Positions 1 through 53,071 are shown, numbered from the stretch's first letter. The stretch: 53,071 nucleotides of DNA from Gammaproteobacteria bacterium (GCA_016218345.1 JACREH010000116.1:1-53071), one strand, 5' to 3'. Made by a program: numbers and translations. The notes: generated by a model not told the origin, from the sequence alone.

Positions 1-519
1 GTGCGCACCTACAGCGCGCGCTTCCAGCAGGTCGTGCTCGATGAAAACCGGCGCCCGGTGCAGGAGTCGTCCGGCACGCTCTGGATCGAGCGCCCCGGCA
101 AGTTCCGCTGGGACTACGGCAAGCCGTCCAATCAGCAGATCGTCGGCACCGGTAAAAAGCTGTGGATATACGATCCCGACCTGAAGCAGGCGAGCGTGCG
201 CGACCTGACCGGCGCGGTCGGCGATACCCCGGCGCAGTTGCTGGCCGGGCAGGGTGCCTGGCAACAGCATTTCACTATTAAGGAGTTGGGCAAGGACGGT
301 GCGCTCGATTGGATCCAGATGTTGCCCCGGAAAAAAGACAGCGGCTTCGAGTCCGTCCGCCTGGGCTTCGCCGGTCGTTCGCTGCACACCCTGGAGTTGA
401 TCGACGGCCTCGGCCAGACCACGCGCATCACCCTGAGCGAGGCGCGCGAGAATGCCAAGATCGATGCCGCCAAGTTCCGGTTCACGCCGCCAGCCGGCGT
501 GGATGTGATCGGTGAATGA
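1..519 (+). CDS. lolA: Outer-membrane lipoprotein carrier LolA (5'-truncated by window)
   Basis: F.Q..., [23 protein letters not shown] and [11 protein letters not shown] motifs; immediately upstream of rarA. Confidence 0.93.
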
Positions 520-1862
520 GCAAGGCGGTTAAGAACAGCCTGTTGCCGGAAAAGGGCGCGGTCAGCGTGCCGCTCGCCGATCGCATGCGCCCGACGCGAC
601 TCGAACATGTGGTCGGGCAGGGACATTTGCTCGGACCGGACAAGGCGCTCAAGCGCGCCCTGGAAAGCGGCGTGCCGCATTCCATGATCTTCTGGGGACC
701 GCCCGGCAGCGGCAAGACCACGCTGGCGCGCATCGTCGCGACCGCGAGCGGCGCCGAGTTCATCGCTATCTCGGCGGTGTTCAGCGGCGTCAAGGAAATC
801 CGCAGCGCGGTCGAGGCGGCGCGCCAGGCGCAGGCCGAGGGCAAGCCAACGGTGTTGTTCGTCGACGAGGTGCACCGCTTCAACAAGGCCCAGCAGGACG
901 GCTTCCTGCCGTACGTCGAGGACGGCACGCTCACCTTCATCGGCGCCACCACCGAGAACCCGTCGTTCGAATTGAACAAGGCGTTGCTGTCGCGCGCCCG
1001 TGTGTACGTGCTGAAGGCGCTCACCGCCGCCGATATCCGCGGCGTGATCGATCGTGCGCTCGCCGACCGCGATCTTGGGCTGGGCGCGCTCGGCCTGGAC
1101 GTTCCCGAGCCGTTGCGCGAGCTACTGGCTCAGGCCGCCGACGGCGATGCCCGGCGCGCGCTCAATCTGTTCGAACTCGCCGCCGATCTGGCCGAAATAC
1201 AAAACGGCAAGCCGGTCGTGACCGAGGCGATCGTGCAGGAACTCATCACCGGCGGCGTGCGCCGTTTCGACAAGGGCGGCGAGGTGTTCTACGACCAGAT
1301 CTCGGCGCTGCACAAGGCGGTGCGCGGCTCCGCGCCGGATGCCGCGCTCTACTGGCTGGCGCGCATGCTGGACGGCGGTTGCGATGCGCTCTATATCGCC
1401 CGGCGGGTGGCGCGCATGGCCAGCGAGGACATCGGCAACGCCGACCCGCGCGCCCTGCAACTCGCGCTCAACGCCTGGGACGTGCAGGAACGTCTCGGCA
1501 GCCCGGAAGGGGAGCTGGCCGTCGCCCAGGCGGTGGTGTACATGGCGTGCGCACCCAAGAGCAACGCCGTGTATACCGCGTTCGTTGCCGCCATGCGCGA
1601 CGCGAAAACCCGGGGCTCGCTCGAAGTGCCGCTGCATCTGCGCAACGCCCCGACCGCGCTCATGAAGGAGATCGGGTACGGCAAGGATTACCGCTACGCG
1701 CACGACGAGGCCGGCGGGTTTGCCGCCGGCGAGAACTATTTCCCGGAAGAACTCGGGCGGCCGCAATATTATTACCCCACGGACCGCGGTTTGGAGGGTA
1801 AAATCGCCGAGAAGCTCGCGCAACTGCGCGCGCTCGACAAACTGGTCAAGAAGAAAGAATAG
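516..1862 (+). CDS. rarA: Replication-associated recombination AAA+ ATPase RarA/MgsA
   Basis: PLADRMRP, Walker [31 protein letters not shown]; ATGA overlap with lolA. Confidence 0.97.
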
Positions 1863-1867
1863 TCACC

Positions 1868-2242
1868 ATGGGTCAGGTTCTGGCCATCGGCATCGGCGGC
1901 GCCATCGGAAGCCTGTTGCGTTTCTGGATGTCGACCTGGGTGCACACGTTCGCCGGGCGCGGATTTCCCTACGGCACGCTCGCGGTCAACGTCCTGGGTT
2001 GTCTGGTCATGGGCGCGCTGTTCGTGTTGTTCACCGAGCGCCTGAGCGACAACAGCGTGCTGCGCGCCGGCGTGCTCATCGGCGTGCTCGGCGGCTTCAC
2101 GACGTTTTCGTCGTTCTCCATCGAAACCTTCAACCTTTTCGATCAGGGCGAGCACCTCAAGGCCGTCGCCAACATGGCCGCCAGTCTGGCGCTCTGCGTC
2201 GGCGGCACCTGGCTCGGGGTGATCATCGGGAGGCAAATCTAA
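1868..2242 (+). CDS. crcB: Fluoride channel CrcB/FluC
   Basis: GGAIGSLLR, FPYGTLAVN, GGFTTFSSF signature. Confidence 0.96.
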   Translation: MGQVLAIGIGGAIGSLLRFWMSTWVHTFAGRGFPYGTLAVNVLGCLVMGALFVLFTERLSDNSVLRAGVLIGVLGGFTTFSSFSIETFNLFDQGEHLKAVANMAASLALCVGGTWLGVIIGRQI

Positions 2243-2244
2243 TT

Positions 2245-2553
2245 ATGAAGCAGAGCGAAGTAGTCGTTGTGCGTATTTATCTTACCGAAGCGGAAGGCAC
2301 GCTGAAAACGCTGCTCGCCAAGCTGCACGACGAGGAGAAGGTGCGCGGCGTGACGGTGTTCCGTGGCATCAGCGGCTTCGGCCGCTCCGGCAAGGTGCAT
2401 TCATCGACGCTGCTCGATCTGTCGCTCGACCTGCCGGTGGTGATCGAATTCTTCGACACCCCCGACAAGGTGCGTCGCATCCTCGGCCACCTCAAGGACC
2501 TGTTGCCGCCCGGGCATGTGCTCTCCTGGCCGGCGCAGGTGAATGAGACTTAA
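2245..2553 (+). CDS. DUF190 (PII-like) protein
   Basis: C-terminal part of ORF 1720..2553 from ATG 2245; RGVTVFRGISGFG and LSLDLPVVIEF motifs; usual crcB neighbour. Confidence 0.88.
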   Translation: MKQSEVVVVRIYLTEAEGTLKTLLAKLHDEEKVRGVTVFRGISGFGRSGKVHSSTLLDLSLDLPVVIEFFDTPDKVRRILGHLKDLLPPGHVLSWPAQVNET

Positions 2554-2562
2554 GATTTTTTA

Positions 2563-2629
2563 GCCGCAGATGAACGCAGATCAACGCGGAGAAATCAGGA
2601 ATCTGCTTTTATCTGCGTTCATCTGCGGC
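2563..2629. repeat. CAGATGAAC-family palindrome, copy A
   Basis: Perfect 19-bp inverted repeat GCCGCAGATGAACGCAGAT (2563-2581) / ATCTGCGTTCATCTGCGGC (2611-2629). Confidence 0.9.
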
Positions 2630-2639
2630 AAAACAATAA

Positions 2640-3980
<1,341 letters not shown>

Positions 3981-4004
3981 AGCGCTATCGCCTGCGGTGA
4001 CGCG

Positions 4005-4040
4005 AAATAAAAAAGGCCCGTCACCGGGCCTCTTTTTGTT
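4005..4040. terminator. Bidirectional intrinsic terminator between serS and yccA
   Basis: A-tract, AGGCCCG-tcac-CGGGCCT stem, T-tract between convergent genes. Confidence 0.85.
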
Positions 4041-4057
4041 TCAACAGGGCAGGGCGG

Positions 4058-4729
4058 TTACTCGTCGCCGAGCACTCCGAACAAGTGCAGCAGGCTGGTG
4101 AACAGATTGTAGATCGTCACGTACAGCGTCACGGTCGCGAGGATGTAATTGGTCTCGCCGCCGTGCACGATGGCGCTGGTTTCGTACAGGATCATCCCGG
4201 CCATCAACAGCACGAACAGCGACGACACCGTGAGCGCCAGCGCCGGGATGGCGAGGAAGATGTTGGCGATGCCGGCGATGAACGCCAGCAGGATGCCGAT
4301 CATCAGGAACCCGCCCATGAAGCTGAAGTCCTTGCGGGTGGTGAGCACGTAGGCCGACAACCCCAGGAAGATCGCGCCGGTCGCGCCCAGCGCATAGGCG
4401 ATCAACTGGCTGCCGTTGGCGACGTGGGTCACGTAGATATTCAGGATCGGTCCGAGCGTGTAGCCCATGAAGCCGGTGAGCGCGAACACCGCGGCGATGC
4501 CCCAGGCGCTGTTGCGCAGCTTGTGGGTCACGAATAGCAGACCGAAATAACCGATCAGCACCACCCACACGTTCAGCATCGATGCATTGGTCGCCATCGC
4601 CACCATCGCCAGGGCGGCGCTGAACAGCAGCGTCATGGACAGCAGCAGGTAGGTGTTGCGCAGGACGCTGTTGGTGGCAACCCCTGCGGTACGGGTCTGG
4701 GCGGTTTGCGGAATGGATTCAATGCTCAT
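4058..4729 (-). CDS. yccA: Bax inhibitor-1/YccA family membrane protein
   Basis: VLRNTYLLLS, TGFMGYTLGP, GGETNYILAT motifs; ATG 4729 preceded by GGAGG. Confidence 0.93.
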   Translation of the reverse strand: MSIESIPQTAQTRTAGVATNSVLRNTYLLLSMTLLFSAALAMVAMATNASMLNVWVVLIGYFGLLFVTHKLRNSAWGIAAVFALTGFMGYTLGPILNIYVTHVANGSQLIAYALGATGAIFLGLSAYVLTTRKDFSFMGGFLMIGILLAFIAGIANIFLAIPALALTVSSLFVLLMAGMILYETSAIVHGGETNYILATVTLYVTIYNLFTSLLHLFGVLGDE

Positions 4730-4766
4730 CGTGGTTTTTCCTCCAGAGGATATGGATACCCGGGGC

Positions 4767-4795
4767 ACTCTACTGAGATGCGTCCGGCGCGTCAA
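4767..4795 (-). promoter_or_regulatory. Sigma70-type promoter for yccA
   Basis: Minus strand TTGACG-N17-TAGAGT. Confidence 0.6.
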
Positions 4796-4834
4796 TGTTC
4801 AACTTTCGGGGGCTCAGGTATGCTTGACACGTAC

Positions 4835-4924
4835 GGAGGGGTGGCCGAGCGGTTGAAGGCACCGGTCTTGAAAACCGGCAGGGGCTTACGCTCCTCGTGG
4901 GTTCGAATCCCACCCCCTCCGCCA
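4835..4924 (+). tRNA. tRNA-Ser (anticodon UGA)
   Basis: GGAGGGG/CCCCTCC acceptor stem, anticodon arm CCGGT-CTTGAAA-ACCGG, long variable arm, GTTCGAATCC, encoded CCA; 90 nt. Confidence 0.97.
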
Positions 4925-4988
4925 ATTTCTGCGTAGCGGGAAATGGCATATTCATAGACATGAGAACCTGGAGGGTGAGAATCCCGCC

Positions 4989-5036
4989 GTGCAGGATGCA
5001 CAAGTGCCGTGAAGTACAGGATGTACGGGAGTGGCC
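4989..5036 (+). repeat. GGA-loop double-hairpin repeat, copy 1
   Basis: GTGCA-GGA-TGCAC aagTGCCGTG aa GTACA-GGA-TGTAC gggAGTGGCC. Confidence 0.75.
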
Positions 5037-5054
5037 TCCCTCTCCACCAATTAT

Positions 5055-5103
5055 CTCCAAGGACGGAGTGTATGCCGCGGGAGCGCTGGACGCGCGGCGC
5101 TCC
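5055..5103 (+). repeat. GGA-loop double-hairpin repeat, copy 2
   Basis: CTCC-aaGGAc-GGAG tgtaTGCCGCG gga GCGC-tGGAc-GCGC ggcgctcc. Confidence 0.7.
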
Positions 5104-5128
5104 GTGCATGCGACGGTACGAAAAATCC

Positions 5129-5479
5129 TGTCATTTCGACCGAAGGGAGAAATCCGATGTTTTCAGAAAAGTGTTACTACGTGTATCTGCTGACGAATCA
5201 GAACAACCGGGTAATGTACGTCGGAATCACAAATGACCTTGCGCGACGGGTTTATGAGCATAAAAACAAACTAGTGAAGGGGTTTACCGAAAAAATACAA
5301 CGTAAACAAGCTTGTCTATTTCGAGGAAACGAATGACGTGCAGGCCGCGATTACGAGGGAGAAGCAGATCAAAAAATGGCGCCGGGGGAAAAAGAACAAC
5401 CTGGTTGTGAGCGTCAATCCTGAATGGAGGGACCTGAACATTGAGTAATTCTAGATTTCTCGCTTCGCTCGAAATGACA
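5129..5479. mobile_element. Inverted-repeat-bounded GIY-YIG cassette
   Basis: 26-bp IRs TGTCATTTCGACCGAAGGGAGAAATC (5129-5154) and GATTTCTCGCTTCGCTCGAAATGACA (5454-5479), 24/26 complementary, tightly enclosing an AT-richer nuclease gene. Confidence 0.75.
5157..5448 (+). pseudogene. Small GIY-YIG nuclease, +1 frameshift in A6 run
   Basis: YYVYLL...MYVGITNDLARRVYEHK; deleting one A at 5290-5295 restores ...FTEKYNVNKLVYFEE...AITREKQIKKWRR...NPEWRDL to stop at 5448. Confidence 0.85.
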
Positions 5480-5544
5480 AATCGCTCTTTCGAGGTATCT
5501 ATCCAATACATAGATTGAATTGTAATCCGCGAATCAGGCAGGCA

Positions 5545-6393
5545 ATGGCATACCGCACGTTAGTCGAACCCGAACAATTAGCAGCACACCTGGACGACCC
5601 CAGTTGGGTGACGGTCGATTGCCGTTTCGATTTGCACGAGCCCGACAGCGGGGGCTATGCCTATGGAGCCCGGCACATTCCCGGCGCGCGTTATGCGCAT
5701 TTGGACAACGATCTGTCCGGCCGCAGGCGTGCCACCACCGGCCGCCATCCCTTGCCCGATCCGGGCGCGCTCTCCGAGACGCTCGGGCGCTGGGGCATCG
5801 ATAATGCCACCCAGGTGGTGGTTTACGACGACGTGAAGGGCGCGATCGCCGCGCGCCTGTGGTGGTTGCTGCGCTGGCTGGGGCATGAGCCGGTGGCGGT
5901 GCTGAACGGCGGACTGACGGCGTGGTTGCGTGCCGGCCTGCCGATGACCGATGAACTTCCACGCGTGCACGCCATGCGCTTCGAGCCGCACCCGGACGAT
6001 GCGCGCTGGGTCGATACGCGCTTCATCGAAGAGCGCCTCGGCGCGGACGTCTGCCGGCTGATCGACGCGCGCAGCGCGGTGCGGTTTCGCGGTGAACAAG
6101 AGCCGTTCGATCCGGTTGCCGGGCATATCCCCGGCGCGCTGAACCGGCCGCTCGACCGAAATTTCGGGCCGGACGGCAAGTTTCTGCCGGCCGCGCAGTT
6201 GCGCGCCGAATTTCAGGAACTCGCCCGGGGGAAAGGCACCGCCGACATGATTCATATGTGCGGTTCGGGCGTGACCGCCTGCCACAATCTGCTGGCCATG
6301 GAGGTCGCCGGTCTCGGCGAGGGGCGTCTGTATGTGGACTCGTGGAGTGGGTGGATCACCCACCGCACCCGGCCGGTCGCGACCGGCGAGTAA
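5545..6393 (+). CDS. sseA: Tandem-domain rhodanese / 3-mercaptopyruvate sulfurtransferase (SseA family)
   Basis: HIPGA, GRHPLP, AARLWWLL, GHIPGA, active-site CGSGVTAC, LY.DSWSGW. Confidence 0.92.
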   Translation: MAYRTLVEPEQLAAHLDDPSWVTVDCRFDLHEPDSGGYAYGARHIPGARYAHLDNDLSGRRRATTGRHPLPDPGALSETLGRWGIDNATQVVVYDDVKGAIAARLWWLLRWLGHEPVAVLNGGLTAWLRAGLPMTDELPRVHAMRFEPHPDDARWVDTRFIEERLGADVCRLIDARSAVRFRGEQEPFDPVAGHIPGALNRPLDRNFGPDGKFLPAAQLRAEFQELARGKGTADMIHMCGSGVTACHNLLAMEVAGLGEGRLYVDSWSGWITHRTRPVATGE

Positions 6394-6458
6394 CCGGCAG
6401 GAGCGTTATCGACTAGAATTATTTCATGGTCCATGGATGCGAACGGAGATTCAATCTT

Positions 6459-6956
6459 ATGACGATGCGCGTCCTTTCATTACTAGTGGCTGTGTTGTTG
6501 AGCATCGTGCCCGCTGCGTACGCCGATGCGCCGGCGGGTTACGATTTTTTATCTTTCGATGACGGCCTGCGCCAGGCTCGCCAGCACGAAAAGAAGCTGT
6601 TCGTCTACTTCGGGCGTCACGGTTGCGGCTGGTGCGAGAAGATGAACCGCGAGGTATTCAGCGCGGACGAGATAAAAAAACGTTACAGCGCCCACTACGT
6701 GCTGGTGTATGTGGATACCGAAAGCGGCCGCCGGCTGACGTTGCCGAACGGCGAACGCGTCACCGAAATGGAATTCGCCGCGCGCCAGCGCATTATCGCC
6801 ACGCCCATGTTCGCGTTTTTCGAGCCGGACGGGACGTTCATCTTCAAGATCAGCGGCCTGCAAAGCATCGGTGATTTCAAAGAGTACGATCGCTACGTCC
6901 AGGACGGCCATTACCGTCGCCAGGGCCTGCGCGATTTCCTCGCGGCGCCGCCGTGA
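6459..6956 (+). CDS. Exported thioredoxin-fold protein (SoxW/DsbD-gamma-like)
   Basis: Signal peptide, CGWC motif, cis-Pro TP motif; GGAG before ATG 6459. Confidence 0.8.
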   Translation: MTMRVLSLLVAVLLSIVPAAYADAPAGYDFLSFDDGLRQARQHEKKLFVYFGRHGCGWCEKMNREVFSADEIKKRYSAHYVLVYVDTESGRRLTLPNGERVTEMEFAARQRIIATPMFAFFEPDGTFIFKISGLQSIGDFKEYDRYVQDGHYRRQGLRDFLAAPP

Positions 6957-8188
6957 AACGCATTACCGCTTGGACGGTACTGTGGCTCAGTACCGCGGCA
7001 TCGGCCCAACCCTGGGAATTTTCCCCGCCGCTGCCGGTAACCGCGGTCCACGGCGCGGGCATTTATCATCATCTGGATTCCTCCGGACGCAAGAATATCG
7101 CGGCCTCGGGCGAGACCGTGGCAATCGCCTGGGCAGACAATCGCTCCGGCAGCTCGCAGGTCTATTTCACTTTCAAATCGAAAGCGGATTCGTCGTTCGC
7201 ACGCGAGCAGCGCGTGAGCGACGGCAAGAACGCCTACGAACCGGTCATCGCCGCGCTCGCTAACGGCCGCTTTGCGATCGGCTGGGAGCAGGACGGCCAG
7301 GTATGGATGCGGCCTGTTCAGGCCGGGACCCTGGGCCGCGCGCAACTGCTGGCCGACGACGGCAGCCAGATCAATATGGCGCTCAATGTCCGGGGCCAAG
7401 GCTATGCCGTCTGGGTACAACGGGTCGGACGCCTCAACCGCGCGATGCTGGCGCGTTTCGAGATTTCCGCGGAGCAGGTGGCGCGCGTGCACGCCGCTCA
7501 GCCGGTGGATGCGCAACCGCCTGCGGCCGATCAGTTCTATCCTGGTGTGACGCTGACCGAAGCGGGGGTGATGGTGGTGTGGGAAGACCGCCGCCACGGC
7601 CACAGCGTGCTGTATTACAGTCACAGCGCCGACGGCCGGCGCTTCAGCGCCCCGAAACGCCTGAACGAGCGCGGCCCGAGCCGTTCCGGCGGTGGGTACG
7701 GCAAGGGCACGGGCGTGGCGCGCGCGGCGCTGGCCGCGCACGGCAAGAACGCCGTCACCGCGGTGTGGCTGGACAAGCGCGACTTCGAGGGCGGCTACGA
7801 CGTTTATGGTGCGGTCAGCCACGACGGCGGGCGCAGTTTCGGCAAAAATCAGAAGATCCAGGATCAGTTCGGAGACATCTATGGACAATGGCACGCGGCC
7901 ATCGCCGGCCATGCCTCCGGCCTGCGCGCGGCGGTGTGGGACGATGACCGCGACGACACCGCCGATGTCTGGCTGGCCTGGCCGGTGCAGAACGGCTGGA
8001 GTGAAAACCTGGCGGTGCCGGGCGCCAGCGGTCTCGGCGAACAGACCCAGCCGAGTGTCGCGCTCGACGCCGCCGGCGATCTGCATCTCGCCTGGATCGA
8101 GCGCGACGCGCCGGACGCGCCGACCCGGCTGCGTTATCTGCACGCCAAACGGTCGACGCCGGACGCGCCGACCGTTCAAGATAAATAA
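6953..8188 (+). CDS. Exported BNR/Asp-box (sialidase-like) beta-propeller protein
   Basis: Signal peptide; Asp-boxes SADGRRFS and SHDGGRSFG; repeated W.D.R motifs; GTGA overlap with upstream gene. Confidence 0.7.
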   Translation: MKRITAWTVLWLSTAASAQPWEFSPPLPVTAVHGAGIYHHLDSSGRKNIAASGETVAIAWADNRSGSSQVYFTFKSKADSSFAREQRVSDGKNAYEPVIAALANGRFAIGWEQDGQVWMRPVQAGTLGRAQLLADDGSQINMALNVRGQGYAVWVQRVGRLNRAMLARFEISAEQVARVHAAQPVDAQPPAADQFYPGVTLTEAGVMVVWEDRRHGHSVLYYSHSADGRRFSAPKRLNERGPSRSGGGYGKGTGVARAALAAHGKNAVTAVWLDKRDFEGGYDVYGAVSHDGGRSFGKNQKIQDQFGDIYGQWHAAIAGHASGLRAAVWDDDRDDTADVWLAWPVQNGWSENLAVPGASGLGEQTQPSVALDAAGDLHLAWIERDAPDAPTRLRYLHAKRSTPDAPTVQDK

Positions 8189-8212
8189 CAACTAATCAAG
8201 GACACTGTCTGG

Positions 8213-9547
8213 ATGACGCCGGCGACGGGACGGGCAACCACGCTACTCCGCGGCAGCCTCTGGGTCGGGTTATACCTGGCGCTGGTGCTGCTGCCGTTGG
8301 CGGTGTTGCTGCTCGGCGAGCGGCCGCCGGGCTCGGGTTTCGCCTGGGATTTTTCGGTGGCCCTCGGGTTCGGGGCGCTTTCGCTGCTGGGCTCGATGTT
8401 CGTGCTCACCGCGCGCTTCCGGTGGATGGCGCCGGCCTTCGGCATCGACATCGTTTACTATTTCCATCGCTGGGTGGCGGTGCTCGCGTTCGGGCTGGTG
8501 CTGGCCCACCCGCTGCTGCTGATCGGCGTCGAACCGTTGCTGGTCGAGTATCTCAAGCCCGGCGCACCCTGGTACATGCTCGCCGGCGTCGGCGCGCTGA
8601 TCGCGCTCGGCACATTGGTCGTCAGTTCACTGTGGCGCAAGCGCCTGCGCCTGCATTACGACGCCTGGCGCCGTCTGCACGCGCTGCTGGCGGTGTTGGC
8701 TGTGGGGCTGGCGATCGCGCATGTGATCGGCGTGGACTACTACGTCGGCACGCCGGGGAAGCGCGCGCTCTGGACGGTCTTGGCGGTTTCCTGGCTGGTG
8801 TTGCTGTTGCATGTGCGGCTCGTCCGGCCGGTCCGGTTGCTGCGCCGTCCGTATCGTGTGGTCGGCGTGCAGGCCGAGCGCGGCGATGCCTGGACCCTGA
8901 CCCTGGAACCCTCCGGCCACGACGGACTGCGTTTTCAGCCCGGGCAATTCGTCTGGCTGTCGCTCGGGCGCTCGCCGTTCGCCATGCAGGAGCACCCGTT
9001 TTCGATTGCCACCAGCGCCGAGCGGCCGGCGCGGCTCGGGTTGACTATCAAGTGCCTGGGGGATTTTACCGCGCGCATCAAGGACGTGTTGCCCGGCCAG
9101 CGGGCGTATGTCGACGGACCGTTCGGCGCGTTCTCGGTCGATCTTCATCCGGCGCCGGGTTACGTGTTCATCGCCGGCGGCATCGGCGTCGCGCCGATTC
9201 TGGGCACGTTGCGCACGCTCGCCGACCGTAACGATCACCGCCCGTTGGTGCTGTTCTATGCCTATAAAAATCTGGAGCGCCTGACCGCCTATGAATACCT
9301 GGAGGCGCTACGCGCCCGGCTAGATCTGCGGATCGTGTATATCCTGTTCGAACCGCCGCCCGCATGGTCGGGCGAGAGCGGCTGCCTGACGAAAACCATC
9401 GTGCAACGCCACCTGCCGGCCGGTTACCGCGAGCAGATGTTTTTTATCTGCGGGCCGACGGCCATGACCGATGTGACCGAGAAGATCCTCGCGGAGATCG
9501 GCGTGCCGATCGGCCGGGTCCATACCGAACTGTTCGATTTGGTATGA
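8213..9547 (+). CDS. Ferric-reductase-like transmembrane domain + FAD/NAD(P)H-binding domain (bacterial Nox-like oxidoreductase)
   Basis: About 6 TM helices with two heme His pairs (FHRW...AHP; LHAL...AHV); FQPGQF, HPFS, GGIGVAP, CGP and terminal ELF motifs. Confidence 0.9.
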   Translation: MTPATGRATTLLRGSLWVGLYLALVLLPLAVLLLGERPPGSGFAWDFSVALGFGALSLLGSMFVLTARFRWMAPAFGIDIVYYFHRWVAVLAFGLVLAHPLLLIGVEPLLVEYLKPGAPWYMLAGVGALIALGTLVVSSLWRKRLRLHYDAWRRLHALLAVLAVGLAIAHVIGVDYYVGTPGKRALWTVLAVSWLVLLLHVRLVRPVRLLRRPYRVVGVQAERGDAWTLTLEPSGHDGLRFQPGQFVWLSLGRSPFAMQEHPFSIATSAERPARLGLTIKCLGDFTARIKDVLPGQRAYVDGPFGAFSVDLHPAPGYVFIAGGIGVAPILGTLRTLADRNDHRPLVLFYAYKNLERLTAYEYLEALRARLDLRIVYILFEPPPAWSGESGCLTKTIVQRHLPAGYREQMFFICGPTAMTDVTEKILAEIGVPIGRVHTELFDLV

Positions 9548-9555
9548 TCTGAACC

Positions 9556-9648
9556 ATGCGAATCTGGCTGGCGCGCGCCTTGGCGATAGTCACCGGTCTG
9601 ATACTGGTGGCGGTGTCGGCGGTCTTCGCGCTGCTGCAGAACCCGTGA
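9556..9648 (+). CDS. 30-aa single-pass membrane peptide (not in ORF track)
   Basis: MRIWLARALAIVTGLILVAVSAVFALLQNP; fills the gap in the operon and its stop overlaps the next start (GTGA). Confidence 0.65.
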   Translation: MRIWLARALAIVTGLILVAVSAVFALLQNP

Positions 9649-10004
9649 GCGCCGCCTTTTCCGTGAAGCGGCGCGCGCTGGCGTTGCTGGCGGCGGCCTG
9701 GTGCGCGGCCGCGGCCGGTGCCGGCGTACCGGCGGTCGTGGACATTCCCTCTCGCGCGGGGGCGGTGACCTTCGCGCACGCGCCCCATGCGCAGATCGGC
9801 TGCACGGACTGCCATCACACCGGCGTGGAGCAGGGCTGCCGCGCCTGCCACACTGCGACTTCGACGGCCGCGCGCACCGGCCGGGAGGCGTTCCACGCGT
9901 CCTGTATCGGTTGCCATCTAAAGGACCTGAAGGCCGGCGCTAAGACCGGTCCGGCCAAGCGCTGCAGCGCCTGTCATGTCCAGCCGCAGCGCCCCTCTCC
10001 GTGA
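9645..10004 (+). CDS. Periplasmic tetraheme cytochrome c3 (class III)
   Basis: Signal peptide; F.H..H motif; four CxxCH (CTDCH, CRACH, CIGCH, CSACH); 8 His in total. Confidence 0.85.
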   Translation: MSAAFSVKRRALALLAAAWCAAAAGAGVPAVVDIPSRAGAVTFAHAPHAQIGCTDCHHTGVEQGCRACHTATSTAARTGREAFHASCIGCHLKDLKAGAKTGPAKRCSACHVQPQRPSP

Positions 10005-10025
10005 CCGGCGCCCGCCATGGATGGC

Positions 10026-10073
10026 GGCCGCTTCGGGCTCCTGCCCTTACGCGGCATTACTCCGTCCATGGAG
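10026..10073 (-). repeat. GGA-loop double-hairpin repeat, copy 3
   Basis: Minus strand CTCC-atGGAc-GGAG taaTGCCGCG taa GGGC-aGGA-GCCC gaAGCGGCC; flanked by extra hairpin CCGCCA-tGGA-TGGCGG (10012-10027). Confidence 0.75.
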
Positions 10074-10228
10074 GGCAGAAGTGCGGAATCCGCAAACGCG
10101 CCATCCCTGGCCCGCGGCCCTCGTCTCGATCCCATCGGCGAAAACGCAGGAGCAGTTTTTCCGCCCGTCTCGATTGTCGCGCGGTCCGCACACCTGTTAT
10201 CCTTCGGGTTTTGCAAGGCTCGGCCGCG

Positions 10229-11327
10229 ATGGAAGAACTCAACCCGCTGTTCACCAAGCTCAAAGACCTGACGGCGCGTTCGGCGACGTTACGGGGGTAT
10301 CTTTGACTTCGACGCCAAGCAGGAACGGCTCGCCGAGGTGCGGCGTGAACTGGAACAGCCGGATGTCTGGAACAATCCGGCGCGCGCCCAGGAATTAGGC
10401 CGCGAGCGCGCCCGCCTCGAGGCGCAGGTCGAAGTCCTCATGCGACTGGATACGCACCTCGGCGAGGCCGGCGATTTATTGGAACTGGCGCGTGCCGAGA
10501 GCGACGCCGACCTGATTCCACCGATCACGAAGGACATCGAGGCACTCGAGACCGAATTGGCCGCGCTCGAATTCCGGCGCATGTTCGCGGGCGAGATGGA
10601 CGCCAATAACGCCTTCCTCGATATTCAATCCGGCTCGGGCGGCACCGAGGCGCAGGATTGGGCGGCGATGCTGCTGCGCATGTACCTGCGCTGGGGCGAG
10701 GCGCACGGCTACAAGACCGAAGTAGTCGAGGAGTCGCCGGCCGAGGTGGCCGGCATCAAGAGCGCCACCGTCAAGTTCGAGGGGCCGTACGCCTACGGCT
10801 GGCTGCGCACCGAGACCGGCGTGCACCGGCTGGTGCGCAAGTCGCCGTTCGATTCCGGCAACCGCCGCCATACCTCGTTCGCGTCGGTGTTCGTCTACCC
10901 GGAGGTCGACGAGGACGTCGACATCGAGATCAACCCGGCCGATCTGCGCGTCGACACCTATCGGGCGAGCGGCGCCGGCGGCCAGCACGTCAATCGCACC
11001 GAGTCGGCGATCCGCATCACCCACGTCCCGACCGGCATCGTGGTGCAATGTCAGAACGACCGCTCGCAGCACAAGAACCGCTCGGCGGCGATGAACATGT
11101 TGAAGGCGCGCCTGTACGAGGCCGAGATGCGCAAGAAGCGCGAGACCCAGCAGAAGCTCGAGGCCTCGAAGTCGGACATCACCTGGGGCAGCCAGATCCG
11201 CTCGTACGTGCTCGACCAGTCGCGCATCAAGGACCTGCGCACCGGCATCGAGACCGCCAACACCCAGGCGGTGCTGGATGGCGATCTCGATAAATTCATG
11301 GAAGCGAGTTTGAAGAGTGGATTGTAA
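10229..11327 (+). CDS. prfB: Peptide chain release factor 2 (programmed +1 frameshift)
   Basis: ATG 10229, GGGGG-TAT-CTT-TGA-C shift site at 10293-10307; SPF and GGQ motifs in the second frame. Confidence 0.97.
10293..10307 (+). promoter_or_regulatory. prfB autoregulatory frameshift site
   Basis: SD-like GGGGG 3 nt before CTT TGA C; CTT is codon 25. Confidence 0.95.
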
Positions 11328-11335
11328 TATTTTTA

Positions 11336-11423
11336 GCCACAGATGAACGCAGATAATCTCAAGAGATTCAATATGCGCACAGGTCCGCCTTTCCATCCAT
11401 ATCCATCTGCGTTCATCTGTGGC
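11336..11423. repeat. CAGATGAAC-family palindrome, copy B
   Basis: Perfect 19-bp IR GCCACAGATGAACGCAGAT (11336-11354) / ATCTGCGTTCATCTGTGGC (11405-11423). Confidence 0.9.
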
Positions 11424-11441
11424 CGAAATAGATAAAATTAT

Positions 11442-12956
11442 ATGACCGACAACGACAAACCCGAACAGCAGGACGAAAACACCATCATCGCGCTGCGCCG
11501 CGAGAAGCTGGCGGCGCTGCGCGAGCGCGGCCAGGCGTTTCCGAACGATTTCCGGCGCAACGTCATGGCCGGCGAGTTGCACGCCGAGTACGGCGCCAAG
11601 GAAGCGGCCGCGCTTGACGCCGAACCGCGGCGCGTCAAGGTCGGCGGGCGCATCATGACCCGGCGGGTCATGGGCAAGGCCAGCTTCACCCACATCCAGG
11701 ACATGTCCGGGCAGATTCAGTTGTATGTCCAGCGGGAGGGCGTCGGCGAACACGCCTACGAGGAATTCAAGGCCTGGGACATCGGCGATATCGTCGGTGC
11801 CGAGGGCGTGCTGTTCAAGACCAAGACCGGCGAGCTGTCGGTGAAGGTCGACGCGCTGCGCCTGCTCACCAAGGCGCTGCGCCCGCTGCCGGAGAAGTAT
11901 CACGGCCTGGCCGATCAAGAGACCAAGTACCGGCAGCGTTATCTCGACCTGATAATGAGCGAGGTCACGCGCAAAACCTTCCGCATGCGCTCGGACGTGG
12001 TGAATTTCATTCGCCAATTCCTGGTCACGCGCGGATTCCTGGAGGTGGAGACGCCGATGATGCAGGCGATCCCGGGCGGCGCCACCGCGCGGCCGTTCGT
12101 TACCCATCATCACACCCTCGACATGCAGATGTTCCTGCGCATCGCGCCGGAACTGTATCTCAAGCGCCTGGTGGTCGGCGGCTTCGAGAAGGTGTTCGAG
12201 ATCAACCGCAACTTTCGCAACGAAGGTCTGTCGACCCGCCACAACCCCGAGTTCACCATGCTCGAATTCTACGAGGCCTACGCCGATTACCGCGACCTCA
12301 TGAACCTCACCGAGGAAATGCTGCGGGCGCTGGCGCAGACGGTAGTGGGCGCAACCCTGATTTCCTATCAAGGCGAGACCTATGATTTTGGCAAGCCGTT
12401 CGCGCGCCTGACCGTGAAGGAATCCATTCTACGTTTCAATCCGGACTTGAAGGCCGCCGACATCGAGACGCTGGACGCGGCGCGCGCCTGCGCCGCACGG
12501 CTGAAGATTCCCGTGAAGGACAGCTACGGCCTGGGCAAGATTCAGATCGAACTCTTCGAGAAGACCGTCGAGTCGCGCCTCAAGGACCCGACCTTCATCA
12601 CCGCCTATCCGACCGAGGTGTCGCCGCTGGCACGGCGCAACGACCATGACCCGTTCGTCACCGACCGCTTCGAGTTCTTCGTCGGTGGGCGCGAGATCGC
12701 CAACGGCTTCTCGGAGTTGAACGATGCCGAGGACCAGGCCGAGCGCTTTCGCCAACAGGTGCAGGACAAGGAGGCCGGCGACGAGGAGGCCATGCACTTC
12801 GACGCCGATTACATTCGTGCCCTCGAACACGGCATGCCGCCGACCGCCGGCGAGGGCATCGGCATCGACCGGCTGGTGATGCTGTTCACCGACGCGCCCA
12901 GCATCCGCGACGTCATTCTGTTCCCGCACATGCGCCCGGAGGCGGGCGGGGATTGA
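11442..12956 (+). CDS. lysS: Lysine--tRNA ligase (class II)
   Basis: [25 protein letters not shown]...[15 protein letters not shown]. Confidence 0.98.
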
Positions 12957-12971
12957 AGCCCTTGCACTGTC

Positions 12972-13409
12972 TCAACGCACGGCCTGATCGAGGATCGCAC
13001 GTACGTCCTTTTCCCAGCGCCGGAAATAGTTCGATAATTCCGGGTCCTTGAAGAACGTCGCGAACACAGCCGGGTTGTTGGTGACCACCAAGCTGGTCTC
13101 GCCCTCGGCGAAGATCGTGATCTTGAGCGGCAGGTAGGCCAGCAGTTCGGGGTGGCGGTCGGGCAGGGCGAGCAGTTCCTCGGGTTTGCCGAAGAACACC
13201 ACGCGGTACTCGGCGGTCTTGTAGCCGCTCGAGGTGAGGCCGATGTCGACGCGCTGCACGCGCGCCACCTTGTAGCCGTGGTCCTGGATGGACTGCTGCA
13301 GGGCGTTCATGGCCTCGGGGAACGGCCGCTCGATGCGCGCCATCAGCAGCTCGTCGGCGTTCGCCGCGACGGCGGACAGCAGCAGCACGACCAGCAGCAG
13401 ACGTTTCAT
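12972..13409 (-). CDS. Exported DUF302-family protein
   Basis: Signal peptide; F.EA...L...I..HGYKV and YLPLKITIF pattern resembling DUF302; co-transcribed with the upstream DUF302 fusion. Confidence 0.7.
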   Translation of the reverse strand: MKRLLLVVLLLSAVAANADELLMARIERPFPEAMNALQQSIQDHGYKVARVQRVDIGLTSSGYKTAEYRVVFFGKPEELLALPDRHPELLAYLPLKITIFAEGETSLVVTNNPAVFATFFKDPELSNYFRRWEKDVRAILDQAVR

Positions 13410-13410
13410 G

Positions 13411-14478
13411 CTAGAGCACCGTCTCCTCGATGATGTCGGTGTAGAGTTTCTGCATCTGCTCGCACAGCTCGTTCAGCTCGGCGTTGTTGAAGATCGCGCT
13501 CAGGCGCTTGGGGTTGATGGTGAGCACCAGCACCTTGCCCTGGTGCTCGGCCACGGTCACGCGACACGGCAGGAACAACCCGACGCGCGGGTCCACGGCC
13601 AGCGCCTTGTTGAGAAAATTGAAGTCGCAGGCGTCGACGATGTAACGCTTGCGGTTCTCGCGGCCCTTTTCGACGACGCCCTCGTCGTACGGCACGGCGC
13701 GGATGACGCGCAGGTTGGCGCCGCTGAACGCGGTCTTGAGTTTGTCCACGGTCTGCTCGACGTCGTACGGCGATTCGCGCACGATCACCGCCGATTCGCT
13801 TTCCAGCAGTTTGGCGCCGGCTGGCGCGGGCTGGACCGCAAAACCACGCACGTATGCCACGATATCGTCGATGTCGCGTTCCTGGAGCCCTTGTTTCAGG
13901 AACGAGCTCATCGGTGTGCCCTGACGGCCACGCATCAATACGGTTTTGATGAAATCGTCGCTCGCGGACTTGAGGAAGCCGGGATTGTTGAGCGCCGGCG
14001 CCAGCACCGGCAGATCGCGCGGCCGCGAGAAGGTCACGCCGGTGCCGTGCCCGCCTTCGCCGTGCGCGCCATGACAACTCGCGCAGCGCTTTTCATACAG
14101 CTCGGCGCCGCGTGCGGCGTTTCCGGGTTTGGCCTTGACCGCGACCGGTTTGGCGCCGGCCGGGGCCAGCGCCCGCAGATAGCCGACCACGGCGTCGACC
14201 TCGGCGTCGGAAAGTTGCGCGAAGGCCGGCATCACCCGACCGGGACGCCCGAGGCGAATGGTCTTGCGCAGATAGTCGTCGTCGGCCTGGGCGAGAAAAT
14301 CCGGCAGCGCCAGCGGCACGCCGACCCCGCCCTTGCCCTCGGCGCCGTGACAGGCGGCACAGTGCTGGGTGTAGAGGCGCGCGCCGTCGGCGGCGTGCGC
14401 CCACGGCGCCAGCCCGAGGCCGAGCGCGAGCAGCGCGCCGATAACGAGACGCCACGAGGAGATTGACGGATGCGTCAT
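13411..14478 (-). CDS. Diheme c-type cytochrome fused to C-terminal DUF302
   Basis: Signal peptide; CAACH...MPAF and CASCH...PMSSF; C-terminal DAC...GLFLPCRV...INP. Confidence 0.85.
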   Translation of the reverse strand: MTHPSISSWRLVIGALLALGLGLAPWAHAADGARLYTQHCAACHGAEGKGGVGVPLALPDFLAQADDDYLRKTIRLGRPGRVMPAFAQLSDAEVDAVVGYLRALAPAGAKPVAVKAKPGNAARGAELYEKRCASCHGAHGEGGHGTGVTFSRPRDLPVLAPALNNPGFLKSASDDFIKTVLMRGRQGTPMSSFLKQGLQERDIDDIVAYVRGFAVQPAPAGAKLLESESAVIVRESPYDVEQTVDKLKTAFSGANLRVIRAVPYDEGVVEKGRENRKRYIVDACDFNFLNKALAVDPRVGLFLPCRVTVAEHQGKVLVLTINPKRLSAIFNNAELNELCEQMQKLYTDIIEETVL

Positions 14479-14593
14479 GTTACGGAGTGTAGCACTATTG
14501 CCTCGCGGCCTGGGCGCCCCGAGCGTGTCCGAGCGAGCAAGTTCCCGACAACGAACGATTGAGAACCGCGCCCGTCATCCCCATAATTCCGAC

Positions 14594-15532
14594 ATGAACC
14601 GTTCGCCGCCGCCGGTGGTTTTTCTGATGGGTCCGACCGCCGCCGGCAAGTCCGGTCTGGCGCTCGCGCTGCACGCGCGTCTGCCGGTCGAGATCGTGAG
14701 CGTCGATTCCTCGCAGGTCTATCGCGGCTTAGACATCGGAACCGCCAAGCCGACTCCGGAAGAGCAGGCGCGTGCGCCGCACCGGTTGATCGATATCCGC
14801 GATCCTACCGAGGTCTATTCGGCCGCGCACTTTTGCGACGACGCGCGCCGCGAGATTGCCGCGATCGTCCGCGCCGGGCGCATCCCGTTGCTGGTCGGCG
14901 GCACGATGTTTTATTTCCGCGCGCTCGAATACGGCCTCGCACCCTTGCCCTCGGCCGACCCGGCGGTGCGCGCGCGACTGACGCAACAGGCGCTGACGCA
15001 GGGCTGGCCGGCGCTGCACGCCCGGCTCGCGGCGCACGATCCCGCGAGCGCGACGCGCATCGATCCGAACGACGCGCAACGCATCCAGCGCGCCCTGGAG
15101 ATCATCGAGCTCAGCGGCCTGACCCCGAGCGCCTTGAACCGCGCGCACCGCGCGGATTTCCCGTACCACGCCATCAAGCTCGCGCTCGCTCCGGCCGGGC
15201 GTGCGCGCCTGCATGAGCAGATCGACCGGCGCTTCGAGCAGATGCTGGAACGCGGCTTGGTCGCCGAGGTCGAAGACTTGCGCCGGCGCGGCGATTTGAA
15301 CCTGCAATTACCGTCTATTCGCACCGTCGGCTACCGGCAGATCTGGCGATACTTGACTGGCGAGCTCAACTATTCTGAAATGATCGCTCAGGCACAGGCC
15401 GCCACCCGCCAACTGGCCAAGCGCCAGTTCACCTGGTTGCGCCGCTATCCGGAAGTTACCTGGCTGGACAGCGATGCCGCCGACCGGGTCGATCAGGCGG
15501 TCGAGACGCTGCGCGACCGATTGGCCGGTTAG
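14594..15532 (+). CDS. miaA: tRNA dimethylallyltransferase
   Basis: GPTAAGKS, DSSQVYRGLDIGTAKP, VGGTMFY, TRQLAKRQFTW. Confidence 0.97.
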   Translation: MNRSPPPVVFLMGPTAAGKSGLALALHARLPVEIVSVDSSQVYRGLDIGTAKPTPEEQARAPHRLIDIRDPTEVYSAAHFCDDARREIAAIVRAGRIPLLVGGTMFYFRALEYGLAPLPSADPAVRARLTQQALTQGWPALHARLAAHDPASATRIDPNDAQRIQRALEIIELSGLTPSALNRAHRADFPYHAIKLALAPAGRARLHEQIDRRFEQMLERGLVAEVEDLRRRGDLNLQLPSIRTVGYRQIWRYLTGELNYSEMIAQAQAATRQLAKRQFTWLRRYPEVTWLDSDAADRVDQAVETLRDRLAG

Positions 15533-15727
15533 CGGGGGTGGTTGAAAACGGCGTTTTCGAGGGCATGCTATGGTTATACTGTGATTGGCCGCGCGGTCGG
15601 CGGCGGTCCGAAGCCCCTGGAAGCGGGCTGGGTAGAATGCAAGCCTGTCTGGACTTGCAAGCCCCCGGGCGACCGGGGTTTATAAACGCCGCCAACGGCG
15701 GAACACGATAAGAACAGGAGCACTGTC

Positions 15728-15991
15728 ATGAGTCAGCAAAGAGGGCAAGCGCTACAAGACCCTTACTTGAACACACTGCGAAAGGAACATGTCCCGGTGT
15801 CGATCTTCCTGGTTAACGGCATCAAGCTGCAGGGACAAATCGAATCGTTCGATCAGTTCGTGGTGCTGCTCAAGAATTCCGTCAGCCAGATGATCTACAA
15901 ACATGCCATCAGCACGGTCGTACCCAGCCGACCGGTGAAATTCTCGTTTGAGCACGGCGACGACTCCGACAAGCAACCCGGAAACGACTAA
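15728..15991 (+). CDS. hfq: RNA chaperone Hfq
   Basis: [26 protein letters not shown]; AGGAG RBS. Confidence 0.98.
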
Positions 15992-17321
15992 CCCGGCGGC
16001 CGGCCCGCCACGGTCGGCGCGCGCCCCCGAGCGCGCGCTGCTCGTGCACGTGCGTTTCGGCGTGCACGCCGATCAGGACGACCTCGACGAATTCCGATTC
16101 CTGGCTGAGTCGGCCGGCGTCGCGGTGTGCGCGGTCGTCACCGGCCGGCGCGAGCGCCCGGATGCCGCCACCTATATCGGCAAGGGCAAGGCCGAGGAAC
16201 TGCGCGCGGCGGTGCTCGCGCACCAAGCCGAGGTGGTGCTGGTGAACCACACGCTCTCGCCGGTGCAGGAACGCAACCTCGAGAAGATCGTCAACTGCCG
16301 GGTGCTCGACCGCACCGGCGTGATTCTCGATATCTTCGCGCAGCGCGCCCGCAGCCACGAAGGCAAGCTGCAAGTCGAACTGGCGCAGCTCGAGCACCTG
16401 GCCACGCGCCTGGTGCGCGGCTGGACCCACTTGGAGCGGCAAAAGGGCGGTATCGGCCTGCGCGGTCCGGGCGAAACCCAGCTCGAGACCGACCGGCGCC
16501 TGCTGCGCGAGCGCGTGAAGCACCTCAACCGCCGCCTGGAAAAGCTCCGCGTTCAGCGCCACAGCCGGCGCAAGGCGCGCAACAAGATTCCGATCCCGAC
16601 CGTGTCCCTGGTCGGCTACACCAACGCCGGCAAGTCGACGCTGTTCAACCGCCTGAGCGGCGCCACGGCGTACGCCGCCGATCAACTGTTCGCGACCCTC
16701 GACCCGACCGCGCGGCGCGTGCACCTGCCGGGCAACATCGACATCGTGCTGGCCGACACCGTGGGTTTCATCCGTCATCTGCCGCACAGCCTGGTGGAGG
16801 CGTTCAAGTCGACGCTCGAGGAAGTGGCGCTGGCCGATTTGCTGTTGCACGTGGTCGACGCCGCCAGCGACGTCCGCCGCGAGCAGATCGAACAGGTGAA
16901 TCTGGTGTTGGCCGAAATCGAGGCGCAACACGTGCCGCAGATATTGATCTTCAACAAGATCGATCTCAGCGGCGAGCCGGCGCGTCTCGAGCGCGACGCC
17001 AGCGGCGCGATCGTCAAGGTATGGTTGTCGGCCAGGACCGGTGCGGGTCTGGAACTGTTGCAACAGGCGCTGTCCGAGCACTACCGCCGCCACCGGCTGT
17101 ACCGGCAACTGCGCCTGCCGCCGCAGGCCGGGCGGCTGCGCGCGCGCATCTACCAGCGTCTCCAGGTGTTGCGCGAACGCAGCCTGGAAACCGGCGAGTG
17201 GCTGCTCGACATCGAGCTCGACCCGGTGGATCTCGATTGGCTGGTCCACCAAGAGGGCTTTAGTTCCAATCTTATCGTGCCGGAACCGGCGGCCGCCGTG
17301 CTCGCCCCGACCGGTTCCTAA
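15948..17321 (+). CDS. hflX: Ribosome-rescue GTPase HflX (start uncertain)
   Basis: [32 protein letters not shown]. Confidence 0.95.
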
Positions 17322-17402
17322 GACCGCCCGGCTACTATAAAATACCTCGCCCTCGTGGGATCGGGTTGAGCGTTTCCTTACCAATCAAGAGGATTACACA
17401 GC

Positions 17403-18602
17403 GTGGCATGGAATGAACCGGGTCCCGGCGGCAAAGAGCCGTGGGGGCAGCGTAAAAAACCCCAAGGTCCTCCCGACTTGGACCAGATTCTCAAGAACCT
17501 CCAAGAGCGCGCGCGCGGTCTGTTCGGCGGCAAGGGGCGTGGTGGCGGCGGTGAGGGCGGCGCCAACAAGGTGAGCGGCTTCGGCGCCGGCTTGATCGCC
17601 ATGGTCGCCGTGATCCTATGGCTGGCGAGCGGCTTCTATATCGTGAACGAAGGCCAGCGCGGCGTGGTGTTGCAATTCGGCGCCAAGACCGAGATCACCG
17701 ACGCCGGTCTGCACTGGCGCTGGCCGTTTCCGCTCGAGACGGTCGAGAAGGTGAACGTCTCGCAGGTCTCGACCATCGAGATCGGCTACCGCAAGAGCGA
17801 CAAGACCGGCGGCACCAGCAAGGTTCCGAAAGAGGCCTTGATGCTCACCCAGGACGAGAACATCCTCGACATCGAGTTCGCGGTCCAATACAAGATCAAG
17901 GACGCGGCCGATTACCTGTTCAATGTGCGCGACATCCAGACCACGCTGATGTCCGCCACCGAATCGGCGGTGCGCGAGGTGGTCGGCAAGAGCGATCTGG
18001 ACTTCATCATCACCGAGGGCCGCGACCAGGTCGGGCAAAATACCCGCGTGCTGTTGCAGGAGATCATGGATCGCTATAAATCCGGCATACAGATCGTGAC
18101 CGTGCAGATGCAAAAGGCCCTGCCGCCGGAAGAGGTCAAGGCGGCGTTCGACGACGCCGTGAAGGCGCGCGAGGACGAGCAGCGCCTGAAGAACGAGGCC
18201 GAGGCGTTCGCCAACGACATGATCCCGCGCGCTCGCGGTAACGCCGCGCGCATGTTGCAGGAGGCCGAGGGTTACAAGGCCAGCGTCATCGCCCGCGCCG
18301 AGGGCGACGCCAAGCGCTTCAGCCAGATCGTCGCCGAGTACGCCAAGGCGCCGGGCGTGACTCGCGATCGCCTGTATATCGAGACGATGGAGCGGGTGTT
18401 CTCGAATACCACCAAGATCCTGGTCGATCAAAAGGCCGGCAACAACATTCTGTATCTGCCGTTGGACAAGCTGGTGGCACAGGGCGCGACCCGGACCGCC
18501 GGTCCGGTCAACACCTTGCAGCCGTTGCCGGAACCGGACAGCCCGGCGCCGGCCGCACGCGACCGCACCCGCGACAGCCAGCGCACGCGGGGGACGCCGT
18601 AA
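17403..18602 (+). CDS. hflK: FtsH modulator HflK
   Basis: MAWNEPG, GPPDLD, SPFH domain, YLPLDK. Confidence 0.97.
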   Translation: MAWNEPGPGGKEPWGQRKKPQGPPDLDQILKNLQERARGLFGGKGRGGGGEGGANKVSGFGAGLIAMVAVILWLASGFYIVNEGQRGVVLQFGAKTEITDAGLHWRWPFPLETVEKVNVSQVSTIEIGYRKSDKTGGTSKVPKEALMLTQDENILDIEFAVQYKIKDAADYLFNVRDIQTTLMSATESAVREVVGKSDLDFIITEGRDQVGQNTRVLLQEIMDRYKSGIQIVTVQMQKALPPEEVKAAFDDAVKAREDEQRLKNEAEAFANDMIPRARGNAARMLQEAEGYKASVIARAEGDAKRFSQIVAEYAKAPGVTRDRLYIETMERVFSNTTKILVDQKAGNNILYLPLDKLVAQGATRTAGPVNTLQPLPEPDSPAPAARDRTRDSQRTRGTP

Positions 18603-19471
18603 TGAATCAAACAAAATTTCTGGCCATCGCCGGGTTGGTGCTGATCGCGCTGTTGATCGTGAGCGGCACGGTTTACACCATCGACGAGCGCGAAAAGGCC
18701 GTAGTGGTGCGCTTCGGTCAGGTGATCCGCTACGACGACACCCCGGGCATCCACGTTAAGACGCCGTTCCTGGAAACGGTGAAGGTATACGACGCGCGCA
18801 TCCTGACCATGGACGCCGATCCACAGCCGTTCCTGACCAAGGAAAAGAAGAGCGTGATCGTCGATTCCTACGTGAAGTGGCGGATCGTCGACCTGCTCAA
18901 GTATTACGTCTCGGTGGGCGGCGACGAGCAAAAGGCCAAGGACCGTCTGGCGCAGCTCATCAACAGCGGCCTGCGCGACGAGTTCGGCAAGCGCAACCTG
19001 CGCGACGTGGTGTCCGGCGATCGCCGCAAGATCATGGAAATCCTGAGCGCGAACACCGACAAGGAAGCGGGCGAGTATGGCATCGAGGTGGTGGACGTGC
19101 GCATTCAGCGCGTCGACCTGCCGGCCGAGGTGAGCCAGTCGGTGTACCGGCGCATGGAGGCCGAGCGCGCGCGTATCGCCAAGGAGCTGCGCGCCCAGGG
19201 CGCCGAGGAGGCCGAGAAGATTCGCGCCAAGGCCGAACGCCAGCGCGAAGTCCTGCTGGCCGAGGCCTACCGCGACGCCGAGCGCCTGCGCGGCGAGGGG
19301 GACGCGCGCGCCACCGCCACCTACGGCCGGGCGTTCGGCGCCAATCCGGAGTTTTATTCCCTGTATCGCAGTCTCAACGCCTACAAGGAGAGCTTCAAGG
19401 ATAAAGACGATATCCTGATCGTCGATCCGAGCGCCGATTTCTTCCGCTACTTCAAGAATCCGCGGCGCTAG
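18602..19471 (+). CDS. hflC: FtsH modulator HflC
   Basis: SPFH domain, RMEAER, YRSLNAY. Confidence 0.97.
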   Translation: MNQTKFLAIAGLVLIALLIVSGTVYTIDEREKAVVVRFGQVIRYDDTPGIHVKTPFLETVKVYDARILTMDADPQPFLTKEKKSVIVDSYVKWRIVDLLKYYVSVGGDEQKAKDRLAQLINSGLRDEFGKRNLRDVVSGDRRKIMEILSANTDKEAGEYGIEVVDVRIQRVDLPAEVSQSVYRRMEAERARIAKELRAQGAEEAEKIRAKAERQREVLLAEAYRDAERLRGEGDARATATYGRAFGANPEFYSLYRSLNAYKESFKDKDDILIVDPSADFFRYFKNPRR

Positions 19472-19490
19472 TTACTCCGGCAGGATACCC

Positions 19491-19682
19491 ATGGGCTGGC
19501 ACGATTTTTGGGGAGCGCTCGCGCTGCTGCTGGTGCTCGAGGGGATCCTGCCGTTTCTCAATCCCGCCGGGTTGCGCCGCGTGTTGCTGGCGGTATGCGA
19601 CCTGACCGACGCGCAACTGCGGTTCGCCGGCATCACCAGCATGTTGCTGGGACTGGTATTGTTGTACGTCGTGCGCAATTGA
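19491..19682 (+). CDS. DUF2065 (YjeT-like) small membrane protein
   Basis: ALLLVLEGILPFL.P motif; conserved position after hflC. Confidence 0.9.
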   Translation: MGWHDFWGALALLLVLEGILPFLNPAGLRRVLLAVCDLTDAQLRFAGITSMLLGLVLLYVVRN

Positions 19683-19745
19683 GCCGGTGCAACTGTTTTA
19701 ACGAAGCCATTAACCGGCCGCGCCGCGGCCCTGTGAACCGAGATC

Positions 19746-20936
19746 ATGTTCGAGAAAGACCGCTGGTTGTTGCCGGAAGGCGTTGACGAGATCCTGCCGC
19801 CCGAGGCGCGCCGGCTCGAAGCCATGCGCCGGCGCCTGCTCGACCTGTTCGATTTGTGGGGCTACGAGCTGGTGATGCCGCCGCTGGTCGAGTACCTCGA
19901 ATCGCTGCTGACCGGCAGCGGCCGCGATCTCGATCTGCAGACCTTCAAACTCACCGATCAGCTGACCGGCCGGCTCATGGGTATCCGCGCCGACATGACG
20001 CCGCAGGCGGCGCGCATCGACGCGCATTACTTGAAACGCCAGGCGCCGGTGCGCCTGTGTTATGTCGGCAGCGTGCTGCGCACCCGCCCCGACGAATTCG
20101 CCGGCTCGCGCGAGCTGCTGCAACTCGGCGCAGAACTGTACGGCCACCCCGGCCCGGCGAGCGACATCGAAGTGCTGCGACTCATGCTCGAGACCCTGGC
20201 GACCGTCGGCCTGACCGATCTGCATCTCGATCTCGGCCAAGTCGGGGTATTCCGCGGACTGGCCAAGGACGCCGGCTTGGCGCCGGAACTGGAGGCGGCG
20301 TTGTTCGATGCGCTGCAACGCAAGGCGCGCCCCGAGGTCGAGGCGCTGCTGGCCGGCGGCGACTTGGCCACCACGAAAAAACAGGCGCTCGCGGCGCTGC
20401 TCGATTTGAACGGCGCCGGCGACGTGCTTCCGCGGGCGCGCGCGTTATTGAAGTCCGCGCCCTCTGAAGTCGTCCAGGCGCTGGCCAATCTGCAAACCGT
20501 GGCCGAGGCGGTGCAACGCGCCTATCCGAAACTGCCGGTCTATTTCGATCTGGCCGAGCTGCGTGGCTATCGTTACTACACCGGCGTGCTGTTTTCGGCG
20601 CTGGTCCCCGGCCGGGGGCAGGCGGTCGCCCAGGGCGGCCGCTACGACGGCATCGGCAAGGCCTTCGGGCGGGCGCGCGCCGCCACCGGCTTCAGCGCCG
20701 ACCTGCGCCAGCTGTTGAAAATCGCCCCGGCGGTCGACGTCCCGCCCGGCGCGATCCTGGCGCCGGCCGGCGACGAGCCGGAGTTACAGCAGGCGATCGC
20801 GCGCCTGCGCGCCGCCGGCGAACGGGTCGTGTCGGCCCTGCCGGGCGCGACCGCGGCCGCCGCCGAACTGGGTTGCGACCGCGAGCTGGTCAAGCAGGGC
20901 GGGGCGTGGGCTGTCAACAAACTCGCTGGTCGTTGA
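19746..20936 (+). CDS. hisZ: ATP phosphoribosyltransferase regulatory subunit
   Basis: WLLPEG, RADMTPQAARIDAH, GGRYD, ATGFS; upstream of purA. Confidence 0.95.
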   Translation: MFEKDRWLLPEGVDEILPPEARRLEAMRRRLLDLFDLWGYELVMPPLVEYLESLLTGSGRDLDLQTFKLTDQLTGRLMGIRADMTPQAARIDAHYLKRQAPVRLCYVGSVLRTRPDEFAGSRELLQLGAELYGHPGPASDIEVLRLMLETLATVGLTDLHLDLGQVGVFRGLAKDAGLAPELEAALFDALQRKARPEVEALLAGGDLATTKKQALAALLDLNGAGDVLPRARALLKSAPSEVVQALANLQTVAEAVQRAYPKLPVYFDLAELRGYRYYTGVLFSALVPGRGQAVAQGGRYDGIGKAFGRARAATGFSADLRQLLKIAPAVDVPPGAILAPAGDEPELQQAIARLRAAGERVVSALPGATAAAAELGCDRELVKQGGAWAVNKLAGR

Positions 20937-20974
20937 GCTAATAATTTTTTACGCAAAGGCGCAAAAAATACCTC

Positions 20975-21030
20975 AGCCACAGATGAACGCAGATAAAGAT
21001 TGAATTATTTATCTGTGTTCATCTGTGGCT
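20975..21030. repeat. CAGATGAAC-family palindrome, copy C
   Basis: 23-bp arms AGCCACAGATGAACGCAGATAAA / TTTATCTGTGTTCATCTGTGGCT with one G-T pair. Confidence 0.9.
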
Positions 21031-21058
21031 AATTTAAATTAGTTTTCCTAAAGTTTAA

Positions 21059-22360
<1,302 letters not shown>

Positions 22361-22379
22361 CATCAGCATGGTAAACACC

Positions 22380-22462
22380 CGACGTAAAGCCGCCAAGACG
22401 CAAAGAAAAGCATGATAAAGGATTAAATCGATATCCCTTTGCGCCTTCGCGCCTCTGCGTCG
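22380..22462. repeat. CGCAAAG/CGCAGAG-family imperfect palindrome
   Basis: CGACGTAAAGCCGCCAAGACGCAAAG / CTTTGCGCCTTCGCGCCTCTGCGTCG, 21/26 complementary, 8-bp internal periodicity. Confidence 0.75.
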
Positions 22463-22477
22463 AAAGTTAATATAGCC

Positions 22478-23530
22478 ATGATCGACTGGAACAATCGCTG
22501 GAAGGAATTTCTCATTGAGCAGGGCGCGGCCACCGACGACGATGGCGTGCGCCATTTCGCCGAAGCCGATCAGCATGTCCAGAGCCGGCTGGCGGCCGAG
22601 GGCGATATTCTCGCCGATCTTTCCCATCTCGGTCTGATCCGGGTCGACGGCCCGGACGCCGCCGCCTTCCTGCAGGGCCAGCTGAGCAACGACATCCGCC
22701 AAGTCGACGCCGACCATGGCCAGCTGAGCGCCTACTGCCTTCCGAACGGCCGCATGCTGGCGCTGTTCCGCGTGTTTCTGCGCGCTGGCGCCTATTACCT
22801 GCAACTGCCGTCAACCATCCAACCGGCCACGCTCACGCGTCTGAAGATGTTCGTGCTGCGCGCGAAGGTTGCGCTGGCCAGCGCCGATCGGGAACTGATT
22901 CGCCTCGGGCTGTCCGGGCCGAACGCGTTGCACTTGCTGCGCGCCACGGGAATGACGCCACCCGCGCGTACCGACGAAGCGGCCGAACAGGACGGCATGA
23001 CGTTGCTGCGCCTGCCCGGCCGGCACCCGCGTTTTGAAATCATCGCCGGACTGGAGGCCGGGCAGCGGCTGTGGACGACGTTCGCCGGCCAAGCGGTCGC
23101 AGTCGGCGCCTCGGCCTGGTCATGGCTGGATATCGCCGCCGGGATTCCCACGTTGCAGCCGGGTGCGATCGACGAATTTATCCCGCAGATGGTCAATCTC
23201 GATTTGCTGGGCGGCGTGAGTTTTCAAAAGGGCTGTTATCCGGGCCAGGAGATCGTGGCGCGCGTGCATCACCTCGGGCGCGTCAAGCAACGTCTGTTTC
23301 TCGGCCATGTCGCGACCGGTGCGCGACCGGCGGTCGGCGCTCCGATTCACGCCACCGGTTCGGAGCAGGGTATCGGTTGGGTCGTGGACGCCCAGCCCGC
23401 GCCGGCCGGTGGCTACGATCTGACCGCGGTGCTCACTCTGGAACAGGTCGAGGCACCGCTGCGTCTGGGCGGTTTGCAGGGACCGCGCTTGACATTGCAA
23501 AAACCGCCGTATTCTACCGGCGATTTCTGA
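22478..23530 (+). CDS. ygfZ: Folate-binding Fe-S cluster repair protein YgfZ
   Basis: FLQGQLSND; signature KGCYPGQEIVAR. Confidence 0.94.
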   Translation: MIDWNNRWKEFLIEQGAATDDDGVRHFAEADQHVQSRLAAEGDILADLSHLGLIRVDGPDAAAFLQGQLSNDIRQVDADHGQLSAYCLPNGRMLALFRVFLRAGAYYLQLPSTIQPATLTRLKMFVLRAKVALASADRELIRLGLSGPNALHLLRATGMTPPARTDEAAEQDGMTLLRLPGRHPRFEIIAGLEAGQRLWTTFAGQAVAVGASAWSWLDIAAGIPTLQPGAIDEFIPQMVNLDLLGGVSFQKGCYPGQEIVARVHHLGRVKQRLFLGHVATGARPAVGAPIHATGSEQGIGWVVDAQPAPAGGYDLTAVLTLEQVEAPLRLGGLQGPRLTLQKPPYSTGDF

Positions 23531-23730
23531 ACGGCGCGCCGCTGGCCGCGATGCTTGTCAACGGTCGCCTACCTGTGCTTGAATGACCCGGGTTCGAGAG
23601 AGTGTATATTAGGAAATAATAATATAGGCCTGGACGGCCGGGCGTAAGAAGAGCAGTGGTTCTACCGAGAGGGGGAGTCGCTGCATCAATAACTAAATGT
23701 TTGCCGTCAACCAACCTTCGGAGGAGCCAG

Positions 23731-25317
23731 ATGATTTACACCAAAAAAACTCCCTGGACGCTGATTATGGGCATTATCATGGTGGCGTACGCCTACCTGG
23801 TAAAGTCCGGCGTCCTGGAACCGTTAATCAAATACCTGGGTACCGGAAAGCTCACCGGCGAAATGGTCACGCTGGGCTACGTGTTCGGCGGTATCGCGAT
23901 CGTCGTCGGCCTGTTGCAGCTGGCCGTCAAATTCAAGGAAGGCCATGCCGACTATTATCTTTCCACCATCGGCGGCCTGACCTTTATCATGCTGGTCGCG
24001 TTCGTGGTCAAGTGGGGCCTCGATCCGCAGATGAGCGCCTGGGGCAAGGCCGCCCAACCCGCGCTCGGCTTCAACTTCGCCAGCATCATGAACCTGAACT
24101 ACGTGGTGATGGGCATCATCGCCGGTATTATCGTGGTGAACGTGTTCAAGATCCCGTCCTGGGCGGAAAACGGCGTGCGCCTGTCGCGCCTCGGCCTGAA
24201 GACCGGCGTCATTCTGCTGGGTACCCTGTACAGCTTGGCGGAGCTGGCGCAACTCGGACGCCTGTCGGTGGTGTTGATCGGCTTCTTCGTGCTGGGTTCG
24301 GTCGGCATGGTGCTGTGGATGGGCTCGCGCCGCAAAATCCCGAATTCCATGGGCGGCGTGCTGTCCGCCGGCCTCGGCGTCTGCGGCGTGTCGGCCTCGG
24401 TGGCCGCGGCCCCGGTCGTGCAGGCCAAGTCCACGGAAATCGCCTACACCATTGGCACGATTCTGCTCTGGGGCGTGCTGATGATGTTCATCTTCCCGAT
24501 TGTCGGCAAGGCGCTCGGCATGGGCTACATCCAGTTCGGCGCCTGGGCCGGTACCGGCATCCTGAATTCCGCGCAGGTGGCGGGCGCGGCGTTGGCCTTC
24601 CAGCCGGACGGCATCGAGACCCTCAAGGTCGCCGAGATCTTCAACATCACCCGCGTGCTGTTCCTGCCGATCATCGTGCTGTGGCTGGCGGTGTGGTACG
24701 TGAAGCGCGAGCAGACCGGCATCAAGGTCAACCTCGGTCAGGTGATCGTCGGCAAGTTCCCGCTGTTCGTGATCGGCTTCATCCTGATGTTCGCCCTGTC
24801 CTCGACCGGCGTGTTCGCCCCGGCCCAGCATTACCAGGGCAAGTTCTTCGACAACAGCGAAGCCAAGCTGGTCAAGACCGACAAGGAAGGCAAGGTCACC
24901 AGCAAGCTGCTGAAGGATGAAGAGGTCGCACTCCTGTGGAAGGAAGCCGACAAGATCCAGCGCGAGGACCAGAAGAAAGCCCTGAGCGGTCTGGTCGAAA
25001 ACAAGAAGCTCATGTCGATCGACGACGACAACGCCCTGCGCGGTGTGGCCAACGCCAAGATCCTCTCCAAGGAAGCCAACGCCATCCTGAAGAAGGCGCA
25101 CGGTGCGGTTTATCATACCGCGGCCAAGATCGGGATGTTCCGCGATCTCATCGCCTGGTTCTTCACCTTCGGTCTGGTGGGCCTGGGCATGCAGATCACC
25201 ATGTCCTCGATCAAGCAGGCCGGTGGCCAGCCGCTCGTTATCGGCTCGGTGGTCGGCACGGTCAAGGCGGTTGGCTCCCTCATTGTGGTCATGATGTTCG
25301 TGCACGAAACCATCTAA
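23731..25317 (+). CDS. YeiH/PSE (putative sulfate exporter) family membrane protein, enlarged
   Basis: LKTGVILLG, GVCGVSA..A, FGAWAGTGI, NITRV, GLVGLG; GGAGGAG RBS before ATG 23731. Confidence 0.85.
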   Translation: MIYTKKTPWTLIMGIIMVAYAYLVKSGVLEPLIKYLGTGKLTGEMVTLGYVFGGIAIVVGLLQLAVKFKEGHADYYLSTIGGLTFIMLVAFVVKWGLDPQMSAWGKAAQPALGFNFASIMNLNYVVMGIIAGIIVVNVFKIPSWAENGVRLSRLGLKTGVILLGTLYSLAELAQLGRLSVVLIGFFVLGSVGMVLWMGSRRKIPNSMGGVLSAGLGVCGVSASVAAAPVVQAKSTEIAYTIGTILLWGVLMMFIFPIVGKALGMGYIQFGAWAGTGILNSAQVAGAALAFQPDGIETLKVAEIFNITRVLFLPIIVLWLAVWYVKREQTGIKVNLGQVIVGKFPLFVIGFILMFALSSTGVFAPAQHYQGKFFDNSEAKLVKTDKEGKVTSKLLKDEEVALLWKEADKIQREDQKKALSGLVENKKLMSIDDDNALRGVANAKILSKEANAILKKAHGAVYHTAAKIGMFRDLIAWFFTFGLVGLGMQITMSSIKQAGGQPLVIGSVVGTVKAVGSLIVVMMFVHETI

Positions 25318-25332
25318 GCGGAGGAATTCTTC

Positions 25333-25458
25333 ATGTCTAAAGAGAAATTTGATCGCGGGACCGCGCTCACCATCTTCAAGAACGATCGCGTCGAGGACCT
25401 GTCCGCGCTTGTCATATCGCTGGTCATCGCGTTCCTGGTCTATGTCTACATAAAATAG
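25333..25458 (+). CDS. 41-aa membrane peptide (not in ORF track)
   Basis: MSKEKFDRGTALTIFKNDRVEDLSALVISLVIAFLVYVYIK; strong GGAGGA RBS; lies before the operon terminator. Confidence 0.8.
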   Translation: MSKEKFDRGTALTIFKNDRVEDLSALVISLVIAFLVYVYIK

Positions 25459-25473
25459 TCGTAACTCCAACCG

Positions 25474-25513
25474 CCCCGGTGGTGTGCCTCGTGCCATCAC
25501 CGGGGTTTTTTTT
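25474..25513 (+). terminator. Intrinsic terminator after YeiH operon
   Basis: CCCCGGTGGTG...CATCACCGGGG stem followed by T8. Confidence 0.85.
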
Positions 25514-25528
25514 GACGAAGTGAAACCC

Positions 25529-25993
25529 ATGCTGAGAGCAAAACACGTACTGCTGGCGAGCCACGGCACGCAAGGCGCGCGCGCCGCCGAGAAGCTGGCG
25601 TTCTCGCTGTGCGCCCCCGGGGCCAGCCTGCATCATCTGATCGTGGTCCCGGATTTTTGGAAGGGCATGATGGGCGACGACTGGCTGAACAACGCCGCCA
25701 CCCGCGAGATCTACGGCGACTATGTGGAAACCCAGCTGGAAAACGAGGTTCGAACGCATATTCGGCGCCTGCGCAAGCAAGCCGCCAAACGCAGAATTCG
25801 CTACGATTTCACCATGGTGCAGGGCAAGCCGACCGAGTGCCTGGCGGCGCGCGCCGCCAAGGGGCCGGTGGACATCGTGGTGCTGGGTTCGCCGCGTCCG
25901 CGCGGCAAGACCGGCTACCGGTCCGGAATCGAACTGGACAAGCTCGCGCGCCGCGTGCGCCGGCCGATCCTGATCGCGCCGTTTCCGAAATGA
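25529..25993 (+). CDS. Universal stress protein (Usp)
   Basis: KHVLLASHGT N-terminus, G.P...L, DIVVLGS, PILIAP C-terminus. Confidence 0.85.
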   Translation: MLRAKHVLLASHGTQGARAAEKLAFSLCAPGASLHHLIVVPDFWKGMMGDDWLNNAATREIYGDYVETQLENEVRTHIRRLRKQAAKRRIRYDFTMVQGKPTECLAARAAKGPVDIVVLGSPRPRGKTGYRSGIELDKLARRVRRPILIAPFPK

Positions 25994-26595
25994 ACCGGGA
26001 TCCGGCCACGACCGCCGAGGACAAGGTCTGGGTGGAGATCGCCACGCCGCTCGCCCTCGACGCGCTGCGCCGGTTCTGCGACGATCTGGAACGCCTGTAC
26101 CGCATCAACCCCTATCTGGATTTCACGGTCTGGCGCAACACCGGCCCCGACCGGTATCACATCGAGTTCCATAACAACAGCAACGAGCAGGACGTTGCGC
26201 TCGATCTCACCCGCCGGCGCGAGTCCGATCTGGCGTTCATCGTCGAGTACGCCCGGGGCATCAAGGCCGCCACGCGCTTCGAACTCGCCGCCACCGAGCG
26301 CGGCAGCAAACTCACGATCACCGACGATTACAGCCGTCTGCCGCCGGCCGAACGCGAACAGCGTCTGCACGAGGTCGACAAGAGCCTGACGGCCTGGGGG
26401 CAGGGGGTGTTCGACTACCTGCGGCACCTTCGGCGCTGGGGCTGGTTCGCGCCATGGCGCTGGTACATGCGCCGGGTGTGGACGCCGATGCGGCCGATGA
26501 CGCGGCGCATTACCTGGATGGTGATCCTGGTCGATGTCGCGTTCTTCGCGCTGTTTTTATTTGTGATGCTTATCTATTGGGTGGAGTACGGCTGA
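25990..26595 (+). CDS. Hypothetical protein, possible SRPBCC/START-like fold with C-terminal TM helix
   Basis: ATGA overlap with usp; D.ERLYRINPY and GSKLTITDDY patterns; hydrophobic C-terminus. Confidence 0.65.
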   Translation: MNRDPATTAEDKVWVEIATPLALDALRRFCDDLERLYRINPYLDFTVWRNTGPDRYHIEFHNNSNEQDVALDLTRRRESDLAFIVEYARGIKAATRFELAATERGSKLTITDDYSRLPPAEREQRLHEVDKSLTAWGQGVFDYLRHLRRWGWFAPWRWYMRRVWTPMRPMTRRITWMVILVDVAFFALFLFVMLIYWVEYG

Positions 26596-26625
26596 CAACA
26601 CGCATGCAGCGGCGGGTTTGAAACT

Positions 26626-26654
26626 GTAGGGGCGGGTTTGAAACCCGCCCCTAC
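26626..26654. repeat. GTAG-type REP palindrome
   Basis: Perfect GTAGGGGCGGGTTT-G-AAACCCGCCCCTAC; partial direct copy at 26611-26624. Confidence 0.88.
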
Positions 26655-26944
26655 TTCCGTGTCGGTTCGATGATCTGGTAGAAGGTCTCGCCCTTCTTGA
26701 CCATCCCGAGCTCGTTGCGGGCGCGTTCTTCGATCGCCTCCAGGCCCTGTTTCAGGTCCAGCACCTCGGCCTCGAGCGCGCGGTTGCGCGCGCGCAGCTG
26801 GGCGATTTCGGTCTGGTGCGCGGCGACCTCGCGTTGCAGCTGCCAGAGCGCGAGGACCCCCCCGTTGCCGACCCACAGCGGATATTGCAGCGCCAGCAGC
26901 AGCCCGAGCAAGGTGTAACGGATGATCTGCACGCGCGCAATCAT
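26651..26944 (-). CDS. ftsB: Cell division protein FtsB
   Basis: LQYPLW.G.GG, coiled coil, IEERARNELGMVK.GETFY; downstream of eno. Confidence 0.95.
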   Translation of the reverse strand: MIARVQIIRYTLLGLLLALQYPLWVGNGGVLALWQLQREVAAHQTEIAQLRARNRALEAEVLDLKQGLEAIEERARNELGMVKKGETFYQIIEPTRK

Positions 26945-26969
26945 GGACTGGACGGCGAGCGGGCCGGGG

Positions 26970-28280
<1,311 letters not shown>

Positions 28281-28295
28281 TTAAGTTTCTGGGTA

Positions 28296-28395
28296 TTCAC
28301 GCGGAGCGGGCAGCGGCGCGGAGAACGTGGAGTTCAGGGGTTATTCGCAAAAAGCTTCTTTGCCTTCTCTGCCTTCTCTGCGTCTCTGCGTTGAA
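28296..28395. repeat. Degenerate CGCAGAG-family palindrome
   Basis: TTCACGCGGAG...CGCGGAGAACGTGGAG on the left; TGCCTTCTC-TGCCTTCTC-TGCGTCTC-TGCGTTGAA on the right. Confidence 0.65.
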
Positions 28396-28428
28396 AATTA
28401 ATACAAACTCTCTCTTCTTGCTCGCTTC

Positions 28429-30992
<2,564 letters not shown>

Positions 30993-31135
30993 TTAACACA
31001 ATGAGAATGCCCGATTTTTTCGGTATCCGGGCGCAAAAAACCCGACGCACAGGGCAAACACGCAGAGAATTGCGTTTGCGGTTTGCGTGAACAGTTCGTG
31101 GCGTGCTCGGCGGATTGGCGCCGGGCGTAAACGGC

Positions 31136-32500
31136 TTACAGCGGTTGTAGAACAAGCCGCACGCCCGGCTCGTCGGCGCGCGCCGCATACGGTTCGCACA
31201 CCCACAGATCGGCGACTGCGGCGAGCGCGCCGTCGGCGTAGAGCAGCGGCAGGCGCCCGCGCCGCCACGGGGCGACATGGCTGGCCTGGAGCAATTTCTT
31301 GAGTTTGTGCCGGTGGCGGCGCCCAGGCAGGCGACAGACCTCGCCGCCGTGACGCAGGCGCACGCGCAGCGGCGCGGCCGGCAGGCGCGCGCGTGCCAGG
31401 CCTTGACCGTCGGCCGGCACCGCCAGCAGCCGCCAGCCGAGTTGCGGAAGCTCCAGCGGGCCGCTCAGGTCCCACGGCAGGTCGAGCGTCGATACCGGCG
31501 CGGCCAGGGGCGCGGCCGCCTGCAGGCCGTCGCGGTAACGCCAGACCTCCACGCCCGGCCAGGCGAGCCGCGCCCGCCGGCTGGCGGGCTCGTGGTCGAC
31601 CAGCGCGGTCAGGTCCTCGAGTTGCTGGGTGGTCGGCGCCGGCAGGCCTTGATGACGCAGCCAATAGCGCAGCAGATTGGCCAGACGGGCGTGCGGCAGA
31701 GCGCGCAGCGCGCCGATCGAGAGCGTGGCGCGCTCGCCCGCCGGACCCGGGCAGCGGCCCAGGTCGTCGGCGGCGAGCGCGTCCAACAGCGCCGCCGCCG
31801 CGGCCGCGTGGCGGGCGCTGCGCGCCAGCAATTCACCGGCCTGCGGCCAGTGACGCCGCACCACCGGCAGGACCTCGTGGCGAATGACATTGCGCCGGTG
31901 CTTGAGGTTTAGATTGCTTTCGTCGTCGATCCAGTCGAGGCGGTGATGCTCGGCGTAGGCGCGCAAGTCGGCGCGCGTGAAATCGAGCAACGGCCGGGCC
32001 AGCCGGCCGGGGCCGAAGGTCTTGATCGGGGCGATCGCCGCCAGGCCGTGCATGCCGGCGCCGCGCAGCAGTTGCAACAACACGGTTTCGGCCTGATCGT
32101 CTTGATGGTGCGCGGTGAGCAGCACCTGGTCCGGCGCCAGAGCGCGTTTGAGCGCGTCATACCGGGCTCGGCGCGCCGCGGCCTCCAGGCCGTCGCCGGC
32201 GGCGGAATCGACCCGGACCCGCACGGACTCGAACGCGACAGCGAGTTGCGCGCAAATCTGCCGGCAGTGGTGCGCCCACTCGGCCGAATCGGGATGGAGG
32301 CCGTGGTCGATGTGCATGGCGCGCAACGCGAAGGCCGGCCGGCGTCGGCCGCGCAGCCCGGCCAGGGCGTGCAGTAACACGTGGGAATCGAGTCCGCCGC
32401 TGAAGGCGACCGTGAACGAGGCGGTGGGGGACAACGCCAGGCGCTCGAACAGACTGGCCTCAAGCGCCGCTACCGAGAAACCGGGGTCAGATTTCCTCAA
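31136..32500 (-). CDS. tilS: tRNA(Ile)-lysidine synthetase
   Basis: [30 protein letters not shown]. Confidence 0.95.
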
Positions 32501-33446
32501 ATTGGCCGTAGTGCATGAGGCGGGCGTAGCGTGCCGCGACCAGTTGATCGACAGACAGGGAATTGAGCGTGGCGAGATGCGCGAGCAGGCTGGCCTTGAG
32601 GGTCGCGGCCATGGCGTCGATGTCGCGGTGCGCGCCGCCCATGGGTTCGGGGATCACCGCGTCGACCAGGCCGAGCTTGAGTAGGCGTTCGGCGGTGATG
32701 CCCATGGCCTCGGCCGCGGTCGGGGCCATGTCGGCGCTTTTCCACAGAATCGAGGCGCATCCTTCCGGCGAGATCACCGCGTAGGTGGCGTATTGCAACA
32801 TCAGCATGCGGTCGCAGACGCCGATCGCGAGTGCGCCGCCCGAGCCGCCCTCGCCGATCACGGTACTCAGGATCGGTGTCTTGAGCGCGGCCATGACGTA
32901 CAGATTGCGCGCGATCGCTTCGCTTTGGCCGCGTTCCTCGGCGCCCACCCCGGGGTAGGCGCCGGGCGTGTCGATGAAGGTCAGCACCGGCAGATGAAAG
33001 CGTTCGGCGGTGTGCATGAGCCGCAGCGCCTTGCGGTAGCCCTCCGGGCGCGGCATGCCGAAATTGCGCCGCACCTTTTCGCGGGTATCGCGCCCCTTTT
33101 GATGGCCGATCACCACCACCGGCTGGCCGTCGAGACGCGCCAGCCCGCTGACGATCGCCGGGTCGTCGGCGAACGCGCGATCGCCGTGCAGTTCTTCAAA
33201 ATCGGTGAAGATGCGCTGTAGGTAGTCGAGGGTGTAGGGGCGTTGCGGGTGGCGGGCGAGCTGGGCGATTTGCCAGGGGGTGAGGGCGGTGAAGATCGAT
33301 TCGGTGAGTTTGCGGCTCTTGGCGCGCAGGCGCTTGATCTCATCGTCGATATTGACCTCGCCGTCCTTGCCGCTATTGCGCAGGGCCTCGATCTTCGCCT
33401 CCAGGTCGGCGATCGATTGCTCGAAATCGAGATAGTTCTGATTCAT
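32487..33446 (-). CDS. accA: Acetyl-CoA carboxylase carboxyltransferase alpha
   Basis: [31 protein letters not shown]. Confidence 0.98.
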
Positions 33447-33632
33447 GTCTCGGTCCGCGGTGGTTGGGGGTATTGTAAACCCCGGGCCCGCCGGGGTGGC
33501 AAGTATCGATTTTACACCGGCGCGCCGGGGAAATCCCGGCGAAATCCCCGGATTTGGCGTGGTCGTGACGGGGCTGGGCTTTTGGCATAGGCTTGTATCG
33601 TTCCGGACGAAACAGGCTCAAGGCGTGTCGCG

Positions 33633-34013
33633 ATGCAGAACAATAAACACCGGCCGGTTTATCTCAATCTACTTGCCATCCATTTGCCGATCACCGGCCT
33701 GGTATCGGTCCTGCACCGCGTCACCGGCGTGCTGGCGCTGCTGCTCGTGCCGGCGGCGCTGGCGTTATTGCAGCGTTCGTTCGAGGGCGAGAGCGGCTAT
33801 GCACAGGCGCGCGCGCTCCTCGCCAGTCCGGCGGGACGCCTGGCGGCGGTCGTGGCGATCTGGCTCATGACCCAGCATTTCTTTTCCGGTCTGCGGCATT
33901 TGCTGCTCGATCTCGATATCGGTGTGGCGCTCGCCGGCGCCCGGCGCAGCGCCGCCGCGGTGTTTCTGGCGAGCGCGGCGGTGACGCTGCTGGCGGCGTG
34001 GCGGCTGTTATGA
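33633..34013 (+). CDS. sdhC: Succinate dehydrogenase cytochrome b556 subunit
   Basis: RPVYLNL, SVLHRVTG, HFFSGLRHL. Confidence 0.95.
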   Translation: MQNNKHRPVYLNLLAIHLPITGLVSVLHRVTGVLALLLVPAALALLQRSFEGESGYAQARALLASPAGRLAAVVAIWLMTQHFFSGLRHLLLDLDIGVALAGARRSAAAVFLASAAVTLLAAWRLL

Positions 34014-34366
34014 GCGCGCGCGATCTCGGCAGCGCCCGCGCCGGACTGAACGGCTGGCTGGCGCAACGCATCACCGCCCTGTACCTGGCCGGGTTTTCGC
34101 TGTTTGCGACCCTGCGCCTGCTGCTCGATCCGATCACGGATTACCCGGCGTGGCGGGCCTGGCTGAGCGGCGGTGCCATGCGGCTGGCGCTGGCGGTCTT
34201 CCTGCTGACGGCGATCGTGCACGGCTGGCTGGGAGTGCGCAGCGTCTTGATGGATTACCTCCATCCGGGCGGCTGGCGGTTTTCGGCGAGCGTCGCCGTC
34301 GGTTTGGGTTTGCTGGCGCTGGCACTGTGGTCGGTGCAGATCGTATTCTGGGATCTGCGTCCATGA
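34010..34366 (+). CDS. sdhD: Succinate dehydrogenase membrane anchor
   Basis: WLAQRITA, HGWLG...V.MDY. Confidence 0.93.
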   Translation: MSARDLGSARAGLNGWLAQRITALYLAGFSLFATLRLLLDPITDYPAWRAWLSGGAMRLALAVFLLTAIVHGWLGVRSVLMDYLHPGGWRFSASVAVGLGLLALALWSVQIVFWDLRP

Positions 34367-36138
34367 ATGCGATCGATGCGCTGCCGCGGCGGCGGTTCGA
34401 TTGTCTGGTCATCGGCGCCGGCGGCGGCGGGCTGCGCGCCGCGCTGCAACTCGCTCAGGCCGACGTGCATGTGGCAGTGGTGTCCAAGGTGTTTCCGACG
34501 CGCTCGCACACGGTCGCCGCCCAGGGCGGCATCAACGCCGCGCTCGGCAACGTGCTGCCGGACGATTGGCATTGGCACATGTACGACACCGTCAAGGGCG
34601 GCGATTATCTGGGCGACCAGGACGCCATCGAGTACATGTGCCGTGTCGCCCCGGGACTGGTGATCGAGCTCGAACACTACGGCGTGCCGTTCACGCGCCT
34701 CGAGAACGGCCGCATCTATCAACGCATGTTCGGCGGCCAGAGCCAGAATTTCGGCGGCGCCCAGGCGGCCCGCACCTGCGCCGCCGCCGACCGCACCGGC
34801 CATGCCATCCTGCACGCCCTGTATCAACAGAATCTGCGCGCCAAAACCCATTTTTTCGACGAGTTCTTCGCGATCGATCTGCTGCGCGACGCCGCCGGCA
34901 ATGTGTTCGGGGCGCTGGTGCTGGAGATCGAGACCGGCGAACCGCTGGTGATCGAGGCCAAGACCACGCTCCTGGCGACCGGCGGCGCCGGGCGCATGTA
35001 CCGCACCACCACCAACGCCCTGATCAACACCGGCGACGGCCTGGGGATGGCGTTGCGCGCCGGCATTCCGCTGCAGGACATGGAGTTCATCCAGTTTCAC
35101 CCGACCGGCATCGCCGGGCTCGGGATTCTCATCACCGAGGGCGCGCGCGGCGAGGGCGGTTATCTGGTCAACAATGGCGGCGAGCGTTTCATGGAACGCT
35201 ATGCCCCGCAGGCGCGCGACCTGGCGAGCCGCGATGTCGTCAGCCGCGCGATCGCCGTCGAGGTGCGCGAAGGCCGCGGTTGCGGGCCGAACCGGGATCA
35301 CGTGCTGCTCAGGCTCGACCATCTGGGCGCCGAACTCATCAAAAGCCGTCTGCCCGGCATCCGCGAAAACGCCATGCGCTTCGCGCATGTCGATCCGATC
35401 GACCGGCCGATCCCGGTCTATCCGACCGCGCACTATATTATGGGCGGCATCCCCACCAACCGTTTCGGCCAGGTGGTGGTGCCGGAGCACCATGGGCCGG
35501 AGGAGCCGGTACCCGGCCTGTACGCGGTCGGCGAGTGCGCATGCGCCTCGATCCACGGCGCCAACCGCCTGGGCGGCAACTCGATACTCGATATCGTGGT
35601 GTTCGGCCGGGCCGCGGCCGATCATATCCTCGAGTACCTGGCCGACAACCCGCATGCCCGGCCGTTTCCGCCGGCTGCCGCCGAGCCGGCACTGGCGCGG
35701 CTCAGGCGCTGGGACCGGACCGGCGAGGGCGAATCGGTCGACGGTCTGGGCGAGGAATTGCGACGCGCGATGGAGGAGTATTGCGGGGTGTTTCGCACCC
35801 AGGAGGTGCTCGATCAGGGGGTCGCCAAGGTCGTGGCCCTGCGTGAACGGTTGGCGGACGCACGCCTCACGGATCACAGCCGGGTGTTCAACACCGCGCG
35901 GATCGAGGCCCTGGAACTGGAGAACCTCATGGAGATCGCGCTGGCCACGGTGGTCTCGGCTGCCGCCCGCCGCGAGAGCCGCGGCGCCCATTCGCGCGTC
36001 GATTACCCGGCGCGCGACGATATCAAGTGGCTAAAACACAGCCTTTTTTTCCGGGAAGGCCGACGGCTCGACTACAAGCCGGTGCGCATGAAACCGCTCA
36101 GCGTCGACAGCTTTCCGCCCCAGGCGCGGGTCTACTGA
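34363..36138 (+). CDS. sdhA: Succinate dehydrogenase flavoprotein
   Basis: RSHTVAAQGG, QFHPTG, HGANRLGGNS, ESRGAH. Confidence 0.97.
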   Translation: MNAIDALPRRRFDCLVIGAGGGGLRAALQLAQADVHVAVVSKVFPTRSHTVAAQGGINAALGNVLPDDWHWHMYDTVKGGDYLGDQDAIEYMCRVAPGLVIELEHYGVPFTRLENGRIYQRMFGGQSQNFGGAQAARTCAAADRTGHAILHALYQQNLRAKTHFFDEFFAIDLLRDAAGNVFGALVLEIETGEPLVIEAKTTLLATGGAGRMYRTTTNALINTGDGLGMALRAGIPLQDMEFIQFHPTGIAGLGILITEGARGEGGYLVNNGGERFMERYAPQARDLASRDVVSRAIAVEVREGRGCGPNRDHVLLRLDHLGAELIKSRLPGIRENAMRFAHVDPIDRPIPVYPTAHYIMGGIPTNRFGQVVVPEHHGPEEPVPGLYAVGECACASIHGANRLGGNSILDIVVFGRAAADHILEYLADNPHARPFPPAAAEPALARLRRWDRTGEGESVDGLGEELRRAMEEYCGVFRTQEVLDQGVAKVVALRERLADARLTDHSRVFNTARIEALELENLMEIALATVVSAAARRESRGAHSRVDYPARDDIKWLKHSLFFREGRRLDYKPVRMKPLSVDSFPPQARVY

Positions 36139-36149
36139 CGCGGACCCCC

Positions 36150-36851
36150 ATGCCGATCGCATTTTCGATTTATCGTTTCGATCCGGAATCCGGCGACCCG
36201 CCGCATATGCAGGCGGTCGAACTGGACGCCGACAGCGGCACGGTTATGGTGCTGGATGCGCTGCTGCTGCTCAAGCGCCGCGACGACAGCCTGAGCTTCC
36301 GGCGCGCCTGCCGCGAGGGGGTGTGCGGCTCGGACGCCATGAATATCAACGGCCGCAATCGCCTGGCCTGCATCACTCCGATCAAGGGGCTGACACAGCC
36401 GATCGCACTTCGGCCGTTGCCGGGTCTGCCGGTGATCCGCGATTTGATTGTGGACCAGAGCCAGTTTTTCACCCAATACCGGGCGGTTAAACCCTGGCTG
36501 ATCAATCACGATCCGGTACCGGAGATCGAACGCTTGCAGGCGCCCGCGGATCGCGCCGCGCTGGACGGCCTGTACGAGTGCATACTTTGCGCTTGTTGTA
36601 CAACGGCTTGCCCGTCGTTCTGGTGGAATCCCGATAAGTTTCTGGGGCCGGCGGCGCTGCTGCAGGCCTGGCGGTTCCTGGCCGACAGCCGCGACCAGGC
36701 GAGCGGCGAGCGCCTGGACGGTCTGGAGGATCCCTACAAACTGTTTCGCTGCCACACCATCATGAACTGTGTCGATGTCTGCCCGAAGGGGCTCAACCCA
36801 ACCGCCGCCATCGGCCGGATCCGTCAATTGCTCGTCAAGCGCATCCTGTGA
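36150..36851 (+). CDS. sdhB: Succinate dehydrogenase Fe-S subunit
   Basis: CREGVCGSD, CILCACCTTACP, CHTIMNC...CP. Confidence 0.97.
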   Translation: MPIAFSIYRFDPESGDPPHMQAVELDADSGTVMVLDALLLLKRRDDSLSFRRACREGVCGSDAMNINGRNRLACITPIKGLTQPIALRPLPGLPVIRDLIVDQSQFFTQYRAVKPWLINHDPVPEIERLQAPADRAALDGLYECILCACCTTACPSFWWNPDKFLGPAALLQAWRFLADSRDQASGERLDGLEDPYKLFRCHTIMNCVDVCPKGLNPTAAIGRIRQLLVKRIL

Positions 36852-37084
36852 CTGCTCACGGGGAGTTGCCACGTGTGCGCTGGAGGTGCCGGCGGGGGCT
36901 GTTGGAACTCGATCTGGCGCTGCGGGCCTTTCTGGACCGGGGGTACACGACGCTCACCCGGCCCGAGCAGGCCGCGTTTCAGCGGCTTTTGGAAGCGCCC
37001 GATACGCAGTTGCAGGCCTGGCTGCTGGGGCAGGAGGAATGTCCGGATCATGAATTCAGGGAACTTATCAAAAAGATTCGATAG
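36848..37084 (+). CDS. sdhE: Flavinylation factor SdhE
   Basis: RWRCRRGLLELD motif. Confidence 0.93.
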   Translation: MTAHGELPRVRWRCRRGLLELDLALRAFLDRGYTTLTRPEQAAFQRLLEAPDTQLQAWLLGQEECPDHEFRELIKKIR

Positions 37085-37514
37085 TCCGTTAATAATAAAC
37101 ATAAAAGTTTCCAAGCTGCTCGGCGGGGCGCTGACCGCCGTGCACCTGGGAGCGGCGGTGCTGACGGTGCTGCTACCGGTTCCGGTCTGGTGGCAGGTGC
37201 TGCTGGCCGGCGGCATCGCGGCGAGCGCGGCCCATGTACTGCGGCGGCATGCCTGGCGACGCGCCCGCGGGGCGGCGATCGCGCTCGAGATCGACAGCGG
37301 CGGCGACTATGCCGTGCGGCGGGTTGCGGGCGATTGGCTGCCGTGCCGGTATGTCGAGAGCTTCGTGTCGCCGTGGCTGGTGATCGTGCGACTCGTCCCC
37401 GAGGGCCGGCGCCGGCCGGTCAGCGTGCTGGTGGCGGCGGACGCCGTGGCGACGGAGGAGTTTCGCGAACTGCGCGCGCGCCTGTACTTTCAAACCCCGA
37501 CAACGGCGCCTTAA
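37050..37514 (+). CDS. YgfX-like membrane protein (start uncertain)
   Basis: Two TM helices and C-terminal D......FR.LR.RL; follows sdhE as in the sdhE-ygfX pair. Confidence 0.7.
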
Positions 37515-39139
37515 ATTGCGGGCGGGTAATTTTCCGGAACCAGGACGGTGTCGTGGGGCGGGTGGCGGGTATCCGGCGCCGGGTAGTCGCGCGAGAAATG
37601 CAGGCCGCGGCTTTCCTTGCGCGCCAGCGCCGAGCGGATAATGAGTTCGGCCACCAGCGCCAGGTTGCGCAGCTCGACCAGGTCGTTGGTGACCCGGAAA
37701 TTGCTGTAATACTCCCGGATTTCGTCCTGCAATAATTCCACCCGATGGCGGGCGCGTTCCAGGCGCTTGGTGGTGCGTACGATGCCGACATAGTCCCACA
37801 TGAAGCGGCGCAGCTCACCCCAGTTGTGCGATACCACCACCATTTCATCGGCGTCCGACACCCGGCTTTCGTCCCAAGCCGGGAGGGCCGCGTCCGGGCC
37901 GGGCACGGCGGCGAGTTGCGCGCCGATCGCCAAGGCGCAGGCCTCGGCGAATACCAGGCATTCCAGCAACGAGTTGCTGGCCAGGCGATTGGCGCCGTGC
38001 AGGCCGGTGAAGGCGCATTCGCCGAGCGCGTACAGGCCGTCGATATCGGTGCGGCCGTTGTGGTCGGTCATCACCCCGCCGCAGGTATAGTGGGCGGCCG
38101 GCACCACCGGGATCGGCTGACGGGTGATGTCATAACCGAAGCTCAGGCAGCGCTTATATATGGTGGGGAAGTGCGCCACGATGAACTCGGCCGGTTTGTG
38201 GCTGATATCGAGATACACGCAATCGATGCCGCGGCGCTTCATTTCATAGTCGATAGCGCGCGCCACCACGTCGCGCGGCGCCAGTTCGGCGCGCGCGTCA
38301 TGCGCCTTCATGAACGGCGTGCCGTCCGGCAACAACAGCCGCCCGCCCTCGCCGCGCACCGCTTCGGTGATCAGGAACGACTTGGCCTGGGGATGATACA
38401 GGCAGGTCGGATGGAACTGCACGAACTCCATGTTGGCCGCGCGGCAGCCGGCCCGCCAGGCCATGGCGATGCCGTCGCCGGTCGAGGTGTCGGGATTGCT
38501 GGTGTAGAGATAGACCTTGGAGGCCCCGCCGGTGGCGAGCACGATGTGCTTGGCCGCGAACATCCGCACCCGGCCGGCGGTCTTGTCCAGCGCATACGCT
38601 CCGAGACAGCGGTTCGGTTCGCGCTGGCCGAGCTTGTGACGGGTGATGAGATCGATGGCGATGTGGTGTTCGAACAGCGCGATCCCCGGGTGCCGGCGGG
38701 CGCGGTCTTCGAGCGTGGTTTCGATCGCCTGGCCGGTGGCATCGGCGGCGTGGATCACGCGTCGCCGGCTGTGGCCACCCTCGCGCGTCAGATGATAGGC
38801 GGGCTCGTGGTTGTCTTCGTGAGTGAACGCCACGCCCTGATCGATCAACCAGCGTATCGCCGCCGGCCCGTGCCGGACCACGTAGTCGACGGTGTCGGGG
38901 TGGCACAGACCGGCGCCGGCCTCGAGGGTGTCGCGCACGTGCGCCTCGAACGAGTCGGCGGCGTCGAGCACCGCCGCCACGCCGCCCTGGGCGTAGAGGC
39001 TCGCACCCTGCGACAACTCCGCTTTGGCCAGCACCGCCACGCGCGCCCGGTCGGCCAGGCGTAATGCCAGGCTCAGGCCGGCGGCGCCGCTGCCGATGAC
39101 CAGGACATCAAAATGCCGATCGGGGGTCGGGGGCGGCAT
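37511..39139 (-). CDS. nadB: L-aspartate oxidase
   Basis: [31 protein letters not shown]; divergent from rpoE. Confidence 0.97.
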
Positions 39140-39286
39140 AGTCGGGCAAGGGCGGCGATTTTACGCTATTATTCAAGGCTATTCGCGTCATGTAACGAGC
39201 TTTTCCGGCGGTCTCGAGGGGTCCTCGCGCGGGAGGGTGTTCACCGGCCGTTCGGCCAACTATACCCACGATTGGCGCGGCAAGGC

Positions 39287-39313
39287 GAACTTATTTTTCC
39301 AGGTACGGTCTAC
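39287..39313 (+). promoter_or_regulatory. SigmaE/AlgU-type autoregulatory promoter of rpoE
   Basis: GAACTT-N16-TCTAC, about 50 bp before the rpoE ATG. Confidence 0.75.
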
Positions 39314-39360
39314 GCAGATGACGCACTGCGTAACCGACAGGAGCGAGGGAAGTTTCCCAA

Positions 39361-39942
39361 ATGGTCGAGCGCAGTGTCGATCAAGAATTGGTAGTGCGGG
39401 TCCAGCGCGGCGACAAGGCCGCCTTCGATCTGCTGGTGCGCAAGTATCAGCACAAGATCGCCAAGCTGGTGTCGCGCTACGTGCGCGACCGTGCCGAGGT
39501 CGAGGACGTCACCCAGGAGGCGTTCATCAAGGCCTATCGCGCGCTGCGCGGATTTCGGGGCGATAGCGCGTTTTATACCTGGCTGTACCGCATCGCCATC
39601 AACACCGCCAAGAATTATCTGGTCGCGCAAGGACGGCGACCGCTGAGCGCGGACGTCGAGCCGGAAGAGGCCGAGGCCATGGCCAGTGAGCATGGCAACG
39701 TCAGCGATCTGTTGACGCCGGAACGCAGCATGCTGACCGACGAGATCGCGCGCACCGTGGAGCGGGCAATTGCGGCGCTACCGCAGGATTTGCGCACCGC
39801 CATCACGCTGCGCGAGATCGACGGAATGAGTTACGACGACATTGCGGTCGCCATGGATTGCCCGATCGGCACGGTGCGCTCGCGCATCTTCCGGGCGCGC
39901 GAGGCGATCGACAACGAATTGCGGCCGCTGTTGAGTGCTTGA
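39361..39942 (+). CDS. rpoE: ECF sigma factor RpoE/AlgU
   Basis: DQELV.RVQ.GD, FYTWLYRIAINT, CPIGTVRSRIFRAR. Confidence 0.97.
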   Translation: MVERSVDQELVVRVQRGDKAAFDLLVRKYQHKIAKLVSRYVRDRAEVEDVTQEAFIKAYRALRGFRGDSAFYTWLYRIAINTAKNYLVAQGRRPLSADVEPEEAEAMASEHGNVSDLLTPERSMLTDEIARTVERAIAALPQDLRTAITLREIDGMSYDDIAVAMDCPIGTVRSRIFRAREAIDNELRPLLSA

Positions 39943-40000
39943 ACGTGGACAAACCGGGCAGTTTAGCGCAGGATTATCGGGATAATCGGGTGGACAGACC

Positions 40001-40531
40001 ATGAACGAAAAGATATCGGCATTGTTGGACGACGAACTGAGCGCGCGCGACCGCGATCGGCTGCTGCAGGAGGTGGGTAACGACCCCATGTTGCGCGTCG
40101 CCTGGGAGCGCTACCATCTGATCCGCGCGGCGCTCCATAAGGATATCGGCCTGGTGATGAATTCCGATCTGGCTGCGCGCATCCTCAGCCGCATCGAGCA
40201 TGACCCGGCGCCGTCGGTCCTGCCGTTCGGCCGTCCGTCGATGCGGCACTTCACCCGGTTGACCGCCGGACTGGCGATCGCCGCCTCGGTCGCGGTCGTC
40301 GCGGTCGTCAGTTTCAAGACCACGCTCCTGCCGGACACCAATTCCGTTTCTCCGGTCGCCACCGCGCCCGCCGCCAACCCGCCGCCCGCACCGCAAACCC
40401 AGGTCGCCCAGACATCGCCGGACAACTCGCTCAATGCCTTGCTGGTCAAGCACAATGAATTCAGCCGGGCGACGAACATGAGCGGCATGATTTCGTATGT
40501 GCGCGTCGTCAGTCAGAACGGCGATCAGTAA
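40001..40531 (+). CDS. rseA: Anti-sigma factor RseA/MucA
   Basis: EKISALLDDEL, W.RYHLIR, AIAASV TM helix. Confidence 0.92.
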   Translation: MNEKISALLDDELSARDRDRLLQEVGNDPMLRVAWERYHLIRAALHKDIGLVMNSDLAARILSRIEHDPAPSVLPFGRPSMRHFTRLTAGLAIAASVAVVAVVSFKTTLLPDTNSVSPVATAPAANPPPAPQTQVAQTSPDNSLNALLVKHNEFSRATNMSGMISYVRVVSQNGDQ

Positions 40532-40549
40532 GCGTTTCTCCCCCTGCGA

Positions 40550-41554
40550 ATGACCTCAAGCCGGTTGTCCAAGCTTTCCCTCCCGCTCGTCCTGATCCTG
40601 CTCAGTCCCGCGGTATTGGCCGCGGACACGGCGCACGACTGGCTGGTAAAAATGAATCGCGCCGCCGGTACGCTCAATTACGACGGCGTGTTCGTCTACC
40701 AGCACGCCGATCAACTGCAGAGCATGCGCATCATCCACCGTGCCGACGGTAATTCGCGCCGCGAGCGGCTGGTGGCGCTGAGCGGCGTGGGACGAGAAGT
40801 GATCCGCACCGACAGCGAGGTGCGCTGTTATCTGCCGGACGAAAACGCCGTGCTGGTCGAACATCGCAAGGCCGACGCCAAGGGGTTTCCCAACCTGGCG
40901 CCGCGCTCGCCCGGCGAGCTCGACGAGAATTACGACATTCGCCTCGGCAAAACCGGGCGGGTGGCCAACCGCAAGGTGCAATCGGTGGCCATTCGTCCCA
41001 AGGACGCCTATCGTTACGGCTATCACCTGTGGGCCGATATCGACACCGGGCTGTTGCTCAAGGCCTACCTGATCGACCATCAGGGATCGATTCTCGAACA
41101 ATTCATGTTCACGCAAGTAACCATCGGCGGCAAGATTCCCGACTCCGACCTGGAACCGCAGAACAAGGGCAGCGGTTACGTCTGGTATCGCGAGCCGGCG
41201 CCGGCCGACACGCCCGCGCAGGGCGCGGCCGCCTGGACGGTGACGCAGTTGCCGAAGGGCTTCAGTCTTTCCACGCACATGCTGCGCACGCTGGCGAATC
41301 GCCAACTCCCGGTCGAGCAGATGGTCTATTCCGACGGCCTGGCGGTGATATCGGTGTTCGTCGAGCGGCTTGACGCCGGCGGCTCCGGCCGCGCCAAGGG
41401 GGTCAGCGGGCTTATCGCGAAAGGCGCGGTGAATGCCTACGGCAGCCGCGTCGGCACGCATCAGGTGACGGTGGTGGGCGAGGTGCCGGTGACGACCATT
41501 CGCCTGATCGGCGGCTCGGTTGTTCCGTCACGCGCGGTTCCCGGCGACAAATAA
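40550..41554 (+). CDS. rseB: RseB/MucB periplasmic regulator
   Basis: LNYDG.F, D.YRYGY.LW, YSDGL..SVF, VGEVP. Confidence 0.93.
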   Translation: MTSSRLSKLSLPLVLILLSPAVLAADTAHDWLVKMNRAAGTLNYDGVFVYQHADQLQSMRIIHRADGNSRRERLVALSGVGREVIRTDSEVRCYLPDENAVLVEHRKADAKGFPNLAPRSPGELDENYDIRLGKTGRVANRKVQSVAIRPKDAYRYGYHLWADIDTGLLLKAYLIDHQGSILEQFMFTQVTIGGKIPDSDLEPQNKGSGYVWYREPAPADTPAQGAAAWTVTQLPKGFSLSTHMLRTLANRQLPVEQMVYSDGLAVISVFVERLDAGGSGRAKGVSGLIAKGAVNAYGSRVGTHQVTVVGEVPVTTIRLIGGSVVPSRAVPGDK

Positions 41555-41587
41555 TTTAGTGATTCCATTCATTTGCGAGGATGTTCG

Positions 41588-43006
41588 ATGAACTTGACGT
41601 ATAAGACCGCCGTCGCGGTAGGCCTGTGGTGGTTCGCGCTCGTGAGTCAGGCGGCCGTGCCGGCCGGCGGCTTGCCGGATTTCGCCGCACTGGTCGACTC
41701 CAACGGACCGGCGGTGGTGAATATCAGCACCACCCAGAGCATAAAGCGCAGCGGATTTCCGGGCCTCGACGCCCCCGATGCCCCCGATGCGCCCGGCGGC
41801 AAGGGCTTTGACGAATTGCTGCGGCGCTATTTCGGCGAGGAAGGCGCACCGCAATATTTCGACAGCAAGTCGCTCGGTTCCGGTTTTATCATCTCGGCCG
41901 ACGGCTACATCCTGACCTGCGCGCACGTGGTCGAAAACGCCAAGGAGATCATCGTCAAACTCACCGACCGGCGCGAGTTCGTCGCCAAGCTGATCGGCTC
42001 CGACCGGCGCAGCGACGTGGCGGTGCTGAAGATCGACGCCAAGGCGCTGCCGACGGTGGCGATCGGCGATCCGGACAGGCTCAAGGTCGGCGATTGGGTG
42101 TTGGCGATCGGCTCGCCGTTCGGCTTCGAAAGTTCCGCCACCGCCGGCATCGTTTCGGCCAAGGGCCGCAGCCTGCCGCGCGAAAATTATGTGCCGTTCA
42201 TCCAGACCGACGTCGCCATCAACCCCGGCAATTCCGGCGGCCCGCTGTTCAACCTCAAGGGCGAAGTGGTTGGTATCAACTCACAGATCTACAGCCGCAC
42301 CGGCGGGTTCATGGGGCTGTCGTTCGCGGTGCCGATCAACATGGCCATGCAGATCGGCAAACAGCTGCAGGACGGCGGGCGCGTCAAGCGCGGCTGGCTG
42401 GGCGTGCTGATTCAGGACGTCACCCGCGAGCTGGCCGAATCGTTCGACATGAAGAAGCCGCATGGCGCGCTGATTTCCGACGTACTGGCGGACGGTCCGG
42501 CCGCCAAGACCGGCCTCAAGGCCGGCGACGTGGTAATCGAGTTCGCCGGCCAGCGCATCGACGCGTCGGCCGATCTGCCGCCGCTCGTGGGTCAAACCGC
42601 GCCCGGCACCCCGGCCAAGCTCGTGCTCCTGCGCGGCGGACAGCCGAAGAGTTTCACCGTCACCATCGAACAGCTGCCGGAGGAAAACGTCGCCGGGCGA
42701 ACGCGCGAGCCGGCCGGCGGCGAGAAGAAGGGCCAGCTCGGACTGGCGCTCAGCGATCTCGGCCCCCAGCAGCGCAAGCAGCACGGCGTGGAAGAGGGCG
42801 TGCTGGTCGAGCGCGTCGGTGAGGGTCCGGCGCAGCGCGCCGGCATCCGCCCGGGCGATGTGATTCAGCAGGTCGACGGCAAGCCGGTAAAGAATGTCGC
42901 CGGTTTCCGGCAATTGATCGCCGCCGCGCCCAAGGACCGCTCGATACCGGTGTTGGTGCGACGCGGCAGCGGCGCGCTGTTTCTGGCGTTAAAGATCGCG
43001 GATTGA
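41588..43006 (+). CDS. DegP/MucD-family serine protease with two PDZ domains
   Basis: LPDF, GSGFIIS, AHVV, INPGNSGGPL, RGWLGV. Confidence 0.95.
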   Translation: MNLTYKTAVAVGLWWFALVSQAAVPAGGLPDFAALVDSNGPAVVNISTTQSIKRSGFPGLDAPDAPDAPGGKGFDELLRRYFGEEGAPQYFDSKSLGSGFIISADGYILTCAHVVENAKEIIVKLTDRREFVAKLIGSDRRSDVAVLKIDAKALPTVAIGDPDRLKVGDWVLAIGSPFGFESSATAGIVSAKGRSLPRENYVPFIQTDVAINPGNSGGPLFNLKGEVVGINSQIYSRTGGFMGLSFAVPINMAMQIGKQLQDGGRVKRGWLGVLIQDVTRELAESFDMKKPHGALISDVLADGPAAKTGLKAGDVVIEFAGQRIDASADLPPLVGQTAPGTPAKLVLLRGGQPKSFTVTIEQLPEENVAGRTREPAGGEKKGQLGLALSDLGPQQRKQHGVEEGVLVERVGEGPAQRAGIRPGDVIQQVDGKPVKNVAGFRQLIAAAPKDRSIPVLVRRGSGALFLALKIAD

Positions 43007-43122
43007 TGGCGCTCGATCGCTCGCGCATTTAAGTCGGCACCGAAACCCGGTATGATGGAGGCGTGGCTATCGATGGAAGTGGCGTAGTTCATCATATGTG
43101 TGCCGTGTATTGTCCAGATTCC

Positions 43123-43151
43123 GCAAAAGGGCGCCGTCGGCGCCCTTTTGC
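43123..43151. terminator. Strong hairpin upstream of lepA (terminator- or attenuator-like)
   Basis: Perfect 13-bp stem GCAAAAGGGCGCC-gtc-GGCGCCCTTTTGC. Confidence 0.55.
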
Positions 43152-43181
43152 TATTGCGTGCTCGACCGCACGGAGACCGGC

Positions 43182-44990
<1,809 letters not shown>

Positions 44991-44993
44991 ACC

Positions 44994-45812
44994 ATGGATT
45001 TCGCACTGATCATGTTGTTGGCGCTGGGCGTGACCGGATTCGTCTGGGGGCTGGACCGGGCCTGGTGGGCGCCGGCGCGCGCGCGCCGGGCGGCGAAACT
45101 CCAGGCGGCCGGTGAGTCCCCAGCGGCCGTTCAACAGGCCGCGGCCGAGCCGGTATGGGTGGAATACGCGCGCGCTTTTTTCCCGGTTATTCTGGTGGTG
45201 TTTCTGCTGCGCTCGTTCCTGGTCGAGCCGTTCCGGATTCCGTCGGGCTCGATGCTGCCGAGCCTGCTGATCGGCGATTTCATCCTGGTCAACAAATACG
45301 CCTACGGCGTCCGCATCCCGGTGTTGAACAAAAAGATCGTCGAGGTCGGCAGCCCGCGACGCGGCGATGTCATGGTGTTCCGTTACCCCGGCGACCCGTC
45401 GGTCAATTACATCAAGCGCGTGGCCGGCCTGCCCGGCGATCACATCGTCTATAATGACAAGAAGTTGTACATCAATGGAAAGGCGATGGATCAGGCCGAG
45501 AACGGCGACTATTCCTACAGCGAATCCGGCGAGCGCCACGTCAGCGCCCGGCAATTGAAGGAAAGCCTGGACGGCGTCGACCATCGGATTCTGCTGATCG
45601 ACAATTCACCGCGCATGTTCCTGGAGTACACTGTGCCCGCCGGCCAGTATTTCGTGGTCGGCGACAACCGCGATCGCAGCAACGACAGCCGGTTCTGGGG
45701 GTCGGTGCCGGAAACAAACGTGGTCGGCAAGGCATTTATGATCTGGTTCAGTTGGGACGCCGTCAACGGCGGCGGCATCGTCTGGAATCGGATCGGAAGT
45801 TTTATTGAATAA
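44994..45812 (+). CDS. lepB: Signal peptidase I
   Basis: IPSGSM, YIKR, GDNRDRSNDSR. Confidence 0.97.
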   Translation: MDFALIMLLALGVTGFVWGLDRAWWAPARARRAAKLQAAGESPAAVQQAAAEPVWVEYARAFFPVILVVFLLRSFLVEPFRIPSGSMLPSLLIGDFILVNKYAYGVRIPVLNKKIVEVGSPRRGDVMVFRYPGDPSVNYIKRVAGLPGDHIVYNDKKLYINGKAMDQAENGDYSYSESGERHVSARQLKESLDGVDHRILLIDNSPRMFLEYTVPAGQYFVVGDNRDRSNDSRFWGSVPETNVVGKAFMIWFSWDAVNGGGIVWNRIGSFIE

Positions 45813-45838
45813 CCTGGATTATTGACGGAGGTCGTTCG

Positions 45839-46219
45839 ATGCATACGCTGGCTGCGCAACGCGGAATGACGTTCTGGGGCGTGCTCATGATCATGGCCCT
45901 GATCGGGTTCTTTACCCTGCTCACGCTCAAGCTGGCGCCTCCGTACATGGAGCACGGCAAGATCCTTACCGCGCTTAAGGCCATCGAAAAACAACCGCCG
46001 TCCGGATCGTTCTCGAAGGACGAGGTGAGAAGGGCGCTGGATCGGCGCTTTACCATCGACGATGTCAGACGCGTCGACCTGCGAAAGGATCTGTATTTCG
46101 AGAAGAAGCCCGGCGGCATGGTGGCCGTGCGCATCGCCTACGAGGTGCGGGTGCCGATGGCCTATAACATCACCGCCCTGATCGAATTCGACGAAAGCGT
46201 GGAGATCAAGGGCAATTGA
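45839..46219 (+). CDS. DUF4845 protein
   Basis: Pilin-like QRGMT N-terminus; conserved position between lepB and rnc. Confidence 0.85.
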   Translation: MHTLAAQRGMTFWGVLMIMALIGFFTLLTLKLAPPYMEHGKILTALKAIEKQPPSGSFSKDEVRRALDRRFTIDDVRRVDLRKDLYFEKKPGGMVAVRIAYEVRVPMAYNITALIEFDESVEIKGN

Positions 46220-46893
46220 GCGCGGCGCTGACCGATCTCGGCCGCCGGCTGAATTATGCGTTCCACGATCCGGCGCTGCTCAGACGCGCCGTTACCCACC
46301 GCAGCAAGGGCGCCGACAACAACGAGCGCCTGGAATTTCTCGGCGACAGCGTGCTCAATTTCATCGTCGCCGCCGAACTCTACGAACGTTTCCCCCGTCT
46401 GACCGAAGGCGAGTTGACCCGGCTGCGCGCCCGTCTGGTCAAACAGGAAACCCTGGCGCGCCTGGCGCGTGCCGTGCATCTGGGCGAGTGCCTGGAGTTG
46501 GGCGGAGGCGAATTCAAGAGTGGCGGACACGATCGCGATTCGATCCTGGCGGACGCCCTGGAGGCGGTGTTCGGCGCGATCCTCAAGGACGGCGGGAACG
46601 ACGCCGCACGGCACGTCATTCTGACCCTGTACCAGCCGTTGTTGGCTGCGGTCGACGCCGGCGCGATCGACAAGGACCCCAAGACCCAGTTGCAGGAGTT
46701 TCTGCAAAAGCGCCTGGCCGTCACCCCGGTGTACCACGTGCTCGAGGTGACCGGCGAGGCCCACCACCAGAGCTTTCTGGTCGAATGCCAGGTGCCCGGC
46801 CTGGACGTACCGGTTCAGGGGCGCGGCGCCAGCCGCCGCGCCGCCGAACAGGCGGCCGCCGCCAAGGCCCTGGAGCGGCTGGTGACCGGCTAA
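46216..46893 (+). CDS. rnc: Ribonuclease III
   Basis: NERLEFLGD; dsRBD DPKTQLQE...AEQAAA. Confidence 0.97.
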   Translation: MSAALTDLGRRLNYAFHDPALLRRAVTHRSKGADNNERLEFLGDSVLNFIVAAELYERFPRLTEGELTRLRARLVKQETLARLARAVHLGECLELGGGEFKSGGHDRDSILADALEAVFGAILKDGGNDAARHVILTLYQPLLAAVDAGAIDKDPKTQLQEFLQKRLAVTPVYHVLEVTGEAHHQSFLVECQVPGLDVPVQGRGASRRAAEQAAAAKALERLVTG

Positions 46894-46898
46894 CCCGC

Positions 46899-47798
46899 AT
46901 GTCCGCCGGCGAACGCAGCGGTTTCGTGGCCCTGATCGGCCGGCCGAACGTCGGCAAGTCCACGCTGCTCAATCGCCTGGTCGGTCAAAAACTCAGTATC
47001 ACCTCGCGCCGCCCGCAAACCACGCGCCATCGCATTCTCGGCATCAAAACCACCGACGCCGGCCAGACGATCTACGTCGATACCCCGGGCATTCACGACG
47101 GTCGTGCCACGCTCATGAACCGCGCCCTCAACCGCGCCGCGCGCGCCAGCCTCGCCGGGGTCGATTGCGTCGTGCTGGTGATCGCCGCGCCGCGCTGGAC
47201 CGACGACGACGAGCGGGTGCTGGCAATCCTCAAGGATTTCACTTGCCCCGTCATTCTGGCGATCAACAAGATCGACAAACTGAAAGACCGCGAGCGGCTG
47301 CTGACGCTGATCGATGCGTTGCGCGCGAAACGGAATTTTGCCGCGATCGTGCCGCTCGCGGCGCGCAGCGGACGGAATGTCGCCGATCTGGAGGCCGGCA
47401 TCGCGCGACATCTGCCGGCGCACCCGGCGTATTTTCCCGCCGATCAAGTCAGCGACCGCGGCGAGCGGTTTCAGGCCGCGGAATTGGTGCGCGAGCAGAT
47501 CTTTCGCGGTTTCGGCGAGGAGCTGCCCTATGCCACGGCGGTCGAGATCGAACAATTCAAGCGCGAACCCAAACTGATCCGCATCGACGCCGTCATCTGG
47601 GTCGAGAAGCCCGGCCAGAAGGCGATCGTCATCGGCAAGGGCGGGGAGCGGCTGAAGGAGGTCGGACGGCACGCGCGCCTGGAGATGCAGAAACTGTTCG
47701 GCTCGAAGGTTTACCTGGCGCTGTGGGTCAAGGTGCGCGCCGGCTGGTCGGACGACGCGCGCGCCTTGCGCAGCCTGGGTTATACTGACGAACACTAA
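46899..47798 (+). CDS. era: GTPase Era
   Basis: GRPNVGKST, QTTR, DTPG, NKID, VIGKGG KH motif. Confidence 0.97.
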   Translation: MSAGERSGFVALIGRPNVGKSTLLNRLVGQKLSITSRRPQTTRHRILGIKTTDAGQTIYVDTPGIHDGRATLMNRALNRAARASLAGVDCVVLVIAAPRWTDDDERVLAILKDFTCPVILAINKIDKLKDRERLLTLIDALRAKRNFAAIVPLAARSGRNVADLEAGIARHLPAHPAYFPADQVSDRGERFQAAELVREQIFRGFGEELPYATAVEIEQFKREPKLIRIDAVIWVEKPGQKAIVIGKGGERLKEVGRHARLEMQKLFGSKVYLALWVKVRAGWSDDARALRSLGYTDEH

Positions 47799-47828
47799 AC
47801 TTTGATCGGACGAATGTAGCACGGCTTC

Positions 47829-48560
47829 ATGCGCGTCTTTCAACAACCGGCATTTGTACTGCACACCAGCGACTATCGCGAGACCAGCCTGCTGGTCGAG
47901 GCCTATAGCCGCAACCACGGGCGCATCGGCCTGATCGCCAAGGGCGCGCGCCGCCCCAAGACCGGCCTGCGCGCGGTGCTCAACCCGTTCCAGCCGCTGT
48001 TGCTGAGCTGGAGCGGCAAGAGCGATCTGGCGACGCTCACCGCCGCCGAGCCCGATCGATCGGCGCCGATCCTGAGCGGCGAGGCGCTGTACTGCGGGTT
48101 TTACCTGAACGAGTTGCTGATGCGGCTGCTGCATCGCCACGATCCGCACGAGCGGCTATTCGACGCCTATCGGGACGCGCTCGGGCGGTTGCAAACCGGC
48201 GACGAGCAGGACGTGGCGCTGCGCATCTTCGAAAAGCATTTGTTGCAGGAGTTGGGTTACGGGCTAGTGCTGGATCACGAGGTCGGCGCAACGACCCCGA
48301 TCGCGCCGGATCGGATCTATGAATATCTCCCGGAACGTGGCCCGGTGCCGGCCGCCGCCGGCCCGGCCGACGGCGTGAGAATCCATGGCCGCAGTCTGCT
48401 GGCGCTCGCGGACGAGCGGTTCAGCGACGCCCAGGAACTGCGCGAGGCCAAACGGCTGATGCGCTGCATGCTGGCACAACACCTGGGCGAACGGCCGATA
48501 TACAGCCGTGAATTGTTCCAGCGTCTGAAAATCCCGGCGCCGCTCGACAAGGCGGGGTAG
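47829..48560 (+). CDS. recO: DNA repair protein RecO
   Basis: [29 protein letters not shown]. Confidence 0.95.
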
Positions 48561-48564
48561 GGCG

Positions 48565-49287
48565 ATGATCAGGCTCGGCGTCAACATCGACCACGTCGCC
48601 ACCCTGCGGCAGGCGCGCCGCACGCGCTATCCTGACCCGGTACAGGCGGCACTGGCCGCCGAGCAGGCCGGTGCCGATGCCATCACCCTGCATCTGCGCG
48701 AGGACCGCCGCCACGTCCAGGAGCAGGACGTCGAGACCCTAAGAAAGCTGCTGCAGACGCGCATGAATCTGGAGATGGCGGTGACCGACGCCATGGTCGA
48801 GTTCGCGGTGCGCATACGGCCGGAGGATTGCTGCCTGGTTCCGGAGCGGCGCGAGGAGCTCACCACCGAGGGCGGACTGGACGTGGTCGCGCATCAGGCG
48901 ACGATCACCGCCGCCTGCCGCCGTCTGGCCGCGGCCGGCGTGCGGGTCTCGTTGTTCATCGACGCCGAGCCGGCGCAGGTCGAGGCCGCGGCCGCGGCCG
49001 GTGCGCCGCTGATCGAGTTGCATACCGGCCCGTATGCCGACGCCGCGGATCCGGTGGCGGAACTGGCGCGTATCGAACTGGCCGTACAGGCGGCGCGCGA
49101 ACTGGGTCTGCGCGTCAACGCCGGTCACGGCCTCAATTATCACAACGTTCAAGCGGTCGCCGCCATCCCCGGGATCGACGAACTCAACATCGGCCATGCC
49201 ATCGTCGCACGCGCGGTGTTCAGCGGAATCGCCGAGGCGGTGCGTGAGATGAAGCGTTTGATGACCGCGGCCCGGACGGCGCCATGA
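48565..49287 (+). CDS. pdxJ: Pyridoxine 5'-phosphate synthase
   Basis: [34 protein letters not shown]. Confidence 0.97.
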
Positions 49288-49664
49288 TCTACGGAATCGG
49301 CACCGACATCGTGCGTGTGGCGCGCATGCAGAAGAATATCGACGAATACGGCGACAAATTCGCCGAGCGCATCCTGACGCCCGACGAACTTCAGGACTAT
49401 TGGAAAGAGACCCGCAAGGCGCATTTTCTGGCCAAGCGGTTCGCCGCCAAGGAGGCCGCCGCCAAGGCCATGGGCATAGGGTTCAGCGACGGGCTGATGC
49501 TGCGCCACATCGGCGTCAGTCACGACGCCGCCGGCAAACCGCAGCTGGAATTCACCGATCACGCCGCAGAATTCATCGTCAAACACGGAATCAAGACCGC
49601 GTACGTGAGCCTGGCCGACGAACAGGATCACGCGGTAGCGTTCGTGACGCTGACGGTCGCCTAG
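49284..49664 (+). CDS. acpS: Holo-ACP synthase
   Basis: [21 protein letters not shown]. Confidence 0.96.
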
Positions 49665-49668
49665 GCGG

Positions 49669-49953
49669 TTATTTCTTGCTACCGGCCGGGCGATACCCGG
49701 CCGGTAGCTGACCCTGCTCGCCCTCGCCGAACAGAAAACCGAGCATGTGCTGCTCGATGATCGCCAGGCTGGCCGGATCGGCGGTGCTGAGACTGTTCTC
49801 GTTGATGATCAGCGCCAGGCGTTGCAGCCACAGCTTCCAGCCTTCCTGCGAGACGTTCTCGAGAATCCGTTGACCCAACGCCCCGGGGTGCGGCGGGCGG
49901 TCGAAGCCTTCGGCTTCGCGTTTTAATACCACGCAATAAACGATTCGTGCCAT
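49669..49953 (-). CDS. YggX-family Fe(II)-trafficking/oxidative damage protection protein (divergent)
   Basis: V.C..LKREAEG...PP.PG.LG.RI.ENVS.E.W..W, INE. Confidence 0.88.
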   Translation of the reverse strand: MARIVYCVVLKREAEGFDRPPHPGALGQRILENVSQEGWKLWLQRLALIINENSLSTADPASLAIIEQHMLGFLFGEGEQGQLPAGYRPAGSKK

Positions 49954-50122
49954 GTAGTTCGCCCGCAATAAAATGAATTTCGCCGGCGATTATACCGCCG
50001 CTGGCCGTTATCGCAGGCCATTGGCGCAAAAAAATTGGGTGATTCACGGTCGGCGGTTTCTTGAAACGCGGCAAGTTGGTACCATCAGTATCCAATTAGA
50101 TCTTTGTATGAGGACAAATGTC

Positions 50123-50512
50123 ATGTCGGCAATACCAGCGGTCGAATATTCCACCCGCATCCATGAATCCGAGATGCGCCTCACCCCGACGGCCCAAGCC
50201 AAGATCGCCGAACTGCTGGCGGAGGCCGAGGACGACGTCGCCGGTATCCGCGTGTTCGTGTCTGGCGGCGGATGCGGTGGCATGACCTACGGCATGACCT
50301 ACGCCGACCGCGCCGCGGACGATTACGACGGTGTCATCGAGGGCCCGGGTTTCCGGGTTTTTGTCGATCCGGTGGCGCTCAATTATCTGCAAGGCTGCGA
50401 GATCGATTTCCGCGTCGACGGCCCGTCTCCCAGCTTCGTGTTTAACAAGGTATTCCAGGCGGTCGGCGGCAGCGGACGCTGCGGTGGTTGTGGTGGCGGT
50501 TGCGGCGCCTGA
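50123..50512 (+). CDS. HesB/IscA-like protein with atypical C-terminal Cys motif
   Basis: LTPTA, IRVFVSGGGCGGMTY, L.G.EIDF; ends RCGGCGGGCGA. Confidence 0.85.
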   Translation: MSAIPAVEYSTRIHESEMRLTPTAQAKIAELLAEAEDDVAGIRVFVSGGGCGGMTYGMTYADRAADDYDGVIEGPGFRVFVDPVALNYLQGCEIDFRVDGPSPSFVFNKVFQAVGGSGRCGGCGGGCGA

Positions 50513-51788
50513 CCGCATAGTCCGATCCGCACCGGATGCGGCGGGACGCCGCATCCTGTTAATCGCTCCGCACGGCAGTTACCGGACCGCGCCGTTCCTG
50601 GCGGCCGCCGCCAGGAACGGCATCGAACTGTTGATCGCGTCCGAGGCGAGACATTCCCTGGTCGGCGCCTACGCCCGGGGGCTGCATGTCGATCTCGCCG
50701 ACCCCGCGGTCTCCCTGCAAACCATTCTGCGCGAGGCGCAACAGCGGCCGTTCGCGGCCGTGCTCGGCAGCGACGATGCCGGCACCGAACTCGCCGCGCT
50801 CGCGGCGGACGCCTTGGGATTGCCCCACAATCCCGTGGCCGCCGTGCGGCTGGCGCGCCGCAAGGACCTGGCGCGCGCCCGGCTCGCCAGGGTCGGCGTG
50901 CCGGTGCCGCGCCACTGGCTTCTCGATGTCACCCGCCCGCTGGCGGCGCAGACCGAGGACATCCGTTTCCCGTGCGTGCTCAAGCCGCTGGCGCTGTCGG
51001 CCAGCCGCGGGGTGATACGCGCCGATAACCGCGCCCAGCTGCTGGCCGCGGCGGCGCGCATTCAGGTGTTGCTGGCGAACGCCGGGTTGGCCGAACCGCA
51101 TGAGCGCGAAACGATCCTGGTCGAGGAATTCATTCCCGGCACGGAGGTCGCGGTCGAAGGGTTGTTGACGCGCGGCCGACTGGATATTCTCGCAGTCTTC
51201 GACAAGCCAGACCCGCTCGACGGTCCGTATTTCGAGGAGACCTATTACATCACGCCGTCGCGCCTGAATGCGGACACGCTGCAGGCGTTGTGCGATGTCG
51301 TATCCGCGGCGTGTGCGGCCTACGGACTGCGTCATGGGCCGATTCACGCCGAGTGCCGGATCAATCCTCAGGGTGTCTGGATAGTGGAAGTGGCCGCGCG
51401 CACCATCGGCGGCTCGTGCGGACGATTGCTGCGTTTCGGCGCCGGTCTTGGATTGGAGGAATTGGTGCTCTTGCACGCCCTCGGCGGACGTCTTGAGTTA
51501 CGAACCGGGACCGGCGGCGCCGGCGTGCTGATGATCCCCATTCCGCAGGCCGGCATCCTGCGGCGGGTCGAGGGGGTGTTGGCCGCACAGCAGGTACGGT
51601 ATGTCGAGGAGGTGATCGTCGACGTGCGCGAGGGCCACGAATTGGTGCCGCTGCCGGAAGGCGCCAGCTATCTCGGATTTATTTTTGCGCGCGCACCGAG
51701 CGCCGCACAGGCCGAGGCGGCGTTGCGCGCCGCCTACGCCCGCCTGCGCGTGGTGGTGACGCCGCTGTGGAAGGCGGTCGCCGGATAG
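50493..51788 (+). CDS. ATP-grasp (L-amino-acid-ligase-like) enzyme; start uncertain
   Basis: K...R..L...GVPVP, FPCVLKP...SASRGV, VEEFIPG.E..VE, HAE.R, EVAAR. Confidence 0.85.
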   Translation: MAVAAPDRIVRSAPDAAGRRILLIAPHGSYRTAPFLAAAARNGIELLIASEARHSLVGAYARGLHVDLADPAVSLQTILREAQQRPFAAVLGSDDAGTELAALAADALGLPHNPVAAVRLARRKDLARARLARVGVPVPRHWLLDVTRPLAAQTEDIRFPCVLKPLALSASRGVIRADNRAQLLAAAARIQVLLANAGLAEPHERETILVEEFIPGTEVAVEGLLTRGRLDILAVFDKPDPLDGPYFEETYYITPSRLNADTLQALCDVVSAACAAYGLRHGPIHAECRINPQGVWIVEVAARTIGGSCGRLLRFGAGLGLEELVLLHALGGRLELRTGTGGAGVLMIPIPQAGILRRVEGVLAAQQVRYVEEVIVDVREGHELVPLPEGASYLGFIFARAPSAAQAEAALRAAYARLRVVVTPLWKAVAG

Positions 51789-51920
51789 GCCGCCCCGACG
51801 TCGCGTTTTTCTGGGGTACCGCCGGGGATTTTGACTTATATCAACAAAACCGGGTGCAGGCCGGGTAGAATTCAGCTTAGAAAACAACGCAATGGTCGTC
51901 CCATGCAAAGGAGCAAGATC

Positions 51921-52238
51921 ATGAATGCCGCAAGCCAAACCGAAGTCGCCAAAGAAAGATTGATCAAGGATTTCAAGAACGTCGTTGCCGACACCGAGGA
52001 CTTGCTCAGGGCCACCGCCAGTCAAACCGGCGAGAAGGTGGCAAATGTCCGCGCCCGGGTCGAAGAGGGCCTGGCGGTGACCAAGAAGCAGTTGGCCGAC
52101 TTGGAGGAAGGGTTGGTCGAAAAATCCAAGGCCGCGGCGCGCGCAACCGATGAGTTGGTGCAGGAGCACCCGTGGAAGGCGGTCGGTGTCGCCGCCGCCG
52201 TCGGTTTTCTGCTCGGCATGTTGACCAGTCGCCGCTGA
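51921..52238 (+). CDS. DUF883 / ElaB-YqjD family protein
   Basis: D.EDLL..TA, V.EHPWKAVGVAAAVGFLLG.L..RR; AGGAG RBS. Confidence 0.93.
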   Translation: MNAASQTEVAKERLIKDFKNVVADTEDLLRATASQTGEKVANVRARVEEGLAVTKKQLADLEEGLVEKSKAAARATDELVQEHPWKAVGVAAAVGFLLGMLTSRR

Positions 52239-52241
52239 CGC

Positions 52242-52625
52242 ATGAGCGATAGCGAAAGCGGCGCCACCGGCCTGTTGGCGTCGTTACAGCGGTTGCTGGC
52301 GACCCTGCTCGAGATACTGCAAACGCGGGTGGAGATCGTCGCCACCGAGTTTGAGGAAGAGCGCGAACGTATCCGCGAGTTGGTGATCTTCAGCTTTCTG
52401 GCGCTGTTCTTCGTCAGTCTCGGGCTGGTGCTGTTGACGCTGTTCGTCGTGATGCTTTTCTGGGAAACCCATCGGCTGTATGTGTTAGGCGGTTTCACGC
52501 TGCTGTACCTGACGCTGGGCATGGTCGCCGCCGGCGTGCTTCGCCAGCGACTCAAGGGGCGGCCGCGGTTGTTCGCCACGACCGTGGCGGAGCTTGCCAA
52601 AGACCGCGAACGACTGAACCCGTGA
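52242..52625 (+). CDS. YqjE-like (holin superfamily III) membrane protein
   Basis: TRVE....E..EE, two TM helices, F..T..EL.KDR. Confidence 0.88.
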   Translation: MSDSESGATGLLASLQRLLATLLEILQTRVEIVATEFEEERERIRELVIFSFLALFFVSLGLVLLTLFVVMLFWETHRLYVLGGFTLLYLTLGMVAAGVLRQRLKGRPRLFATTVAELAKDRERLNP

Positions 52626-52930
52626 CCGCCATGAACGCGCGATTGACAGCCATTGCCAGACGTCGGTCACAGCTGCTTGCGCGTACCGCGGCACAGCGCG
52701 ACGAGGTCGGTCAACTGGTCGGTCGCTGGCATATGCCGTTGGCCTATGTGGACCGGGTGGTGACGCTGGCACGCAGCCTTCGTGCGCATCCGCTTGTCCT
52801 GGCGCTCGGCTTGGCGGTACTCGCGCGCACGCTGCCGGGTGGCCGGCTTACGCTCTGGAGCGGGCGCCTCTGGAGCGGTTGGCGGTTATATCAGTCGCTC
52901 CATGAACAATGGACGAAAGACCACGCTTAA
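52622..52930 (+). CDS. YqjK-like protein
   Basis: RR..L......QR pattern, third gene of a yqjDEK-like trio; GTGA overlap. Confidence 0.75.
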   Translation: MTAMNARLTAIARRRSQLLARTAAQRDEVGQLVGRWHMPLAYVDRVVTLARSLRAHPLVLALGLAVLARTLPGGRLTLWSGRLWSGWRLYQSLHEQWTKDHA

Positions 52931-53071
52931 GGAAGGTCTGAACAAGTCCATCCCTGGCTTGTTCAGACACGCAAAACGAAAAACGTGGTTTTCGTTTTGC
53001 TTCATTTTTCAAACACAGTGCGTGTTTGAAAAATGCCCGGCCCTCCTGGCCGGACGGGAACCTCTGACTTA
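52931..53071. repeat. Four-hairpin non-coding element (MITE/REP-like), possibly truncated by the window end
   Basis: Perfect stems of 11, 12, 14 and 6 bp in tandem at 52936-52968, 52971-53000, 53003-53035 and 53037-53053. Confidence 0.75.

Follow-up and report, generated by a model that had tools for sequence, protein, structure and literature searches.

A dispersed 52-nt twin GGA-hairpin repeat of Gammaproteobacteria, probably a small mobile element of the TwoAYGGAY-like group

Three copies of a 51- to 52-nt twin-hairpin unit lie in the 53,071-nt stretch of gammaproteobacterial DNA analyzed here (the window), and they belong to a dispersed family with 62 matches in the source genome (E ≤ 0.01; assembly 80.6% complete). 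This unit is probably a mobile element of REP/BIME type, small and non-autonomous, and we place it within a wider group of TwoAYGGAY-like repeats with twin GGA hairpins. In each unit a short hairpin precedes a second one, which is carried on a closing stem of 5 bp, and both tips read CA-(N)GGA-UG.

The original prediction had given the positions and stems of the three copies, their GGA loops, the linker TGCCGYG and the tail AGYGGCC, all of which are confirmed here. Copy 1 (4985 to 5036, plus strand; 56.7 bits under R1, and 47.3 bits with E = 1.4e-8 under R2) carries the hairpin GTGCA-GGA-TGCAC, the linker, and the hairpin GTACA-GGA-TGTAC closed by GCCGT/GTGGC, and its minimum-energy fold in single-sequence folding is this same twin-hairpin architecture. 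Copy 3 (10027 to 10078, minus strand; 60.8 bits under R1, 43.0 bits with E = 1.2e-7 under R2) reads CTCC-ATGGAC-GGAG, then GGGC-AGGA-GCCC closed by GCCGC/GCGGC. Copy 2 (5051 to 5103, plus strand) retains the CTCC-AAGGAC-GGAG hairpin and the TGCCGCG linker, with its second hairpin and tail eroded (22.7 bits, E = 0.0011 under R1; 18.9 bits, E = 0.018 under R2). When the covariance model R2, trained on 93 matches at 80 loci from other named genomes only, was run over the window with filters off, the three copies occupied ranks 1 to 3 (spans 4978 to 5042, plus; 10020 to 10084, minus; 5044 to 5105, plus), with the next match at E = 0.14. Copies 1 and 3 are thus strong members, while copy 2, whose E value of 0.018 stands against 0.14 for the next match in the window, is borderline, in line with its description as degenerate.

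The structural evidence is covariation across copies, the folding stability of single copies being unremarkable (RNA folding z-scores of −0.05 for copy 1, −1.05 for copy 2 and −2.33 for copy 3, weak for the first two). Across the units of the genome, 83.1% of stem cells are paired as opposed to 73.9% in shuffles, a value reached by none of 500 shuffles, and we observe 90 double-change cells versus 32.2 in shuffles, with slid controls giving 22 to 51% pairing. This result was repeated in the 93 matches from other genomes, so that the claim of stems that differ and still pair around a conserved GGA loop holds in both sets. Variation is found in the outer stem pairs, whereas the tip and the two pairs that close it stay constant. 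It had further been proposed that linker and tail could close the second hairpin, and this is borne out: the pair covaries (CG in 33, UA in 20 and UG in 3 of 58 distinct units), and at pair 40-113 it is the linker, rather than the 5' end, that covaries with the 3' tail. Among 59 units, the GGA falls in the predicted loop of hairpin 1 in 52 and of hairpin 2 in 53; hairpin 1 most often has the loop GGGA (16) or GGA (12) and hairpin 2 the loop GGA (17), with AYGGAY-proper loops such as the ATGGAC of copy 3 in a minority of units. Copy flanks are mostly noncomplementary, and the bases preceding the closing stem follow the consensus NAAU/NAGU (NAAT/NAGT in DNA).

The covariance-model search recovered further copies in other Gammaproteobacteria as well as in the source genome. 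Unit matches were present in 27/41 genomes of the order sample, source genome included (up to 124 to 127 matches scored), in 30/150 other gammaproteobacterial families of the class sample, and in 9/150 genomes of the phylum sample, 7 of which belong to one family of another class. Loci with the exact pattern number at least 117 and come from named Acidiferrobacterales, Steroidobacteraceae, Lysobacterales and others, the carriers including the cultured bacterium Tahibacter soli. Across orders, the unit is almost identical in sequence, which is unusual for a neutral repeat and counts against its being a mobile passenger; this near-identity suggests that a conserved partner, possibly CsrA, is involved. 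No Rfam 15 family matches the unit: at the gathering threshold, the tRNA-Ser was the only Rfam match in the window, and at E ≤ 10, five unit loci returned noise only. In the literature, we found neither REP, CsrA and GGA in combination nor the 13- to 14-mers of the unit.

The proposal that the copies represent a dispersed mobile repeat is supported by filled and empty sites and by a strain lacking the copy 3 cluster. The first insertion site is a MITE-like repeat, in which filled copies hold a 52-nt insert between TTTTG and CGTG; six copies are filled (contigs C10, C16, C17 and C37, and two on C118) and five are empty (C48, C72, C79, C82 and C121). The second is a hairpin of a TwoAYGGAY-like element that is empty on C108 and filled on C59 by 51 nt between TTTG and CACGAG. 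In both filled/empty pairs the insert is an exact block 3' of TTTG with no target duplication. Since the filled MITE copies may share one insertion, the independent insertion events number about two. Units often sit in the loop of another repeat's hairpin, and in the flanks of 51 units position −1 is G in 34 and position +1 is C in 44. Furthermore, the 184-nt cluster around copy 3, neighbors included, is missing from a contig of a related strain, which joins 9981 to 10166 with 26 nt between. The vicinity of prfB carries the unit in 0/17 family relatives; the prfB locus is rearranged here, and no homologue of the gene that relatives have upstream of prfB was found in this assembly. Around a csp gene, units are found in one species and in none of three congeners, in an alignment too diverged for exact boundaries. 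The original prediction had also remarked that the copies bracket the accessory block between tRNA-Ser and prfB, which is correct by position; as units occur about once per 30 kb, the arrangement may be fortuitous.

As a mobile element, the unit would travel as single-stranded DNA, moved by a trans-acting enzyme of the HUH/Y1 or another type that would read the hairpin tips. Single copies would mostly be neutral passengers, and transcription in the GGA sense would put two CsrA-type sites and a stable hairpin into a 3' UTR. IS200/IS605-type enzymes insert DNA without target duplication beside a fixed short sequence, and the duplication-free insertion of the unit beside TTTG resembles their action by analogy. 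This resemblance would suit a classical REP, which depends for its mobility on a cognate RAYT transposase encoded between two inverted copies of the repeat. In the class sample, Y1_Tnp matches are indeed present in 26/30 unit-carrying genomes versus 63/120 others, a difference confounded by kinship and genome size, and in a high-copy relative, hairpins tipped with CA-GGA-TG flank one RAYT-like gene. Those hairpins, however, are single, in direct orientation and without a match to the unit model, and the order sample gives no separation (Y1 in 23/27 carriers versus 10/14 noncarriers). The mobilizer that had been envisaged was not identified among the Y1_Tnp/RAYT-like loci examined: the single Y1_Tnp gene of the genome is flanked by unrelated inverted repeats with no unit, and none of 20 RAYT-like loci in six unit-carrying relatives has a unit within 1.5 kb (most bear inverted repeats of their own), which makes a total of 0/21 Y1 genes examined with a unit beside them. 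Units also occur in genomes with no Y1_Tnp match, such as one that is 99% complete and has 15 unit matches (G034). According to the available part of Nunvar 2010 (PMC2817692), REPs are defined by a GT(A/G)G head 5' of the palindrome, but the unit has NAAU/NAGU before its closing stem instead. We consider a classical REP with its own RAYT to be unlikely.

The preferred reading is a small mobile element of the wider REP/BIME kind. Like REP/BIME elements, the unit is extragenic, imperfectly palindromic and present in high copy, at tens to hundreds per genome, with stems preserved by compensatory changes, nested in mosaics with other repeats and found preferentially at gene 3' ends; it differs in its missing GT(A/G)G head, in hairpins of the same orientation rather than inverted pairs, and in that no rayt gene flanked by units was found. 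With PATE-like miniatures derived from IS200/IS605, the unit shares exact duplication-free insertion at a fixed short sequence and hairpin-rich ends, although it is far shorter and no associated TnpA or TnpB was found.

A different explanation is that the unit is kept as a docking site for CsrA/RsmA, with its spread being secondary. Each copy transcribed in the sense direction would bind one CsrA dimer via its two GGA tips, and the copies would place host mRNAs under Csr control or act jointly as a dispersed sponge. The tip consensus of the unit, with its GGA in a predicted hairpin loop, equals the CsrA consensus RUACARGGAUGU, published with GGA in a hairpin loop (PMC4347634, available part), and this match to a SELEX consensus makes CsrA binding of the unit plausible. 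Exact copies of the 12-mer number 8 in the genome, all of them intergenic and 7 inside units, compared to ~0.3 expected (estimated from base composition). Constancy limited to the tip and two closing pairs, with a free outer stem, is also consistent with such a role, as are the near-identity across orders, the presence of the same tips on at least three other repeat scaffolds of this genome, and the enrichment of GGA loops in intergenic hairpins. On the GGA strand, G.T exceeds A.C by 26 to 7 at well-aligned stem pairs, in copies that are not independent. Related strains have copy 1 at the same place, with a C at both 5010 and 5032; the window carries T at these positions, and each change turns a G-C into a G.U pair on the plus strand of the window. 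Tandem units of a relative score 28.8 bits with the Rfam RsmY model, under its cut-off, and the same idea has already been published for TwoAYGGAY.

Based on gene positions from a crude gene caller, 51/62 unit matches lie in intergenic DNA although 84% of the genome is coding, in favor of the mobile-element reading; the units are concentrated 3' of genes, with 13 matches between convergent gene pairs and 4 between divergent pairs. There is no strand bias with respect to neighboring genes, be it for units (13 sense, 14 antisense) or for all intergenic GGA-loop hairpins (58 sense, 60 antisense), and copy 3 lies antisense to the gene on either side. The lack of a sense-strand bias counts against a role at the RNA level. 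In the cross-genome set the G.T excess is gone (8 versus 7). Moreover, csrA is as frequent in relatives without units, one genus (g3) having csrA in 6/6 genomes and units in 0/6; the gene is present in 37/41 genomes of the order sample and was not found in the source assembly at its 80.6% completeness. GGA/TCC loops are found in 228/1187 intergenic perfect hairpins versus 168/3703 genic ones; counted genome-wide regardless of context, GGA-loop hairpins show no excess, which is thus confined to intergenic DNA, and clusters of at least three GGA hairpins are not above those of other trinucleotides in a simple cluster count. That the unit is maintained for CsrA/RsmA docking seems to us rather improbable. 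We give similarly tentative weight to a combined reading, a self-spreading 52-nt cassette that would deliver a ready-made dual high-affinity CsrA/RsmA site to each landing place. If it were true, mobile DNA would be a constant source of new wiring in the Csr regulon, or would make up a sponge dispersed over the whole genome, in many gammaproteobacterial orders, and a conserved host protein would hold the tips constant while the stems drift freely.

Copies 1 and 2 together (4985 to 5103) could alternatively form a stand-alone small RNA gene of the Rsm/Csr type with four GGA hairpins. Their stretch, one of only three such places in the genome, packs five GGA-loop hairpins into 130 nt, and it follows tRNA-Ser(TGA) (4835 to 4924, plus strand) and a weak sigma-70-like site, TAGACA-16-GAGAAT (4955 to 4982, plus strand; a consensus match only, 9/12), that ends 3 nt 5' of copy 1 (two such sites in the region versus 0.6 expected). 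Yet no terminator-like site was found 3' of the two copies, the whole stretch has a fold z-score of −0.59, both copies are ordinary members of the dispersed family, and the CsrB, RsmY and RsmZ models gave nothing above cut-off over five genomes. With these RNAs the unit shares serial GGA-loop hairpins and the weak match of tandem units to the RsmY model. Unlike them, it is dispersed on both strands and does not form a single-copy gene equipped with a promoter and a terminator of its own. We find a stand-alone small RNA very improbable. One RsmZ-like match on C108 (32.8 bits) was set aside as another repeat with a terminator, from which the score mainly derives, and with no GGA loops.

Additional GGA hairpins had been pointed out at 10012 to 10027, 10098 to 10115 and 52931 to 53071; these exist, but they belong to other repeat scaffolds. 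The first is a single hairpin, CGCC-ATGGAT-GGCG, with its GGA on the plus strand, in a ~95-nt composite around copy 3 that recurs on contigs C59 and C19 of the same genome. The second lies in a 54-nt unit of another repeat family with GGA tips, family B, at 10087 to 10140 on the minus strand (hairpin GCCA-GGGA-TGGC); a motif scan for this family gave 32 matches, 19 of which, by our reading of the matches listed, stand in family B repeat context, and there are tandem arrays on C28, C84 and C100. The MITE-like composite repeat at 52931 to 53071 (minus strand) ends at the contig edge and is empty at the unit site.

The TwoAYGGAY motif is reportedly treated by Weinberg in 2010 and by Gardner and Eldai in 2015. 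It (RF01731) is the closest known kind to the unit, and calling the latter undescribed was an overstatement, as this kind of element has already been published for TwoAYGGAY: in the available parts of two sources, multi-copy twin GGA-loop hairpins with a mobile-like spread are proposed as a Csr/Rsm sponge (PMC4333381; bioRxiv 10.64898/2026.09.22.753630), the latter also describing an extended Pseudomonadota form. Both the unit and TwoAYGGAY have two sequential hairpins, the RF01731 consensus tips also being CA-N-GGA-UG, and both are multi-copy and dispersed in Gammaproteobacteria, with short T-rich repeats and further repeat arrays in their flanks. The unit differs in its length (52 nt versus 115 to 168 nt), in loops that are mostly GGGA or GGA rather than AYGGAY, in the pairing of its linker with the 3' tail where no basal stem encloses both hairpins, and in standing alone in most carriers. 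The RF01731 model found nothing in the window at its gathering cut-off (43 bits), nothing at E ≤ 10 on five unit loci and nothing at E ≤ 1 in five unit-carrying genomes (G000, G009, G023, G024 and G025); it does work elsewhere, with matches in 7/150 class genomes, 5 of them above the cut-off. Conversely, the unit model had no match at E ≤ 1 on ten TwoAYGGAY loci.

Twin GGA-hairpin repeats are an emerging and widespread class of bacterial noncoding elements. The unit family contributes their smallest form to date (52 nt), precise boundaries read from filled and empty sites, the candidate target TTTG, a duplication-free insertion mode and a physical link to TwoAYGGAY. Harmless cultured carriers like T. 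soli make CsrA binding and the mobilizer of such repeats directly testable, and a family model would explain many "structured" intergenic regions in the annotation of environmental Gammaproteobacteria. The physical link is seen in the source genome, where one of 13 copies of an element with TwoAYGGAY layout holds a unit in its 3' hairpin, and in a second genome (G159), where 5/5 units follow a TwoAYGGAY match, on the same strand and 26 to 59 nt 3' of it.

The twin GGA-hairpin reading was confirmed at all three places in the window. Copy 1 (4985-5036, + strand) consists of the hairpin GTGCA-GGA-TGCAC, linker GTGCCGTG, hairpin GTACA-GGA-TGTAC and tail AGTGGCC; copy 3 (10027-10078, - strand) of CTCC-ATGGAC-GGAG, linker ATGCCGCG, GGGC-AGGA-GCCC and tail AGCGGCC; and copy 2 (5051-5103, + strand), correctly described as degenerate, has hairpin 1 and the linker in common with copy 3 and an eroded 3' half. 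To avoid circularity, the proposed covariance-model search was run with a model restricted to other, named genomes (R2; 93 matches from 80 loci). Across the full window with filters off, its top three matches are copies 1, 3 and 2 (47.3, 43.0 and 18.9 bits; E = 1.4e-8, 1.2e-7 and 0.018; next match, E = 0.14). Single-sequence folding energies of the copies are unremarkable, and we take the case for the unit, a 51-52-nt repeat, to rest on comparing copies.

Among 58 distinct units of the genome, re-aligned to the model, stem sequences differ and still pair while GGA stays constant, as originally described: 83.1% of cells are paired versus 73.9% in shuffles (0/500 as high), with 90 double-change cells versus 32.2, counts that overstate significance because the copies are related to one another. 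Slid controls are 22-51% paired. The suggestion that linker and tail close the second hairpin is borne out by the covarying closing pair (CG 33, UA 20; that is, TGCCGCG..AGCGGCC versus TGTCGCG..AGCGACC). Hairpin 1 pairs vary as GC 40/CG 15, UA 28/CG 15/UG 6/GC 4 and AU 24/GC 15/CG 5, with the two loop-adjacent pairs, C-G and A-U, and GGA near-invariant. GGA lies in the predicted loop of hairpin 1 in 52 of 59 units and of hairpin 2 in 53. Hairpin 1 of the cross-genome set, in which helices 2 and 3 are fixed by the search pattern, behaves like that of the genome's own units (UA 43/CG 37; AU 43/GC 39).

The unit is a dispersed repeat, as had been proposed, with many further copies in the genome (1.85 Mb, 122 contigs, 80.6% complete) and its relatives. 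A regular-expression census gave 43 matches, 2 judged spurious; the model built from 39 census units and the three window copies (R1) gave 62 at E <= 0.01 (150 of 1504 candidates scored). Matches to R1 occur in 27/41 genomes of the order Acidiferrobacterales, the present genome included, and in 8 of its 9 families, with up to 124-127 scored per genome; two genera of the order lack the unit among genomes searched (0/6 and 0/4). Beyond the order, 30 of 150 genomes, one per other family of the class, match at E <= 1e-6 (the class tallies of unit, Y1 and TwoAYGGAY each take in one genome, G180, without the unit and with a Y1 match), as do 9 of 150 in a phylum sample, 7 of them in a single family of another class. 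The exact 33-letter unit pattern occurs at a minimum of 117 loci, and named carriers among the matches listed are Acidiferrobacterales, Steroidobacteraceae, Sulfuricaulis, 'Muproteobacteria' and Lysobacterales (Tahibacter soli, Dokdonella, Thermomonas, Arenimonas).

The proposal that the repeat is mobile has several signs in its favour, among them presence or absence in exact 52- and 51-nt blocks, but no mobiliser was found. A ~190-nt MITE-like repeat has 5 copies without the unit (window 52931-53071 among them) and 6 with it, the filled copies being longer by exactly 52 nt, placed between ...TTTTG and CGTGTCT... without target duplication. Similarly, the hairpin ...TTCTTTG-CACGAG-CAAAGAA... 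is empty on contig C108, whereas on C59 a unit of 51 nt separates TTTG from CACGAG. Across the flanks of 51 units, the preceding base is G in 34 and the following base C in 44. In a related strain from another sample, a 1008-nt contig covers 9555-9981 and 10166-10400 with 26 nt between, keeping the order cytochrome c3 -> prfB and lacking the 184-nt repeat cluster with copy 3; among 17 family relatives, prfB has no unit nearer than 1.5 kb. Copy 1, unlike the copy 3 cluster, is found in related strains; in the window, T takes the place of their C at 5010 and 5032, in each case replacing a G-C pair by G.U on the GGA strand. A csp gene in one species of a sister genus has units on both sides, where three congeners have a plain terminator.

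On self-trained ORF calls (1605 genes, coding density 84%), 51 of the 62 R1 matches are intergenic: 13 have convergent and 4 divergent neighbours, and of those with co-directional neighbours 13 share their orientation and 14 oppose it. This context pattern generalises to all intergenic hairpins: GGA/TCC loops are found in 228/1187 (19%) intergenic versus 168/3703 (4.5%) genic perfect hairpins (stems >= 6 bp), the intergenic ones being 58 sense and 60 antisense and densest between convergent genes. At least three further repeat scaffolds in the genome bear unit-type tips. Two of these scaffolds, the terminal hairpin of the MITE-like element (52931-53071) and a 54-nt repeat, family B (one unit at 10087-10140), take in two of the additional GGA-loop sites of the original prediction. 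The third is a ~200-nt element with 13 copies (contigs C4, C26, C27, C38, C51, C59, C71, C78, C98, C118 and C120) in the layout of TwoAYGGAY (Rfam RF01731), a basal stem around two GGA-tipped hairpins, with two alternative compensating stems; the RF01731 model detects none of the 13 at E <= 1. The MITE-like element also occurs on C10, C16, C17, C48, C72, C79, C118 and C121, and has four hairpins between imperfect terminal inverted repeats (TAGGGAACCTCTGA ... TCAGACCTTCCCTA); its left-end motif TA[AG]GGAACCTCTGA is present in 12 genomic copies. A palindromic repeat on CAGATGAACGCAGAT lies at 2555-2637, 11330-11354 and 20970-20994 (the 15-mer has 42 genomic occurrences), and on C41 a unit sits in its centre.

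The suggested look for enzyme genes beside unit copies turned up no mobiliser. Of 20 RAYT-like loci (REP-associated, Y1-type transposases) from six relatives that carry the unit, none has a copy closer than 1.5 kb, and most have inverted repeats of their own. The genome's only Y1_Tnp gene, a RAYT-like one on C92 (C92:18075-18820), sits between inverted repeats unrelated to the unit; these contain GTAGAATGTCCCCA, a motif found 3 times in the genome and nowhere but on C92. One of the 20 loci (G025:C226) lies between single, directly oriented hairpins whose tip reads CA-GGA-TG. Y1 matches occur in 26/30 unit carriers versus 63/120 others in the class sample, and are not commoner in carriers within the order (23/27 versus 10/14), kinship and genome size confounding both comparisons.

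By the REP/RAYT criteria of PMC2817692, the unit differs in its head sequence and in having no rayt gene flanked by the repeat. RF01731 matches 7/150 class genomes; at E <= 1, it misses all five unit carriers searched with it, and R1 misses all of ten TwoAYGGAY loci. In genome G159, however, each of the 5 units follows a TwoAYGGAY match on the same strand, 26-59 nt to its 3' side, and divergent pairs occur twice; the stems there are AT-rich with pairing kept. For TwoAYGGAY, Pseudomonas genomes are reported to hold from tens of copies up to 202, with short flanking repeats, downstream REP arrays, divergent doublets and variants with additional AYGGAY hairpins, its expansion being called mobile-element-like and the Csr/Rsm link left unresolved (bioRxiv 10.64898/2026.09.22.753630). 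The unit family matches no Rfam entry, and no description was found in the literature searched. The unit family is real, structured and mobile-like: a compact variant of TwoAYGGAY-type twin GGA-hairpin elements and in places a 3' appendage of them; how it spreads is something we infer.

TwoAYGGAY has been proposed as a CsrA ligand (Gardner and Eldai, PMC4333381), and the CsrA SELEX consensus, its GGA placed in a hairpin loop, is RUACARGGAUGU (PMC4347634). The genome has 8 copies of this 12-mer (~0.3 expected by chance, estimated from base composition), 8/8 intergenic and 7/8 in units. The two tips of a unit are ~28 nt apart, a spacing in the range for CsrA dual-site binding. Against an RNA-level role, strand bias is absent, copy 3 is antisense to both neighbours, and the suggested check for csrA did not find the gene in the 80.6%-complete assembly; csrA is present in 37/41 genomes of the order sample, including every genome of one unit-free genus. 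Well-aligned stem pairs of the genome's units include G.T 26 versus A.C 7, but those of the cross-genome set only 8 versus 7. We infer that the unit may bind CsrA. Four relatives (G024, G025, G009 and G014) have 6-10 CsrA-family matches each, many weak and paralogue-like at 28-50 bits, versus 1-2 in most unit-free genomes; unit matches number 110-127 in the first three and 13 in G014, and the higher count may be merely mobile-element load.

The idea that the copies bracket an accessory block between tRNA-Ser and prfB is weakly addressed: none of five accessory-block proteins is encoded within 1.5 kb of prfB in 17 relatives' loci, 16 relatives have another, conserved gene directly upstream of prfB, and there is no sign that units moved the block. 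The prfB gene starts at 10229 (MEELNPL...) with its main frame at 10338-11327, consistent with the usual programmed +1 frameshift. A frameshift-broken GIY-YIG ORF (5157-5336, continuing in another frame to 5448) lies between ~27-nt inverted repeats at 5129-5155 and 5453-5479, which many metagenome contigs join with 26-39 other letters between; 5129-5479 looks like a small mobile GIY-YIG cassette within a repeat. In another sample (run X6), one contig links 6418 with 9795 across 23 other letters, so the thioredoxin-like, 411-aa unknown and ferric-reductase-like genes of that interval may be missing from a related strain.
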